From an uncultured Candidatus Peribacteria bacterium (lineage in GTDB: Bacteria > Patescibacteriota > Gracilibacteria > UBA1369): DNA of 64,000 nt. Where the stretch lies: NCBI GenBank assembly GCA_964494085.1, contig CAZBQJ010000003.1, forward strand, positions 137,458 to 201,457. The letters are read 5' to 3'. The notes below the pieces were generated by a model. It was not told the DNA's origin and did not search any database. It saw nothing but the letters and a program-made list of their open reading frames with translations. Position 1 is the first letter of the stretch, and every line of letters begins with the position of its first letter. Position numbers and translations under genes: made by a program. Below, one piece after another: positions 1-64,000 of the stretch.

Positions 1-462
1 TTGTATCGCGGCAGTGATCATCATGAGCAGAGCATCAGCGGAAAGGGCTTCGTCGACACTCAAGGTGAACGGGGTGGCCAGCAAGGCAGGCTCGTCTACC
101 TGACTACCCCCGACACTCACGATTGTGGCCCCATCAAGGTCGCTACTGTCAGTAATTCGGGTTCGATTCTCTACGCAGCGAGCGCTCCTGTGCACTTTTA
201 CTACCTCTCCACCGAGCTGTCGGAGGAGGTTTGGATGAAGTTGCATGGTGGCGCCGCTCCCACGGCCAGCGACTACTACTCGGCAGAGTTTGGTAGTATG
301 CTGATCGACATCTTCGATTGCCAGACCGGTTCTTCATGTGGTCTGGCTTCGAAGGTTGGAGCTCTTCCTCCGGAAATCGTCAAAGATAACGGGATTGGAG
401 CCAGCGCCACCGTCGACGGTGCATTCTGCGGACGCCTGTTTGTAGTCATGGTTGCCAAGTAA
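1..462 (+). CDS. hypothetical protein, 5'-truncated by the window edge; GC-rich ORF unlike the rest of the window
   Basis: The frame is open from nt 1 to TAA at 460-462. No motif recognised. GC-rich codons. Followed by a strong hairpin at 485-520. Confidence 0.4.
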   Translation: MYRGSDHHEQSISGKGFVDTQGERGGQQGRLVYLTTPDTHDCGPIKVATVSNSGSILYAASAPVHFYYLSTELSEEVWMKLHGGAAPTASDYYSAEFGSMLIDIFDCQTGSSCGLASKVGALPPEIVKDNGIGASATVDGAFCGRLFVVMVAK

Positions 463-484
463 GGCGCAATGATTACCGACAAAT

Positions 485-520
485 ACCCACCCTGGAAGCT
501 TTTGGGCTTCCAGGGTGGGT
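485..520. terminator. 15-bp perfect stem-loop between convergent genes (possible bidirectional terminator, no clear U-tract)
   Basis: acccaccctggaagc (485-499), loop ttttgg, gcttccagggtgggt (506-520). Lies between the stop at 462 (+) and the stop at 614 (-). Confidence 0.45.
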
Positions 521-613
521 GCTCACTAGCAATCGATTAGTAAATTCCAATGGATTTCTTCTCACATTAAACCACACGCTTCAATTTTTATTGAGCGCTA
601 TTTTTTTATGAAT

Positions 614-1567
614 TTATTTCTTAATCTCGATCTCTATCTTTTTATCCAATTCTCTCTTCAGTCCGGCCGCCTCCCTTTCACCCAAATATTTGTTTCTATC
701 CTTTTCTTGTTTCAATAGATTCAAAAGATATATCCCATAACCGCTTTTGGTAAATTTGTTTGCCAATTTTTCCAGTTGCTCGGCACTAATATATCCTTGA
801 TTATAAGCCACTTCCTCGATACAGCCAATTTTTACACCTTGTCTTTTTTCAATTGCTTCCACAAAATTACTGGCCTGCATCATTGATTCAAAAGTGCCTG
901 TATCCAACCAAGCCACACCTCTATCTAAAATCTGTACTTTCAATTTTCCCCGATTTAAATATTCCGCACTCACGTCGGTAATTTCATATTCCAATCTAGC
1001 ACTCGGCTGCAGGTTTTTAGCGATTTCAATCACCTCATTGTCATAGAAATACAATCCCGGAATGGCGAAATTTGAGCGGGCCTTCAGAGGTTTTTCCTCA
1101 ATCGAAACTGCTTTCTGATCAGCGTCAAATTCTACCACACCATAGCGCTCCGGATCATTAACATGATAAGCGAAAACGATTCCTCCATCCGGGTCATGAG
1201 AATCCTGCAATAATTCATCAATTCCTGCTCCATAAAAAATATTGTCACCGAGAATCAAACAAACTTTTTCTTTACCAATAAATTTTTCACCAATTACAAA
1301 CGCCTCAGCCAAACCTCTCGGTTCCGGTTGTACTTCATAACTGAAGTTACAGCCCAACGCTGCACCATCGCCCAACAAATTCTTAAAAGCCCACTGTTCC
1401 TGTGAAGTGGTAATAATCAGGATATCTCTAATTCCCGCCGCCATTAAAGTCGCAATCGGATAGTAAATCATCGGCTTATCATAAATCGGCATCAATTGTT
1501 TACTGATGGCCAAAGTGATTGGGTGCAATCTGCTACCGGTCCCACCGGCTAGGACAATTCCTTTCAT
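614..1567 (-). CDS. rfbA: glucose-1-phosphate thymidylyltransferase (RmlA) with a Lys/Glu-rich C-terminal tail
   Basis: N-terminus MKGIVLAGGTGSRLHPIT (nucleotidyltransferase G-loop) and strong RmlA-like sequence throughout. Start refined to ATG at 1567; the ORF track extends to 1636. Confidence 0.9.
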   Translation of the reverse strand: MKGIVLAGGTGSRLHPITLAISKQLMPIYDKPMIYYPIATLMAAGIRDILIITTSQEQWAFKNLLGDGAALGCNFSYEVQPEPRGLAEAFVIGEKFIGKEKVCLILGDNIFYGAGIDELLQDSHDPDGGIVFAYHVNDPERYGVVEFDADQKAVSIEEKPLKARSNFAIPGLYFYDNEVIEIAKNLQPSARLEYEITDVSAEYLNRGKLKVQILDRGVAWLDTGTFESMMQASNFVEAIEKRQGVKIGCIEEVAYNQGYISAEQLEKLANKFTKSGYGIYLLNLLKQEKDRNKYLGEREAAGLKRELDKKIEIEIKK

Positions 1568-1650
1568 AAGATAAATTAATCCCTCCAAGGCTACCACATA
1601 ACCAGACCTTGGCAAGGCACTGTGTAGCCAAAACATTAGATATCCTTGAC

Positions 1651-2520
1651 TTACCCTAGAAAATCTTTCAAAGCATCCTTCCAGTGTCGTAATTCAGGTA
1701 GTTTTGTATTCAAAAGCACCGAGTATTGAGGCCTTGCAGCTAGCGCCTCCCAGTCTTTCATTGAACATGGTTGTACCAATTCAGGGTCCATCTCAGCGTC
1801 CCTGATCAAAGTTTTCGCCAGTTCATACCAATTAGTCGCACCAGCATTAGTAATATGATAAATCCCAGATTCGTATTCATTTGATTCCAGTAACCATTTT
1901 ACTTGCTCCGCTAAATCCAAAGTATAAGTCGGTTTGGCCCATTGATCATCTATTACCTTAAATGTCTCACCGTTTTCTGCCTTATCCAGCAATTTGGATA
2001 GTAAATTTGTCCCATATTTTCCAAACAAATATGAGGTTCGGATGATAAAAAACTTCCCTTCTTCTGCCTCTAAACCATCAAATTCCGCTTCCATCGCATC
2101 TGTCAATAATCCTTCTCCCAGTAGTTTGCTTCTACCATAGGCGTTGATCGGAGCTGGTTGAGCCTCTTCATTATATCCATCTCTATTCTCCCCATCGAAA
2201 ACATAATCGGTACTGAAATGTACCAGAGTAATCCCAAAATCCCGACAGATTCTAGCTAATTCTCCGACTGCTTTCCCATTAATCAAATTGGCTAAATCTT
2301 CTTCTTGCTCAGCCTTGTTTACATCTTTGTAGGCAACTGCATTGATAATCACATCCGGTCTGGAATTCATGATTTCGGTTTTCAAAGCCTCTTTATTGGT
2401 AATATCCAAGTCATCATGTCCTAAAGCCACAAAATCTCGGTCACGAAAGACTGTCTGCAAGTCCATCCCCAGCATTCCATTTTTCCCCAATATTAAATAA
2501 CGACTCTTGGAATCAATCAT
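1651..2520 (-). CDS. rfbD: dTDP-4-dehydrorhamnose reductase-like (RmlD family)
   Basis: ILGKNGMLG Rossmann motif, STDYVFDG, YGRSK (YxxxK). Start refined to ATG at 2520 (M55 of the track ORF), because the longer ORF would overlap proS. Confidence 0.85.
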   Translation of the reverse strand: MIDSKSRYLILGKNGMLGMDLQTVFRDRDFVALGHDDLDITNKEALKTEIMNSRPDVIINAVAYKDVNKAEQEEDLANLINGKAVGELARICRDFGITLVHFSTDYVFDGENRDGYNEEAQPAPINAYGRSKLLGEGLLTDAMEAEFDGLEAEEGKFFIIRTSYLFGKYGTNLLSKLLDKAENGETFKVIDDQWAKPTYTLDLAEQVKWLLESNEYESGIYHITNAGATNWYELAKTLIRDAEMDPELVQPCSMKDWEALAARPQYSVLLNTKLPELRHWKDALKDFLG

Positions 2521-2521
2521 T

Positions 2522-4000
2522 TTAATAAGCTTTGGCAAATATAATCTTTCTTTTCGAAGGCTTCCCACAGCGTATACATTGGCCTTCTTCTGCTTTCCCG
2601 TCAAAGGGAAAGCATCTGGTAGAGGCTTTAGTCTCTTCTTTAATTTTTGATTCACATTCAGCATCTTCACACCAGGGAGCATAGATAAACCCGGGAATTT
2701 CCTGCTTTAACTGTTTTTTGAAATCCTCATAATTATCGACGAAATGGCTATTTTCTCGGAGTAATTTCTGAGCTTTGGCTAATAAATCATTTTGAATTGA
2801 TTCCAACAAATCCTTTACTGTTACACTAAGTTTTGCAATTTCAATCGGTTGTTTTTCCGATGTATCACGCCTGGCCACCACGGCACTACCAGCTTCCAGA
2901 TCACGGGGCCCTATTTCAATCCTCACCGGCACTCCTTTCTTTTCCCATTCAAAAAACTTTTCGCCCATGGTCAAGTGTTCTCTGGCATCCAGTTCCACAT
3001 TTTCAATTTCTTTGCTTAAATCTTCAACCACCTTCTGGCAGAATTCCAGGACTTTTTCCTTACTGGATTCATCTTTCCAGATAGGCACCACAATTACTTT
3101 AATCGGAGCGACCTTCGGTGGTAAAACCAATCCCTTGTCATCACTATGTGTCATTATCAATTGGCCTATCAGTCTTGTGCTGACACCCCAACTGGTTTGC
3201 CAGACATATTCCTGTTTACCTTCTTTGGAAGTGTATTTAACATCAAAAGCCCTGGCAAAATTCTGGCCCAAATTATGCGCAGTTCCGGCCTGGAGAGCCT
3301 TTCCGTCCTGCATCATTGCTTCGATACAGTAAGTGTACAGAGCTCCGGCGAATTTTTCGCTTTCCGATTTTTGGCCTGGTATGACCGGAGTAGCCAAATA
3401 ATTTGTACAAAATTCTTCATATTTACCGAGCATCTTTTTTGCTTCAATTTCTGCTTCGTCAAAACTGGCATGACAGGTGTGTCCTTCCTGCCAAAGAAAC
3501 TCAGTAGTCCGCAAAAAAGGCCTGGTTCGCATTTCCCAACGGACGACATTACACCATTGATTGATCATCAGTGGCAGATCTCTCCAGGAGTTTATCCATC
3601 TGCTGAAAGTTGCATACATTATTGTTTCAGAAGTCGGTCGCACAATCAATTCTTCCGCCAATTTCGCTTCCGGATCAACCACAATTCCTTCGGGAGAAGC
3701 CATTAGACGGTGATGAGTCACTACAGCACATTCTTTGGCAAAACCATCCACATGTTCAGCTTCTTTGGTCAAAAAGGATTTCGGAATAAATAGTGGGAAA
3801 TAAGCATTTTTGTGACCAGTTTCTTTGATCATTTTATCCAGAATTTTTTGAAAAATCTCCCAGATGCTGTAACCGTACGGTTTGATCACCATACAGCCGC
3901 GGACATCAGAGTTTTCTGCCAATTCAGCCGCCTGAACTATATCCAGGTACCATTCAGAATAATCCTGGCTGCGCGCTGTAATATTTTTTTTAGAAGCCAT
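2522..4000 (-). CDS. proS: proline--tRNA ligase, archaeal/eukaryote-like type (no INS editing domain; C-terminal Zn-binding domain ending in Tyr)
   Basis: 492 aa with class II aaRS motifs and a Cys-rich C-terminal domain (CEDAECE...CIRCGK) ending ...FAKAY. Confidence 0.95.
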   Translation of the reverse strand: MASKKNITARSQDYSEWYLDIVQAAELAENSDVRGCMVIKPYGYSIWEIFQKILDKMIKETGHKNAYFPLFIPKSFLTKEAEHVDGFAKECAVVTHHRLMASPEGIVVDPEAKLAEELIVRPTSETIMYATFSRWINSWRDLPLMINQWCNVVRWEMRTRPFLRTTEFLWQEGHTCHASFDEAEIEAKKMLGKYEEFCTNYLATPVIPGQKSESEKFAGALYTYCIEAMMQDGKALQAGTAHNLGQNFARAFDVKYTSKEGKQEYVWQTSWGVSTRLIGQLIMTHSDDKGLVLPPKVAPIKVIVVPIWKDESSKEKVLEFCQKVVEDLSKEIENVELDAREHLTMGEKFFEWEKKGVPVRIEIGPRDLEAGSAVVARRDTSEKQPIEIAKLSVTVKDLLESIQNDLLAKAQKLLRENSHFVDNYEDFKKQLKQEIPGFIYAPWCEDAECESKIKEETKASTRCFPFDGKAEEGQCIRCGKPSKRKIIFAKAY

Positions 4001-4009
4001 TTTATGAAA

Positions 4010-5077
4010 TTATTTTTTAACTTTTTCAGTCTTAATCATTTCTGGGGTTTCCCTCATTAATCCTGTCGATTTTCTTTCTCGAACAAAATTTTGTAAGCGT
4101 GATTCTGTTGACCTGACCCACTCCGGATTAGCTTTGTACCATTCAAAAGTCATCTTGATACCATCTTCAAACTTAATCGAAGGCTGCCATCCCAGTTCCT
4201 TACCAATTTTGGCCGGATCTATGGCATAGCGGCGATCATGTGCTTTACGATCTTCCACAAACTTCAGACTATCTTCTGGCTTTCCCAGGAAATTCAAAAT
4301 CAATTTGGCAATTTGTAAGTTATTCTTTTCATTATGTCCACCGATATTGTATACTTCACCATAATTTTTGCCGGAAACAATCAGGTCAATTGCTCGGCAA
4401 TGATCTGACACATACAGCCAGTCTCGTACATTTAAACCATCTCCATAAATAGGCAGAGGCTCTCCCTTTGCCGCTAATTTGAAAAAGAAAGGCACTAGTT
4501 TTTCCGGGAATTGATATGGCCCATAGTTATTTGAACAACGGCTGATTGTCACTGGAAATTGATAAGTTTCAAAATATGATCTGACCAACAAGTCAGCAGA
4601 AGCTTTTGTTGCAGCATAAGGGCAATTTGGGGCGAGGGGAGTGCTTTCAGTAAAAAAATCGGTTGAATTATCCCCCAGATCTCCATAAACCTCATCTGTA
4701 GAAATTTGATGATAGCGTGAAACATTGTTTTCTCTCGAAGCCAAAAGCAAATTATGAGTACCGACAATATTTGTCTGTACAAAAACACTCGGCCCCAGAA
4801 TGCTCCGATCAACATGAGTTTCAGCCGCAAAATTGATCACCAAATCGAATTTTTCCACCGCGAAAAATTCATTCACAAACGTACTATCACCGATATCTCC
4901 CTGCACAAATCTAACCTTTCCCAGATCAACCAGGCTCTGAACATTTGGCATATTACCGGCATAAGTTAATTTATCCAAAATCACGATCTGATCGTCGGCG
5001 TATTTATCTGCATGAAAATACGCGTAATTTGATCCTATAAATCCTGCTCCACCTGTAATAAGTACTTTTCTAGACAT
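4010..5077 (-). CDS. rfbB: dTDP-glucose 4,6-dehydratase (RmlB)
   Basis: ITGGAGFIGSNY Rossmann motif, YAATKASADLL (YxxxK), typical RmlB length plus a basic C-terminal tail. Confidence 0.92.
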   Translation of the reverse strand: MSRKVLITGGAGFIGSNYAYFHADKYADDQIVILDKLTYAGNMPNVQSLVDLGKVRFVQGDIGDSTFVNEFFAVEKFDLVINFAAETHVDRSILGPSVFVQTNIVGTHNLLLASRENNVSRYHQISTDEVYGDLGDNSTDFFTESTPLAPNCPYAATKASADLLVRSYFETYQFPVTISRCSNNYGPYQFPEKLVPFFFKLAAKGEPLPIYGDGLNVRDWLYVSDHCRAIDLIVSGKNYGEVYNIGGHNEKNNLQIAKLILNFLGKPEDSLKFVEDRKAHDRRYAIDPAKIGKELGWQPSIKFEDGIKMTFEWYKANPEWVRSTESRLQNFVRERKSTGLMRETPEMIKTEKVKK

Positions 5078-5483
5078 TGGCCTTTAGATAATTTTCATAT
5101 TCTTTTAAATCCAAAATATATTTGGATTTGTCATAATGCATGTTGCACAAAGTAAACATAACTGAATGCTCACTAAAATCAACAAATTCTCTCCACAGAT
5201 CCGCCTTCATTTCTAAGGCCTCCCCAGGACCGTTTAGCCTGATTTCATGCCAATTTGTACCGTCGTATATCTTCGCCAGGCATTCGCCCTGAGCCATTAT
5301 ATAAAACTTCCTTTCTCCTTTCACGCAATGCCCACCTCTTGAGAGCTTTGTGTCAGTAACCCAATAAGATCTTTTGATTTGCCAATCGACAATTTCATCA
5401 AGTCTGTCAAAGACCGTTAAATTTCCTCGTGGATCAGTATGTGTTGGAATTTGATGTTTAACAAACAGGCTGTCTGTATTCAT
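5070..5483 (-). CDS. small cupin, FdtA/WxcM-like dTDP-sugar 3,4-ketoisomerase family (occupies the slot expected for RmlC)
   Basis: 137 aa. DPRGNLTVFD...IKRSYWV...SRGGHCVKG aligns by eye with FdtA DSRGSLVAIE...IKRVYYI...PRGFHAHKK. Overlaps the rfbB start by 8 nt. Confidence 0.6.
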   Translation of the reverse strand: MNTDSLFVKHQIPTHTDPRGNLTVFDRLDEIVDWQIKRSYWVTDTKLSRGGHCVKGERKFYIMAQGECLAKIYDGTNWHEIRLNGPGEALEMKADLWREFVDFSEHSVMFTLCNMHYDKSKYILDLKEYENYLKANV

Positions 5484-5492
5484 TCATTCAAA

Positions 5493-7988
5493 TTAAAGTG
5501 TTCTGATTTTCTTATCCATCTTGTATGGTATCAGCAAGTCTCCTACTTCAATCTTGATCCCACCAGAAACTTTCAGACCACACTCCGCACCTTCCCTTAC
5601 TTCGTGAACTGACTCCATGTTTTTCTGTAGAGAAGTGATAGTTACTTCACCAAGGTTTTCATCATTCCTCATTACTCTCAATTTAACCTTGTTCTGGACT
5701 ATTCCGGATTTCACTAGACAGCCAATAATCATTTCCTTCTTCTTACTAAAGAATATCGCCTTTACCTCCAGTTCACCCATAATATTTTCGATGAATTCCG
5801 GCTCCAGTAAACCGTTCAAAATCTTCTTAATATCATCCAATAATTTGTAAATGATATCGTAATGAATAACTTCCACATTTTCTCTTTCAGCGGCCGCCAT
5901 TACATTTTGATTGGCCTTAACGCGAAAACTCATCACGATCGCTCCCGAGGCGGCCGCCATCATGACGTCTGATTCTGTAACATCTCCTACACCGGATAAA
6001 ATTATCTTTACTCCAACATCTTCATGTTTAATTTCCGCAATAGAATGTTTCAAGGCCTCCAAACTACCATTTGTATCCGCTTTCAAAACAATTTTCAAAG
6101 TCTTTAGCTGACCGGAGCTGATCGCCGAAATAATTTCTCCAACACCACGCTCTTTTTGTTGCGCTTTACGCAGGTTCTTAATGGTGATCGCTCTCATTCT
6201 GGCAGTTCTTTCATCAGGGACAACTTGCACAATATCACCACTAACCGCCTTTTCTGTCAGACCGGCTATCAAAACCGGTGTGGAAGGGCCGGCAAACTTC
6301 ACCTTGTTTCCCAAATGGTCAAGCATCACTTTGACACGGCCATAACCTTCTCCGATAACAATATTGTCCATCAATTTAATCGTTCCTGTATTGACAATAA
6401 TTGTCGCGACAGGTCCCAAACTATGATTTAAATGGGCTTCAATCACCGTTCCAATTCCTTCGCGGTGTGGATTGGCTTTGATGTTTCCCATGTCAGCCAC
6501 CAACAGTATCATGTCCAGCAGATCCTGTATTCCTTTACCGGTAACTGCGGATACTGGAACAATCACTGTCGAACCACCCCATTCTTCTGGGATAAGTTCT
6601 ACTCCCGCCAATTCACCCTTAACCTTTTCTATGTCCGCGTTGGGTTTATCTATTTTTGTAATAGCCACTATAATTGGCACTTTGGCGTCACGAGCATGCT
6701 GCAAAGCTTCCAGAGTCTGCGGTTTGATTCCCTCATCAGCCGCCACAACCAAAACAGCAATATCAGTAACGCGCGCTCCGCGCGCTCTCATCGCAGTAAA
6801 AGCCTCATGTCCCGGTGTATCCAGAAAGGTGATTTTTTTACCATTCTTTTCAGCTTGGTAAGCAGCAATATGCTGAGTAATTCCACCGGATTCCGACTCC
6901 ATTACATTGGCATTTCGAATATAATCCAATAATTTGGTTTTACCATGATCCACATGTCCCATAATCACGACAATCGGCGGTCGAGGCTCCAAAACTGAAG
7001 TATCATGTTCTTTCATCAAAGATTCCAGATTCCCCATAAAGAGATCTTCTGCAGAGGCGATCGATTGTCTTTTCTTAATCTTTACTCTCAGATCTTCAGC
7101 AATAATGGCAGCCGTATCAAAATCGATCTGTTGATTTATATTGGCCAGAATCCCATTTTTCATCAGTTCCCCAATAATTTTCGCGGCACCCAAGCCACTT
7201 TTTTCAGCAAATTCTTTAACCGAAATTGTTTCCGGCACTTCTACTACACGATTAGGATCATACTTGAGCGTATTACTGATCGTCGGCGCTTGTTTAACTT
7301 GCGGACGTGAATCCTTTCCCGCCATCTTTTTTCTTTGGCTGTGGACAATCTCTCTCTCTCGTTCTTCAGCAATCATTTCATCATAAAGCTCCGCCGTATC
7401 TTTTGGACCTCGATCTTCCTTGATGCCAAGTAATTCATCAGAAATGGTTGAATCTTGCTTAACCTTCGGTTTCGGCAATCTGTTTTTGTCCTTTTTAACC
7501 TTTCTTTCAAAAACACCTTTGGTTTTTGCTTGTTTCTTTTCCTCCAAATAGGGTAAAGGAGCAGTCTCCTGTTTCTTTTCTGGTTTTTCAAAAATAATAA
7601 ACTGCTCTCTTTTCGGCTTTTCTTTTGGCGATTGTTCCTTCGGTGTTTCTTGAGCCGACTTTTCCTTTTTTAGCTCCAAATCAATCTTTTTTGGAGTCTT
7701 TTTCGGTTTTTCTTTAGGTTTGGCCTTTTCAGCTTTCTTGCTTTCCTCTTCTTTCTGCTGAAAATAGCTAATCAGTTCTTTGGCTGTTTTGGCGTCTACT
7801 GTCCTGGCTGTTGGAGCCAGTTCATAACCCATTTCCTTAGCGGCAAAATGAATATCTCGCACCGAAACATAGCATTCCTGGGCAATATCAATAAGTAAAA
7901 CTTCGTTTTGTTTGGAGTTGACCACGTTTTTCGGGTGTTTACGATTCGAAAGCCATTCAAGTTTAGTGACAAGTTGGAAGAATGTCAA
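5493..7988 (-). CDS. infB: translation initiation factor IF-2
   Basis: G-domain GHVDHGKTKLLD, DTPGHEAF, TKIDK. Lys/Glu-rich N-terminal region. TTG start at 7988. Confidence 0.95.
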   Translation of the reverse strand: MTFFQLVTKLEWLSNRKHPKNVVNSKQNEVLLIDIAQECYVSVRDIHFAAKEMGYELAPTARTVDAKTAKELISYFQQKEEESKKAEKAKPKEKPKKTPKKIDLELKKEKSAQETPKEQSPKEKPKREQFIIFEKPEKKQETAPLPYLEEKKQAKTKGVFERKVKKDKNRLPKPKVKQDSTISDELLGIKEDRGPKDTAELYDEMIAEEREREIVHSQRKKMAGKDSRPQVKQAPTISNTLKYDPNRVVEVPETISVKEFAEKSGLGAAKIIGELMKNGILANINQQIDFDTAAIIAEDLRVKIKKRQSIASAEDLFMGNLESLMKEHDTSVLEPRPPIVVIMGHVDHGKTKLLDYIRNANVMESESGGITQHIAAYQAEKNGKKITFLDTPGHEAFTAMRARGARVTDIAVLVVAADEGIKPQTLEALQHARDAKVPIIVAITKIDKPNADIEKVKGELAGVELIPEEWGGSTVIVPVSAVTGKGIQDLLDMILLVADMGNIKANPHREGIGTVIEAHLNHSLGPVATIIVNTGTIKLMDNIVIGEGYGRVKVMLDHLGNKVKFAGPSTPVLIAGLTEKAVSGDIVQVVPDERTARMRAITIKNLRKAQQKERGVGEIISAISSGQLKTLKIVLKADTNGSLEALKHSIAEIKHEDVGVKIILSGVGDVTESDVMMAAASGAIVMSFRVKANQNVMAAAERENVEVIHYDIIYKLLDDIKKILNGLLEPEFIENIMGELEVKAIFFSKKKEMIIGCLVKSGIVQNKVKLRVMRNDENLGEVTITSLQKNMESVHEVREGAECGLKVSGGIKIEVGDLLIPYKMDKKIRTL

Positions 7989-8031
7989 AAATTATGCTAA
8001 AATATAAGGATTTAAAAGATTTTACAGCAAT

Positions 8032-8454
8032 ATGGATACAGACCAAACCAAATGCCTCGAAAGCTCTTCCAAACTTACTAATCGACTCATTTATCGGGAT
8101 CAGCGCTCCAGTAACATCGAAAGTTTCTCGCATAAAGAGCAGGATAATCTGGAAGGCGTCAGTGAAACAGTCAAGGAAAGTTACCTCAAGCGCTTAGAGA
8201 TGATGAAGGATATCGATAAAAAAGTCTCTACAATTAGTCAGGAAAGAGAACAATATCTGCAAGCGATTAAAGAGGCTTTAACAGAACTGCCCAAAATGAA
8301 AGGACAGCCTGTACATAAAGATTTCCAATGTTTGGGCGAAACTATCCAAATAGTTATGACCTCCGATGGTGAATACCAAGAATTTATCAATGGAAAGCCG
8401 ATAAATTTTTTAGAATGGGCTATTAGCCAAAAGAATAATCAAATCTCTCAATAA
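8032..8454 (+). CDS. hypothetical small protein, translationally coupled to the downstream SGNH protein
   Basis: 140-aa ORF with no recognised motif. Its TAA stop overlaps the next ATG (TAATG at 8452-8456). Confidence 0.5.
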   Translation: MDTDQTKCLESSSKLTNRLIYRDQRSSNIESFSHKEQDNLEGVSETVKESYLKRLEMMKDIDKKVSTISQEREQYLQAIKEALTELPKMKGQPVHKDFQCLGETIQIVMTSDGEYQEFINGKPINFLEWAISQKNNQISQ

Positions 8455-10400
8455 TGGATCAGAATTCTTTACAAAAAGGCATTTCCAAGCCGTCTCGCTT
8501 AATTTTTATGTCTGGTGAAAAACCCCCTTCATTATCTGAGGGGGATAGGAAACAGGCCGAAAAAGTTGCCAAGGGCGCTACAGAAAAAGCGCATGAAAAG
8601 GCTAAATCTAGTGCCATCAATAAAGGGAAAAATGAGGCTTTAGCTGAAGTGAAACATAAGCCTGGAGAAAATATCCCTCTTCCAGAAATCCCCAAAAAGC
8701 TATCTGGTCTAAAAGTTGATAGCAAAGAAGCAAAAGTGGATCATGCTAAAGGGACCATTGAGCAGCCATTTAAGTTTGGTGATTTCAATATCAAAGGAAA
8801 ACTGATCATGCCTGAAAAGCCCGATCCAACTAAACCCGTTACCTATTTATTTAATTATGTAGAAGATCCGGAAAAATTTGATAATGGTAAATTCGTTGAT
8901 GAATTAAAAAAGCGCAAAGATCAATTGGGTAATACAGTAATTATTACTCTGAAAACACCCGAAGGTGAAACTATGGTCGATCGAAAGAAAGTAAATACCA
9001 TGTCGGCCCTGATCGGTGATATCGAACTCTTTCAGGCTGATTTAAGCTTAGATTTGGCAGCTAGAGGTTTGAAACTTCCTCGTGCAGAGAAAATTTTACA
9101 TATGACCTCCGCTGGAGAAGCCCCCAAAGTCCAAGCTCTTTTGCGTAAATATGCTCAGGCTGTCGCAGATAAGGATCCTCGGGCGCTACAAATTAAGCAA
9201 ATTATTAATAATGATCCAGATAATTTTTCTGCAAATTTAGACAAAGCTCTTAACCCACCTGAACCTACTCCACAAGTTGATCAGGCTCCACAGCAAAGCC
9301 CAGCAGTAGGAGGCGGGAGTTTTGGGGGTGCTCCTAGTGCTTCGCCAGGTCATGGAGGTGTCGGTGGAGGGGGAGGCGGAGCATCTCCAAGCGCTGGACC
9401 TAGTGATACACCCACAGATTCGCCAGCCGCTACAACAACAGCAAATCCACCAGTAGATTCATCACCTGAATCAAAAGAAGCCTACAATGAAAATCTTAAT
9501 AAATTATTGGTACTTGGAGATTCTTTGATGACTGGCGCACAAGGCCGCTTAAAGGCCAATGAGTATACTAAGTTGGATCAGCAGGCGGTTGGTGGCTGGT
9601 CTGTAGCGCAAATACTCGGAAAGTTCAGGCAATTGGAAGCTCAAGGGCGACTGGAGAAATACCGTCATGAAACCTTAGTAATGAATGGTGGTGTTAACGA
9701 TATTGCTGGTGGGCGCAGCGCGGAACAAATTCTCGAAGATATGAAAAGAATTTGGGAATTGGCCGCCAAATTCAATATGAAGGTTTATTGTTGTACTTTA
9801 AGTCCTTTCAAAGGAGCCAGTGGCTGGAAAGATTCGCTCCGAAATGGCTATGAAGAGAAAGAGAAAATCCGTCAAACCGTAAATGATCAATTGATTGCCA
9901 TTGCCGGAACACCAGGTGGCCCAACTAAAATCATTCCTTTGCATAGGTCGGTTTCCGAAGGAGGACTAGCTGATGATCACGATCTCTCCGCTTTGGCACC
10001 TCAATATGCTGCCGGCGACAAATTACACATGAAGCCCAAAGGCTATGCGCAAATGGCCAAGACAATTCAGAATATTATTGGTCAACCAACCTCTCCAGAG
10101 GCTAAAATCGCTGATACCAATAGCAAAACTGCTGCTCCGGGTAAAATAGAAGGGTTCAAAGTATCATCAGCTGATGTAAAAGCTGCAGATCGCTATTTGG
10201 CAGAAGTCAAAGCTTCCGCCAATCCTACCGCTCGAATCGGTGAAATAAAGATTTTACCAGGAAATCCTGATAAAATCCTCCGTGTTGCTTGGCATCCTAA
10301 TCATACGGGGCAATGGGGGACTCCCAGCTATAGAATCACATCGGGACGTCATATTGGCGTTCAAGTAGAGCCAAATCCAGACAATTCAGAAAAAGCCTAA
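8454..10400 (+). CDS. multidomain protein with a central SGNH/GDSL-type hydrolase domain
   Basis: SGNH blocks LVLGDSLMTG, MNGGVNDI and DKLHMKPKGY. The unknown N-terminal domain is separated by a Gly/Pro/Ser-rich linker (about 9290-9480). About 100-aa unknown C-terminal domain. No obvious signal peptide. Confidence 0.65.
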   Translation: MDQNSLQKGISKPSRLIFMSGEKPPSLSEGDRKQAEKVAKGATEKAHEKAKSSAINKGKNEALAEVKHKPGENIPLPEIPKKLSGLKVDSKEAKVDHAKGTIEQPFKFGDFNIKGKLIMPEKPDPTKPVTYLFNYVEDPEKFDNGKFVDELKKRKDQLGNTVIITLKTPEGETMVDRKKVNTMSALIGDIELFQADLSLDLAARGLKLPRAEKILHMTSAGEAPKVQALLRKYAQAVADKDPRALQIKQIINNDPDNFSANLDKALNPPEPTPQVDQAPQQSPAVGGGSFGGAPSASPGHGGVGGGGGGASPSAGPSDTPTDSPAATTTANPPVDSSPESKEAYNENLNKLLVLGDSLMTGAQGRLKANEYTKLDQQAVGGWSVAQILGKFRQLEAQGRLEKYRHETLVMNGGVNDIAGGRSAEQILEDMKRIWELAAKFNMKVYCCTLSPFKGASGWKDSLRNGYEEKEKIRQTVNDQLIAIAGTPGGPTKIIPLHRSVSEGGLADDHDLSALAPQYAAGDKLHMKPKGYAQMAKTIQNIIGQPTSPEAKIADTNSKTAAPGKIEGFKVSSADVKAADRYLAEVKASANPTARIGEIKILPGNPDKILRVAWHPNHTGQWGTPSYRITSGRHIGVQVEPNPDNSEKA

Positions 10401-10443
10401 GTCGATTATGACTACAGGCTTTTTCTGATCATTTCACATTCTT

Positions 10444-11658
10444 CTATTCTTCTTCTTTCTTTGCTGTAGTTTTCTTTTTAACCACTTTTTTCACCGGCTT
10501 TTCTTTTGCCTCTACCTCTACCTCGTCTTCAGCATCAGCATCTACTTTTTTCTTAACTTTCTTTGGTTTTTCAATGTTTTCACTTAAGGCTTTAATTGAA
10601 AGTCCAACTCTATGTTCATCCGGTTCAATGGCGATAACTTTAGCTTTAACCTTCTCACCAACTGCCAGTAAAGTGCTGGGGTCAGTAACATCACCATCAG
10701 CAATTTCGCTCACGTGGATCAAGCCATTTATATCATCACTGAGTTTAATAAATGCTCCAAATGGAGTAAGTCGATTAATTTCACCTTCCACTACAGTTCC
10801 AATCTGATAATTCTTGGCGGCCTCCAACCATGGATCTTCAGTTAATCTCTTCATGGAAAGAGAAATCTTGTCGCCTTCCACTCCGATTACCATCACTTGT
10901 ATATTTTCACCGAGTTTACCATAGTCTAAGGGGTTTTTGACATGCCCCCAGGCAATCTCCGAAATATGTACCAAGCCTTCCAAACCATTGAAAGCGACAA
11001 AGATACCAAATTTGACCACACCACTGATTCTTCCGGTCACTGTATCTCCAACTTTCAATCCTTCCAAGGCCGACTGTCTTTGTTCTTCCATGGCCGCCTT
11101 TTCAGAAAGGATCAACTTGCCGTTTTCTTTATCAATATTAATAATTTTAACTCGGAATCTCTGACCAACCAGTTCCTGCAGTCTTTGTAAAATCTGATTG
11201 GAATCTGCACCGTTTACACGCGGATAATGCATAGGAGCCAACTGAGAAACAGGTATAAAGCCCTTGATACCATCGATATCTAGTAGCAAACCGCCCTTAT
11301 TGGCTTCACTGGCAGAAACTTCGATAACCAAGCCCTTTTCAAAGGCATCAGAGAATTTCTTCCAGGTCTTTTCCTGGGATGCTTTACGCAAAGACATTAC
11401 GATATAACCTTCTTCATCTTCTCCATCAATAACATAGGCAGAAACAGTATCGCCAACTTTCAATGATTTTACTGTATCTCCACTATCTTTGGCTTCACGC
11501 CCGCTAATCATACCGACAGCAATCCCGTTCACATCTACAAGAATCTTATTTTTGTGAATAGCGATAACTTCACCTTCCACCAGGTCACCCGGAGATGGTA
11601 ATTTGAAATCCGGAATCGTCTCCAGAAATCCTTGCTCTTTTACAGCGACTTTACTCAT
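10444..11658 (-). CDS. rpsA: 30S ribosomal protein S1 (four S1 repeats recognised by motif) with a Lys/Glu-rich tail
   Basis: Repeated S1 motifs (GDLVEGEV..., GDTVTGRISGVVKFGIFV..., GTVVEGEINRLTPFGAFI...). Confidence 0.8.
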   Translation of the reverse strand: MSKVAVKEQGFLETIPDFKLPSPGDLVEGEVIAIHKNKILVDVNGIAVGMISGREAKDSGDTVKSLKVGDTVSAYVIDGEDEEGYIVMSLRKASQEKTWKKFSDAFEKGLVIEVSASEANKGGLLLDIDGIKGFIPVSQLAPMHYPRVNGADSNQILQRLQELVGQRFRVKIINIDKENGKLILSEKAAMEEQRQSALEGLKVGDTVTGRISGVVKFGIFVAFNGLEGLVHISEIAWGHVKNPLDYGKLGENIQVMVIGVEGDKISLSMKRLTEDPWLEAAKNYQIGTVVEGEINRLTPFGAFIKLSDDINGLIHVSEIADGDVTDPSTLLAVGEKVKAKVIAIEPDEHRVGLSIKALSENIEKPKKVKKKVDADAEDEVEVEAKEKPVKKVVKKKTTAKKEEE

Positions 11659-11797
11659 GATAAATTTGGTAAGTAGAATTAATGTTAAAAACTTATCAGA
11701 AGTATCTACTTAGCCAATTTACTTCAAATAAGCCTCTGAAGTTTAAGCCCTGCTCCGCAGGCCAGTCAAGTTAAAAAATCTTACAAAATATATAATT

Positions 11798-12562
11798 ATG
11801 GAAAAATCAACCACTAAAAGATTCTTTTTGCGTCTTACTCACATTCCTGCCGATCTGGGCATTGGCGGACAGTTCCTTCTAGATCAGGATGAACAAATAA
11901 TCTTTTATCAATTAACCAAGGTATTTCGTCTTTCTCTGGGGGACAGGATTGTTCTCATCAACCCCTATCGGCCATTTGCTGAAGAGCAGAATAAAGAATA
12001 TCATTTCCGAGCTTTATCAGTTGATAAGAAGGCTATTCATCTTCAATTGGAGGAAATCAGAATTTTGGAAAAATATTTACGTTTTCCTTTGTCCTTAGCT
12101 CTATGTTTGCCCAACAAACCTTCCAAATTGGATTTTATCCTGGCCAAGGCTACTGAACTTGGTGTCAGTAAATTCTATTTTATTAAATCTGATTTAAGTC
12201 AATTCAATCATCGGGTAAGACTTGATCGTCTGATTAAAATTGCTATTGAGGCCGCCGAACAATCAGAGCAGGTCGCCCCACCATCATTAACAGTCATGGA
12301 TAATCTGGATGAATACTTGCAATCACCTCCTGAATTCGATTTGGTGGCATTGGAAAGAACCACAGATAGTCAATCTTTACTGGACATAAAATTAGCGGCA
12401 GCCACCAGAATATTGATTGGTCCCGAAGGGGGATTTAGTGACCGCGAAGTTGAATTGATCAAACATTCTCAGCAAAAGCCAATAAATATAGGCGGCCATA
12501 TCCTTAAAATGGATACAGCCGCCCTCTTGTCTGTCGGGGTCTTAGCCCTTAAGCTACAGTAG
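11798..12562 (+). CDS. rsmE: 16S rRNA (uracil1498-N3)-methyltransferase
   Basis: C-terminal SPOUT motif ILIGPEGGFSDREVE; size 254 aa. Confidence 0.85.
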   Translation: MEKSTTKRFFLRLTHIPADLGIGGQFLLDQDEQIIFYQLTKVFRLSLGDRIVLINPYRPFAEEQNKEYHFRALSVDKKAIHLQLEEIRILEKYLRFPLSLALCLPNKPSKLDFILAKATELGVSKFYFIKSDLSQFNHRVRLDRLIKIAIEAAEQSEQVAPPSLTVMDNLDEYLQSPPEFDLVALERTTDSQSLLDIKLAAATRILIGPEGGFSDREVELIKHSQQKPINIGGHILKMDTAALLSVGVLALKLQ

Positions 12563-15179
12563 TCGTTTTCCTGGTCCGAGCTATTTTCTTGGCCACCTTT
12601 TTTGTGACGGCAATTTGATCATTCATCTTTTCAATAATCAAAGTATCTCCTTCGCCAAAGTTTTCGTTTAGCAAGCCTTCGGTAATCTGCTCCTCAATTA
12701 TTTCCTGAATTTTCCGACGTACCGGTCTGGCCCCATATTCCGGGTCATAGCTGAGCTCAGCCAATTTGTCCAAAGCCTCTTTTGTCCATTCCAATTTCAG
12801 CTTCTTCTGCTCAATTCTGGCTTGTAGTTTATCCAGGTGAAGTGTGACGATCTCTTTGATGTTTTGATGGGTCAAGGCTCTGAATACAATTGTTTTGTCA
12901 ATTCTATTCAGGAATTCAGGCCGAAAGTGTTTTTTCAATTCGTCCAAGACATCGATTTTCAATTTATCGTAATCTTCTTCAGCTTTAGCCAAATCATCAG
13001 TGTTTAAATTGAAGCCGATTGGCGCAGCTCGTTCTGTTAATTTTCTAGAGCCGATATTAGTAGTCAAAATGATAATTGTATTTTTGAAATCTACAATTCT
13101 TCCTTTGGCATCAGTGAGGTTTCCATCTTCCAGAATTTGCAACAATAAGTTGAAGACGTCCGGATGAGCCTTCTCGATTTCATCAAACAATATCACCGCA
13201 TAGGGCTTTCTACGAACAGCCTCAGTCAATTGTCCACCTTCCTCATAACCAACATATCCCGCTGTCGCACCAACCAATCGTGAAGTATTATGCCTTTCCA
13301 TGAACTCACTCATATCAATCTTGATCAGAGCATCTTTGTCGTTAAAGACTTCTTGAGCCAGAGCTTTCACTAATTCTGTTTTTCCAATACCGGTTGGTCC
13401 CATAAATATAAATGAGCCAATCGGTCTCTTTTCATCGGCCACTCCAACACGAGATCTCCGAATTGCCTGGGAAACTGCTCTCACCGCTTCCTCCTGGCCG
13501 ACAATCCGTTTCTTTAGTTTATTTTCCAAGCCTAATAATTTAGCTTTGTCATCTTTTACCAATCTGGACACATCAATGCCGGTCATTTGTCCCACAACCT
13601 TGGCAATATCATCAGGCCCGACAGTCTGGCGTTGACTTCTAGGGATTTTCACAAAGCGATTACTTTCAATTTCTTTCAGTAACTTCAACTCTCTGTCCCG
13701 CAATTCTGCAGCATGTTCATAATTCTGTTTAGAAACACTTTCTTCTTTCTCCTTGATTATTTTTGTTAAATCCTTCTGCAATTTACGCACTTTATCATTG
13801 TTTCCTCTGATTTTCATGCGCTTTTGCGAAGCCGCCTCATCCAATAAGTCGATTGCTTTGTCCGGTAAATATCTATCATTAATATAGCGTTTGGAAAGTT
13901 TCACTGAAGCTTCCAAAGATTCATCTGAAATGATCAGATTGTGATGTTCTTCAAACCCTTCGCGAATACCATGTAAAATCTGTAATGACTCTTCGACATT
14001 TGGTTCAGCCACTTTTACCGGTTGGAACCTTCTCTCAAAAGCCGCGTCAGTTTCTACCTGTTTACGATACTCGCTGGTGGTAGTCGCTCCAATTACCTGG
14101 ACTTTCCCTCTGGATAATGCCGGTTTGAGGATATTTGAGGCGTCCAAACTACCTTCTGCACTACCAGCCCCGATAACAGTATGCAATTCATCTATGAACA
14201 GAATTACATTACCAATCGCTGCTGTTTCATCAATAATTTGTTTAATTCTTTCTTCAAATTCACCTCGATATTTTGTTCCCGCCACTACTGAGGCCATCTG
14301 AAGCGCCAGGATGCGTTTGTCTAGCAAACTATCCGGGACTTCTTCATTGATCAATGCATAAGCTATCCCTTCGGCAATGGCTGTCTTTCCAACACCCGGT
14401 TCTCCGATAAACACGGGGTTATTCTTGGTTTTTCGGCAGAGAATTCCAATTGCTCTTTCCACTTCCTTTTTTCTACCGATCACCGGTCCCAGCTTTCCTT
14501 GTCGGCATTCTGCGGTTAAATCAGTAGTAAAGTAGTCCAAAGCAGGAGTCTTGGATTGTTGTCCACCCTGTTTGTCACTTTTTTTATAAGGAGACTTCTT
14601 CTCCATCTCGACCTGAGGGTTACCCATCATCATCCCTTGCAGACCATTCAAAAAGAATTCAAAAGGATTCATAGATTGGCCATTCATATTGGCATTTGCG
14701 ACGCCGGCAATTTGGGATTGATTTGATTTTTCAAAATTCTTCACCAGTTGGTCCTTTACATCTATCGGGTTAACTTTCATATTTTCTAAAATAACAGTAG
14801 CGGCAGTAGCACTCTGACATACCAGCGCGTACAACAAATGTTCTGTACCGACATAACTATGGTTATAGACATGAGCGGATCTGACGGCCTCCTCAATTAC
14901 TTTTTTAGCTTTGCCGGAAAGACCTCCCCATCCTTGTTGTGGAGAAAACTGTGGAGCATTCACTCTGCCCACGCTTTTTATCACCATGTCCACATTCTCC
15001 AGGCTTACTCCAAAACCGGCCAGGATAGTCGCTCCCAATGATTGTTTTTGGCTCAAAACTCCCATCAAGACATGCTCAGTGCCGACATAATTACGCTTGG
15101 CCTCTTTGGCTTTGTCCTGTGCTATTATTAAAGCCTGCTTAGCCTCCTTGGTGAATTTTTCAAAATTTGTCTCAGACAT
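12549..15179 (-). CDS. clpC: ATP-dependent Clp protease ATP-binding subunit ClpC
   Basis: Two Clp_N repeats, two AAA+ modules (GEPGVGKTAI, GPTGIGKTEL), a UVR-like linker and an IGF loop (APIGFN). Probable start is MSETNFEKF at 15179; the track ORF extends to 15212. Confidence 0.9.
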   Translation of the reverse strand: MSETNFEKFTKEAKQALIIAQDKAKEAKRNYVGTEHVLMGVLSQKQSLGATILAGFGVSLENVDMVIKSVGRVNAPQFSPQQGWGGLSGKAKKVIEEAVRSAHVYNHSYVGTEHLLYALVCQSATAATVILENMKVNPIDVKDQLVKNFEKSNQSQIAGVANANMNGQSMNPFEFFLNGLQGMMMGNPQVEMEKKSPYKKSDKQGGQQSKTPALDYFTTDLTAECRQGKLGPVIGRKKEVERAIGILCRKTKNNPVFIGEPGVGKTAIAEGIAYALINEEVPDSLLDKRILALQMASVVAGTKYRGEFEERIKQIIDETAAIGNVILFIDELHTVIGAGSAEGSLDASNILKPALSRGKVQVIGATTTSEYRKQVETDAAFERRFQPVKVAEPNVEESLQILHGIREGFEEHHNLIISDESLEASVKLSKRYINDRYLPDKAIDLLDEAASQKRMKIRGNNDKVRKLQKDLTKIIKEKEESVSKQNYEHAAELRDRELKLLKEIESNRFVKIPRSQRQTVGPDDIAKVVGQMTGIDVSRLVKDDKAKLLGLENKLKKRIVGQEEAVRAVSQAIRRSRVGVADEKRPIGSFIFMGPTGIGKTELVKALAQEVFNDKDALIKIDMSEFMERHNTSRLVGATAGYVGYEEGGQLTEAVRRKPYAVILFDEIEKAHPDVFNLLLQILEDGNLTDAKGRIVDFKNTIIILTTNIGSRKLTERAAPIGFNLNTDDLAKAEEDYDKLKIDVLDELKKHFRPEFLNRIDKTIVFRALTHQNIKEIVTLHLDKLQARIEQKKLKLEWTKEALDKLAELSYDPEYGARPVRRKIQEIIEEQITEGLLNENFGEGDTLIIEKMNDQIAVTKKVAKKIARTRKTTTVA

Positions 15180-15285
15180 TTTTATATAAGTTAGTTCTAA
15201 GTATTTTAGCATATCAAAGCCACATACTTAACATCAGAATTCCAAATGGGCTTTACTTAAATAGTAGATGTGCTTTTGAGCTAAA

Positions 15286-15312
15286 TTAGCACTCACAATT
15301 ATAGAGCGCTAG
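15286..15312. promoter_or_regulatory. CIRCE-like inverted repeat (HrcA operator type) upstream of clpC
   Basis: TTAGCACTC-acaattata-GAGCGCTAG versus consensus TTAGCACTC-N9-GAGTGCTAA (16 of 18 positions match). Confidence 0.6.
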
Positions 15313-15326
15313 TTGAATGCTGTCAA
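15298..15326 (-). promoter_or_regulatory. consensus sigma70-type promoter for clpC
   Basis: The minus strand reads TTGACA (15326-15321), a 17-nt spacer, then TATAAT (15303-15298). The -10 lies inside the CIRCE spacer. Confidence 0.6.
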
Positions 15327-15333
15327 ATCAAAA

Positions 15334-16644
15334 CTAGTTCATCACTGAACCAAGCATTTGCTCCAATAAATCGATTTTAGTGGATGGTCCGGTCAACTTG
15401 AAGATCTTTCCATTTTCGTTTAAATATAAACTTGTTTGCGTTCCAGAGTTAGTTTTGCGGAAACTTTTATTGTTATATTCAGCCATTTTCGCTTCAGTTG
15501 GGATAGAATTTACCAGATCCAGTGTTAAGTCTGCCGGTGCCTCCTCCAAAGGTTGACTTCCAAATTGATAAGTTCTCGTTGCTCCAGTAGAAGGACTGAC
15601 GCTGGAAAAGTAATAATTTTTCGGATATTGCATACTAAAGTTCAAGCCTTCACTCTTAAAAGTCTCAAAACCATTGATTGTTGTATCTGGAGTTGTGGTA
15701 ATAATAGCCGGATCATCTGTCCCAGCGGCAGTAATATCCACCTGCTCATCAGTGACATGATTGGGCGCATTAACTGGAGTTTCTATGACAGGGCTTTTGG
15801 CGGCAGTACCAGCCATTGGCAGTCCACCCAAATCCATTGAAGCCAATACATCATAAAACATGTTTTGTTCACTGACTAGGTTGTCAGCATTCTCATCAGC
15901 CTGGAAGGAAATCTTATAAGCGCCGCCATCATTTATTAAATAATACACAATTGATTTTCCCCCTGGTCCGGAAAACTTATAAGCATCCACTCCTTTTTGA
16001 GTAATTTTGCTCCTATTAAAGCCTCCAGCCAAGACATCAGCATTGTCTAAGCTCAGAACATTCATTTCATCGGCCAGATCAAAGTTGCTGTCTTTCGACA
16101 ACAATTCAAAAATCATTCGGGTTGGTTCGGACTCACTTGTGAGGTTTGGAGTTTTTGATAAGGAATCAATAGCCTTTGGCTTAGATTCAATGGTTATCTG
16201 GTTATCACTATCACTTAACAGATAATCATTCCGGTATTTTAGCGAAATTCCCAAATTATCAGAAGTATAACTGATCCATTCCGGTATTTCCTGATTAATG
16301 CTCACTTCAGTATCAATCAAATCGATACTGTTGACCGACATTGTTTGGTTACCGTCTGTAGTTCTACTTATTTTACCCATTACTTCCACCTCTTTATCGG
16401 AGTATTTCTGTGAATTCAAATCAATAATGTCACTTTTCAAATAGATGGTTTTTCCATCATTCATCCGCAATAGGTGAGTTGCTTGGCTGGAAGTATGTGC
16501 TCCGCCCAATGACTGCATTATTCCCATTCGTTTTTCCTGCATCAAGGCCATTTTTTCAATTTGAGTCGGAACAGCAACATCACTGTTTTGGCAACCTGAG
16601 AGTATTAGTACAAATGCTGAAATCGCAATATATTTTTTAATCAT
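15334..16644 (-). CDS. putative lipoprotein, function unknown
   Basis: N-terminus MIKKYIAISAFVLILSGCQNS (signal peptide plus lipobox LSGC). Its start overlaps the ruvB stop by 1 nt. Confidence 0.6.
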   Translation of the reverse strand: MIKKYIAISAFVLILSGCQNSDVAVPTQIEKMALMQEKRMGIMQSLGGAHTSSQATHLLRMNDGKTIYLKSDIIDLNSQKYSDKEVEVMGKISRTTDGNQTMSVNSIDLIDTEVSINQEIPEWISYTSDNLGISLKYRNDYLLSDSDNQITIESKPKAIDSLSKTPNLTSESEPTRMIFELLSKDSNFDLADEMNVLSLDNADVLAGGFNRSKITQKGVDAYKFSGPGGKSIVYYLINDGGAYKISFQADENADNLVSEQNMFYDVLASMDLGGLPMAGTAAKSPVIETPVNAPNHVTDEQVDITAAGTDDPAIITTTPDTTINGFETFKSEGLNFSMQYPKNYYFSSVSPSTGATRTYQFGSQPLEEAPADLTLDLVNSIPTEAKMAEYNNKSFRKTNSGTQTSLYLNENGKIFKLTGPSTKIDLLEQMLGSVMN

Positions 16645-17702
16645 TATTTTATAAATTGGTTAAATTCAAAACCCAGGTGTTGATAGGCTTTTTCTGTAAT
16701 AATTCTTCCTCGTGTTGTCCTTTCCATCAATCCCAGTTGTAATAAATATGGTTCATAAACATCTTCAATAGTCCCTTCATCTTCACTGGTAGCCGCAGCG
16801 ATAGTTCCCAGTCCCACCGGACCGCCTTTAAATTTTTCAATTATTGCAGTCAGTATCAAGCGATCACCCTCGTCCAGACCGATACTGTCTATCCCCAGCA
16901 AATGTAAGCATTGTTGGGCAGTTTTTAGATCAATCAGCTTTTGTTCGTGTACCAAAGCAAAATCCCTCACCCTTCGCAATATTCTATTCGCGATTCTAGG
17001 AGTTTGGCGGGCTGAACGGGCAATCAGTTCGGCCGCTTCGTCCGAAAGTTCCACTTTCATCAATTTAGCAGAGCGTGACAAGATTTCCTGAACATTTTTC
17101 TCAGAATAGAATTGCAGTCTATAGACTGCCCCAAATCGATCACGAAGCGGGGAGGAGAGCATACTCACCTTGGTAGTTGCTCCAATCAAAGTGAATCTGG
17201 GCAACTTTAAACGCATTGTTTTAGCGGCTGGACCTTTGCCAATTACTAAATCAATCGCAAAATCCTCCATGGCTGAATAAAGTATTTCTTCAACTGCCGG
17301 TTTTAATCTGTGAATTTCGTCGATAAAGAGGATATCGTTTTCTTTTAGATTGGTGATAATCGAAGCGATGTCACCTTGCTTTTCCAGCGCCGGGCCTGAA
17401 GTCACCCGTACATCAACTCCCATTTCATGTCCGATTATATTGGCCAGAGTGGTTTTTCCCAGGCCCGGCGCCCCGTGCAATAAAACGTGATCCAAAGCCT
17501 CTTTTCGAAGTTTTGATGACTGGATGAGATAACGAAGATTAGCCTTTACTTCATCTTGACCGATATATTCAGCCAGATTGATTGGACGCAAACTACTTTC
17601 CAATTTTTCATCACTTTCTATACTAACAACATTTCCCAGTAAAGAACCTTTACTCTTTGGTTGATCGGAAATTTCTGATTTTTGAATTCTTTTGATTGCC
17701 AA
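16644..17702 (-). CDS. ruvB: Holliday junction branch migration ATPase RuvB
   Basis: GAPGLGKTTLA Walker A, LFIDEIHRL Walker B, typical RuvB C-terminal domain. TTG start. Confidence 0.95.
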   Translation of the reverse strand: MAIKRIQKSEISDQPKSKGSLLGNVVSIESDEKLESSLRPINLAEYIGQDEVKANLRYLIQSSKLRKEALDHVLLHGAPGLGKTTLANIIGHEMGVDVRVTSGPALEKQGDIASIITNLKENDILFIDEIHRLKPAVEEILYSAMEDFAIDLVIGKGPAAKTMRLKLPRFTLIGATTKVSMLSSPLRDRFGAVYRLQFYSEKNVQEILSRSAKLMKVELSDEAAELIARSARQTPRIANRILRRVRDFALVHEQKLIDLKTAQQCLHLLGIDSIGLDEGDRLILTAIIEKFKGGPVGLGTIAAATSEDEGTIEDVYEPYLLQLGLMERTTRGRIITEKAYQHLGFEFNQFIK

Positions 17703-17739
17703 AACTTTAAATCTACAAGTCCGGCCAAGTATAGCAAAA

Positions 17740-18321
17740 CTAATCGAGACTGGCCACTTTACTCGAGGTGTTTTCTATTTTCTGGTTATGATTATGCAGG
17801 CTGCGAACATCATTGAGAGGGATATTTTCCTGTAGGGCAACATGCTTCCTGGCTAAATTCACCACAAAAAACTTTATTCCTTCCGGATCCGGAGCATCAT
17901 CGAAACTGATCACAGTTTTGGTAGAAGCTGTTTCTACACGAAATAACCCATAATCAAATAAAGGGAATCTGGAGAGGAAACCATTTTCTTCAGATTCGAT
18001 ATTTTGAATGTCGTTCAGCATTGCTTGGTTTTCGGTATATTTAAAAGGAGAAATCCAATCCAGGTGGACCAATCTCTGATTGGTGATAATAAGCGTATCC
18101 AGGTAAAACATCATGAAGTCATATAAGTTCACCAAGGCGAATAACAAGATTATCCCCGCAAATGTGCTCACCATCATCCAAACCGGCATGATTTGTCCAA
18201 AGATATAGGCTAACAAGAAAAAAGGTAATGTCGCACCCCAAATCTTCAGGCTTCTGAAAACAAAGCTTAAAAAGTCATGGTGATAAATCTTGATGATATT
18301 TTCTCCCGGTTGCAGCTTCAT
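17740..18321 (-). CDS. membrane protein with a bacterial PH-like (YdbS/YdbT-type) domain
   Basis: Two hydrophobic helices followed by ...IITNQRLVHLDW... and a PH-like region. Assignment is by resemblance only. Confidence 0.5.
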   Translation of the reverse strand: MKLQPGENIIKIYHHDFLSFVFRSLKIWGATLPFFLLAYIFGQIMPVWMMVSTFAGIILLFALVNLYDFMMFYLDTLIITNQRLVHLDWISPFKYTENQAMLNDIQNIESEENGFLSRFPLFDYGLFRVETASTKTVISFDDAPDPEGIKFFVVNLARKHVALQENIPLNDVRSLHNHNQKIENTSSKVASLD

Positions 18322-18408
18322 AGCGATGTTTGAATCAGGTCAAAGTAAATTTTAACACTAAATTCAAAATAATCAAGCAGATCCTAACTACTTGCCAAAA
18401 CTACAAAC

Positions 18409-18485
18409 TGGTGTGCCCGGGCCGATTTGAACGGCCGACCTTTGCCTTAGAAGGGCATTGCTCTATCCAACTGAGCTACGGGCAC
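18409..18485 (-). tRNA. tRNA-Arg (anticodon TCT)
   Basis: The reverse complement folds as a 77-nt cloverleaf: GTGCCCG/CGGGCAC acceptor, anticodon loop CTTCTAA, TTCAAAT T-loop, encoded CCA. Confidence 0.9.
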
Positions 18486-18534
18486 ATTTTCGGCTGGATT
18501 TTAATTGAAAAGGTTCAGTCAATCAACCGAAAAA

Positions 18535-20535
18535 TTAGATTTGTTGGTAAAAGCCAGCTAAGTCATTCGAGCTCACCACTAGGTTATTATTGTACTTCAA
18601 TTGTCCGGAAATTTTTAATGTTATGGCTTTGTACAGTAATTCTGCCACCTCTCTTCTAGTCATTGGCTGATCTGGTTCAAATAAGTTGGAGCTGGTATTC
18701 AAAAGATTCTTTTCTTTTGCTACAGCCACATAGCCGCTGTACCAAGCTTTCGTACTGACATCGGCAAAGGGTTTGATCCTTGGTTGATAATTGCCGATAT
18801 TGTATCCAGCCGCCTCCATGAGCATTTTTAAGAATTCAGCATGAGTAACATCATTGGCAGGCTTAAATAAGTTTCCAGCATAGCCTTTGACAATTCCTTC
18901 TCGCTGGGCTGCCGCCACATAGCGCGCATACCAGGCTTTCGAATCAGTATCGGCAAATTCCAAGATATTATTTAATTTTACTGGTTTATTCAGACCTTCA
19001 TAAATGAATTTCAGGGATTCTACTCTACTGACATCGTTATCCGGCTTAAATGTTCCATCCGGATAGCCTCTAACCACGTCATTTTCCTTTAGAAAGTTGA
19101 TCGCCACATAGCCATGATCATCCGAATTTAAATCGGTAAAGGTAGTCTCTCCAATCGGATCAGTTAATTTTTTGATTGATCCGGATGTTACACTTATCCG
19201 TATGCCAAAACCGGCTTGAGGAAGGAAATTGAATTCCGCAATACCTTCTTTCCAGTCGCTGGCCTTTAAAAAAGTTTTATTTAGTGTCGCGCTCCCGTTT
19301 TCAATACGGATATATGTTTCTTCGCTGGGAGCATAGTTACTGATAATTTGGCCATCTTTGTCCAGGGCGACCACCTTGACGGTCTGAGTGCTTCCCACCA
19401 CAAAATTTCGGTTATATTTTAATTGGAAATCTGCCAATTCAGCAGGAGCGGGTTTAACATCTAAAGTAGGTTGAGTGGTAATATTCGTTGGTTCTGTGGC
19501 ATTCGCAGAATTATTCAGTGATGGCAATTGATCAGTATCAACTGTTGTTTCATCGGAAGGCGTATTAATATTGCTCTTTTCACTGTTTGTATTTACGTCA
19601 ACTGCTGGAGTCGTAGTCAAATTAGTGATTGTAATAGGATTCGTTGGCATTTGACTGCTTCCGTAATTTTCATATTTTTGTACATAAGCCAGCGGGCTAA
19701 TGGTTGTAGCCAAAGCCTTATCCTTCCCTAGTCCAATGTCTACTGCCTCCCAAAAACTTACCCCGGCATCAGACGCTTCTTTGGAAGTATATGGCCAATA
19801 TAAATGCCAGGGAGCCTGGTCATTATCGATTTGAAAATGCAAGTGTGGAGTAGTGGCAGTTCCTGATTGCCCACTATGACCAATCAGTTGACCTTTGCTG
19901 ACTAAATCACCAGCCTGCACCTCCAAGCCACTCATATGAGCATATCCGGAATAATAAGTAGTTTTCAAATTAGCATTATTAATCGAAGGAACTTCGTCAT
20001 GTCTGATTACTACGTTATTACCAAATCCTGAAGGTTCACTGGCAGCTTTTATCACAACCCCATTGGCGATTGATCGCACTGGAGTTCCTGTCGGCATCTT
20101 GATGTCCACAGCCAGATGACTTCCGGCATATTCCAGACCGTCTAACTTATAGTCACCCATATAAGGTGTACTAAAAGTAACCTGAGCGTTACGAATCGCC
20201 TGGTCGGCCGTATTTTTGAAATTCAAACTGCCAAATGGAATGGTTAATTGATTGGGTAGATATTTTGGAAAATTGATGAATTTATCTAAAGGTATTTGGT
20301 CATAACTGTTTTTCCACTCACTACTGGAAAGGGCCACCCAGTTCGGAACTTTTTCCACCGGCGTAACAGTACCATCAAATGGAGCAGACTTTTTGTTGGA
20401 CAAAACATTGGCCTGGAAATCCCAAACCCCGACATTGAACATCACGCCTACGATGGCAAAGGCGGCTACTATTGAAAGTACTTCCTTACTATTCCTCCGG
20501 AAAAACTTTACCAAATGGTTTCTGAGCTCGGTCAT
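18535..20535 (-). CDS. membrane-anchored M23 (LytM-type) peptidoglycan endopeptidase with three C-terminal SLH domains
   Basis: N-terminal TM helix. M23 motifs HLAVD...GYAHMS...TTPHLHFQI. Three SLH repeats (FTDLNSDDHGY..., FADTDSKAWYARYV..., FADVSTKAWYSGYV...). Confidence 0.85.
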   Translation of the reverse strand: MTELRNHLVKFFRRNSKEVLSIVAAFAIVGVMFNVGVWDFQANVLSNKKSAPFDGTVTPVEKVPNWVALSSSEWKNSYDQIPLDKFINFPKYLPNQLTIPFGSLNFKNTADQAIRNAQVTFSTPYMGDYKLDGLEYAGSHLAVDIKMPTGTPVRSIANGVVIKAASEPSGFGNNVVIRHDEVPSINNANLKTTYYSGYAHMSGLEVQAGDLVSKGQLIGHSGQSGTATTPHLHFQIDNDQAPWHLYWPYTSKEASDAGVSFWEAVDIGLGKDKALATTISPLAYVQKYENYGSSQMPTNPITITNLTTTPAVDVNTNSEKSNINTPSDETTVDTDQLPSLNNSANATEPTNITTQPTLDVKPAPAELADFQLKYNRNFVVGSTQTVKVVALDKDGQIISNYAPSEETYIRIENGSATLNKTFLKASDWKEGIAEFNFLPQAGFGIRISVTSGSIKKLTDPIGETTFTDLNSDDHGYVAINFLKENDVVRGYPDGTFKPDNDVSRVESLKFIYEGLNKPVKLNNILEFADTDSKAWYARYVAAAQREGIVKGYAGNLFKPANDVTHAEFLKMLMEAAGYNIGNYQPRIKPFADVSTKAWYSGYVAVAKEKNLLNTSSNLFEPDQPMTRREVAELLYKAITLKISGQLKYNNNLVVSSNDLAGFYQQI

Positions 20536-20605
20536 ACTTTTGTTTTGGTTTTTGTTTAAATATTCTTTAAATTATAGCAGAAAACTGACAATTAACCAAG
20601 TTCCA

Positions 20606-21091
20606 ATGCCTCGACTGGCGCAGACTATCAATAAGGAATTCATCGTAAGCAGTGTAAAAGATTTGAGTACAGTAGCTAAGTGGCTTAAGATTGAGTTAAA
20701 TGCACCTTCTTTAATCCTGCTTAAAGGGCAATTGGGGACTGGTAAAACCGCTTTGGCCAAAAGCTTTCTCAGTCAATTCGACATACCTGAACAAGAAGTA
20801 AAAAGTCCCACCTATAGCCTGATCAATCTTTTTATTCAAGGCGGTCGTCAATTCGCTCATTTGGACCTTTACCGGCTTCCTGGTCATGACCAGTTTTTGC
20901 TGGAAGAGATCAAGGAACTACTCTTCACGCCCAATACTGTTATGTTAATCGAGTGGCCAGAAAAAATTGATCTCACTGAAGTAATGTTGGACCTCAGACA
21001 ATTAATCACGGTAGAGTTGGAATTTACTGAAAATAATTGCAGAAAGATTCGGATTCATGTTAAAAATCAGCATAAGGACGCAAAAAATTAA
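20606..21091 (+). CDS. tsaE: tRNA t6A37 biosynthesis ATPase TsaE
   Basis: LKGQLGTGKTALAK P-loop, SPTYSLIN, HLDLYRL, EWPE. Start refined to ATG at 20606; the track ORF from 20393 would overlap the M23 gene. Confidence 0.8.
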   Translation: MPRLAQTINKEFIVSSVKDLSTVAKWLKIELNAPSLILLKGQLGTGKTALAKSFLSQFDIPEQEVKSPTYSLINLFIQGGRQFAHLDLYRLPGHDQFLLEEIKELLFTPNTVMLIEWPEKIDLTEVMLDLRQLITVELEFTENNCRKIRIHVKNQHKDAKN

Positions 21092-21100
21092 ATTTTTAGA

Positions 21101-24100
21101 ATGAGCTTTGTCCACCTAAATTGTCATTCTCATTACAGCATGCTGGCTGCTTTGGGATCACCAAAAGATTTGGCGAAAAAAGCCAAAGAATTGGGGTTTT
21201 TTGCTTTAGGATTGACTGATAATGCTTATCTCTATGGGGCCATTGAATTTTATAAAGCGGCCAAAGAAGTAGGAATCAAAGCCATTATCGGCTGTGAATT
21301 CTACCTGACTAGTGGGTCACGTTTTGATAATTCTCCCGATTCTCAAAAATCTCTCCATCGTTTGACCGTACTGGCCAAAAATAATCTCGGCTACCAGAAT
21401 TTACTGAAACTAAGTACCTTGGCTTCTCTCGAGGGCCAACATCTCAGCCATCCACGTATAGATTTTGAGTTATTGACCGCCCATGCCGAGGGATTGGTTA
21501 TTTTAAGCGGGAATATTAATGGAGAATTAGCCCAATTACTTCACAATGGGGAAACAAAGGCCGCTTCCATGTTAGCCGAGAAATATCAAAAGATTTTTGG
21601 ACTGGATTATTTTATCGAAATACAAAGGCATGGGCAGATTCCTGAATATGCTCAAATTGAACCGGCATTATTACAATTGGCCGAGAAATTGAAAATCAAT
21701 CTGGTGGCAACTCAAAGTTCACATTATCTAAAAGCTGAGGACGCTGCGACTCATGAAATTTTACTTTGTATAGGACAACAAACCAACCTCAATAATCCTC
21801 ACAGATTGCGTTACCCCGGGGATTTTTCCCTGAAATCCCCTCAACAAATGTTGGAGTTATTCAGCGATTTACCGCAGGCCTGTGAAAATACGGTAAAAAT
21901 TGCCGAACAGTGCGAAATCAATTTGCAATTTGGACAATATTTAATCCCTCAATTTGAAACACCCAATGGGGAGACTTCCAAACAATATTTGCGTAACTTG
22001 TGCGAAAAAGGACTGGAAGAATTGATTCCGGAAGAGCGACAGCAACAGGCTCGCCAGCAGTTGGATTATGAATTGGAGATTGTCGATAAAATGGGCTTTA
22101 ATGATTACTTTCTAATTGTCTGGGATTTCATCCATTATGCCAAAACCAATGGTATTGTCGTTGGACCAGGTCGTGGCTCTGCGGCCGGTGCAATTATCGC
22201 TTATACCTTGAAAATCACTGAACTTGATCCCATTGAACATGGTTTGGTTTTTGAAAGGTTTTTGAATCCCGATCGTGTTTCCATGCCTGATATTGATATC
22301 GATTTCGCCGATACCAGACGCCATGAAGTCCTGGAATATACCATTAATAAATATGGTAAAGATTGTGTCTCTCAGGTGATTACCTACGGAACCATGTCTG
22401 CCAAGGCAGCAGTGCGTGATGTTGGCCGTGGCATGGGATATTCTTATTCTGAAGTTGACGCCATTGCTAAAGCCGTCCCTCAGCCGGTGCTTGGTAAACA
22501 TGCTCCTTTACAGGTTTCCGTTCAGAAAGATCCTGCTCTCAGCGAAATTTATAAAACCAATTCACGTGCCAAAGATTTACTCGACAATGCCATCCGCCTG
22601 GAAGGAACCGTCCGCAATGCCGGAACCCATGCTTGTGCGGTAATTATCGCCGATCAACCCTTGGTCAACTTCACGCCACTTCAGCGTGCTACAGATGGCA
22701 GTGATGGGCAAATCACCCAGTATTCCATGAAATATCTGGAGGAAATTGGGCTTTTGAAAATGGATTTCTTGGGCCTAAAGAACCTCACCATTATCGAAAA
22801 AGCCCTCCAACTGGTAGAACAAATGACCGGTGAAAAAATCGATATTACCAAGATCCCTCTTACCGATCAAAAAACTTTTGAAGTTTTGCAAAGAGGGGAC
22901 ACTACTGGGGTATTTCAATTGGAATCATCGGGAATGCGCCGCTATATTCGCGAATTGAAGCCCACCAAGTTCAATGATATTGTCGCCATGATTTCCCTTT
23001 ATCGACCGGGTCCGATGGAATGGATTCCTGCTTATATTGAAGGGAAGCACCATCCGGAAACAGTAAAATATCTCGACCCGTCTTTTGAAGGTATTTTAAA
23101 AGAAACCAATGGTATCGCCATTTATCAGGAACAAATTTTACTAATTGCTCGACATTTTGCCGGATTCACTTTGGGGGAGGCCGATATTTTACGCCGCGCC
23201 GTAGGTAAAAAGGATCCACAGGCTTTGGCCGAACAAAAAGGTAAATTTATAGATGGCTCTGTAAACTGTGGCCATACCAAAAAGCATGCCCTGGAAATAT
23301 TTGAAAAAGTCATTGAACCTTTCGCTGGCTACGGCTTCAACAAAGCTCACGCTGCTTGCTACGCGATGATTTCTTATCGTACTTCTTACTTAAAAGCCCA
23401 TTATCCTACGGCCTTGATGGCCGCTCTACTTACTGCTGACAGTGATAGCATGGAGAGAATCGCTATGGAAATGGCTGATTGCGAAGAAATGGGCATCCAG
23501 GTTTTGCCACCTTCGATTAACGATTCAGAGTTGGGATTCTCCGTATTGGAAGAAGGTCAGATTCGCTTCGGTCTGGGAGCGATCAAGGGGCTCGGGGAAG
23601 GAGCTATCAATCAAATCATCGAGTCTCGTAAAAAACAGGGGATTTTCAAATCCCTCGAGGATTTTGCCTCACGCTTACCGCATAAGTTAATCAATAAAAA
23701 AACTATCGAAAGCTTGGCTTATTCTGGTGCATTCGATCAATTCGGCAACCGTCGCACCATCGCCGAAAATTATGAAACAATTGCTGAATTTGCCAGAAAC
23801 TTGGACAAGGCCAGGGCTACCGATCAAGATCAAACCGGTCTTTTTGACAGCTTTAGCGAAGATTCTCATCAGGAAATGCAGCAAAAACTAAACCTCAAAG
23901 TTTTGCCTCCTTTAGCTATAATGGAGCGCTTAAAAAAAGAGAAAGAGTATTTGGGGTTGTATGTCTCGTCCACTCCGCTGAAAGGGCTGAGCAGATATTT
24001 GGGTGGTAAAGTCAAATTCATCGCCGATTTTACTGAAAAGGACTTGGGCAAAAATCATAAGATCGCCGGAGTTCTAAATACTTTGCGTACGGTAATCACC

Positions 24101-24634
24101 AAATCAGGTACCGCCATGGCTTATGCTGAATTGGAGGATCTCACCAACAGAATCGCTTTAGTGATTTTCCCCAAAGTTTATGATCAGTTTAAATTCAAAA
24201 TCAAAGAAGATCAGATTTTTATCATTGATGGCAAATTAGAGTTGCGTCGCGGCGATTTACAATTTTCAGTCTTTGATATGAAAGCCGTATCTCTGGATAC
24301 AATGGTCAAAAATGCCACTGAAGCCGGGATATACGACCCTCATGAGCGTGTTATTCGCCGTTCTCCCAAAATTAATTTCGCCAAATTCTCCACTCCTCTT
24401 TCCCAAGCCTATCATCATTTAGAGGTTTCCACTGACAAAGTCTTGATCAAGATTCCAGAGAGCTTTCCACCTAAACAGTTTACTGAGCTAAAGGAACTCC
24501 TCTCCCGCTTACCGGGGGAGTTACCGGTAGAAATAAAATTATTGGAAAAGGGCAAGCCCAAATTATTGAAAACTAAATTGGCAATTTTCAATTCTCCGGA
24601 AAACCTCCAGAAAATCGAAAAACTTCTTGGATAA
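21101..24634 (+). CDS. dnaE: DNA polymerase III alpha subunit
   Basis: 1177 aa. N-terminal PHP domain (FVHLNCHSHYS), polymerase core (PDIDIDF), OB fold near the C-terminus. Confidence 0.95.
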   Translation: MSFVHLNCHSHYSMLAALGSPKDLAKKAKELGFFALGLTDNAYLYGAIEFYKAAKEVGIKAIIGCEFYLTSGSRFDNSPDSQKSLHRLTVLAKNNLGYQNLLKLSTLASLEGQHLSHPRIDFELLTAHAEGLVILSGNINGELAQLLHNGETKAASMLAEKYQKIFGLDYFIEIQRHGQIPEYAQIEPALLQLAEKLKINLVATQSSHYLKAEDAATHEILLCIGQQTNLNNPHRLRYPGDFSLKSPQQMLELFSDLPQACENTVKIAEQCEINLQFGQYLIPQFETPNGETSKQYLRNLCEKGLEELIPEERQQQARQQLDYELEIVDKMGFNDYFLIVWDFIHYAKTNGIVVGPGRGSAAGAIIAYTLKITELDPIEHGLVFERFLNPDRVSMPDIDIDFADTRRHEVLEYTINKYGKDCVSQVITYGTMSAKAAVRDVGRGMGYSYSEVDAIAKAVPQPVLGKHAPLQVSVQKDPALSEIYKTNSRAKDLLDNAIRLEGTVRNAGTHACAVIIADQPLVNFTPLQRATDGSDGQITQYSMKYLEEIGLLKMDFLGLKNLTIIEKALQLVEQMTGEKIDITKIPLTDQKTFEVLQRGDTTGVFQLESSGMRRYIRELKPTKFNDIVAMISLYRPGPMEWIPAYIEGKHHPETVKYLDPSFEGILKETNGIAIYQEQILLIARHFAGFTLGEADILRRAVGKKDPQALAEQKGKFIDGSVNCGHTKKHALEIFEKVIEPFAGYGFNKAHAACYAMISYRTSYLKAHYPTALMAALLTADSDSMERIAMEMADCEEMGIQVLPPSINDSELGFSVLEEGQIRFGLGAIKGLGEGAINQIIESRKKQGIFKSLEDFASRLPHKLINKKTIESLAYSGAFDQFGNRRTIAENYETIAEFARNLDKARATDQDQTGLFDSFSEDSHQEMQQKLNLKVLPPLAIMERLKKEKEYLGLYVSSTPLKGLSRYLGGKVKFIADFTEKDLGKNHKIAGVLNTLRTVITKSGTAMAYAELEDLTNRIALVIFPKVYDQFKFKIKEDQIFIIDGKLELRRGDLQFSVFDMKAVSLDTMVKNATEAGIYDPHERVIRRSPKINFAKFSTPLSQAYHHLEVSTDKVLIKIPESFPPKQFTELKELLSRLPGELPVEIKLLEKGKPKLLKTKLAIFNSPENLQKIEKLLG

Positions 24635-24675
24635 AACCGGAAACCTATTATAATGCGGAAGCTTAAACTATTCTT

Positions 24676-26448
24676 ATGCTCAGAACACACACAAACAATC
24701 AACTAAATCCCTCGAATTTGGGAGAAAAAGTCACTTTAGTCGGATGGGTTCATCGCCGCCGCGACCACGGAGGTGTTATTTTCATTGATCTGCGCGATCG
24801 TTACGGCCTCACTCAAATTGTTACCGACCCGGTTAAATTCGCGGCGGCTCATACGCTTGCCAATGAAGTTCGGCCAGAGTTTGTCGTCCAGGTTACCGGT
24901 ACAGTCCGTCATCGTCCTGATGGACAGGAAAACAGTAATTTGAAAACCGGTCAGATCGAAGTTTTGATTGAAGAATTCCAGATACTTAATCAAGCCAAGA
25001 CTCCACCTTTCGAAATAGATCATGAGCTCAACGTTAATGAAGAGCTGCGTCTCAAATATCGCTATCTGGATCTCCGTCGTGAACGCATGAAGAATAATAT
25101 TGTTCAACGTCATAAAGTAGTCAAAGCCATTCGTGACTTTCTCGACGCTCGAGATTTTATCGAAGTGGAAACTCCTATTCTGATCAAAGGTACACCTGAA
25201 GGCAGTCGCGAATATCTGGTTCCCTCACGTATCTATCCGGGCTCATTCTTTGTACTTCCGCAATCACCTCAGCAACTCAAACAATTGTTGATGGTAGCTG
25301 GATTTGATCGTTATTTTCAAATCGCCCGTTGTTTCCGGGATGAAGATTTGCGTGGTGATCGTCAGCCAGAGTTTACTCAACTCGACTTGGAAATGTCTTT
25401 CGTCAGCCAGGAAGACGTCATGCAGCTCACCGAAGAACTGCTGTTGGATTTATCCAAACAATTTGTTCCTCATAAACAAATCCAGAATAATCCTTTCCCT
25501 CGTATCACTTGGAAAGAAGCCATGGATTCCTATGGAGTAGACAAACCGGATGTCCGCTTCGAAATGAAGATAGTTGATGTCACCGAAGTCGCCGGTAAAT
25601 CTGGATTTTCTGTTTTCAATAATGCCGTCAATGCCGGTGGAATCGTTAGATGTTTACGCGTCGAAGGCGGTTTGGAGTTAACTCGAAAGGAAATAGATGA
25701 CCTGACCGAATTGGCCAAAACCCATGGGGCCAAAGGCCTCGCCTATATTCAGTTGGCGGAAGATGGGCCAAAATCCACTTTAGTTAAATTTTTTACTCCA
25801 GCGGAAATCCAGGCCTTTATCGATATTAGTGATGCCAAGACAGGCGATATACTCTTCTTTGGCGCTGATAGTTATGAAGTGGTTTGTGCCGCTCTGGGCG
25901 CAGTGAGAATCGCTTGTGGTGATCGCTTCAAGCTTCGTGATCCCTCCAAATTGGCTTATCTCTGGGTTTATGATTTTCCACTTTTCGAAAAGGATCCGAT
26001 CAGTGGAGCTCTGGCTTCTGCCCATCATCCTTTTACTTCTCCCAAAGCAGATCAGTTAGATGTTCTTGAATCTTCTGAGCCCGAGAAGACAATCGCCCAG
26101 GCCTATGATATAGTTCTTAATGGTTATGAAATTGGTGGTGGAAGTATCAGAATTCATGATCAGAAATTGCAGAAAAAAATCTTTACTTTACTGAAAATCA
26201 GTGATGAGGAGGCCGAGAAGAGGTTTGGTCACCTGCTTGAAGCCTTTGAATTTGGCGCCCCACCTCATGGTGGCATCGCCCCTGGTATAGACCGCATCAT
26301 GATGATTTTCCGGGATGAGCCAAATATCCGTGAAGTAATTGCTTTCCCCAAAGATTCCAAAGCCAAGGACTTAATGCTTGGCGCACCGTCACCCATGCCT
26401 AAAGAGGCAATTGAAGAGCTCGGAATAGAGATCAAACCTAAAAAATAA
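24676..26448 (+). CDS. aspS: aspartate--tRNA ligase (bacterial type with GAD insertion)
   Basis: 590 aa. FIDLRDRYG, QSPQQLKQLLM, FRDEDLRGDRQPEFTQLD, GGGSIRIH. Confidence 0.95.
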   Translation: MLRTHTNNQLNPSNLGEKVTLVGWVHRRRDHGGVIFIDLRDRYGLTQIVTDPVKFAAAHTLANEVRPEFVVQVTGTVRHRPDGQENSNLKTGQIEVLIEEFQILNQAKTPPFEIDHELNVNEELRLKYRYLDLRRERMKNNIVQRHKVVKAIRDFLDARDFIEVETPILIKGTPEGSREYLVPSRIYPGSFFVLPQSPQQLKQLLMVAGFDRYFQIARCFRDEDLRGDRQPEFTQLDLEMSFVSQEDVMQLTEELLLDLSKQFVPHKQIQNNPFPRITWKEAMDSYGVDKPDVRFEMKIVDVTEVAGKSGFSVFNNAVNAGGIVRCLRVEGGLELTRKEIDDLTELAKTHGAKGLAYIQLAEDGPKSTLVKFFTPAEIQAFIDISDAKTGDILFFGADSYEVVCAALGAVRIACGDRFKLRDPSKLAYLWVYDFPLFEKDPISGALASAHHPFTSPKADQLDVLESSEPEKTIAQAYDIVLNGYEIGGGSIRIHDQKLQKKIFTLLKISDEEAEKRFGHLLEAFEFGAPPHGGIAPGIDRIMMIFRDEPNIREVIAFPKDSKAKDLMLGAPSPMPKEAIEELGIEIKPKK

Positions 26449-28923
26449 ATGCTCGAGATAATTTTCTTAAACATCTTCATTTTTGTCACTGTCGCCCTGG
26501 TGCTATACTTGGGGTTTATATTTGCGCAAGCCAAATATCTGGCTTACCGCAACATGCAACGGTCTTTCCGAATGGTTTTTCTGAAAGTCCAGATGGCCAA
26601 AAAAGAATCCCGGGAAGAACAGGATCAAGATCAAAATGCCGGAGCCAAGGATTTCAAAGAATCTATCGGAATTATGGCCCAGCTTTATGATTCTCTTCAT
26701 TCCATTTACTCGGGTGATTGGAAAAACAAATATACCGGTGAAGACTTTCTTTCTTTGGAATATGTTGTCCAGGAAGACCAGATTTATTTCTATTTGATCG
26801 TTCCAGCGGATTTGGTTTCCCTGGTAGAAAAGCAAATTACCGGTTTTTTCCCGGACGCCTATGTAGAACAGGCTGAAGAATATAATATTTTCCGACCTGA
26901 CTGCAAAACTGCTGCCAAAGCTTTGACTTTGAGCAAGCCGTATATGTACCCCATCAAGAGTTTTCAAAGGCTCAATTCAGACCCTATCAATAACCTTACC
27001 AACGCTCTTTCCAAACTGAATTTCGATGATGGAGCAGTTGTTCAGGTAATGATTAGACCGACGGATAATTGGCAAAAGGAAGGTCGAGAAGAAGCCAAGA
27101 ACATCCTCAACCAGAAACCCAAAAAGAATCATGATTTTAGCCTCAATCCCTGGAAATTACTCTCCGGTTTTTTCGGTTTTTTAATTGGCTCGGGGAAAAA
27201 TTCTGATTCCAAGCCGTCGGATTCCAGTCGAACCACGCCCATGACGGACGAAGAAGTAAAAGATCTGGAACAAAAAAACAGCAGTAAAGGCTATGAAACA
27301 ATCATTCGTATTATTTGTTCGTCCAACGATGAGCGTGAAGTACGTTCCAATCTAACCAATATCGTTAGTACATTCGCCCAATACGCCGCTCAGAACGCTA
27401 ATCGTTTTTCCAGTGTTAAACGTTATCCGGAGAAGAAAATCATTGAGGATTATATTTTACGACGTTTCCAATACCCTTGGTATCAAAAATGGAAAAAGAA
27501 ATTAACAATTTTATCTTCAGAAGAATTAGCTTCTATCTTTCACTTGCCCAACATCCGTTTCAATAAAACCCCCGGTATTCATTGGCAAAATTTCAAAATT
27601 GCCCCAGCTCCTAAAAATATGTCTAAAGATGGCTTGTTATTGGGGCACAATACTTATCGCGGTAACACTACGGAAGTTCGTATAAAACGCGAAGACCGCT
27701 TTCGCCATTTCTATGTTATCGGTCAGACTGGAACCGGAAAATCCTCCATTTTCCAGATTATGTTGAGACAGGATTTTCGTAACAATGAAGGTTGTGCGGT
27801 GATCGACCCTCACGGTTCTTTGATCGACGACTTATTGCCGTATATACCGCGAGAACGCGCCGATGATGTGATTTATTTCTCCCCGGCCGATCAGGCCCGC
27901 CCGATGGGTCTAAATCTACTCGAAGCCGACAATGATGACGAAAAAGAATTGGTTGCCCTCGACGCCATGAACATTATGATCAAGCTTTTCGGCAATGAGA
28001 TCTTTGGTCCGCGCATTCAGGATTATTTCCGCAATGGTTGTTTGACCTTGATGGCACATCCCGAGGGCGGCACTATGGTTGATATTGTTCGTCTTTTTAC
28101 CGATGATGATTTTCAGAAAGAACGTGTTCAGTATGTGAAAAACCCTGTTGTGAAATCTTTTTGGACCGATCAAATGGCTAAAACAGGTGCCCGTGAAAAA
28201 CAGGAAATCGTCCCTTATTTTGCCGCTAAATTTGGACAATTCATCACCAACTCAATGATGAGAAATATCATTGGTCAAAGCAAATCCGCCTTTGATTTTA
28301 TTGATGTCATGCAGTCTCAAAAAATACTTCTGATGAATCTCTCTAAAGGTGAAATCGGAGATATCAATTCCAAGTTACTGGGTTTAATCATCGTTTCCAA
28401 ATTACAGATGGCGGCCCTTCGCCGTCAGAGATACTCCAAAGAAGAACGTACCGATTTCTTTATGTACATCGATGAATTCCAAAATTATATCACTGACTCT
28501 ATTGAAAGCATCCTTTCCGAGGCCAGAAAATATCGTCTTTCTCTCAATATGGCTCACCAGTATATTGCTCAGCTGGAAGGTGAGGATGGTAAATCACGTG
28601 TCAAAGACGCCGTCTTTGGTAATGTCGGAACTATGATGTGTTACAAAATTGGGGCGACCGATGCCGAGTTTATGGCCAAAGAAATGGCTCCGGTCTTCAC
28701 CGCTCAGGATATGATCAATATCGATAAATTCAAAGGTGTGATGAAATTGTCCATTGATGGACAGCCTTCTGTTCCTTTCTCTATTTCTGTGCCATTACCC
28801 TGGTTGGAACAGGGAGATAAGAAAGTCGGTGAAGCCGTAAAACAACTTTCCAGATTGAAATTTGGTCGTGATCGCGAATTTGTCGAGAGAGAAATTACTC
28901 GACGCATCGGCATTATCGAGTAG
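26449..28923 (+). CDS. membrane-anchored ATPase resembling type IV secretion coupling proteins (TraD/VirD4-like), with an uncharacterised ~400-aa N-terminal region; paralog 1
   Basis: N-terminal TM helix. Walker A GQTGTGKS (27721-27744), Walker B FFMYIDEFQNY, AHQY, FGNVGTMMCYKIG (TraD/TraG C-terminal-like). The ATG directly abuts the aspS TAA. Confidence 0.7.
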   Translation: MLEIIFLNIFIFVTVALVLYLGFIFAQAKYLAYRNMQRSFRMVFLKVQMAKKESREEQDQDQNAGAKDFKESIGIMAQLYDSLHSIYSGDWKNKYTGEDFLSLEYVVQEDQIYFYLIVPADLVSLVEKQITGFFPDAYVEQAEEYNIFRPDCKTAAKALTLSKPYMYPIKSFQRLNSDPINNLTNALSKLNFDDGAVVQVMIRPTDNWQKEGREEAKNILNQKPKKNHDFSLNPWKLLSGFFGFLIGSGKNSDSKPSDSSRTTPMTDEEVKDLEQKNSSKGYETIIRIICSSNDEREVRSNLTNIVSTFAQYAAQNANRFSSVKRYPEKKIIEDYILRRFQYPWYQKWKKKLTILSSEELASIFHLPNIRFNKTPGIHWQNFKIAPAPKNMSKDGLLLGHNTYRGNTTEVRIKREDRFRHFYVIGQTGTGKSSIFQIMLRQDFRNNEGCAVIDPHGSLIDDLLPYIPRERADDVIYFSPADQARPMGLNLLEADNDDEKELVALDAMNIMIKLFGNEIFGPRIQDYFRNGCLTLMAHPEGGTMVDIVRLFTDDDFQKERVQYVKNPVVKSFWTDQMAKTGAREKQEIVPYFAAKFGQFITNSMMRNIIGQSKSAFDFIDVMQSQKILLMNLSKGEIGDINSKLLGLIIVSKLQMAALRRQRYSKEERTDFFMYIDEFQNYITDSIESILSEARKYRLSLNMAHQYIAQLEGEDGKSRVKDAVFGNVGTMMCYKIGATDAEFMAKEMAPVFTAQDMINIDKFKGVMKLSIDGQPSVPFSISVPLPWLEQGDKKVGEAVKQLSRLKFGRDREFVEREITRRIGIIE

Positions 28924-29026
28924 AAATTAAGCCATAATTCTATCATCAAGCAACCTCTAGTCCCGCCAAAGCGGTCATTTTCTGCTATAATAAAAGGATT
29001 TTTTTAAATTCTTTATAGAACTATAA

Positions 29027-30265
29027 GTGACTCGTTATAAAATTATCATCACAGGCTCAGTCGTCCTTGGTCTAGTATTATTTTCTTCGATCGCTTCGGC
29101 TCAAAACATTGTCATCGCTGATACCGCAGGCAGTATTGATAGCGAGAGCGCTCCGGAAGTGCAGATTTTTCCTTATCAGGCAACCTTTACCATTACCGCC
29201 TATTACTCTCCAGTCGCTGGACAAAAGCATTATGTTCGGGGCTCTTTCGAGGCTGACAAAAAGTTGAATGGAAATGGGCTTCATGGAGCCGATGGCACCA
29301 GTGTTTTTCCAGGAATGATTGCCGCCCCCAAAAGCATCCCTTTTGGTACTAAAATGAAAATCCCCGGCATTGGAACCGTCTCGGTTCATGATCGTGGCGG
29401 AGCGATAGTTTCCGCTGGTCAAAAAGGTCAGCAGCACGACCGCTTGGATATTTGGATGGGGCAAGGCGATGAGGGACTCAAGCGCGCTTTGCATTGGGGG
29501 CGTCGCACAGTCAATGTCATGGTTTATGGAATCGACGATTCAATTGATGAAAGCATTGATTTAACCGGAGTCTCAACTGAAGATTTTCCCGATACCAATC
29601 CTATCGCAGTCCAACTCAAGCACACCAATTTCGGGTTAGGAGAAAGTGATTCGGAAATAGCTCTAATCAAGCAAAAGTTAACCGACCTCAAGTATTATCA
29701 AGGGGCGATCGATCAGGATTTCAATTCGACTCTTTATCAAGCCGTTTTGAAATTCCAACTGGATTATCAGGTAGTTGATAGTGAAAATGATTTTGGAGCC
29801 GGTTACTTTGGGCCACAAACCAGAGTGACTTTAGAAAAAGCAATTCAAGGTTTAACCCCGACTACCAGCCGAGAACAAAACTTAATTCCTATTGCCAACG
29901 CCGATTCCACCAATACTGATCTATATCAAAAACAAGTCGCTCTAGCTGGAAACGGATTATCCTTTTTATCCCGCGACTTGGTTCTGGGAAGCTCGGGTCA
30001 GGCAGTTTTGGAATTACAAATCGAATTGGCAAAACTCCATTTACTCGGTATCCAGCCCACCGGTTACTATGGTGAAGTCACCGCCCATGCCGTTTTAAAA
30101 TTCCAACAAAGTCGAGGATTGATAGCCACAGAAAATGATTTTGGAGCTGGCACCTTCGGTCCCCTGACCAGGAGGGAATTATCCGAATTGGTTTATCAGC
30201 GCATCAATGCTCGCCAAATCATTGCCGATAACACCAGCAAAACTCACCTTTTGGCCAATAAATAA
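29027..30265 (+). CDS. secreted 3D-domain (MltA/YabE-like) protein with two peptidoglycan-binding (PG_binding_1) repeats
   Basis: Signal peptide MTRYKIIITGSVVLGLVLFSSIASAQ. 3D-domain region ...FGTKMKIPGIGTVSVHDRGGAI...DIW. Two ...KFQ...GYFGPQT/GTFGPLT repeats. GTG start. Confidence 0.75.
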   Translation: MTRYKIIITGSVVLGLVLFSSIASAQNIVIADTAGSIDSESAPEVQIFPYQATFTITAYYSPVAGQKHYVRGSFEADKKLNGNGLHGADGTSVFPGMIAAPKSIPFGTKMKIPGIGTVSVHDRGGAIVSAGQKGQQHDRLDIWMGQGDEGLKRALHWGRRTVNVMVYGIDDSIDESIDLTGVSTEDFPDTNPIAVQLKHTNFGLGESDSEIALIKQKLTDLKYYQGAIDQDFNSTLYQAVLKFQLDYQVVDSENDFGAGYFGPQTRVTLEKAIQGLTPTTSREQNLIPIANADSTNTDLYQKQVALAGNGLSFLSRDLVLGSSGQAVLELQIELAKLHLLGIQPTGYYGEVTAHAVLKFQQSRGLIATENDFGAGTFGPLTRRELSELVYQRINARQIIADNTSKTHLLANK

Positions 30266-30318
30266 GCGCACTGATAGCGATTGTGAAATGTGAGTTTTGT
30301 CACTTTCCATATTCCACT

Positions 30319-30346
30319 TTGCCTTAGAACAAATGTTCTATATAAT
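30319..30346 (+). promoter_or_regulatory. lexA promoter (-35 TTGCCT, 16-nt spacer, -10 TATAAT)
   Basis: TTGCCT at 30319-30324 and TATAAT at 30341-30346. Confidence 0.5.
30325..30340. promoter_or_regulatory. SOS box (Gram-positive Cheo-type GAAC-N4-GTTC LexA operator)
   Basis: Perfect palindrome TAGAACAAATGTTCTA that exactly occupies the promoter spacer upstream of lexA-dinB. Confidence 0.65.
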
Positions 30347-30374
30347 TAGACCGTCACCACCATAACGGTCTAAT
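30345..30374. repeat. perfect 10-bp inverted repeat with 10-nt spacer in the lexA leader
   Basis: ATTAGACCGT-caccaccata-ACGGTCTAAT, ending 5 nt before the lexA ATG. Confidence 0.4.
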
Positions 30375-30379
30375 CATAC

Positions 30380-31036
30380 ATGCCTAATTCCAGCCCAAAA
30401 GTACCAGTATCAAAACTCACGCTTCGACAAAAGGAAATATTGAAAAAGATTGACCAATTTTATCAGCAAGAAGGGTATTTCCCCTCTATTCGGGATCTCA
30501 ATCAAATTTTACGACTCAAATCTTCCAATACCATTTTTAGTCATCTCCAAACTTTAATTAAAAAAGGTTTTCTAAAGAAAAACAGCAAAGGCAAAATTAT
30601 CGCCACCACCAATTCCAGTAGCAATCTTCTCCAGAAAATCCAGCATTCCATCGCTGCTATCAGTATTCCTTATTTTTCTGAGGGTGTACCAGCAGGTTTC
30701 CAGGCGCCCGCTGAGGACGCCGGCAATGAAATGCTCACTGTCGACCAATACCTGATCCGCAGCCCCAACAATACCTTTGCTTTGAAGGTGAAGGGCCACT
30801 CCATGGAGAAGGCTGGTATTATGCCGGGTGATTTGCTTTTGGTGGAACGTCGAACTGACGCCAAAATCGGGCAAATCATTGTGGCTCATCTACCCAGTGG
30901 CTTTACTGTCAAAAGATTGGTCGAGCATCAAGGTCAAAAATTTCTTCAGGCTGAAAGCTCCCAGGATTATCAGATCAAACTGGAAGAGGGTACCGAGATC
31001 TGGGGAATCGTCATTGGCACCGTGCGAAAATATTAA
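30380..31036 (+). CDS. lexA: LexA repressor (S24 autopeptidase)
   Basis: N-terminal winged helix (LTLRQKEILKKI...), Ala-Gly cleavage-site candidates (VPAGF / EDAGN), GHSM (Ser nucleophile), TVKRL (Lys). Confidence 0.85.
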   Translation: MPNSSPKVPVSKLTLRQKEILKKIDQFYQQEGYFPSIRDLNQILRLKSSNTIFSHLQTLIKKGFLKKNSKGKIIATTNSSSNLLQKIQHSIAAISIPYFSEGVPAGFQAPAEDAGNEMLTVDQYLIRSPNNTFALKVKGHSMEKAGIMPGDLLLVERRTDAKIGQIIVAHLPSGFTVKRLVEHQGQKFLQAESSQDYQIKLEEGTEIWGIVIGTVRKY

Positions 31037-31068
31037 AATCTGTACCAAAAATTACTTTTTATAAACTG

Positions 31069-32307
31069 ATGCTTCACCAGACGTCTTATCCAACCGTCAT
31101 CGCTCATGTTGATTGCAACGCTTTCTTTGCTTCAGTTGAACAAGCTTACAACCCTGCCCTCAAAGGTAAGCCGGTCTTGGTCACCGGTATGGGCGGGAGC
31201 TGCGTGATTACCGCCAGTTATGAGGCTCGTAAATATAATATTCATATCGGCACCACTATTTGGGAAGCCCGGAAAATTTGTCCAAAGGCCATCGTTATCC
31301 CCGGTAATTTCAAACGCTATCTACTTTACAACCGTAATTTCATCGAAATCCTCAATGAATTTACGCCAGATGTCGAAGAGGCCAGTATAGATGAATGCTA
31401 TTTGGATTTGAAGGGATTGCGTAGACTTTTCCGCAAGTCTTATCCAGAAATTTGTCAGGATATCAAAGAAACAGTCAAAAGTCGCCTGGGTATTTCCGTC
31501 TCCATTGGACTTTCGACCAGTAAAGTCCTGGCTAAAACCGCCAGTAATTTCAAAAAACCGGATGCCGTCACGGTAGTGGTCGCCTCAGATATTGAAAAAT
31601 TCTTAACTCAAGTAAAACTCAAAGACATCAAAGGTATCGGTCACAATACTTTAGCATTGCTCAATAAAAAGAGGATTACCACCCCTTTGGAATTTACTGG
31701 CACAGATCCCCGATTAATTCAGCAATGGCTAGGAAAAACCGGCTGGGAATTACAAGCTGAATTACGGGGACAATCTGTTCGTAAAGTAACAACCGCTATC
31801 TCCATTCCCAAATCATTGGCTCGTACGCGATCCTTCCAAGTCACTCAAAGCAAAGAGTTTATTTATCAAGAAATTCTCAAAAACCTCTCTCTGGCCTTCT
31901 GGCATTTACGTAAAAATAAACTCAAAACCAGTTTTATTACTCTTATCTTACGCGACAAAGATTATCGTACCTCCGGCCAGGAAATCCGTCTCCCCGAAGA
32001 GATCAATTCGGAAATAGTCATCCTCTCACGTTTCCATCAGGCTTTCGAGCAACTCTATCAGCCTGGAATTTTTTATCGTAGCTCCGGCGTTATCACCACC
32101 GCGCTAGAGTACGAGCCGGAAATTCCCCCACAATTGTTTCCCAAAGATCTGGAAACCGGCAAACAAATCTCCCTCTTCGCCGGAATTGATCAGATCAATC
32201 AGAAATATGGGCCCTATTCAGTAACTCTGGCTCCTACCATCCACTACAAAAACAGCAGTACCAACCTCAGCAAACTCTATTTACCATTCATCGGCGTTGT
32301 AAATTAG
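31069..32307 (+). CDS. dinB: DNA polymerase IV (Y-family)
   Basis: IAHVDCNAFFASVEQ, SIDECYLD, GIGHNT; 412 aa. Lies 32 nt downstream of lexA. Confidence 0.9.
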   Translation: MLHQTSYPTVIAHVDCNAFFASVEQAYNPALKGKPVLVTGMGGSCVITASYEARKYNIHIGTTIWEARKICPKAIVIPGNFKRYLLYNRNFIEILNEFTPDVEEASIDECYLDLKGLRRLFRKSYPEICQDIKETVKSRLGISVSIGLSTSKVLAKTASNFKKPDAVTVVVASDIEKFLTQVKLKDIKGIGHNTLALLNKKRITTPLEFTGTDPRLIQQWLGKTGWELQAELRGQSVRKVTTAISIPKSLARTRSFQVTQSKEFIYQEILKNLSLAFWHLRKNKLKTSFITLILRDKDYRTSGQEIRLPEEINSEIVILSRFHQAFEQLYQPGIFYRSSGVITTALEYEPEIPPQLFPKDLETGKQISLFAGIDQINQKYGPYSVTLAPTIHYKNSSTNLSKLYLPFIGVVN

Positions 32308-32356
32308 ATTCACATCCAAAACATCGTCAATCTTTTGTCATCAGGGCAAATCAACT

Positions 32357-32442
32357 TGGTGCTGGAGAGAGGACTTGAACCTCCATGCCGATTAAGGCGC
32401 TAGCTCCTAAGGCTAGTGTGTCTGCCATTTCACCACTCCAGC
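32357..32442 (-). tRNA. tRNA-Leu (anticodon TAG)
   Basis: 86-nt class II tRNA on the reverse strand: GCTGGAG/CTCCAGC acceptor, anticodon loop CTTAGGA, long variable arm, encoded CCA. Confidence 0.9.
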
Positions 32443-32477
32443 AATTGCTGCCGACGTGTCGCGTCAAAAGCGTTATG

Positions 32478-32506
32478 AATATAATGAAAAACCTTCTTCA
32501 ATGCAA
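32478..32506 (-). promoter_or_regulatory. possible promoter for tRNA-Leu
   Basis: The minus strand reads TTGCAT (32506-32501), a 17-nt spacer, then TATATT (32483-32478), about 35 nt upstream of the tRNA 5' end. Read-through from the HIT gene is equally possible. Confidence 0.3.
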
Positions 32507-32518
32507 AACATTTGTTAT

Positions 32519-32833
32519 CTATTTTTCGCCCAGCAAATGCAAATGGATATGTGGAACTTCCTGGCCACCCTTTATGCCAACATTATAGACGAGTCTATAT
32601 CCTTCTAAATCCAGTTTTTTACCCATATCACGGGCAATTAAAACCAAATGACCCAGTAGCGATTGATCCTCATCCCGGGCGCCTATGATCGATGGAATTT
32701 CCTTCTTGGGGATAATCAATAAATGTATCTCTGCTTTCGGGTTTATATCATGAATCACAATACATAGCTCATCTTCGTACTCGATCTGAGCAGGAATTTC
32801 TTTGTTTATAATCTTGGTGAAAATGCTTGTCAT
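32519..32833 (-). CDS. HIT-family (histidine triad) nucleotide hydrolase
   Basis: 104 aa. C-terminal HIHLHLLG histidine triad; HinT-like N-terminus IFTKIINKEIPA. Confidence 0.85.
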   Translation of the reverse strand: MTSIFTKIINKEIPAQIEYEDELCIVIHDINPKAEIHLLIIPKKEIPSIIGARDEDQSLLGHLVLIARDMGKKLDLEGYRLVYNVGIKGGQEVPHIHLHLLGEK

Positions 32834-32844
32834 AGTACTGAACT

Positions 32845-33945
32845 TTACACTATTGACCCCTTAAGGGCTTCATCTAAAGCATATACAGCTCTACCAACAC
32901 GCACAAATTGGCCATTCTTTTGTAAATTCAGAGAAATTGTTCCTTTCTTTACTCGACGTTGTTTCAAAACACCGGCAATGATTTCCTGTTTAGTCATAGG
33001 AGACTTTTTTCGCAGTAAATTCTCGATCACATCTGCCACAGTACCCTTTTTGTAACCCCATTCCTTCAAGGCATAGAGACCTCTACCAACCAACACAAAT
33101 TGGTCGTATCGAATCAATTCATTGTGTACGGCCTGGGTTGTCACCAATTTTTTATCAAAACCGGCAGCCGAAATCCGATTGGCAATTTCTACAAAATGCA
33201 ACGGTTCTGTTGCTCTCTTCAAAACAATATAAGCTTTATCGCGGATACTGCGGGGATTGATATGTCTCCAAGAAGTCAATCCAAATCCTTCCGCTACTCT
33301 CTTTACTCTCTTATCAATTTCCATCGCTGAAATGATGAATGGAATTTCCATTTCTTTTCCTCTTTCAGTAAAAATTTCTTGGATTTCTTTAGCCAATTCA
33401 TCTTCTCCGCAAACATCACCTTTTCTATTCAAAAGTGAAATTCCGTTCGTAATTACAGCCTTCACATCCTCAAAACTGATGGTATTCAATTTCCAGAAAG
33501 GCTTGTAAACATTAGTTTTTTCAAATTTAACGATATCGATATTGATATTCAGTGCCAATCTAATGATATGGGCATCAGTTTCTTGTTTACTGAAAATCGT
33601 ATTGATTAATTCCGCGACCAGTTTATTTTCCAACAATAAACCGCCATTGGCTTTTAAAATATCCTTGGCATAATGATTAATTAAGCTAAGTTTTGTAGTT
33701 TCTACAGTTCTGCGCAATTTGCCTAAAGCAATCTTCTCAATTTGTCTGACTCTCTCTCTGGTGACCGAGAAGGCCTGGCCAATCTTCTCCAGAGTCTGCT
33801 TCGGCTTGTTGTCGAGGCAAAATCTTTTGATTATGACATCCTTTTCTTTGGGAGTCAAAACCATAAACATATCCTCAATAATGTCTATCAAATTGAGCTT
33901 ATCCTGTTGTGGCTGTGCTATTGTATTGGCTAAGTCTTGAGTCAT
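32845..33945 (-). CDS. sigma70-region-4 domain protein with two C-terminal HARE-HTH-like domains (no region 2); paralog A
   Basis: LTPKEKDVIIKRF...TLEKIGQAFSVTRERVRQIEKIALGKLRR (region 4). WRHINPRSIRDKAYIVLKRATEPLHFVEIANRI... and VADVIENLLRKKSPMTKQEI... resemble the RpoE-delta/HARE-HTH fold. Confidence 0.6.
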   Translation of the reverse strand: MTQDLANTIAQPQQDKLNLIDIIEDMFMVLTPKEKDVIIKRFCLDNKPKQTLEKIGQAFSVTRERVRQIEKIALGKLRRTVETTKLSLINHYAKDILKANGGLLLENKLVAELINTIFSKQETDAHIIRLALNINIDIVKFEKTNVYKPFWKLNTISFEDVKAVITNGISLLNRKGDVCGEDELAKEIQEIFTERGKEMEIPFIISAMEIDKRVKRVAEGFGLTSWRHINPRSIRDKAYIVLKRATEPLHFVEIANRISAAGFDKKLVTTQAVHNELIRYDQFVLVGRGLYALKEWGYKKGTVADVIENLLRKKSPMTKQEIIAGVLKQRRVKKGTISLNLQKNGQFVRVGRAVYALDEALKGSIV

Positions 33946-34224
33946 AAGCTAGAAACCTTAAATGTTGCTCTGGGTTTAGAATATATGGTTTGGTAACATT
34001 GTTGTCAAGCAAGAAATTTGACATCCTTCCCAATTTATTTATTACCATTGACATTCTCAAACCCTAAAGGCAGTATGCTACTATAAAAGGAAGATAGTGT
34101 CAAGGAGTCGGTCAATTTGCTTAAATTTTGGCTTAACATTATATTAAAGCCCCTTTAACCAAACAACTTTATTAGAGATCTGGAGAATCCAAATAATTTA
34201 CTGCAGAAAGCCAAATATTGGCGC

Positions 34225-35832
34225 TTGCTAGAGATCATCCCCGGCCTGCTGACCTGGACCGCCTTTATTTTTGTGATCGTCGGCTCCTTTGTTCTACCGA
34301 TTTTTACGGCCAACATCATCATTACTTATACCTTGATTTGGGTCTTTCGGACCTTTCATTTTTCCTTTAACCTGGCCAAGTCCTATTATTTTAGTCAAAG
34401 AGCTCAAAAGGTCGATTGGGAAAAGTTATTAAACTATCTGGAGCAGCCTCAAAAACTCCAATATGTAATTAAAAAGAAACGTTTCCATCTCGATCCTTTG
34501 ATTTTCAACAATCAAGCCAAGCCGGTAGAAATACTTCTAAATGATAAAATCAGTCAACTGGCCAGTACAGGGCAAAATTTAAAGCCATCAGAAGTTATTC
34601 ACTGCATCACCATAGTCACTTACAAGGAGTCTTATGAAGTAATCCGAACTTCCGTCGAATCTTATGCTAAAAGTTCCTATAATCTCAAAAAAGTCATTTT
34701 AGTCTTGGCTTGTGAAGAGTCGGATCGAGCCAATGCCACATGCATCTCCAAACAAATCAAAAAGGAGTTTGGCCATTTATTTATGGATTTCATCCAAACT
34801 TTTCATCCCCAAAATCTACCAAATGAATTAAAAGGACGTGCCGGCAACGCTACTTGGTCCGCCAAAATCGTTAAACAATATTTGGAAGATCATAATTTTT
34901 CCTTTGACCAAGTCATCTTGTCGAGCTTCGATGCAGACACGGTAATCAGTAAGGACTTTCTTAGTGAGTTAACTTTTCGCTATTGTATAACAGCAAACCG
35001 TGTAGAAGTGGGCTATCAACCTGTCCCTTTTTATCACAACAACATTTGGGATGTTCCTATATTCAATAGATTGGTAGCTATTTCTTGTTCTTTTTGGCAA
35101 TTATCTGTCAGTTTACGTAAAGATGAGAATAAAAGTTTTTCTTCCCGTTCAATGAGTTTCCAATCAGTAATCGATTTCAATTATTGGGACGCCCGCATAG
35201 TTCAAGACGATTCCAGACAATATTGGACTGCCTTTTTTGTGTATAAAGGCCGTCATTATTTGGAGAATATCTATAGCCCCGTCTATATGGACGCCGTACT
35301 CAGTGATTCCTATCTGGATACAATTAAAAGTCAATACAAACAATTACGCAGATGGGCCTGGGGTGTCAGCGATTTCCCCTTCATTGTCGTCAATATGATC
35401 CATAGTAAAGAAATCCCTCTAGGTAGAAAAGTGTATGAAATTTTACACTTTTTAGAAAGCGTGTTTTTTTGGGCAACCGGACCAATTCTACTATTATTTG
35501 CCGGATCAATTCCCAGTTTACTCAACACCAATTTTGGTACCACCGTCCTCAGTCACAATTTGCCGATTATGATGAGTACTTTGATGAACATAGCCGCTAT
35601 CGGTATTATCGTTTGTATCATCATCACCGCCAGAATCATTCCATTTGAGAAACAAAAGAATCTCTATCGCAAGGTTTCACTCTTTTTACAATGGTTGCTC
35701 GTTCCTATAGTCTCTATTACGCTCAGCTCCATCCCCGCTATAGACGCCCAAACCAGACTGATGTTAAACAAGCGACTTGATTTCCAAGTTACTCAAAAAA
35801 GTCGGCGAAAAGCAATCGAGGCGGAAGCCTAA
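34225..35832 (+). CDS. integral-membrane processive family-2 glycosyltransferase (cellulose/chitin-synthase-like)
   Basis: GRAGNATWS, SFDADTV (DxD), VQDDSRQ, QLRRWAWG (QxxRW). TM helices at both ends. TTG start. Confidence 0.7.
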   Translation: MLEIIPGLLTWTAFIFVIVGSFVLPIFTANIIITYTLIWVFRTFHFSFNLAKSYYFSQRAQKVDWEKLLNYLEQPQKLQYVIKKKRFHLDPLIFNNQAKPVEILLNDKISQLASTGQNLKPSEVIHCITIVTYKESYEVIRTSVESYAKSSYNLKKVILVLACEESDRANATCISKQIKKEFGHLFMDFIQTFHPQNLPNELKGRAGNATWSAKIVKQYLEDHNFSFDQVILSSFDADTVISKDFLSELTFRYCITANRVEVGYQPVPFYHNNIWDVPIFNRLVAISCSFWQLSVSLRKDENKSFSSRSMSFQSVIDFNYWDARIVQDDSRQYWTAFFVYKGRHYLENIYSPVYMDAVLSDSYLDTIKSQYKQLRRWAWGVSDFPFIVVNMIHSKEIPLGRKVYEILHFLESVFFWATGPILLLFAGSIPSLLNTNFGTTVLSHNLPIMMSTLMNIAAIGIIVCIIITARIIPFEKQKNLYRKVSLFLQWLLVPIVSITLSSIPAIDAQTRLMLNKRLDFQVTQKSRRKAIEAEA

Positions 35833-36335
35833 CCGGTTTTACCAACAAACTGTTTCCACAGACCAATGATATACTCTTCAGCCACTTTGGCAGCTCTTTT
35901 CAATTGTAATAAAACCCCGTTCAAAAACCGCATTCGCTTCACCTTATCATTTAAAATGAATGGCGATGGATTCTTATCTTTCATCAAAACCTTAATTTCC
36001 TTTTCTGTCTTCGTTAGTTCTTCTTCTATGGCCGCTACAGTCTCCTGAATCATTGTATTCACCGAAGGCAGCGCCTTTATCGCAGTTTTGCCATCAGTCT
36101 GTGATCTTTGAGTTTTAGTTGTAGAACCCGATCCTTGTTCCTGCACTGTCTCATCCTTTTCGTCAAAACTCCCGCCTTCCTCACTGTCTTCATTTAAAAC
36201 ATTAACATTCCCGGAAACATTGATCTTCGTCTCCAAGATTTCTTGTCCTTCAATAGTTGGCTTGATCACCTCATTTCCTTCGCGTTCTCGGTTAATCTCC
36301 AATCTGGAACCTGGTTTTATTAATTTATCAGTCAT
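35829..36335 (-). CDS. hypothetical acidic protein
   Basis: 168-aa ORF with no motif. Convergent 4-nt overlap with the GT2 gene. Confidence 0.45.
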   Translation of the reverse strand: MTDKLIKPGSRLEINREREGNEVIKPTIEGQEILETKINVSGNVNVLNEDSEEGGSFDEKDETVQEQGSGSTTKTQRSQTDGKTAIKALPSVNTMIQETVAAIEEELTKTEKEIKVLMKDKNPSPFILNDKVKRMRFLNGVLLQLKRAAKVAEEYIIGLWKQFVGKTG

Positions 36336-36416
36336 AAATATCTACATATATTTTAGCACAAAACAGTCAACAAAAGAACAAATTCATGATACAATAGTAT
36401 AATTAGTCAATTTACC

Positions 36417-37334
36417 ATGACTTCATTAAAAGAGTTCGAAAACCAGGTCAAAGCGGACATAGCAGCAGAAAACTGGGCGGCAGCCTATAAAATATGTAAT
36501 CAAATCTTAGGCTATGATCCGGAAAATGCGACATTTTTAAAGCTCCGAAACCAGATTGAGCATGAAGTTAAACTAATCAATCAGCGTTCAATTCATGCAG
36601 AATTAGCAAAATTGGAAGAATTACTCAAGACTCACCAATATGAGGAATATTTACGTAAAATAGCACCTCTCCAGACTTATGTCGGCGATTTTCCGGAAAT
36701 CGGGACAAAAATTCTCCAGGCCAAGAAATTACTTGATCAGGAGTTTCAAGCCAGAAAAGATCAGGCTCTGGCAGATATTAGCAAAGAGATAAAGGAGCAA
36801 GGTGATAATTTGGACATTCCCTTAACTTTACAGAAATTAGACCAGCTTTATAAGCTGAATATTAATCAAGAGTTAGTTTTAAATTTACAGAAGAAGGTCA
36901 AGAAAACCTGGATCAACCTGCAAATAAAACGCAATCAAGGTTTATTGAACAGTCAAAAGTACGAAGACATGATTATTTTCCTGCTCAAATTAAAAAAAAT
37001 TGAACCTGGTAATCCTCAAGTCCTATCTCTAATCAAGAAAGTAAAAAATCAATACCAATTACAAAAGATCGAGAACAAAAAGGATTTTATTTTCAAGACA
37101 ATTGAAGAAATAAAAACACTCTTCATTACTCAGAAGTACGACAAAAGTATGGAACTGGCGGAAAGGGTACTTTATATCGATCCCAAAAATATCCTCGCCA
37201 ACAAATACCTAAAAAAGGCTAGAATAAAGGCTGACAAACAATCACAAAGTTTCATCAGCAGCCAAATTCAAAAAAATTATTTAAAATTTCCAACCACCAA
37301 GCCTTTCCTGGAAGGAAACTATGTCAAAATCTAG
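36417..37334 (+). CDS. TPR-like/coiled-coil protein
   Basis: TPR-like segments at both ends (NWAAAYKICNQILGYDPENA; YDKSMELAERVLYIDPKNILA). Lys/Gln-rich helical middle. Confidence 0.55.
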   Translation: MTSLKEFENQVKADIAAENWAAAYKICNQILGYDPENATFLKLRNQIEHEVKLINQRSIHAELAKLEELLKTHQYEEYLRKIAPLQTYVGDFPEIGTKILQAKKLLDQEFQARKDQALADISKEIKEQGDNLDIPLTLQKLDQLYKLNINQELVLNLQKKVKKTWINLQIKRNQGLLNSQKYEDMIIFLLKLKKIEPGNPQVLSLIKKVKNQYQLQKIENKKDFIFKTIEEIKTLFITQKYDKSMELAERVLYIDPKNILANKYLKKARIKADKQSQSFISSQIQKNYLKFPTTKPFLEGNYVKI

Positions 37335-38374
37335 TCGGCCAGTGCACCCTTTAAAGCGTATTGCTTTCTACCGACCCTGGTAAATTGGCTTTTGTTTTTA
37401 AGACTTAGAACTACTGTTATTGGCTTTACTTGGCGCTGTTTCAGCACTTCCGAAATTATCTCCTCCTGTGACATAGAAGGTCGCCCTCTCAAAATAGTCG
37501 AAATCACATCAGCCACTGTACCACTCTTAAATCCCCATTCAGTTAACCCATAAATGCCTCTGCCGATTAAAATAAATTCATCATGACGGATCAGTTCATT
37601 ATGAACCGCCTGCAAATTAATTTTCTTTTTATCAAATTTACCTTCAATAATTCTATTGGCAATATCAACAAAGTGCAGAGGACCTTTATTCATTCTCAGC
37701 ACATAATAAATCTTGTCTCTCAAAGTTCTGGGATTGATATGTCTCCATTCAAACAAGCCCACCGACCCCGGCTCAACCAGTTTAATTTTCTTATCAATTT
37801 GCACCAATGACTGGTAAGCCACAGCTGACAAACCATTAACTTCACCTTCGATCAAAGCATCGTAAAGTGAATCCACCTTGATCACATTCTTGGTTTTTAG
37901 TAGATAATCTACAGTTTTTCTACAAATCCCTTCCAGTTCAGCCTGGTTTAACTCAGCCAATTTTAAATATGGGTAAAAACAAACTGTATTGGCGATTCTG
38001 TTAAACCTTTTATCAATTGACAGAATTAGTTGCAAAACCTCCACCGGATATTCCGATTTCTGATTTATTAAATGAGCCAATAAACTCTCTTCTTTCAAAA
38101 TACCACCCGCCTTCACTATGGCTTCATAAGCCATATCACCAACATCGATCAATGGACAATTCTCCAGGTTTCTTTTCAATTTATTCAAGGCATTCTTTTC
38201 AATTTGGCGAATCCTTTCTCTGGTAACTGAAAAATGCTGTCCAATTTCTTCCAAAGTAGCTCTTTCTTTGTTATCCAAATTGAACCTTCGCTCCACAACA
38301 AACCTTTCCTTTTGAGTCAAAAGCAGTAAGAAATCTTGAATAAGCTTAGTAAAACTTTCAACTGCAGTTGTCAT
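37331..38374 (-). CDS. sigma70-region-4 domain protein with two C-terminal HARE-HTH-like domains; paralog B
   Basis: LTQKERFVVERRF...TLEEIGQHFSVTRERIRQIEKNALNKLKR; WRHINPRTLRDKIYYVLRMNKGPLHFVDIANRI; VADVISTILRGRPSMSQEEI. Collinear with 32845-33945. Confidence 0.6.
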   Translation of the reverse strand: MTTAVESFTKLIQDFLLLLTQKERFVVERRFNLDNKERATLEEIGQHFSVTRERIRQIEKNALNKLKRNLENCPLIDVGDMAYEAIVKAGGILKEESLLAHLINQKSEYPVEVLQLILSIDKRFNRIANTVCFYPYLKLAELNQAELEGICRKTVDYLLKTKNVIKVDSLYDALIEGEVNGLSAVAYQSLVQIDKKIKLVEPGSVGLFEWRHINPRTLRDKIYYVLRMNKGPLHFVDIANRIIEGKFDKKKINLQAVHNELIRHDEFILIGRGIYGLTEWGFKSGTVADVISTILRGRPSMSQEEIISEVLKQRQVKPITVVLSLKNKSQFTRVGRKQYALKGALAD

Positions 38375-38516
38375 AATTTATATTTTATAAAGTATTTGTT
38401 TTTTTGAGAGCCAAAATCTAAAATTCGATTTTTGCAACTGACTCAAGTATATTCAAACATCCCTTAAAAAAAAGAAAATAAACTTGCTAAACAATCAAAA
38501 TTTAGTCGACGTAGCA

Positions 38517-39182
38517 TTAGCCCAGGATATAACCACTACATGGAATGGTTCTAATAAGCTCTGTCATCCCAAAATCATTTTCCAGGATTTTCCGGATTTT
38601 ACTTATGTGCACATCTACCGTATTGGTCATGACGGTAGAATTCATATCCCAAACGTTCTCTAAAATATTTATTCTACTCAAAATCCTTCCTCTATTTTTC
38701 GCCAAATAAAGCAACAATTCATACTCTTTATTACGTAGATAAATCTCCTTTTTACCTTTTACCAAAACTCTTCTATTCAAATTTAATTCTATCTCATCGA
38801 GTTTAATGCTACCGAAGTCCATATATTCCTTTAGCCTGGTGATTGACTTCAGGTCATCCAAAAACAAAGTATAATTCAGTGGCCAAAAATAAAATCTAAA
38901 AGTAAAATCCCGACTTATTTTTCCAAAGTTTCCGATTTTCTCATAATCATCCAGGATAAAAAAGCAATCTCGATCTGCCAGCCAATCCATCAATTCAGAA
39001 ATCGGAAAATAAGTGCGATCAAATACCACCGCGGCATAATTTTCATTGGCAATTTTCATGGATTCTCTAAATTGCTTTGAATCAGTAAACAAGATTTGTT
39101 TACTCTCAATTTTATTCTGCTTTAAAAAATTGCTTAAACTTTCCAAAGGTTTGTCTACTGACGAAACAATTAATACTTTCAT
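38517..39182 (-). CDS. OmpR/PhoB-type winged-helix regulator with a degenerate receiver-like N-terminal domain
   Basis: C-terminal trans_reg_C-like LLLYLAKNRGRILSRINILENVWD...VDVHISKIRKIL...IRTIPCSGY. The N-terminus lacks the acidic DD pocket (MKVLIVSSVDK). Confidence 0.6.
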   Translation of the reverse strand: MKVLIVSSVDKPLESLSNFLKQNKIESKQILFTDSKQFRESMKIANENYAAVVFDRTYFPISELMDWLADRDCFFILDDYEKIGNFGKISRDFTFRFYFWPLNYTLFLDDLKSITRLKEYMDFGSIKLDEIELNLNRRVLVKGKKEIYLRNKEYELLLYLAKNRGRILSRINILENVWDMNSTVMTNTVDVHISKIRKILENDFGMTELIRTIPCSGYILG

Positions 39183-39293
39183 ATAAAATAATTAAAGGAT
39201 AACAGGATAATTGAATTAGCAAGTCAATCCAAATCCTCACTTTTATGAAATTCCATTTTTTCTCTAGTCAAAACCAATTTTACATATTAAATT

Positions 39294-39319
39294 AGTGTTG
39301 TCCGATTTCGGACAACACT
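39294..39319. promoter_or_regulatory. perfect 11-bp hairpin/palindrome abutting the rlmN start codon
   Basis: AGTGTTGTCCG-attt-CGGACAACACT, ending 1 nt before the ATG at 39321. Confidence 0.4.
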
Positions 39320-39320
39320 T

Positions 39321-40340
39321 ATGAAAGACCCAGAACACATTAAAGCAGTACTGACAGCACACAATATCCCCACATTTCGCTTGAAACAGCTTTTAAACGC
39401 AGTATTCCAGCAGGGGATTTGTGACTATCAGGAAATTTCCACATTTTCGTCAGACATCCGCACTGTCTTGAGCGAGGAACTTCCTATTTATTCAATTAAA
39501 CCTGTCCTCCATGTGGTTTCAGAAAAACGAAATACTGAGAAAGCCCTCTTCGAAATAGTCGGTGGGCAAAAGATCGAGGCAGTTTTGATGAAATATCGTG
39601 ACGGCCGGAACTCCATTTGTATATCTTGTCAGGCTGGTTGCCAAATGGGCTGTCATTTTTGCGCAACCGGGAAGATGAAATTTGGTCGTAATCTCACTTA
39701 TGAAGAAATTTTTGATCAGGTCCTTTATTTCCACCAACGGCTCCTCAAGCAGGGTGAAAGAATTTCCAATATAGTCTTTATGGGTATGGGGGAACCTTTA
39801 ATGAATTACGATCAAGTGATCAAATCAATCTATTTACTAAATGCTCCAGACTACCTGGGTTTGGCTGCACGGCGGATTACCGTTTCTACATCAGGGCTGG
39901 TTGATGGAATCAAAAAGCTTACTGAAGAGCCATTACAAATCAATTTGGCACTCTCGCTCCACGCTCCCAATCAACAATTGCGTGAAAGAATTATGCCCAT
40001 AGCCAGACGCTGGCCAATCGATCAACTTCTCGCGGCAATTGACGAATATAGCAAAAAAAACAATCGACGCGTTTCCTATGAATATGTGATGTTAAAGGGG
40101 ATTAACGATACTCCCGAAATCGCCGAACAATTGGCGGAAATAAGTCGAGATAAACTTAAACATATCAACATTATTCCTTATAATTCCACTGACATTGCCG
40201 ATATTTCTGGAAGTGACCGTGGAACCATTCTCAATTTTCAAAAAATCTTACAAAATGCCGGAGTCAGTGCTACAGTCAGAGTAACCATGGGTGAAGATAT
40301 CGCCGCGGCTTGTGGACAATTAGCAAATAAGAATAAATAA
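39321..40340 (+). CDS. rlmN: 23S rRNA/tRNA adenine-C2 methyltransferase RlmN (radical SAM)
   Basis: CQMGCHFCATG radical-SAM cluster motif, GMGEPLMNY, C-terminal AACGQL. Confidence 0.9.
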   Translation: MKDPEHIKAVLTAHNIPTFRLKQLLNAVFQQGICDYQEISTFSSDIRTVLSEELPIYSIKPVLHVVSEKRNTEKALFEIVGGQKIEAVLMKYRDGRNSICISCQAGCQMGCHFCATGKMKFGRNLTYEEIFDQVLYFHQRLLKQGERISNIVFMGMGEPLMNYDQVIKSIYLLNAPDYLGLAARRITVSTSGLVDGIKKLTEEPLQINLALSLHAPNQQLRERIMPIARRWPIDQLLAAIDEYSKKNNRRVSYEYVMLKGINDTPEIAEQLAEISRDKLKHINIIPYNSTDIADISGSDRGTILNFQKILQNAGVSATVRVTMGEDIAAACGQLANKNK

Positions 40341-40347
40341 TTTAAGT

Positions 40348-40608
40348 ATGGACAAACCAGAACAGACAAAAGTAAATTTAAAAATTGAACCGGCCATGGA
40401 GCAGGGAATTTATTCAAACGCCGTCTCTATCCATGTCAATCATAATGAAGTTATTCTCGATTTTGGCTATATGATGCCAAATCAAGATCCGGTTACGATC
40501 AAGTTGGTCGGGCGGATCAACCTCACTCATCAGACCGCCGAAAGTTTAATGAATGTTCTCTCCAATGCCCTTTTGGATTGGAGGAATAAAAACAAAAAAT
40601 CTAATTAA
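40348..40608 (+). CDS. DUF3467-family small protein
   Basis: 86 aa. GIYSNAVSIHVNHNEVILDFGY... resembles the DUF3467 pattern. Confidence 0.55.
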   Translation: MDKPEQTKVNLKIEPAMEQGIYSNAVSIHVNHNEVILDFGYMMPNQDPVTIKLVGRINLTHQTAESLMNVLSNALLDWRNKNKKSN

Positions 40609-40616
40609 GTACAGCT

Positions 40617-42032
40617 ATGTCTACAGAAGCCAATATGGATAAGATTATTTCCCTTTGCAAAAGAAGGGGATTCGTTTTCCCCGGGTCAGAAATCTATGGG
40701 GGTTTAGCCAACACCTGGGATTATGGGCCACTAGGGGCACAACTCAAAAAGAATCTCAAGGATATCTGGTGGAAAACCTTTGTAGAAAGGCGTTTGGATA
40801 TTGTTGGCTTGGATTCAGCCATTTTGATGAATCCCACAGTTTGGGAAGCCTCCGGACATGTGACCAGTTTTAGTGATCCTTTAATGGATTGTAGAAAATG
40901 CCATTCACGGGAAAGAGCGGATAAGTTAATTGAAAAATGGCAACATGAAAATGATTCCGCAGAAAAACCCGCCAATTGGGCAGGCGAAAAGACTCCGTCT
41001 GCTGATCTCCTGAAATTTATTTTAGCCAAAAAAATTATTTGTCCGGTCTGCGGAGCATGTGATTGGACTGAACCAAAAGCCTTTAATTTAATGTTCAAAA
41101 CCAAACAGGGTGTGGTAGAAGAGGATTCCAAGGACATTTATTTGCGACCAGAAACCGCTCAAGGTATTTTCGTCAATTTTAAAAATGTTTTAGATACAGC
41201 ACGTAAAAAATTACCTTTTGGGATCGCTCAAATCGGTAAGGCTTTCCGCAATGAAATCACTCCGGGAAATTTTATCTATCGCACACGTGAGTTCGAGCAA
41301 ATGGAAATTGAATACTTTTTTGATCCCGCCGAAACTTCTTGGCAAGATTTAATGAAGAAATGGAAGGATGATGGTTTTGATTATGTTGTCAATAAGTTGG
41401 GAATAAATGAACATCTTCTCCGCTTTCGTGACCATGATCCGGATGAATTGTCTCATTATTCCAAAGGTACAACTGATATAGAATTTAGATTCCCTTTTGG
41501 TTGGGGAGAATTGTGTGCAGCCGGAGCCTATCGAACCAACTATGATTTAATGCAACACGAAAAATTTTCAGGTCAAAAACTAACCTATCTCGATCCATAT
41601 ACCAATAAGATTTCCACCCCTCATGTAATTGAACCGAGTTACGGTGCTGATCGCCTCACCTTGGCGGTGCTGTTGAGCGCCTATCACGAAGAGGCAATTG
41701 AAGGTGATGAAACCAGAGTTGTAATGAAATTCAAACCTCATCTCGCGCCGATCACCGTGGCCATCCTCCCTCTTGTCAACAAGCTAAATGAGCAGGCTCA
41801 AATTTTGGCTCAGACTCTCATCAAAGATTTTCGGATTGATTTTGATACATCCGGCTCTATAGGGAAACGTTATCGTCGCCAAGACGAGATCGGAACACCG
41901 TTCTGTATCACCTTTGATTTTGAAAGTCTGGAAGATCAAGCCGTTACTGTACGAGACCGCGATACTATGGATCAGGAAAGAATTAAAATAGCTGATCTCC
42001 CGACATTCTTTCAGCAAAAACTTCAATACTAA
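40617..42032 (+). CDS. glyQS: glycine--tRNA ligase (homodimeric GlyQS type)
   Basis: RGFVFPGSEIYGGLANTWDYGPLG, FRNEITPGNFIYRTREFEQMEIEYF, anticodon-binding C-terminal domain. Confidence 0.93.
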   Translation: MSTEANMDKIISLCKRRGFVFPGSEIYGGLANTWDYGPLGAQLKKNLKDIWWKTFVERRLDIVGLDSAILMNPTVWEASGHVTSFSDPLMDCRKCHSRERADKLIEKWQHENDSAEKPANWAGEKTPSADLLKFILAKKIICPVCGACDWTEPKAFNLMFKTKQGVVEEDSKDIYLRPETAQGIFVNFKNVLDTARKKLPFGIAQIGKAFRNEITPGNFIYRTREFEQMEIEYFFDPAETSWQDLMKKWKDDGFDYVVNKLGINEHLLRFRDHDPDELSHYSKGTTDIEFRFPFGWGELCAAGAYRTNYDLMQHEKFSGQKLTYLDPYTNKISTPHVIEPSYGADRLTLAVLLSAYHEEAIEGDETRVVMKFKPHLAPITVAILPLVNKLNEQAQILAQTLIKDFRIDFDTSGSIGKRYRRQDEIGTPFCITFDFESLEDQAVTVRDRDTMDQERIKIADLPTFFQQKLQY

Positions 42033-42116
42033 AATATATTTCCAGAATCAAGCAATAAGAAGCTGGCGATTATTACCAAAATTCCGCTATTGGAAGAGCA
42101 GAATTCTCCCCAGGTG

Positions 42117-42125
42117 TGTTATAAT
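42117..42125 (+). promoter_or_regulatory. extended -10 promoter element (TGtTATAAT) upstream of coupling-protein-like paralog 2
   Basis: TGTTATAAT at 42117-42125, 20 nt upstream of the ATG at 42146. No good -35 element. Confidence 0.4.
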
Positions 42126-42145
42126 AAAAAGAATTAAAAAAAAAC

Positions 42146-44698
42146 ATGTCAGACTTCGCCATAATCAATCCCCTCGAACAAATCACCAGTGGTGATTATT
42201 TTGGCTATATCAACCTCTTTATCTGGATAGTAGTAGGCTGGTTAATCTTACGCTTTTTAGTTGGGATGATTAGATTCTTCTTTATTCTCTGGCAGAATCG
42301 GTCGATGGTCTATCTGAAAATCAGAGTACCTCGTGAAGATTCCCAAAAGGACAATGAGAAAAAGGAAGAAAAGGATTTCAAGGAAAAAGTCAGTATCATG
42401 GAGCAATGTTTACGTAACATTCATGAAATCTCTGAATTAAGTCTCTCCAATATCATCCGCATTACCCTATTTGCCTCGAATATCATTTCCTTTGAGATTG
42501 TCTCGCAAAATAAAGTTATTGATTTCTACATGGTCACTCCAAAAGTATATCGAGATATTTTGGAGAAACAAATCACCTCTTATTATCCAAATGCCGATAT
42601 TATTCCTGTTGATGAATATCCATTGGCTAAAAAGGGAAATTACCTCCGTATGTATTTTGCCTATTTATCACAGGCCTATTGGTTCCCCTTTAAAACTTAC
42701 AAGTATTTGGAAAATGATCCGCTCAATAATCTCACCAATGTTTTCTCCAAGTTGGAAGAAGATGAATTAGCAGGAATCCAAGTTGTTTTGCGCCCTTACA
42801 AATCAAAAAAATACAACAGGACTATCGAGAAAAATGCCTCTGCTTTATTTAAGGGAAAACCTTTGCGCAAGTTCAATATCCCTGGTTTAGGACTCCTGAA
42901 TAGTCTTTTTGTCGGGTTATTCCTGGGTTACGATAAGGTGATCAAGGATAAACCTCAATCAGAAAGTGGTTTTGTCAGAATGTTACAACCTTTGGAAGAG
43001 AGATCAAAGCGGATGGGGGAGAAAGCTGCCCAACCTCAATTCAAATCGGTAATCAGGATCTTTGCTTCAGCCAAGACGTCTGGTCGCGCCGAACAAATAA
43101 CTAACGGGATCAATCTGGCCTTTAGTATGTATACGGACGAGTCAGCCAATTGGTTTCAAACTCGCAGAATCGTGCCGCTTGATCTGATCAATAATCGACT
43201 AATGAAATTTAATTATAATAACAGATTGATCGATACTGGGGCCTGGACTACTACTGCCCTCGGCCCATTTGGAGAAAAACATAATGTTTCCAGTCCTGAA
43301 GAAATCGCTTCTATTTTTCATCTTCCCAGTAGTCGGTACAATCATTCGCCAACCATTAACTGGTTGCCTTACAAAGTCTTGCCTGCTCCGGTAGACACTC
43401 CTACCGAGGGAGTTTTGTTGGGTTATAATGTCTATCGCGGAGTCAAACGAGAAATTCACATGTTACGCGATGATCGGACCAGGCACCATTATTGCATTGG
43501 AAAATCCGGTTCCGGAAAATCTGTTTTTCTCAGTTATCTGGCCAGACAGGACATTATTGCTGGCGATGGACTGGCCGTCATAGATCCCCACGGCGACTTA
43601 ATTGAAGAATTAATCACCTTTGTCCCCAAAGAACGTGCCAAAGATTGCGTCATTTTCAATCCGGCTGACACAGAACGCCCGATGGGTCTAAATATGCTTG
43701 AAGCAAATTCTCCTGAAGAAATGGATATGGCCTCCAGCCAAGCCACTGAAATCTTTATCAAATTATTTGGTGATGAAATCTTTGGTCCACGCATTCAACA
43801 TTATTTCCGCAATGCCTGTCTTACTTTGATGGAAGATACTGAAGAAGGCGCCACGCTAATCGACGTACCGCGGATGTTTGTCGATGATGAATTTATGAAA
43901 TACAAAGTCAGTAAAACAAAAAATCCTGTTGTCCGTTCGTTCTGGGAGCAGGAATATGCGCATACAGGAGACCGTGAAAGACAGGAGATGATTCCTTATT
44001 TCTCATCCAAATTTGGACCGTTCATTACGAACTCCATCATGAGAAATACCATTGGCCAAACCAAATCAGCCTTCAATTTCCGCACAGCCATGGATAACCA
44101 ACAAATACTGCTGATCAATTTGTCTAAAGGTAAAATTGGTGACTTAAATACACAATTATTAGGACTCGTAATCGTGGCCCGTATTCAGATGGCTGCCATG
44201 AGTCGCGTCGATCTGGCTGAGGATCAGCGCAAGGATTTTTATCTATATGTAGATGAGTTTCAGAATTTCGCCACTGATAGTTTTTGTTCAATCCTTTCTG
44301 AAGCACGTAAATATCATTTGGCCTTGATTATGGCCCACCAGTATATCAAGCAATTGGAAAAGAAGCAGGATACCTCTATCCGTGATGCTGTATTCGGTAA
44401 CGTGGGAACCATGATGTCCTTCAAAGTTGGCGCGGATGATGGTGAGTATCTGGCCAAAGAATATGCTCCGGTATTAACAGAACAAGACATCATCTCTATC
44501 GCCAATTATAAAGCATATATAAAACTGAACATTAGAAACACCACTTCTCGACCTTTTTCCCTGGAAACCATCTACGACATGAAAGGTTCAAACAAGCAGG
44601 TTGGCGATATCATCACCCAATACTCTCGAATTAAATATGGTCGTAAAAAGGAATTTGTCGATCAGGAAATTCGCGCTCGTATCGGGATAGATACTTAG
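42146..44698 (+). CDS. membrane-anchored TraD/VirD4-like ATPase with an uncharacterised N-terminal region; paralog 2
   Basis: Walker A GKSGSGKS (43499-43522), FYLYVDEFQNF, AHQY, FGNVGTMMSFKVG. The N-terminal region is collinear with paralog 1 (DPLNNLTNVFSKL, EEIASIFHLPSSRY). Confidence 0.7.
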   Translation: MSDFAIINPLEQITSGDYFGYINLFIWIVVGWLILRFLVGMIRFFFILWQNRSMVYLKIRVPREDSQKDNEKKEEKDFKEKVSIMEQCLRNIHEISELSLSNIIRITLFASNIISFEIVSQNKVIDFYMVTPKVYRDILEKQITSYYPNADIIPVDEYPLAKKGNYLRMYFAYLSQAYWFPFKTYKYLENDPLNNLTNVFSKLEEDELAGIQVVLRPYKSKKYNRTIEKNASALFKGKPLRKFNIPGLGLLNSLFVGLFLGYDKVIKDKPQSESGFVRMLQPLEERSKRMGEKAAQPQFKSVIRIFASAKTSGRAEQITNGINLAFSMYTDESANWFQTRRIVPLDLINNRLMKFNYNNRLIDTGAWTTTALGPFGEKHNVSSPEEIASIFHLPSSRYNHSPTINWLPYKVLPAPVDTPTEGVLLGYNVYRGVKREIHMLRDDRTRHHYCIGKSGSGKSVFLSYLARQDIIAGDGLAVIDPHGDLIEELITFVPKERAKDCVIFNPADTERPMGLNMLEANSPEEMDMASSQATEIFIKLFGDEIFGPRIQHYFRNACLTLMEDTEEGATLIDVPRMFVDDEFMKYKVSKTKNPVVRSFWEQEYAHTGDRERQEMIPYFSSKFGPFITNSIMRNTIGQTKSAFNFRTAMDNQQILLINLSKGKIGDLNTQLLGLVIVARIQMAAMSRVDLAEDQRKDFYLYVDEFQNFATDSFCSILSEARKYHLALIMAHQYIKQLEKKQDTSIRDAVFGNVGTMMSFKVGADDGEYLAKEYAPVLTEQDIISIANYKAYIKLNIRNTTSRPFSLETIYDMKGSNKQVGDIITQYSRIKYGRKKEFVDQEIRARIGIDT

Positions 44699-44707
44699 AC
44701 CGTCGTT

Positions 44708-45898
44708 ATGACCACACAAAAACAAATTTCCAAATTAAAAATATCAAGCTATATCCTAGGTCTTATCTTAGTGATTCAAGTTATCGGTACAGTGTTTTAC
44801 TTTAGGAGTTCCAATGTACTGCATTCAGTCAGCCTACAGAAAATCGACTCATTGATCAATGAAATCGGTGATTTGAAAAATGAAAATCAATTTCTCAATC
44901 AAAAATTAAACGACCGGGCGGAAGAAAACCAACTGAATGAGGAAACTCTCCAGCAATTGTATCTGGAATCATCTACTCAACAGCAATCACAAAAGGAGCT
45001 TCAAAAAGGTCTCGCTTCCTATCAGGATTTTTTGTTGGGTGAAAGAAAAAGACTGAGTGATCAAACTAATGATCTTAACAATCAACTCAATCGAAAAGAC
45101 CAACAAATAAATACACTCGAGCAAACCAAAGAAAATCAAAAACAATTTCAAGATCTTAACGATAAATTGTATAGCGTTCTTCTTTTGGGAACCAATCAAC
45201 GCCTGACCGACAGCATCCAATTAGCCGTAGTCGACACAGACAAGCAGAAAACCACCTTGGTAAGCATTCCACGCGATCTCTACTATGATGGACGAAAAAT
45301 TAACGAATATTATGAGTTTTATGGCATCGAAAAAATTTCTGAAATTATCCAAAAAATCACCGGAGTAGCTGTAGATAAATACGTTACTTTTAATTTTCAA
45401 TCCTTTCAGGATCTGATCGATTCGATCGGTGGAGTCGATGTCGACGTCGAAAAGAAATTGGTCGATAATAGTTACCCTACCAACAACTTTGGTTACAAAA
45501 CCGTGGTTTTCAATCCCGGACTACAAAAGATGAATGGTCAAGTTGCCTTGGAATACGCTCGTAGTCGGCATTCTACTTCCGATTTCGACCGAAGCAAAAG
45601 ACAGCAACAAATAATCATCGCCATCAAGCAAAAATTGGAATCATTTGGCATTCTCAAGAATGTCGAATTCTATGTCACCGCTTTCCAAAGTCTTCAGCAA
45701 AACCTAAAAACTGATTTCAATATCCTGGAAGCCCTGCAAGTATTTGACCAATACAAAGGCTATCAACTTTACGCGGGTAATGTCCTCAGTAACGAGAATT
45801 TTCTCTATTCATCAAAAAGTATCTCAGGACAATCCATTCTTCTTCCCAAAAACGGCTCTTTCGTCGACTTTCAAAAGAAGCTTCTAGAAATCATTTAG
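44708..45898 (+). CDS. LytR-CpsA-Psr (LCP) family cell-wall glycopolymer ligase with an N-terminal TM helix and Gln-rich coiled coil
   Basis: LVSIPRDLY, GGVDVDV, ALEYARSRHSTSDFDRSKRQQ. Confidence 0.8.
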   Translation: MTTQKQISKLKISSYILGLILVIQVIGTVFYFRSSNVLHSVSLQKIDSLINEIGDLKNENQFLNQKLNDRAEENQLNEETLQQLYLESSTQQQSQKELQKGLASYQDFLLGERKRLSDQTNDLNNQLNRKDQQINTLEQTKENQKQFQDLNDKLYSVLLLGTNQRLTDSIQLAVVDTDKQKTTLVSIPRDLYYDGRKINEYYEFYGIEKISEIIQKITGVAVDKYVTFNFQSFQDLIDSIGGVDVDVEKKLVDNSYPTNNFGYKTVVFNPGLQKMNGQVALEYARSRHSTSDFDRSKRQQQIIIAIKQKLESFGILKNVEFYVTAFQSLQQNLKTDFNILEALQVFDQYKGYQLYAGNVLSNENFLYSSKSISGQSILLPKNGSFVDFQKKLLEII

Positions 45899-45900
45899 CA

Positions 45901-46479
45901 CTACCACCAGACTTTCTTCCAGCCGATCTTATAGGCCAATACATTAAATAAAAAATGAACTGGCGGTGTAATCAGCAAGGCCAGCAAAAGCAATTGCCAG
46001 GTACTTTGCCAGGGTAAAAATACACCCGAAAATAGCCATCCTCCCATGACAAAATCTGTTTGGTCAAAAGGAAACCAGGGTTTTCCTTCTTTGATTCCTG
46101 TTCTTCTTTTAAAAAAACTCTTCAGAGCGTCACCCAAAATGCCGCCAAATCCGATTAAACTGCCAAAGTACAATCCATATAAAACAGTTTGTCCATGCAA
46201 TTTTCCTAATGGATCACCAAAATATGCCGGCAAGTAATTATAAACAGCCACACTTATTATTCCCCCTATGCTTCCTGCCAATATTGCAGCGACAACCCCT
46301 CTAAAGGTTTTATTTTCACCCAAAATTCTCCCTTTTCCCCATTTCACCCCACCATCCAGTGGGCGAGCCAGGAACTTTAACCAGCCAAACCCTTTGAAAA
46401 CAACCGGTGCGCCATTACCCAAGTAGGCCGGCAGAAACAGAATCACTGTCATTAAAATTAGTCTTAACCAGTAGTCCAT
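45901..46479 (-). CDS. CarS-like (CDP-archaeol synthase / DUF46 family) membrane cytidylyltransferase
   Basis: LFLPAYLGNGAPVVF... and ILGENKTFRGV match the CarS pattern LPAYxAN...ILGDGKTWRG. About 5 TM helices. Confidence 0.65.
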   Translation of the reverse strand: MDYWLRLILMTVILFLPAYLGNGAPVVFKGFGWLKFLARPLDGGVKWGKGRILGENKTFRGVVAAILAGSIGGIISVAVYNYLPAYFGDPLGKLHGQTVLYGLYFGSLIGFGGILGDALKSFFKRRTGIKEGKPWFPFDQTDFVMGGWLFSGVFLPWQSTWQLLLLALLITPPVHFLFNVLAYKIGWKKVWW

Positions 46480-47060
46480 CTACCTTTATAAAGAAGAAAT
46501 AGGTTGTTTGCATTCACTATTAAAATAGTAATTGACCAAAAAATAAGGACATAATCAAACCAGTTAATACCAGTCAGTCCCAGTAGAAAAAGACTCAGAT
46601 AGACAAAATATCTACTCCAGAAAAACGGATATTTTTCTATCTTGATACCGTATTTCAGAAATTTCAGGAAATAGTCCACCAATATATTTATTAAATACAG
46701 CGCAGCCCAAAACGCCGTGACTTTATTGAACCAGATCAGCGCTAATATTAGCGGCACCACATAGAAATTATCGACACAAACATCAAAAGTTCTGCCTTTA
46801 ACCGACGTAGTTTTTGACCTGCGGGCAACTGCTCCGTCCAAACCATCCAGGACAATATTCAAAACAATTACCAGAAAAGCAGCCAATTCAGAATAACCTA
46901 CCAGCCAAACCATCGGTAAAATCAAAAGTAATCTGAAAAAAGTTATCTTGTCAGCCTTGACTCCTTTATCCGTCAACCATTTGGCGATAGGAGCAAACAC
47001 TAATTCACGCCATTTCAATAATTCAAAATAGATTTTTTTGCTTTCTGTCAATTTATTCAT
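46464..47060 (-). CDS. CDP-alcohol phosphatidyltransferase family protein
   Basis: LDGLDGAVARR-x8-G-x3-D-x3-D signature (DGLDGAVARRSKTTSVKGRTFDVCVD). Multi-TM. Overlaps the CarS-like start by 16 nt. Confidence 0.75.
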   Translation of the reverse strand: MNKLTESKKIYFELLKWRELVFAPIAKWLTDKGVKADKITFFRLLLILPMVWLVGYSELAAFLVIVLNIVLDGLDGAVARRSKTTSVKGRTFDVCVDNFYVVPLILALIWFNKVTAFWAALYLINILVDYFLKFLKYGIKIEKYPFFWSRYFVYLSLFLLGLTGINWFDYVLIFWSITILIVNANNLFLLYKGRWTTG

Positions 47061-47190
47061 TTTTTTAGCAATACTTTTCTACAGAATAGCCAATATCACG
47101 ATAAAAGTCTTGTCTTTTTAGCAAATAATTCCTAAAATACGCCCACAATCAAGATTATCTACCAATTCTAGATATAAAGTTAGATTCTAT

Positions 47191-47267
47191 GGCTGGGTAG
47201 CTCAGTCGGTTAGAGCGCGGGACTCATAAGCCCGAGGTCGAGAGTTCGATTCTCTCCCCAGCCACCA
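47191..47267 (+). tRNA. tRNA with CAT anticodon (elongator Met or lysidine-modified Ile2)
   Basis: 77-nt cloverleaf: GGCTGGG/CCCAGCC acceptor, loop CTCATAA, TTCGATT T-loop, encoded CCA. A fully paired 1-72 position rules out the initiator. Confidence 0.85.
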
Positions 47268-47397
47268 AAAACTCACATTACTCCGTAGTGGGAGGTTTTT
47301 AATATAAAAATCACTAAGTATATTGCCATATGCTCGATTTATGTTTTTCCTTTATGCACTGCGGTAAACAGCTCGTCCAGGTATTGAGTTATTTGGA

Positions 47398-47449
47398 TTT
47401 TTGGAGTATACTTTGAAGATTTGTTCTATAGATCCAAATACTCCAAAAA
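47398..47449. repeat. 12-bp perfect inverted repeat (28-nt spacer) in the leader of the GH130 gene cluster
   Basis: TTTTTGGAGTAT (47398-47409) and ATACTCCAAAAA (47438-47449). A second complementary pair, ATTTGGAT (47391-47398) and ATCCAAAT (47432-47439), would compete with it. Confidence 0.35.
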
Positions 47450-47452
47450 GCC

Positions 47453-48568
47453 ATGAAAAAGAAGCTGTCTGCTATCATTTCCAAATCAGCAAAGATCAGT
47501 AAATCCGCTCAACTCCGGACCAAAACCAAACCGAAGAAAAATTTGGCTAAAAAGGCTTTAACCATGTCCAAATCAGCTCCTTTGGCAAAATCTGAGCAGA
47601 ATCCGATCATCGGTCCTAGAGCAGAGTACCGCTGGGAATCATGGCAAACCTTTAATCCCGGCGTAGTGTTATTAAATGATCAGATATATTTTCTTTATAG
47701 AGCGATCGGAGAAGATGGAATTTCTCGTTTGGGTTATGCTGTTTCCAGTGATGGATTTACGATTGACGATCGGCTGTCTTATCCAGTTTATGAACATAAA
47801 ACCACACAACGTACTTTCAATATTTACTCATTTCATTCAGGAGGCAGTTTTGGTGGGGCGGAAGATCCTCGGCTCGTTCATGTCCCAGAAGACGATAATC
47901 TGTATATGACTTATACCGCCTGTGATAATGGCTTGAGAGTGGGACTCACATCAATCAGCGTGGAAGACTTTGTCAAAAATAAATGGAAATGGCGTGAGCC
48001 GGCATTAATTTCTCCACCAGATGAAGTTCATAAAAACTGGATTATTTTCCCCGAGAAGATCAATGGAAAGTATTCAATTCTTCATAGTATCAAGCCGCAT
48101 GTTCAAATCGAATATCGGGATAATTTGGAGTTCGATCAAAATGACTACATCAACAGTTTTCATGGAGGAGGACAGCAAAAGAATTGCTGGGATAAATGGC
48201 TTCGTGGAGCAGGCGCCCCACCTATCAAAACTTCCGCAGGTTGGCTGGTTTTTTATCATGCCATGGATGATGACTGGGGCAAATACAAGGTTGGGGCAAT
48301 GCTTCTGGATCTGAATGATCCAACCAAAACTCTTTGTCGGGCCAAAAATCCCGTACTTGAACCCAGCGAGTCTTATGAAAATAACGGCTGTAAGGCCGGC
48401 ATTGTTTATGTTTCCGGGGCAGTCGTAAAAGACGGAAATATTTTGGTTTACTACGGTGGGTCTGATAGTTATGTCTGCGTAGCCTATGCCAATCTGGATG
48501 AATTCTTGAAAGAGCTCCAGTCCAACCACGAACCGAAATTAAAACTCAAGACCTTAAAATTAAAATAG
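47453..48568 (+). CDS. GH130-family glycoside phosphorylase/hydrolase (PH1107-related) with a Lys/Ser/Ala-rich N-terminal extension
   Basis: NPIIGPR...WESWQTFNPGV...YRAIGEDGISRLGYAVSSDG...GAEDPRL...MTYTA...; five-bladed propeller-like repeats. An alternative start exists at M38 (47564). Confidence 0.75.
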   Translation: MKKKLSAIISKSAKISKSAQLRTKTKPKKNLAKKALTMSKSAPLAKSEQNPIIGPRAEYRWESWQTFNPGVVLLNDQIYFLYRAIGEDGISRLGYAVSSDGFTIDDRLSYPVYEHKTTQRTFNIYSFHSGGSFGGAEDPRLVHVPEDDNLYMTYTACDNGLRVGLTSISVEDFVKNKWKWREPALISPPDEVHKNWIIFPEKINGKYSILHSIKPHVQIEYRDNLEFDQNDYINSFHGGGQQKNCWDKWLRGAGAPPIKTSAGWLVFYHAMDDDWGKYKVGAMLLDLNDPTKTLCRAKNPVLEPSESYENNGCKAGIVYVSGAVVKDGNILVYYGGSDSYVCVAYANLDEFLKELQSNHEPKLKLKTLKLK

Positions 48569-48569
48569 A

Positions 48570-50495
48570 ATGTTTATAGAACGATCAAATAAAAACCCGA
48601 TCTTGACACCAAATCGGAAACAAGCTTTTGAAGCTGAGGCCGTCTTCAATGGTTGCCCGGTCAAACGTAAAAAGAATATTCATTTGGTATATCGGGCAGT
48701 TTCGCAACCGCATTACCATTATGTTGCTAAACAGAAATTATCTGTTTCTGAGATAGGAATCGCCGATAGTACAGACGGAGAAAGTTTCACCAACCGTCGT
48801 CGTTTTGTAGTCCCGGAAGAATCCTGGGAAAGATTTGGCTGTGAAGACCCCCGGGTGACTGAATTGGATGGCAAATATTATGTATTTTATACAGCGCTCT
48901 CGGAACATCCATTTCGTGCTGCCGGCATCAAGGTCGGCTTAGCTATCAGTGATGATCTGGAGACTATTCGGGAGAAACATTTGATTACGCCTTTTAATGC
49001 CAAAGCCATGGCGCTGTTTCCTGAAAAAATCGATGGCAAGTTTTGGGTTGTACTGACAGCCAATACAGACCTCCCCCCCTCAAAAGTCTGCCTGGCTTCT
49101 TTTGACAGAGAAGAGGACATGTGGAATCAATCAAAATGGGAATCCTGGTATCAGGATTTAGATGAAAAGTCCTTATCACTTCAACGTAATCCTGAAGATC
49201 AAATCGAAATAGGAGCAGCTCCAATCAAAACCGCAGAAGGGTGGTTATTGCTATATTCCCATATTCAAAATTATTCTTCCGGACAACCTGTTTTTGGCAT
49301 TGAAGCGGTACTCCTTGATTTAAAAAACCCCCGGAAAATCATTGCCAAAACCACATCACCGATTCTAACCCCGGAGGAGTATTATGAAAAAATCGGATTA
49401 GTTCCAAATGTTATTTTTCCTTCCGGTGCCTTTCTGGATAAAATGGGGAAGATAAATCTTTATTATGGAGCAACTGATACCACCTGTTGTTTAGTAAAAA
49501 TTGACCTCGATTTCCTCTTGGACAAACTCCTTCACAAGCTGGAATTAGCTAAAGCCAAGAGATTTCCCGGTAACCCGATCATTTCTCCAATTGCAGATCA
49601 TCCTTGGGAATCAAAAGCAACTTTCAACACAGCAGCATTATACCTGGACAACAAGGTTCACCTGGTTTATCGGGCTATGTCCGAAGACAATACCTCAGTG
49701 CTGGGATATGCCACCACTACAGATGGAACGCATATTGATTACCGTCATTCACAACCTATCTACAAACCTCGAGAAGAATTTGAGCAGAAACTAACTCAGA
49801 ATGGTAATTCCGGCTGCGAAGATCCTCGTTTGACCAAGATCGGCGACACAATATATATGTGTTATACGGCTTATGACGGCCGAAACGCCCCTCGGGTTGC
49901 CCTGACCAGCATTAGTGTAAAAGACTTCTTGGCGCAAAAATGGAATTTTACCAGACCGGTCCTAATTACACCTCCATATATCGACGGCAAAAACGCCTGC
50001 ATTTTTCCGGAGAAAATTGAACAGCAGCGCTACTATTTTATTTTGCATCGCATTGGCATTGAGATAGTTTCTGCTTTCAGTCCTACTTTAGACTTTGATG
50101 GGCATACCTGGATCGAAGAATATCGTTGGATATTTCCACGACCAGGAATGTGGGATAGCAAGAAGATCGGCATCGTCGCCCCTCCTATCAAAACTGAAAG
50201 CGGCTGGGTTCTTTTTTACCACGGAGTCTCTGAAGACAGCGTTTATCGACTTGGGGCGATTCTATTGGATCTTCATGATCCGACAAAGGTTATTTGTCGT
50301 TCCAATGATCCCATCATGGAGCCGGAAACACCCTATGAACTGGAAGGAATAGTTGATAATGTGGTCTTCTCCTGTGGCGTAGTGTTATTGAATGATCAGT
50401 TTTATCTTTATTACGGCGGAGGTGATCGGGTTATTGGGGTGGCGACCATCGACAAAAATCAATTATTAAAAAATCTCACTACTTGTAAGCTTTAA
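48570..50495 (+). CDS. tandem (two-module) GH130-family protein
   Basis: Two complete GH130-like halves (NPILTPN...CEDPRVT...FYTA and NPIISPI...CEDPRLT...CYTA). Starts 1 nt after the upstream stop. Confidence 0.75.
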   Translation: MFIERSNKNPILTPNRKQAFEAEAVFNGCPVKRKKNIHLVYRAVSQPHYHYVAKQKLSVSEIGIADSTDGESFTNRRRFVVPEESWERFGCEDPRVTELDGKYYVFYTALSEHPFRAAGIKVGLAISDDLETIREKHLITPFNAKAMALFPEKIDGKFWVVLTANTDLPPSKVCLASFDREEDMWNQSKWESWYQDLDEKSLSLQRNPEDQIEIGAAPIKTAEGWLLLYSHIQNYSSGQPVFGIEAVLLDLKNPRKIIAKTTSPILTPEEYYEKIGLVPNVIFPSGAFLDKMGKINLYYGATDTTCCLVKIDLDFLLDKLLHKLELAKAKRFPGNPIISPIADHPWESKATFNTAALYLDNKVHLVYRAMSEDNTSVLGYATTTDGTHIDYRHSQPIYKPREEFEQKLTQNGNSGCEDPRLTKIGDTIYMCYTAYDGRNAPRVALTSISVKDFLAQKWNFTRPVLITPPYIDGKNACIFPEKIEQQRYYFILHRIGIEIVSAFSPTLDFDGHTWIEEYRWIFPRPGMWDSKKIGIVAPPIKTESGWVLFYHGVSEDSVYRLGAILLDLHDPTKVICRSNDPIMEPETPYELEGIVDNVVFSCGVVLLNDQFYLYYGGGDRVIGVATIDKNQLLKNLTTCKL

Positions 50496-50503
50496 GATAT
50501 TAA

Positions 50504-51310
50504 ATGTCTGGAACAAAATTAAATAGACCGCTGGAAAAGTTAGCTCCTGACATTATCAGAAAGCATATCAAAGCTGTCACTTTCGATATCGATGGCGTGA
50601 TCGTACCTACCGGCACTTATTTACGTGAAAGCATAGATGGCACTGAATTGACCATCAAGACACACAAATTAAGTGTTGAAATGGTCGATCTGTTAATAAA
50701 ATTGAAAAAATATATTTGGTTAAACTTTTCCAGCGGTAGAGCTTTGCTTTATCTACAAAATATGCTTGGAGACATTTTGTGGGATCAAGTTTCACTGACC
50801 GCCGAAAACGGTAATTTCATTCTAATTAATGGTAAATTTGAGCAAGTAGGGAATTATACCCAAAAGTATTTACAAAAAATCACCAATATCAAACAAGACT
50901 TAAAAAAATTGCAAGCCAAGCACCCCGAAAACATCCATGGGTTTGAGCCGAAGCAGATGATCATCTCCATTCATACGGCCAAGCCAATGCCGGAGGTTGA
51001 AGCCATTGTCAAACAGCACGATCGAGAAAATGAGCTCTACTGTTTGTGGACCAGTGAGGGCTATGATATCGGCAACATCAAGACCAATAAAGAAACTGCC
51101 CTAAAGTACCTTTGCCAAAAACTAAAGATTCAGCCCGCTGAAATGATTACCACCGGAAATAATTTGAATGACAAAGAAATGCTGGATTTCGGTATTGGGG
51201 TCAGCGTTGATCAAAGAAATATCGATGGAATGTTCGCTATACCTCCACAAAAAAAACAGCTTGGAGGAGAGATCCTTGCCAAATATCTATTGAACGCTTT
51301 CACCGAGTAG
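50504..51310 (+). CDS. HAD-IIB (Cof/sugar-phosphate phosphatase-like) hydrolase
   Basis: VTFDIDGVIV (DxD nucleophile motif), SSGR, TTGNNLNDKEML (GDxxND-like). Confidence 0.7.
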   Translation: MSGTKLNRPLEKLAPDIIRKHIKAVTFDIDGVIVPTGTYLRESIDGTELTIKTHKLSVEMVDLLIKLKKYIWLNFSSGRALLYLQNMLGDILWDQVSLTAENGNFILINGKFEQVGNYTQKYLQKITNIKQDLKKLQAKHPENIHGFEPKQMIISIHTAKPMPEVEAIVKQHDRENELYCLWTSEGYDIGNIKTNKETALKYLCQKLKIQPAEMITTGNNLNDKEMLDFGIGVSVDQRNIDGMFAIPPQKKQLGGEILAKYLLNAFTE

Positions 51311-51340
51311 TACTGAAATCCAATTATTCCAAATATTTTT

Positions 51341-51415
51341 TGGTTGCGGGGGTTGGATTCGAACCAACGACCTCCGGGTTATGAGCCCGACGAGCTGCCT
51401 CTGCTCTACCCCGCG
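51341..51415 (-). tRNA. initiator tRNA-fMet (anticodon CAT)
   Basis: The reverse complement CGCGGGG...CCCCGCAACCA has the C1xA72 mismatch and three consecutive G-C pairs closing the anticodon stem (GGG-CTCATAA-CCC). Confidence 0.9.
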
Positions 51416-51431
51416 TCAATGCTTGGATACT

Positions 51432-51845
51432 TTACTGTATAGACCTATTTCTGTCAAAGAAAAAGAACCACCACTTTTGACCGTTATCCAAATCCGCCAA
51501 GCGGTTATCTTTACTCACAGCATTGGCTAAAACCTGATCCAAATTCGCTGAACTTTGGTTTGAAAGTACTATTACTTGCTCACCTTGATTCACCAATCCC
51601 AGATTTTGCTTGGCAATTTTATCAATATAGTTGGGCGAAGTGAAATACTCATAATCCTCCGATTTTTTCCGGTTATCTTCTTCTATTCTTTGATTATCTT
51701 GTTCAAATCGTTGAATTACCTTATCGATCTGATAGCCGCGATATACAGAAACTGTCAAAGTGTTGAGCAGATAAATCACCAAAATCAACTCTACAACTAT
51801 AATTAATTTTGCTACATTAGATGTCGGGCTAAACTTAAATGGCAT
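51432..51845 (-). CDS. septum formation initiator (FtsB/DivIC-like)
   Basis: Single N-terminal TM helix, coiled coil, and IDKIAKQNLGLVNQGEQVIV typical of FtsB/DivIC. Confidence 0.6.
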   Translation of the reverse strand: MPFKFSPTSNVAKLIIVVELILVIYLLNTLTVSVYRGYQIDKVIQRFEQDNQRIEEDNRKKSEDYEYFTSPNYIDKIAKQNLGLVNQGEQVIVLSNQSSANLDQVLANAVSKDNRLADLDNGQKWWFFFFDRNRSIQ

Positions 51846-51852
51846 AACGAAA

Positions 51853-53244
51853 ATGTCTCATCAAACTTTAGAAGTATTCAGAATATACCAAAAAATCCAT
51901 ATTATTGGAATTGGCGGAATCGGGATTAGTGCTATTGCTAGGATTTTGGCTAAGGAAGGCCACCATATTAGCGGGTCTGATCTGGCTCATAGCAGAAACA
52001 TCAGTTTATTGGAGCAGGAAGGCATCCAGGTGATTATTGGTCAAAAGCCGGAGAATATTTCCAGCACAATTCAACTGGTCATTTATACAACGGCCATTCC
52101 TGCCGATAATCCTGAATTAATGGAAGCTAGGAGGAAAAATATTAAAACCATCAGTTATCCGGAAGCGGTTGGATTGCTCACCCGAAATTATCGTACTATT
52201 TGTGTGGCCGGTACACATGGTAAAACCACCACTACCGCTCTACTGGCATTAATGATGGAAAAAGTCGGTTCAGACCCCACTGTAATCGTGGGCAGTCTGA
52301 TCAAGGAATTCGGTGATAAAAACGAGCGGTTAGGGGAATCACCCTGGCTGATTTTGGAATCTTGTGAGTACCAGGAGGCCTTTTTAAATTATCAACCCGA
52401 AATAGTTATTTTGAACAACATCGACCCGGAGCATCTGGATTATTTTAAAACTCCTCAAAAATACGTCGAAGCTTTTCGTAAATTCCTCAACAAAATACCT
52501 GAGGAAGGCTTGTTGATAGCCAACATTGACGATCCAAATATCAAAACTCTCCTTGCTGAGCAAAATTGGCCATTCCCAATCCTCACCTTCGGACAGGGAT
52601 CGGCGGCAAATTTTCGAATTGAAGCAAATAAATTAAATTTACCTGATGGTGAAACGATCGAACTGAATTTATTAATTCCTGGTGAGCATAATGTTTACAA
52701 TGCCTCAGCCGCCTTGACCGCAATTGTCGCACTTCAGCTAGATCGCCATTTGGCCGTCCAGGGGATTGAAACATTTCGCGGCGCTGCGCGCCGCTTCGAA
52801 ATCAAAGGTAAAATCGGAAATACCACTATCGTCGATGACTATGGTCATACGCCAGTTGAAATCCGGGCGACTCTAGAGGGCGCGAAAAAGCATTTTGGCA
52901 GTAATTCAAAACTCCTGGTCATTTTTCAGCCTCATCAGTATTCGCGGACTTATCAGTTCTTGGATCAATTTGGTGCATCGTTTTCGAAAGCTGATAAAGT
53001 TTTGATCCCAAATATCTACCGCACTCGAGATAGTGGAGAGGATGTTGCTCGTGTGGACGTTAATGATTTAGTGAAAACCATTAACTCTCACTCAATTACT
53101 GGAGAAAAGGCGCTTAACACCCATGATTTTCCAGAAACTTGTAATTATGTCAAAGACCACCACACCGATTTCGACGCTATAATTACTATTGGAGCAGGCG
53201 ACATTACCAAGCTCTCCGAACAATTTACTCAAATTGAAAATTAG
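51853..53244 (+). CDS. murC: UDP-N-acetylmuramate--L-alanine ligase
   Basis: IHIIGIGGIGISAIA, AGTHGKTTTT, Mur ligase middle and C-terminal domains. Confidence 0.92.
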   Translation: MSHQTLEVFRIYQKIHIIGIGGIGISAIARILAKEGHHISGSDLAHSRNISLLEQEGIQVIIGQKPENISSTIQLVIYTTAIPADNPELMEARRKNIKTISYPEAVGLLTRNYRTICVAGTHGKTTTTALLALMMEKVGSDPTVIVGSLIKEFGDKNERLGESPWLILESCEYQEAFLNYQPEIVILNNIDPEHLDYFKTPQKYVEAFRKFLNKIPEEGLLIANIDDPNIKTLLAEQNWPFPILTFGQGSAANFRIEANKLNLPDGETIELNLLIPGEHNVYNASAALTAIVALQLDRHLAVQGIETFRGAARRFEIKGKIGNTTIVDDYGHTPVEIRATLEGAKKHFGSNSKLLVIFQPHQYSRTYQFLDQFGASFSKADKVLIPNIYRTRDSGEDVARVDVNDLVKTINSHSITGEKALNTHDFPETCNYVKDHHTDFDAIITIGAGDITKLSEQFTQIEN

Positions 53245-54653
53245 GCGCGCTCAATCTCTTGCCCTTTTTCAGTATCCTTAACGATAAATCCCAGTAATCT
53301 TATTTGTTCCCGTATTCGATCTGATTCTCCAAAATTCTTTGTTTGGCGGGCGACTTCTCTTTGTTCCAATAACTTCTCTATTTCAGGATCAAGGTTTAAC
53401 TCTATTTTTGTCGAATCAGCCAATTTCAATCCCAAAACCCGGTCAAAGTCCAAAATCGTCACTAACTTATCCTCAGGTTTCAGCTCGCTTTTCATGATCT
53501 GCCAAACCAGACTCAAAGCTTCAGCCGTATTCAAATCATTATTGATCGCCATCAAAAACTTAGCCCGATATTCTTGATCAATCTCTCCAACTCGCTTTCC
53601 CTCCTGGTTTGATTTCAATTCTTCGACCTGTCTTCTCATTCGACTCAAAGCTGTCTCTGCAGCCTTAACCGCTTCCCAGGTGAAATTTAGTTGTATTCTA
53701 TAATGTGTTCCTAAATTTAAATATCTAAAAGCCAAAGGGTCGATCCCTTTCTCGATCAAATCATTTACTAAATAAGCGTTCCCTTCTGATTTACCCATCC
53801 TTCTACCATCAACCATCATAAATTCGCCATGCATCCAGTAATTCACGAATTTTTTACCGCTGGCCGCCTCACTTTGGGCAATCTCATTCTCATGGTGTAC
53901 TGGAATATGATCGATTCCCCCACAGTGAATATCGAAATGATCACCCAAATATTTCATGCTCATAGCACTACATTCTATGTGCCACCCTGGAAAACCTTTC
54001 CGACCCCAAGGCGAATCCCATTCCATTTGTCTTTTTTCACCTTTCGGACTGAATTTCCATAAAGCAAAGTCAAAAGCGTGGCGTTTATCCTCATTCACGT
54101 CTACTCTGGCTCCAGCTTTTTTTTCTTCCAGTTTCTGTCCTGATAATTTCCCATAACCTGGCCATTTACTAACGTCAAAATAGATCCCATCACTGGTTTG
54201 ATAAGTAAAACCTTTTTCTTCCAACTCTCGGATCAGCTCAATTTGTTCTTTGATGTTATCCGTTGCTTTCGGTTCTATAGTCGGAGTTTTTATATTCAAA
54301 GTCTGGATATCCTGATTGAAGGCCTTAGTGTAATATTCAGCGATTTCTCCGGCAGTTCTCCCTTCCTTTTGGGCCGCTTTCTCCATTCTATCCTCACCAC
54401 TATCGGCATCTCCCAGATTATCACCGGTCAAATGCCCTACATCTGTAATGTTCATGACATGTTCCACTTTGTAACCGTTATATTCCAATACTCTTCGCAA
54501 AGTATCTTCAAACAAATATGTCCGCATATTGCCTAATGTCGCAAAAGCATAAACCGTCGGCCCACAGCAATACATCTTTACCAGGTCCGGGGAAATTGGC
54601 TTGAATTCCTCCAATTTTCTGCCCAAAGAATTAAATAAAGTAATTCTGTTCAT
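53241..54653 (-). CDS. cysS: cysteine--tRNA ligase
   Basis: CGPTVYAFATLGNMRTY (HIGH region), CWHIECS-like GWHIECSAM, RMGKSEGN (KMSKS). Start refined to MNRITLF at 54653, which forms an ATGA overlap with the yggT stop. Confidence 0.93.
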   Translation of the reverse strand: MNRITLFNSLGRKLEEFKPISPDLVKMYCCGPTVYAFATLGNMRTYLFEDTLRRVLEYNGYKVEHVMNITDVGHLTGDNLGDADSGEDRMEKAAQKEGRTAGEIAEYYTKAFNQDIQTLNIKTPTIEPKATDNIKEQIELIRELEEKGFTYQTSDGIYFDVSKWPGYGKLSGQKLEEKKAGARVDVNEDKRHAFDFALWKFSPKGEKRQMEWDSPWGRKGFPGWHIECSAMSMKYLGDHFDIHCGGIDHIPVHHENEIAQSEAASGKKFVNYWMHGEFMMVDGRRMGKSEGNAYLVNDLIEKGIDPLAFRYLNLGTHYRIQLNFTWEAVKAAETALSRMRRQVEELKSNQEGKRVGEIDQEYRAKFLMAINNDLNTAEALSLVWQIMKSELKPEDKLVTILDFDRVLGLKLADSTKIELNLDPEIEKLLEQREVARQTKNFGESDRIREQIRLLGFIVKDTEKGQEIERA

Positions 54654-54913
54654 ATCATCATAATTAAAGCAGTCCAAACGGTCTTGATCACTTCTAAAGC
54701 CAACATTACCATTATTGGTGAAAAATCCAACATTCCCGTTGGAGGGATCAGCTTTCTGGCCTGATTCAACAAGGGACTGGTCAGGCTATCCAAGAATGCA
54801 TAAGCACGCCCCTGCTTTCCCACAATCCAAGACATTAATATTTGTACAAATATCGCCGTGCTCAGAATATCACAGAGGATTGACCCGAAATTGATTAATA
54901 TTTCTTTAATCAT
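54650..54913 (-). CDS. YggT-family small membrane protein
   Basis: Two TM helices and LDFSPIMVMLAL typical of YggT. Probable ATG at 54913; the track gives TTG at 54919. Confidence 0.65.
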   Translation of the reverse strand: MIKEILINFGSILCDILSTAIFVQILMSWIVGKQGRAYAFLDSLTSPLLNQARKLIPPTGMLDFSPIMVMLALEVIKTVWTALIMMI

Positions 54914-54917
54914 AAGC

Positions 54918-54952
54918 AAAAAAGCTGTGCCTAGTTTATCAAGGCACAGCTT
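54918..54952 (-). terminator. Rho-independent terminator of the surface-protein gene
   Basis: 11-bp stem AAGCTGTGCCT / AGGCACAGCTT (54922-54932 and 54942-54952), 9-nt loop, followed on the minus strand by TTTTG. Confidence 0.7.
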
Positions 54953-54972
54953 AAAAATCTATCTCAAAACTT

Positions 54973-57216
54973 TTATTTGCGACTTCTTTTTCTGCCGTAT
55001 TTCTTTTTCCCGTGCCAGATGGCTGACAATGCGCCAGTTGCACCAAAGACCAGCATCAACTCTGGACCTGTTTTGGTAGCCTCAGCCGGATAAGGACCAC
55101 TATAAGCTGCCGGATGCAGATTCAGATCAGCGATAGACTGGGTGGGTACGTCTGTTAAAGCATTCTTAATCTCAAGCATAAAGGGAATTCCACTAACAAT
55201 TTCACTTTTAGTCGCACTTTCATTTCCCTCATTATCAATGGCTGTGATAGAAAAGAAATATTCCTTCCCATTTTCCAAATCAGGAATATACCAGGTTGTA
55301 CTAGCCTCCTTGGTTAGGACGCTTTTATCTAATGCTTTCACATCCTGGCCATAGGAAATTTTATAATTTTTTATCTGCTTATCATCAGTCGCTGCATCCC
55401 AAACTAAAGTTACTCTTTTATCAGAGCCATAAGCGATCAAACCGCTTACTTGTGATGGCAATCCGGTACCAGTAGGAGTTTCTACGGGAGTTTCTGCCGG
55501 TGGAATAGTTTCTGTAGGAGTTTCAGTTGGAGTGGTGGTCTTTCCATCATTTTGCTCGATACTACCGCCATTTGGGTCAACAGTTATGGTTGCTTGATCT
55601 TCATACGTTTTTTCATTTTGTAATTCATCAACCAATAAAACATTCATTTTATATACGCCAGCTTCAGCAGGGGCTTGCACCGTTCCCAGGTAAACTGTCG
55701 CATCATCAACACTGGCAGTCAACGGTATAATATCAAAATTAAAGATCACCGCAGCTTGCGCCAAGCTTTTCTCACTGAAAACTTTGACGTTTATCACTGA
55801 ACCCGCTTTGATACCAGTAGTTGGCTCTAATTGTAAATCCTCCAATGGTGGGGGAGTAGTATCGATATTAATCTCTATAGGATCCGATGTACCTACTACT
55901 TCCAGGCTGATCGTGTCGACATTACTAACATAAATCGAATGTTTTCCATCAACCAGATCTGCGGTCTGAAAACTAAATTTACCGCTTGGACCGACCGGCA
56001 CACTACCGATTTCCTGATTATTGTCATAAATCTTTATGGTTGAACTGGATTTAGCTGAACCACTAATGGTTTGTTCTGCCTGACTATAAGTGCCTGGTAC
56101 AGGAGTCGAAATAGTCGGTTTTTCTGTAGTCACAGACCCACTGGAACCACCTCCACCGACAACCACAGACTTGTCACCTTGTTTAAATTTATCATCCAAG
56201 TCATTCACTACTATTTTATAAGTTCCTGCCTGAGCAAAACTCAATCCCAGATTAAAGTTATGTTGGCCCAAATCTTCTGCCAAAAACTTATAGTTTACCG
56301 GTAATACAACTCCCGAGCTATTATCACCCTCGGCCGAAAACCTGATTGTACCAGTATAATCCTCAACCGTGTTACCTTCGGCATCAACTGCTTTTACCTT
56401 GAAACTGATATTTTCATTTGGATTTAGAGTAGGTGGTAGGTCAAAAATTTCAAAACCACTCAATGGACCCGCAGTTGCTGCATTTGCCACTTTAATAAAG
56501 TCTCCGCCTGCATCTGCCAGATAATTCTGATCATTGACAAAAGAAAGCCCCACTCTTTTCTCCAACACTATATCCTCGCCCAGATCGATTGCTAAAAGGT
56601 TTGCCAGTCCTGATAGAGAACTACTTACGGTAAATGTCACCTTACCAGAATCATCGGTTACCCCCATATCCGGTTTAATTTGATCCTCCTTTCTGGAAGA
56701 AACCAGCTTTATCGAATGACCATCCAGAGCATTACCATATGAATCCAATACTGAGACACTGACATTTACTTTGTCCAGGCCATCCGCTTTCAATACAGCT
56801 CGGTCTACCATCACAGTTGACTTGGCGCCATCCAGACTGGTTGGGAAGACTTGAAAGGTCGTTTTAACAGTCTTTTCTCCACCATTATTCGCAGTGGCTA
56901 CCACAGAATAACTGCCGGACTTTTGTGTGTGATAATCATATACCACCGCATTTGCAGAACCATTGGTATTTGCCTTGGTAGAGAGAGATAAAGTTACTTT
57001 ATCCGGCTTTGTCACTGCCAAATTCACCAATTCATTCGGCTGAAAATTCTTCACTTTTATCTCAGTCGCTTGCCCGGCGATAGTATCGCTGCCAATCGCC
57101 ATTGGTAGATCGGCCGCCAGAGTTGTTGAAAACCCTCCGGAAACCAGGCTCATGGCTAATAGCACCGATAAAAACGGTATTTTGTGTCTATAATTTTTGT
57201 TTAGCTCTACAAACAT
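54973..57216 (-). CDS. large secreted surface protein with Big_1-type Ig-like repeats, an FN3 domain and a C-terminal hydrophobic/basic anchor
   Basis: Signal peptide MFVELNKNYRHKIPFLSVLLAMSLVSGGFSTTLAA (start refined to 57216). Big_1-like ...DGHSIKLVSS...DDSGKVTFTVSS. FN3 ...VTLVWDAATDD...YKISY. Tail TKTGPELMLVFGATGALSAIWHGKKKYGRKRSRK. Confidence 0.7.
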   Translation of the reverse strand: MFVELNKNYRHKIPFLSVLLAMSLVSGGFSTTLAADLPMAIGSDTIAGQATEIKVKNFQPNELVNLAVTKPDKVTLSLSTKANTNGSANAVVYDYHTQKSGSYSVVATANNGGEKTVKTTFQVFPTSLDGAKSTVMVDRAVLKADGLDKVNVSVSVLDSYGNALDGHSIKLVSSRKEDQIKPDMGVTDDSGKVTFTVSSSLSGLANLLAIDLGEDIVLEKRVGLSFVNDQNYLADAGGDFIKVANAATAGPLSGFEIFDLPPTLNPNENISFKVKAVDAEGNTVEDYTGTIRFSAEGDNSSGVVLPVNYKFLAEDLGQHNFNLGLSFAQAGTYKIVVNDLDDKFKQGDKSVVVGGGGSSGSVTTEKPTISTPVPGTYSQAEQTISGSAKSSSTIKIYDNNQEIGSVPVGPSGKFSFQTADLVDGKHSIYVSNVDTISLEVVGTSDPIEINIDTTPPPLEDLQLEPTTGIKAGSVINVKVFSEKSLAQAAVIFNFDIIPLTASVDDATVYLGTVQAPAEAGVYKMNVLLVDELQNEKTYEDQATITVDPNGGSIEQNDGKTTTPTETPTETIPPAETPVETPTGTGLPSQVSGLIAYGSDKRVTLVWDAATDDKQIKNYKISYGQDVKALDKSVLTKEASTTWYIPDLENGKEYFFSITAIDNEGNESATKSEIVSGIPFMLEIKNALTDVPTQSIADLNLHPAAYSGPYPAEATKTGPELMLVFGATGALSAIWHGKKKYGRKRSRK

Positions 57217-57290
57217 ACTTTTATGTTTATTTTTAAATCCTTTTATTATATCATAAGCACGCTTAAACCACAACATACTAAGCCATTCGA

Positions 57291-58064
57291 ATGAAATCAA
57301 TCAGCCTCAAAACCCTGATTTTTGGTAGTTTGCTATTTCTTCTTAGCGCTGCGATTGTTTTTCTAGGGTTGTTAAGTCAGTCTGTAGCCGTTTTACAAGG
57401 GATGGGGGTGTCACCGGAGGTTATTTACCTAACCGAAATATTACCATTTATCGGTTTATTTTTAGCCTTTTTCCGGATAATTTTAGGAGTCAATGTTACC
57501 AATATTTTCATACCAATTGTCATAATACTTACTTCCTTTGTTTTGGGCATGGGATTAACGCTTGAAGTACTTTTAATCAGTTTGGTGTTAGCCTATTTAA
57601 CCCGCTATCTGATCAGCGAATTCCATCTCCATCTAGCCGTAAAATCCTCATTAATAATAACCTTGGTCTCCATCGGACTTATTCTAATACTTCCATTTTT
57701 GCGTAATTCCAAACTATTTATCGATAGCAATAGCCATTTAGTGATTATTTATGGACTTTTAATCATAGCCATTCTGAATGAAAAGCTTTCCACTTTGAAA
57801 ATGACCCACAATAACCTTTGGGGAGACCTCAAAAATGTTATCAAAACGATCATTTTTGCCATAATTTGTTTTCTTTTCCTGGGAGGTACTATTTATTGGA
57901 GTCCGGAATATCAGTGGCAATGGCCCTGGTTGAAAAATTTCATCATGAACTTTCCCGAATCCATCTTTATTGCCCTATTTTTGACCTTTGCTATCGGTCG
58001 TTACACTGGACTTCGGGTCAGTGAAATTTTCCGTTTTCGCAAGCTAATTTTTAAGAATAATTAA
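57291..58064 (+). CDS. polytopic (7-8 TM) membrane protein, candidate partner of the downstream ATP-grasp fusion
   Basis: 257 aa, almost entirely hydrophobic helices. Its TAA overlaps the next ATG (TAATG at 58062-58066). Possibly the '7TM usually fused to inactive transglutaminase' family, unverified. Confidence 0.5.
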   Translation: MKSISLKTLIFGSLLFLLSAAIVFLGLLSQSVAVLQGMGVSPEVIYLTEILPFIGLFLAFFRIILGVNVTNIFIPIVIILTSFVLGMGLTLEVLLISLVLAYLTRYLISEFHLHLAVKSSLIITLVSIGLILILPFLRNSKLFIDSNSHLVIIYGLLIIAILNEKLSTLKMTHNNLWGDLKNVIKTIIFAIICFLFLGGTIYWSPEYQWQWPWLKNFIMNFPESIFIALFLTFAIGRYTGLRVSEIFRFRKLIFKNN

Positions 58065-60439
58065 TGCTATTCAGCAATACCGGAATTTTAGGTATCAACG
58101 CGCGAAACCTTCTCTTCATCCGACCCTTCAACAAAGAAAAAAGCGTTGAAATCGCCGATGATAAGTTGAAAACAAAGGCTTTTCTCTCCGCCCGAGGTAT
58201 TCCTGTACCCAAATTATTGGCAGTCATCAACAATCGACAAGAGCTGGAAAACTTCAATCCCTTCAAACTCCCCGGAGAATTTGTCCTTAAACCTAACCTT
58301 GGTTATGGAGGACAGGGGATTATCCCCATTCTAGGTCGGAATAATGGTAGGTTTACCGGGCCAGATGGACAGACCTTTAGTAAGGATGACCTTTATGAGC
58401 ATATGAAGCACATTCTCAGCGGCGATTTTTCTATCAGCGATCGGGCAGATCGAGCCTTTTTCGAAAAGCTGATAGTTACTGATGATTTATTGGGAAAATA
58501 TTCATATAAAGGGCTTCCGGACATCAGAATAATCGTTCATAATTTAGTACCGGTAATGGCAATGCTGCGCCTTCCGACCATTGAGTCAAATGGCAAGGCA
58601 AACATCCATTTAGGTGCTATTGGAGCTGGAATCGATCTAGCCAAAGGCGAAGTTACACATTTACTTTATCGTCATAAAATCATCAAAGAAATCCCTGGGC
58701 AGGGGCCAATCAGAGGCCTAAAAATACCATTCTGGGATGAGCTGCTGAAAATCGCCAGTAAAGCTCAACTCGCCACTAACCTCGGTTATATGGGGGCCGA
58801 CATCGCCATAGATAAACATCAAGGGCCTGTCCTTTTGGAAATAAATGCTCGTGCCGGTATCAGTATTCAGTTGGCCAATCTTACTCCATTGCGAAAAAGA
58901 TTGGAAAAATTAGACGAGGTAAATATTAAAAGCGTAGAAAAAGGAGTACGACTGGCCAAAGATATGTTCGGTTATTCTATCGAAAAGGATATCAAATCTC
59001 TATCCGGAAAAAAAGTTATTGGCATTTATGAACATCTCGAGTTTTTCCATCACAATGAAAGTATCGAAAGTGTCGCCTTTATCAACACTTCCAGGAAAAA
59101 AAGTTACATAAGTCTAAAGCTGGCCAAACAACTCGGTATCATCAAATCCAAAAAACAAAAGGATATAGACAAGCTAACCATTAAGTTGAAATTCAAACTT
59201 GCTGGCACAAAGCTCACTTCGATTTTCAAATTGGATAAAAATATCCGCAAGAAATATGATGTCATAATCGGTAATCGCGATTTGACTGGACAATTCCTGG
59301 TTGACGCTTCAATCAACAATCTCTTATCGGAAAAATCATCTGGGCAAACCAGCAAAATTTTTATCTCCAATTATGACCCGATTGAAACTGATCGACAAAT
59401 CTGCAAAGTAAACAGCCAACTGAGATTTTTGAGTTTTCTGCGGCCAACCAATTTTTCCGAGGAATCCAAGAAATTCCAAGCCGATCATAGCTATAACCCT
59501 CAATTTATCTACAAAGAACCAGATCAGGACTTTCAACAGTTAAAGAAACATTTATTAAAAATAAAGTACGATGATAGTGATCTTGGAAAACTCTTTCACA
59601 AGAAAATTTTAGAATTACACAATCGCTTGGATATCATCTCGGCCAGAGGATCAGAGTCTTTTAGCGACCTCTCAAAAATAGGTTTTGGCTTCCCCACCGC
59701 GGCAGACCTGGACGAGATCAGATACAGTCCCAACCGTATTCATTCTACAAAACATCTTAAAAAATATACTTCTCTTGAATTGAAACATATTTTTGAAGAA
59801 GTACTTGAGCAGTACGGAATCCACAATTGGCGAGTCATACTACGTGAAAATATGATCAGTAAATGTATGGTGAATCAAAACAAGAAGGTATTAATCAAGA
59901 AAAACAGCTTTTTCAATGAGCAGCGTGTCAAAGACCTGGTAATTCATGAAATTGAAACACACCTTTTGACCAGCAGAAACGGAAGCCTGCAAAAATATAA
60001 ATTATTTAATTACGGTTTCGCTAATTATTTGGAAACACAAGAAGGGTTGGCAATCAATAATGTCTTATCACAGAGCCCACATCATACTGAAGCCCGTCAC
60101 AAGGAAATACTTACCGAAGCGATTTACCTGGCCGATAAACTTTCATTAGTCGAATTATTCCAAAAACTACGAGAAAAAAAGTTGTCAGAAAAAAGCGCCA
60201 TGGATATCTGCTTTAGAGTCAAAAGAGGAATAGGGGACACTTCCAAAGGTGGTAGTTTCACTAAGGATTACTGTTATTTCAGTGGTCGAAAGAAAATCAA
60301 AGCATTTTTGGATGAGGGAGGGGATTTGCGTGATCTTTATCACGGTAAATACAGTGTTGACGACGTAAATATAATTAAAAACATTAGTTCTTTTAAAATC
60401 CCTCCACTTTTGCCTAAATGGCTAAACAAAGACCTCTAA
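58064..60439 (+). CDS. fusion protein: RimK-related ATP-grasp amino-acid ligase + degenerate RimB/DUF785-like segment + DUF1704/MATCAP-like (QEGLA-motif) metallocarboxypeptidase
   Basis: aa 1-300: GILGINARNLLFI, DDKLKTKAFL, FVLKPNLGYGGQGI, LLEINARAG. aa 315-415 ends in IIGNRDLTGQFLVD. aa 430-791 carries HEIETH (59945-59962) and QEGLA (60038-60052). Confidence 0.7.
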   Translation: MLFSNTGILGINARNLLFIRPFNKEKSVEIADDKLKTKAFLSARGIPVPKLLAVINNRQELENFNPFKLPGEFVLKPNLGYGGQGIIPILGRNNGRFTGPDGQTFSKDDLYEHMKHILSGDFSISDRADRAFFEKLIVTDDLLGKYSYKGLPDIRIIVHNLVPVMAMLRLPTIESNGKANIHLGAIGAGIDLAKGEVTHLLYRHKIIKEIPGQGPIRGLKIPFWDELLKIASKAQLATNLGYMGADIAIDKHQGPVLLEINARAGISIQLANLTPLRKRLEKLDEVNIKSVEKGVRLAKDMFGYSIEKDIKSLSGKKVIGIYEHLEFFHHNESIESVAFINTSRKKSYISLKLAKQLGIIKSKKQKDIDKLTIKLKFKLAGTKLTSIFKLDKNIRKKYDVIIGNRDLTGQFLVDASINNLLSEKSSGQTSKIFISNYDPIETDRQICKVNSQLRFLSFLRPTNFSEESKKFQADHSYNPQFIYKEPDQDFQQLKKHLLKIKYDDSDLGKLFHKKILELHNRLDIISARGSESFSDLSKIGFGFPTAADLDEIRYSPNRIHSTKHLKKYTSLELKHIFEEVLEQYGIHNWRVILRENMISKCMVNQNKKVLIKKNSFFNEQRVKDLVIHEIETHLLTSRNGSLQKYKLFNYGFANYLETQEGLAINNVLSQSPHHTEARHKEILTEAIYLADKLSLVELFQKLREKKLSEKSAMDICFRVKRGIGDTSKGGSFTKDYCYFSGRKKIKAFLDEGGDLRDLYHGKYSVDDVNIIKNISSFKIPPLLPKWLNKDL

Positions 60440-61449
60440 AGAATCAGCATTCCGTCCCCAAACGAAAAGAATCTCATTTTCCTGTTTATAGCTTGTTGGT
60501 AAAGCTCTAAAAGTTTTTCTTTTCCAATCAAGGCAGCCACCAGCATTAACAACGTACTTTTTGGTAAATGAAAGTTCGTGATTAATCCATTAATAACTTT
60601 CCAATCGTAACCTGGCTTGATAAAAATATTTGTCGAGAATTTACCACCTCGAATCTCACCGAATTTACCAAAATTATCTTCCAACACTCGTACGGAAGTT
60701 GTCCCTACTGCAATTATCCTTTTCCCATTGGCAATATGCCTATTCAATCTATCCGCACTTCGATAATCTATCTCATATTTTTCCTCATGCATTTTATGGA
60801 ATCTGCTATCAGCAGCTTTCACGGGCAGGAAAGTTCCTAGCCCGACATGTAAAGTTACAAATTCCATACTTACTCCGCGATCCTGCAATCTGGATAATAA
60901 TTGATTGGTAAAGTGTAAACCAGCCGTCGGTGCAGCTACACTTCCATTTTTCGTAGAATAAACAGTATTATAATCTGCCGCATGGTAATTCCGTTGCGTT
61001 ATATAAGGCGGAACCGGCATTTCCCCAAACTTATCCAGGAATTCAGCCAAGTTACTTTCATCAGCACTGATTCTAAAGTGTCTCAATCCATCTGCATCAA
61101 TTGCCATCACTTTCATATTTACCCCATGAAGATTAATTTCCGAACCCGCTAAAAACCTCTTTCCGGGTCTTACTAGGGCTTTCCAATTCAAACCCACTTT
61201 TTCCAGTAAAAAAATCTCTGCCATTTTTCCATCCAGTTCAAAAATCAATCTTGCCGGAATAACCTTGGAATTATTGAATACCAACAAATCATTTTCATTT
61301 AAATAGTTAGGCAAATCGAAAAAATGTCCCCAGGTAGCCTGATCTTTTTGGCGATTATAGCTTAGTAATTCCGCATAATCTCTAGGTTCCACAGGAGCAT
61401 TGGCAATCAAGTCCTTCGGTAAAGCAAAATTGAAATTCTCTAACAGCAT
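60436..61449 (-). CDS. queA: S-adenosylmethionine:tRNA ribosyltransferase-isomerase
   Basis: FNFALPKDLIANAPVEPRD, VAAPTAGLHFT, GTTSVRVLE, FFSFGDGMLI. Confidence 0.93.
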   Translation of the reverse strand: MLLENFNFALPKDLIANAPVEPRDYAELLSYNRQKDQATWGHFFDLPNYLNENDLLVFNNSKVIPARLIFELDGKMAEIFLLEKVGLNWKALVRPGKRFLAGSEINLHGVNMKVMAIDADGLRHFRISADESNLAEFLDKFGEMPVPPYITQRNYHAADYNTVYSTKNGSVAAPTAGLHFTNQLLSRLQDRGVSMEFVTLHVGLGTFLPVKAADSRFHKMHEEKYEIDYRSADRLNRHIANGKRIIAVGTTSVRVLEDNFGKFGEIRGGKFSTNIFIKPGYDWKVINGLITNFHLPKSTLLMLVAALIGKEKLLELYQQAINRKMRFFSFGDGMLIL

Positions 61450-61511
61450 TGAAAAAACTAAAGTTCTTCAATTTTGCCTTAATCTTTCGCAAAATCAATA
61501 GAAACCCAGGT

Positions 61512-62669
61512 TTATGTTGATACCGATTCATCAGTCCAACGTTCTTGTTTCTGATCTATAACAGCTTTACCTGCAACACCTTCTTCCAATTTCTTCACCA
61601 CAATCAAAGTCACGTCATCATCTTGGACATGCTCCTCTACAAATTTCGAAAAATCTTTAGCGATATTTTGGATAATTGATTGCGCATCTCCATTTCCCGC
61701 ATACAATCCAATTGCCGTTTTCAGTCTGTCCAAGCCAAAAAGTTCCCCCTTCATATTTCTGGCTTCTGTAATACCATCACTATATAAAACAATTACATCT
61801 CCAGTCGATAAAGGTAAATCCTTCTCTTTAATGATTTTGCTATTGTCGGCAACCATCCCCAGGGCAATTCCACCACTGACCATAGATTCAACTGTACCTG
61901 TTTTCGCTCTATATATAACCAAATATTCATGTCCACAACCGATATAAGTCATTTTTTTCGCCAAATTATCCCATTTTAGCATCAACATGCTCATAAACAT
62001 GGTCGCTCTTATTCTCGTTTTCAATCGTTTATTGGTCTGCACTACCACTTCATAGGCTGAATCGTAAACTTCTGCATAAGCATTAATTAATGTATTTACC
62101 ATCGTCATGACAATAGCAGCCGGAACTCCATGCCCCGTCACATCACCAACATAAAAATAAGTACTATTGCCTGCCTTTATAAAATCTAGGCTATCACCAC
62201 CCAATTCTTCCGCTGATCTATTTTTCACTGCTATGTCAAACCCCTCAATCGAAGGTGCCAGAACAGGAATTAATTCTCTTTGTAACTGACCGGCAATATG
62301 TAATTCGCCACTGACCCTTCTACTTTGTTCCAGTTCTTCTGTAACTTTTTCCAGGCTAGATGTTACTTCATTAAAAAAATATCCGAAAATACCAATTTCA
62401 TCCGTTCTATTAGTGTAGATTTTTTTATAACGTCGATTGGTTAACAAGGCCTTAACCTGGTCTAAAACTCGATTGAAAGGAACGACAAAATCCGCAAAGT
62501 AAACTCCCAAAGCCATCACAAACATGACCAGACCCATAATTGCTACGGCGCGCCAGCCAAAGCCAGTCCAGTCAAAAATATAAGCCAATCCAAAAAATAT
62601 CACAAATACAGCCAGAGCCAGCAGCACAAAATGTACATAAATCCTTTTTGTCAGGATATTTTTATGCAT
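61512..62669 (-). CDS. membrane-bound PP2C/SpoIIE-family serine phosphatase with a HAMP-like linker
   Basis: Two N-terminal TM helices and a HAMP-like segment. PP2C motifs GGDSLDF, GDVTGHGVPAA, LYSDGITEA, DDVTLIVV. Confidence 0.8.
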   Translation of the reverse strand: MHKNILTKRIYVHFVLLALAVFVIFFGLAYIFDWTGFGWRAVAIMGLVMFVMALGVYFADFVVPFNRVLDQVKALLTNRRYKKIYTNRTDEIGIFGYFFNEVTSSLEKVTEELEQSRRVSGELHIAGQLQRELIPVLAPSIEGFDIAVKNRSAEELGGDSLDFIKAGNSTYFYVGDVTGHGVPAAIVMTMVNTLINAYAEVYDSAYEVVVQTNKRLKTRIRATMFMSMLMLKWDNLAKKMTYIGCGHEYLVIYRAKTGTVESMVSGGIALGMVADNSKIIKEKDLPLSTGDVIVLYSDGITEARNMKGELFGLDRLKTAIGLYAGNGDAQSIIQNIAKDFSKFVEEHVQDDDVTLIVVKKLEEGVAGKAVIDQKQERWTDESVST

Positions 62670-63033
62670 TTTCTAAAGTTTTTAAAAATTCCGGCATAGT
62701 TTTATAGTGTTCAGTTGTCTCAAATATACCAATAGTATTCAGTACATCCTCAACATTTTTCCTTGCGCCGATTAAAACCAGCTTTTTGTTGGCTAATTTT
62801 AGGTTTTCGCTATATTGAAAGAGTAGTCCGATGCCCTGACTGTTTATATATTCCAAATTAACAAAGCTAAATACCAAAATTTTCGGCTCTACAGAATGGA
62901 CAATCTTTTCTAATTCTTTACCTTTCTCATGAAGAGTATAAGAGTCCATACTACCGATAAAATCCACTGACCAGAAGTGAGGATTTGTGTCTTTACTAAC
63001 CACTAATTCTAAAGTATTTCCTATCATAACCAT
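62662..63033 (-). CDS. STAS-domain anti-sigma-factor antagonist (RsbV/SpoIIAA-like)
   Basis: 123 aa. ...YINSQGIGLL... (phosphorylatable Ser context). 8-nt overlap with the downstream phosphatase gene. Confidence 0.7.
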   Translation of the reverse strand: MVMIGNTLELVVSKDTNPHFWSVDFIGSMDSYTLHEKGKELEKIVHSVEPKILVFSFVNLEYINSQGIGLLFQYSENLKLANKKLVLIGARKNVEDVLNTIGIFETTEHYKTMPEFLKTLENA

Positions 63034-63111
63034 GTTTTATTTAAATATTCGTGTCATTTTAACATAAATAATGGTTTATGAGAAGATGCCGTTAGATCTA
63101 GCGCATATTTC

Positions 63112-63149
63112 AAAAAATAAGAGGTCACTTCTAAGTGACCTCTTATTTT
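63112..63149 (-). terminator. Rho-independent terminator downstream of tsf
   Basis: 16-bp perfect stem at 63114-63129 and 63134-63149 (AAAATAAGAGGTCACT / AGTGACCTCTTATTTT), loop TCTA, with the minus-strand T-run formed largely by the AT-rich stem base (TTATTTT) plus about 2 further T. Confidence 0.7.
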
Positions 63150-63166
63150 AATGTATGTAAATCAAC

Positions 63167-63754
63167 TTATACTTCGTATCTCACAAATCTGACAATCTTG
63201 ATATTTTCACCCAATTTATTGATAGCTTCTTGGATCAAATGTTCTATAGTCCTATCAGGGTCTTTGATAAAAGCCTGTTTTGTTAAAGCAAACTCCTCTC
63301 TGGCCTTCTTTTCTTTATTAACTAGAATCATCTCTATCTTATCTGCTGGTTTACCTTCATTCTTTAATTGGTCCATCCAAATTTCCTTTTCTTTAGCAAT
63401 AAATTCATCACTAATTTCTTCTGGATGAACAGCTTTAGGGCTGGCTGCAACAACTTGCATGGCAATATCCATAGCCAGTTCTACAAATTTCTCATTTTTG
63501 GCTACAAAGTCAGTTTCACAAGCCAATTGGACCATTGCTCCAACCTTCTTATTGTTATGGATATAAGAATAAACAATTCCCTGGCCGGTTTGACGCTCCG
63601 ATTTTTCTGCTGCTTTCATTTCACCCTTCTTGCGAAGTATTTCCACAGATTTTTCAAAATCACCGTCAGTTTCTTCTAATGCCTTTTTACAAGCCATCAT
63701 CGAAGCTCCTGTAGCTTCACGCAAATTCTTAACATCATCAAGAGATACACTCAT
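63167..63754 (-). CDS. tsf: elongation factor Ts (short form)
   Basis: N-terminal UBA-like LREATGASMMACKKALEETDGDFEKSVEILRKKG. 195 aa. Confidence 0.9.
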   Translation of the reverse strand: MSVSLDDVKNLREATGASMMACKKALEETDGDFEKSVEILRKKGEMKAAEKSERQTGQGIVYSYIHNNKKVGAMVQLACETDFVAKNEKFVELAMDIAMQVVAASPKAVHPEEISDEFIAKEKEIWMDQLKNEGKPADKIEMILVNKEKKAREEFALTKQAFIKDPDRTIEHLIQEAINKLGENIKIVRFVRYEV

Positions 63755-63782
63755 CTTCTTATTATTATGGAATATTACTAAA

Positions 63783-64000
63783 TTATTTTGATTGTTGCCC
63801 TTCTATTGGTCCATCATTTTCCTTTGGAGAAGGAGAGTTATCAGCCCCTTGCGTTGGTTCACTAACCACGGCCTCAGTCTGAGCCGGCTCATTGGTAGTT
63901 GTCGGAGCGGGACCATCTGTAGGAGTTACACCAGCCTGATTATTCACCTCAGGAGTTGTAGTGACAGCTTGTGGAATCGGTTGATTTTGGCTTATTTCCT
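63783..64000 (-). CDS. 3' end of a CDS truncated by the window edge; Pro/Thr/Gln-rich tail, possibly a C-terminal extension of ribosomal protein S2
   Basis: My own translation of the minus strand reads ...QNQPIPQAVTTTPEVNNQAGVTPTDGPAPTTTNEPAQTEAVVSEPTQGADNSPSPKENDGPIEGQQSK*. The rpsB guess rests only on the conserved rpsB-tsf gene order. Confidence 0.35.
   Translation of the reverse strand, partial: EISQNQPIPQAVTTTPEVNNQAGVTPTDGPAPTTTNEPAQTEAVVSEPTQGADNSPSPKENDGPIEGQQSK

Follow-up and report, generated by a model that had tools for sequence, protein, structure and literature searches.

Gene pair and its conservation

The window analysed here, that is, the whole stretch of 64,000 nucleotides from an uncultured Candidatus Peribacteria bacterium, carries on its forward strand a pair of genes encoding a membrane protein of 257 amino acids (57291..58064), which consists of an N-terminal anchor helix and a seven-transmembrane (7TM) module, and a three-domain fusion protein of 791 amino acids (58064..60439, stop codon TAA at 60437-60439). 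The stop codon of the 7TM gene (TAA, 58062-58064) shares one base with the start codon of the fusion gene (ATG, 58064-58066) in a TAATG junction; both open reading frames (ORFs) and this overlap lie where the preliminary description of this DNA had placed them. A longer N-terminus of the 7TM protein is ruled out by a TAA located 9 nt upstream of its ATG.

The preliminary description had also considered that such a fusion might be a frameshift or an assembly artefact absent from related genomes, and it is true that the fused forms are set apart from the split ones described below by no more than a trivial alteration where the genes overlap in ATGA. However, the same 791-residue protein was found identical, with its neighbours unchanged, on three independent assemblies, and its full-length homologs, more than 120 in number and 44-74% identical, as well as the fusion genes of 80 species-level genome loci, all have intact ORFs. 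The catalytic residues considered below are invariant, and the AlphaFold model of the fusion is confident (mean pLDDT 83), though its pTM of 0.49 means that the interdomain arrangement is not defined by the model. An artefact or a decaying pseudogene is thus refuted by the independent assemblies, the intact homologs and the invariant catalytic residues, and we regard its probability as negligible.

The hosts of the fusion, both among the homologs and among the 80 loci, belong almost without exception to the Peregrinibacteria, Peribacteria or Gracilibacteria. The survey across genomes, proposed earlier as a check, revealed a real family, which is large and conserved in Patescibacteria and is already auto-annotated in databases. 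In 73 of the 80 loci, a homolog of the 7TM gene is located directly upstream of the fusion and in the same orientation, while four of the other seven have no upstream DNA; it is the sole tightly kept partner in the conserved neighbourhood of the fusion. As had been stated before, no characterised example of a ligase-retropepsin-MATCAP triple fusion was found in the searchable literature.

Domains of the fusion protein

The N-terminal domain (58064..58963, forward strand, aa 1-300) had been described as a RimK-related ATP-grasp enzyme of the 'alpha-L-glutamate ligase-like' kind, and profile searches bear this out. PF14397 (ATPgrasp_ST) is matched by aa 14-284 over profile positions 2-277 of 278 (E 1.8e-63, 214.8 bits, cutoff 31.4), and TIGR02291 with E 4e-83; the score of the latter match, 278.9 bits, is under the equivalog cutoff of 314.2, so that by its sequence the domain is assigned to the TIGR02291 family as a member and not as an equivalog by the NCBI threshold. 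It is 40% identical to RloC of Aeromonas and of Legionella; the Legionella protein itself matches PF14397, and its gene sits in a canonical rloA-rloB-rloC operon. The family-level score of RimK (TIGR00768) is not reached by the fusion (46 bits, cutoff 143), the ligase is matched to RimK structures by sequence at E 0.5-0.7, and the TTL family PF03133 matched just two of 45 fusion-family members (E about 0.007). In structure the fold is nearest to ArgX, LysX and RimK (Foldseek), all of which join amino acids to the C-termini of proteins. The catalytic set K76, D246, E259, N261 and R263 is intact and invariant across 81 aligned fusion sequences of 38-74% identity, and the domain is predicted to be an active RloC-type ATP-grasp enzyme.

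The second domain (59003..59317, forward strand, aa 314-418) adopts a retropepsin fold of the RloA/RimB (DUF785) type. The model of the isolated domain is of high confidence (pLDDT 91), and its top Foldseek match is RloA (9g58, E 1.3e-5, TM 0.67); ranks 1-3 are occupied by RloA and RloA2 (9g59) and ranks 7-8 by the DUF785 protein 2pma, with TM values of 0.64-0.67 for RloA, RloA2 and DUF785 versus 0.41-0.55 for Ddi1 and HIV protease. No direct match to PF05618 was obtained at E<=10 by profile search in the window protein or in 45 relatives. However, hhalign relates the domain with a probability of 98.6% to its counterpart in the split form, which does match PF05618 (28.5 bits, Pfam cutoff 27); by sequence, the link to DUF785 is therefore transitive only. 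The RimB/DUF785-type segment recognised earlier is thus upheld by structure and by transitive homology, while the other profile searches then proposed gave matches to PF14397, PF08014 and PF14402.

The active site of this domain was expected to be degenerate, and N341-T-S is indeed found in place of D-T-G (59084-59092, forward strand, aa 341-343); about 45 central residues of DUF785 are missing, while the motif I-I-G-x-R-D-L..F-L-V-D is kept. RloA and RimB cut poly-Glu, and the D48N variant of RloA is catalytically inactive (PMC12239564). Considering the replacement of the catalytic Asp by Asn and the deletion of the central region, the window domain is predicted to be non-catalytic. The canonical D-[TS]-G site occurs in only about 10 of the 80 loci, which indicates that the degeneration extends beyond the window to most of the fusion family. 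The role of the domain is probably in dimerisation or as a scaffold.

The C-terminal domain (59375..60436, forward strand, aa 438-791) belongs to the MATCAP/QEGLA (DUF1704, TIGR02421) zinc carboxypeptidases, in accordance with its first assignment: PF08014 (MATCAP) is matched by aa 471-775 with E 6.4e-46 (157 bits, cutoff 27), and TIGR02421 with E 3e-50, at 171 bits under its equivalog cutoff of 339. Both motifs reported for it, HEIETH (H628-E629-x3-H633; 59945-59962, forward strand, aa 628-633) and QEGLA (Q659-E660-G-L-A; 60038-60052, forward strand, aa 659-663), are intact and align with HEIGTH and EEGLA of human MATCAP, respectively; Foldseek matches the domain to the MATCAP structure 7z5g (E 2e-12, TM(target) 0.64). 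H628, E629, H633 and E660 are unchanged in all 81 sequences, and the domain is predicted to be an active zinc carboxypeptidase. Proper alignment thus shows no loss of catalytic residues in either the ligase or the MATCAP domain, and their invariance among sequences as distant as 38-74% identity argues that both are under selection as catalysts.

The 7TM partner

The 257-residue partner matches PF14402 (7TM_transglut; E 1.2e-9, 38.5 bits, cutoff 25), and its topology is that of one N-terminal anchor helix followed by seven transmembrane helices, which agrees with the coupled protein of seven or eight helices, lacking a transglutaminase domain, that had been described. The RloB profile NF052267 covers only its positions 319-506 of 508 in this protein (24 bits versus a cutoff of 900), and the residues P52, G66, P75, R105, E164 and G240..E245..R248-F249 are common to it and to RloB of Legionella and Aeromonas. 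These matches identify the partner as a homolog of the C-terminal half of RloB, the 7TM module. Neither of the extracytoplasmic domains looked for, the inactive transglutaminase PF14400 (carried by Legionella RloB) and PKD, was found in it. Long-form partners encoded at other loci have about 500 amino acids and consist of a PKD domain, a further region and the 7TM module.

These extracellular parts of the long-form partners could act in sensing, and the 7TM protein might be an envelope or osmotic sensor that regulates the balance of ligase and peptidase activities on the tail of a soluble cytoplasmic protein, for example a ribosomal one modified in the manner of S6 by RimK. The nearness of the ligase fold to RimK, LysX and ArgX is in favour of this view, and so is the link of Rlo and QEGLA genes to hypo-osmotic conditions, either by responding to them or by being of importance under them (PMC12239564; PMC10308900). 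A ribosomal S1-like protein encoded within the window ends in ...KKEEE, which would suit this reading; however, the S1 homolog encoded beside a standalone MATCAP gene at another locus (L092, where neither a ligase nor a 7TM gene adjoins) ends in ...KKTAK, so the acidic end of S1 is not conserved. Moreover, no rpsF, the gene of S6, is present within the window, and the window 7TM protein lacks any extracellular domain that could act as a sensor. We consider a soluble substrate quite unlikely.

With the N-terminus outside and seven transmembrane helices, the C-terminal tail of the 7TM protein is cytoplasmic. Its juxtamembrane segment (57996..58061, forward strand, aa 236-257, GRYTGLRVSEIFRFRKLIFKNN) holds six K/R in 22 amino acids, which fits the positive-inside rule, and the motif G-L-R-x-x-E-x-x-R-F, conserved from RloB to Patescibacteria; this segment is a candidate for the site on which the ligase docks. 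In the long-form partners, an encoded run of one to four Glu lies 8-10 residues past the conserved R-F-R motif: all 52 readable C-termini end in Glu and 48 of the 52 in Glu-Glu, compared with 6.4% (E) and 1.3% (EE) of 548 other ORFs of at least 200 aa from the same loci, although the apparent strength of these statistics is inflated by shared ancestry.

The substrate could therefore be the tail of the partner itself, which the ligase would extend and the MATCAP domain cut back, such that reversible C-terminal glutamylation would tune a membrane protein. The tail lies in the cytoplasm beside the translationally coupled ligase; RimK lengthens S6 at its Glu-Glu end, and MATCAP trims C-terminal residues off an acidic tail (structures 7z5g and 7z6s). 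On the other hand, the window partner ends in ...FKNN, and N or K is the last residue in all six members of its clade, yet the fusion enzyme of this clade differs from the others at only six conserved positions, none of them catalytic. The split-form tail (...KKLSHKS) and those of Aeromonas and Legionella RloB are likewise not acidic, and a Glu at the end might act as a docking motif instead of a substrate. We hold this reading to be improbable as a general explanation, and the same low probability is given to a narrower version, according to which the Glu end is the substrate in the majority of Peregrinibacteria and Peribacteria, while the window clade, from which Glu end, extracellular domain and catalytic Asp would have disappeared jointly, is derived and uses another acceptor.

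Other arrangements of ligase and MATCAP

Besides the fusion, a split form exists in which the ligase and MATCAP are encoded by separate genes with an ATGA overlap, followed downstream by genes for a second ATP-grasp protein, GH130 and glycosyltransferases. In the loci of Shinella and Sinorhizobium, an operon comprises genes for FGase (N-formylglutamate-amidohydrolase-like), QEGLA (TIGR02421) and a GshB-like ATP-grasp protein. An adjacent QEGLA/ATP-grasp pair is also present in Photobacterium damselae, and the genes of the Photobacterium operon are co-induced at low salinity (PMC10308900). Ligase and MATCAP thus recur as partners in fused, split and operonic form, the last two being independent linkages.

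The surroundings of the split form, taken together with the Pfam description of PF14397 as sugar-transfer associated, make a non-protein acceptor conceivable. The ligase would then build a free or carrier-linked polymer or an amide-linked decoration (poly-Glu, a glycan-linked peptide), which the 7TM protein exports to the surface and MATCAP primes or recycles. Cyanophycin synthetase, a polymer-forming ATP-grasp enzyme with an internal primer-making peptidase site, sets a precedent. The effect of losing the periplasmic RloA proteases of Pseudomonas is suppressed when rloB or rloC is lost as well, implying that a product dependent on RloBC arrives in the periplasm; as the protease acts there, this product must cross the membrane. 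However, no glycosyltransferases adjoin the window gene pair, whose 7TM gene is the sole tightly conserved partner, and transport by the 7TM module is putative. Such a biosynthetic role, which overlaps our main explanation and differs from it mainly in the fate of the product, seems unlikely to us.

Discussion

We lean, with slightly more confidence than doubt, towards the explanation that the fusion and its 7TM partner are a condensed, entirely cytoplasm-facing Rlo variant which builds and trims a C-terminal peptide at the membrane. What follows on the chemistry, on amino acid and substrate, and on the part played by the 7TM protein is inferred. Through translational coupling, the fusion would be made stoichiometrically with the RloB-like 7TM module, and would dock, most likely, on the conserved cytoplasmic juxtamembrane helix of the latter. 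At the expense of ATP, the ligase would extend a C-terminal carboxylate by amino acids, L-glutamate being the most probable as with RimK, giving a short acidic tail or oligopeptide, probably Glu-rich, and the MATCAP domain would remove residues from the C-terminus so extended. Acting in cis, these opposing activities of a putative 'writer/eraser' would set the chain length or the steady-state level. The 7TM partner would position the enzyme at the membrane and receive or pass on the product, as is thought for RloB. The logic of the system may nevertheless differ from that of Rlo, whose protease is periplasmic, while the peptidase-type domains of the fusion are cytoplasmic. The standalone MATCAP gene at L092 and the conceivable non-protein acceptor likewise speak against our explanation.

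Ligase, retropepsin and carboxypeptidase on one soluble polypeptide provide a compact handle on the products of RloC-type ligases. Furthermore, the MATCAP fold, familiar from the detyrosination of tubulin in eukaryotes, is coupled repeatedly in bacteria to ATP-grasp amino-acid ligases, a linkage that is relevant to the prokaryotic roots of the tubulin tyrosination cycle. The Glu at which all readable long-form partners end offers a concrete substrate hypothesis, namely that a bacterial membrane protein is glutamylated reversibly at its C-terminus; if true, this would represent a membrane-protein version of the tubulin/S6 'tail code' in bacteria, with writer and eraser in one polypeptide.

Among the known systems, the tubulin tyrosination cycle unites TTL, an ATP-grasp ligase, with the detyrosinase MATCAP/TMCP (KIAA0895L). 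The C-terminal domain of the fusion genuinely belongs to the MATCAP family, sharing its HExxxH...EGLA metal site, and is likewise paired with an ATP-grasp enzyme of the type that adds C-terminal amino acids; however, its ligase is of the RloC and not the TTL type, both activities reside on one polypeptide, and tubulin is not involved. RimK and RimB carry out the poly-glutamylation of ribosomal protein S6 and its trimming by a retropepsin-type enzyme. The fusion resembles them in pairing an ATP-grasp ligase, close to RimK in fold, with a cytoplasmic DUF785 retropepsin, and in the logic of C-terminal residues being added and removed; in contrast, its ligase is no RimK ortholog (46 versus 143 bits for TIGR00768), and its system includes a membrane partner and a MATCAP domain, with no rpsF in the window. 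The proteobacterial FGase-QEGLA-GshB operon also couples a MATCAP-family peptidase genetically to an ATP-grasp protein, but this one is of the GSH-S type, each protein has its own gene, there is neither a 7TM protein nor a retropepsin domain, and the QEGLA protein has a different N-terminal extension of its own, of about 260 aa.

The closest counterpart of the ligase, 7TM protein and retropepsin trio is RloC/RloB/RloA, characterised genetically in Pseudomonas aeruginosa (Lormand et al., 2025, mBio, PMC12239564), where RloA is a secreted retropepsin, RloB a 7TM protein bearing an inactive transglutaminase domain and RloC an ATP-grasp enzyme. The fusion differs from it in several respects. Its retropepsin domain is joined to the ligase and cytoplasmic (no signal peptide), degenerate (N for D) and shortened by some 45 residues; it has in addition a MATCAP carboxypeptidase domain, absent from Rlo operons; the window 7TM protein lacks the periplasmic inactive-transglutaminase domain, replaced by PKD in its long-form relatives; and it is hosted by a Patescibacterium, while a figure of 96% proteobacterial has been reported for RloB (PMC12239564). 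What the two share is a ligase of the same family (PF14397/TIGR02291, 40% identity to RloC of Legionella and Aeromonas), a homologous 7TM module including the cytoplasmic G-x-R-x-x-E-x-x-R-F helix, a retropepsin domain whose best structural match is RloA, and tight linkage of the genes. Judged from these homologies, the fusion pair is a real and widespread variant of the Pseudomonas Rlo stress-tolerance system.

Domain composition of the fusion protein

The three-domain architecture of the 791-aa fusion protein (58064-60439, + strand, in the ORF listing) is near-certain. Pfam profile search placed PF14397 (ATPgrasp_ST) at aa 14-284 (E 1.8e-63) and PF08014 (MATCAP) at aa 471-775 (E 6.4e-46); the NCBIfam models TIGR02291 ('alpha-L-glutamate ligase-like') and TIGR02421 ('QEGLA motif protein') matched with E 4e-83 and 3e-50, respectively, both below their equivalog cutoffs. 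The AlphaFold model, built on an alignment of 45 homologs, has a mean pLDDT of 83; Foldseek superposed the C-terminal domain of this model on MATCAP (7z5g, E 2e-12) and the N-terminal domain on ArgX, LysX and RimK (E about 1e-7), which are ATP-grasp enzymes ligating amino acids to protein C-termini. When aligned with human MATCAP against solved structures, HEIETH (aa 628-633, 59945-59962, + strand) and QEGLA (aa 659-663, 60038-60052, + strand) correspond to HEIGTH and EEGLA. The positions of these two motifs and of N-T-S (aa 341-343, + strand), quoted in the preliminary description, proved exact when checked against the ORF and the sequence.

In 81 aligned sequences, K76, D246, E259, N261 and R263 of the ligase and H628, E629, H633 and E660 of the MATCAP domain are invariant, so both domains appear to have been maintained as catalysts. 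Hence the earlier assignments of the two ends of the protein to a RimK-related ATP-grasp ligase and to the DUF1704/MATCAP family are borne out by profiles, model and catalytic residues alike, and our analysis demonstrates that a predicted RloC-type ligase and a predicted MATCAP-type metallopeptidase, both with intact active sites, share one chain.

As for the middle part, aa 300-430 of the window fusion matched no Pfam family in the profile search, and PF05618 (DUF785) was found neither in this protein nor in 45 relatives, 12 of which gave weak matches to the retropepsin clan. A profile of the segment compared with PDB yielded a weak match to Ddi1 (E about 0.1), lying exactly on the D-T-G-A motif, and did not retrieve RloA; hhalign comparisons with single RloA sequences were in register and insignificant (probability 2-8%). 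Modelled alone, the segment reached a pLDDT of 91, and its best PDB matches were RloA of Pseudomonas fluorescens (9g58, E 1.3e-5, TM 0.67), RloA2 of P. aeruginosa (9g59) and the DUF785 protein Lpg0085 (2pma), with most Ddi1 and all HIV protease structures ranking below them at lower TM scores. The same domain in the split-gene relative L090 has a canonical V-D-T-G-A-G, scores 28.5 bits on PF05618 (gathering threshold 27, E 1.7e-6) and is aligned with the window-type profile at an hhalign probability of 98.6% (E 8e-16). By this structural and transitive profile route, the direct PF05618 match being absent, the middle domain is therefore assigned to the retropepsin domains of the DUF785/RimB/RloA type, as had been proposed.

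The suspicion that its active site is degenerate was also well founded. The window domain carries Asn in place of the catalytic Asp (the corresponding D48N variant of RloA was used as a dead control in the 2025 Rlo paper, PMC12239564) and is short of about 45 central DUF785 residues. Among the 81 sequences the first position of the motif is D in 37, N in 22 and another residue in 22, and no more than about 10 of 80 loci retain the full D-[TS]-G; the retropepsin-type motif I-I-G-x-R-D-L..F-L-I-D is nearly invariant in the family alignment. Judged by its residues, the retropepsin-fold domain between the ligase and MATCAP is shown to be non-catalytic. Retropepsins are obligate dimers, and the retention of the fold with catalysis mostly lost points to a structural role of this domain.

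Conservation and distribution

The preliminary description had allowed for the fusion being an assembly artefact, which the survey across genomes dispels. The identical 791-aa protein with the same neighbours occurs in three independent metagenome assemblies, and among 5.8 billion proteins searched, more than 120 proved to be full-length homologs (785-808 aa, 44-74% identity), all with PF14397 and PF08014. Scanning one genome per species, we found 80 fusion loci, nearly all in MAGs assigned to Peregrinibacteria, Peribacteria, Gracilibacteria or the 'Patescibacteria group'. An exhaustive search at E<=1e-3 gave 2,327 representatives of MATCAP-domain proteins; among the best 150 of them about 35 are of fusion length, and most are standalone proteins of about 360 aa. 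One comparison locus, L092, has such a standalone MATCAP gene with neither a ligase nor a 7TM gene beside it.

The membrane partner and its C-terminus

The gene directly upstream (57291-58064, + strand, in the ORF listing) encodes a 257-aa protein that matches PF14402 (7TM_transglut, E 1.2e-9) and the C-terminal 190 positions of the NCBIfam RloB model. At the junction (AAG AAT AAT TAA TGC) the stop codon of the 7TM gene and the ATG of the fusion share one base, which, from the sequence, is a classic translational-coupling arrangement. In 73 of the 80 loci the immediate upstream neighbour, in the same orientation, is a 7TM homolog; of the seven exceptions, four lack upstream DNA. The coupled 7TM neighbour of the preliminary description is thus confirmed, and genetic coupling of the fusion to an RloB-type 7TM module is obligatory.

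The window 7TM module has in common with RloB of Legionella and Aeromonas P52, the G..T.G...P motif, R105, an invariant membrane-embedded Glu (E164) and the cytoplasmic juxtamembrane helix G-(L/Y)-(R/K)-x-x-E-x-x-R-F; the latter is a natural candidate for the docking site of a cytoplasmic ligase. Most loci have a longer partner (about 500 aa), made up of a signal peptide, a PKD domain, a further region and the 7TM module, without the inactive transglutaminase domain of RloB. In the window and its five closest species-level relatives it is short (about 255 aa, one anchor helix plus seven TM helices), and a TAA 9 nt upstream of the window 7TM start means that the short form is genuine.

The cytoplasmic tail of the 7TM protein could itself be the substrate of the fusion enzyme. 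Among the 58 partners with readable C-termini, the 52 that do not belong to the window's clade (long-form proteins, loci L004-L080) without exception carry a terminal Glu, in 48 cases Glu-Glu, the encoded run being 1-4 Glu located 8-10 residues past the R-F-R motif, whereas only 6.4% of 548 other ORFs of at least 200 aa in the same loci end in E and 1.3% in EE; shared descent, however, inflates this statistic. The topology places the tail in the cytoplasm, and its Glu-Glu end resembles both that of S6, extended by RimK, and the acidic tail trimmed by MATCAP. On the other hand, the window partner ends in ...FKNN, the last residue is N or K throughout its six-member clade, and neither the split form nor proteobacterial RloB has acidic ends. 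The enzymes of this clade can be told apart from those with EE-tailed partners by six conserved positions alone, all of them non-catalytic, which speaks against the tail as the substrate in the window and equally leaves a switch to a changed substrate in the window's clade unsupported. Modification of the tail is therefore treated here as a rival, and rather unlikely, reading beside the mechanism proposed below.

Other genes of the window and the genetic code

The genes for queA, a SpoIIE-type phosphatase, a STAS protein, a Big_1/FN3 surface protein, cysS and a YggT-family protein each occur in 19-37 of the 80 loci. Because only the 7TM gene is near-universal, we judge most of the other neighbours to reflect lineage synteny. 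Just downstream of the fusion, a partner-switching pair of a SpoIIE-type PP2C phosphatase and a STAS-domain protein (61512-63033, - strand) is found, the phosphatase in 35 and the STAS protein in 19-23 of the 80 loci; the pair also stands directly beside the standalone MATCAP gene in L092 (7132-8580). This placement represents either conserved synteny or a regulatory link. The divergent 747-aa surface protein (54973-57216, - strand; Big_1/invasin-like, MG2-like, Big_6 and FN3 domains, a C-terminal TM anchor and a basic tail) has an upstream homolog in 29 of the 80 loci; the TTG start at 57300 given by the ORF finder is probably an over-extension, gene callers using the ATG at 57216.

The 64-kb window contains no rpsF. 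A protein resembling ribosomal protein S1, with four S1 domains (10444-11658, - strand), ends in ...AKKEEE; as a candidate acidic-tail substrate it is unsupported, as the S1 homolog of L092, beside the standalone MATCAP gene, ends in ...KKTAK.

The 40 window ORFs of at least 200 codons stop with TAA (27) or TAG (13) and never with TGA, and no well-supported window gene contains an in-frame TGA. TGA is likewise missing among 37 stops in four of the five closest relatives (L002, L003, L006 and L055), while in the other loci TGA makes up 16-29%. In this lineage UGA may lack an assignment or have been reassigned, as in code 25, the genetic code of Gracilibacteria. Altered gene boundaries due to recoded UGA were rejected, since the 7TM and fusion genes lack in-frame TGA, both end in TAA, and the 7TM start is preceded at 9 nt by the TAA mentioned above, the end of the fusion ORF overlapping that of the convergent queA gene.

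Proposed mechanism

RimK, LysX and ArgX use C-terminal carboxylates as acceptors for amino acids, and MATCAP takes off the last residue of an acidic tail; poly-Glu is cleaved by RimB and RloA (PMC12239564). By analogy, the product of the ligase would be a short C-terminal extension or oligopeptide, probably rich in Glu, made on the cytoplasmic side of the membrane; trimming of this product from its C-terminus would fall to the MATCAP domain, so that the opposing activities in cis might set its length or level. The retropepsin domain would act in dimerisation or as a scaffold, and the 7TM protein would hold the enzyme in place and either accept its product or hand it on. The overall reading of the preliminary description is supported; its writer/eraser chemistry, like this build-and-trim mechanism, towards which as a whole we lean slightly, we infer from the families.

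Relation to known systems

In the searchable corpus, whose coverage does not include Iyer et al. 2009, no paper links MATCAP/DUF1704/QEGLA proteins to RimK, ATP-grasp or Rlo, and the database names are automatic only ('tyrosine/phenylalanine carboxypeptidase domain-containing protein', 'DUF1704 domain-containing protein', 'alpha-L-glutamate ligase'). Coupling of MATCAP with ATP-grasp is recurrent, being found in the fusion, in a split form and in proteobacterial neighbourhoods. In the split form (L090, 2993-8509; L091, 1666-7182) a PKD-7TM gene is followed by one for ATP-grasp plus a canonical DUF785 domain (VDTGAG), which overlaps in ATGA with a separate MATCAP gene; downstream are a second, unrelated ATP-grasp_3 protein, GH130 and two glycosyltransferases, so that the system of this lineage may be connected with glycan metabolism. 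In Shinella and Sinorhizobium a standalone QEGLA gene lies between N-formylglutamate-amidohydrolase-like and GshB-type ATP-grasp genes, and in Photobacterium damselae the QEGLA and adjacent 'GshB' genes are induced 27- to 38-fold at low salinity (PMC10308900).

Two records deserve a separate remark. On a plasmid of Halobacterium sp. DL1, an archaeal ORF of 584 aa without annotation (L083, 5176-6930) combines a hydrophobic N-terminal region with a C-terminal part that shares 36% identity with the window ATP-grasp domain; it may encode a haloarchaeal, membrane-fused ligase of the RloC-like kind. An unannotated rloA-rloB-rloC operon is present in Aeromonas caviae (L081, NZ_AP026896.1), in a 4.9-Mb record filed as 'plasmid' and evidently a chromosome.

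The trio of ligase, 7TM protein and retropepsin is that of the rlo operon of P. aeruginosa, described in 2025, where secreted RloA proteases cleave runs of at least eight Glu and the defects caused by RloA loss are suppressed by deletion of rloB or rloC; the authors regard the operon as derived from rimK/rimB and report that RloB is 96% proteobacterial (PMC12239564). With RloC of Aeromonas and Legionella the window ligase domain shares 40% identity, the Legionella comparison locus being a canonical rloA-rloB-rloC operon. In contrast to Rlo, the retropepsin of the window system is joined to the ligase, and hence cytoplasmic, and is inactivated, a MATCAP carboxypeptidase is added, and the 7TM protein lacks an extracytoplasmic domain. 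The fusion system is a real, conserved and uncharacterised one, a new architectural variant of the Rlo-type systems related to RimK/RimB.
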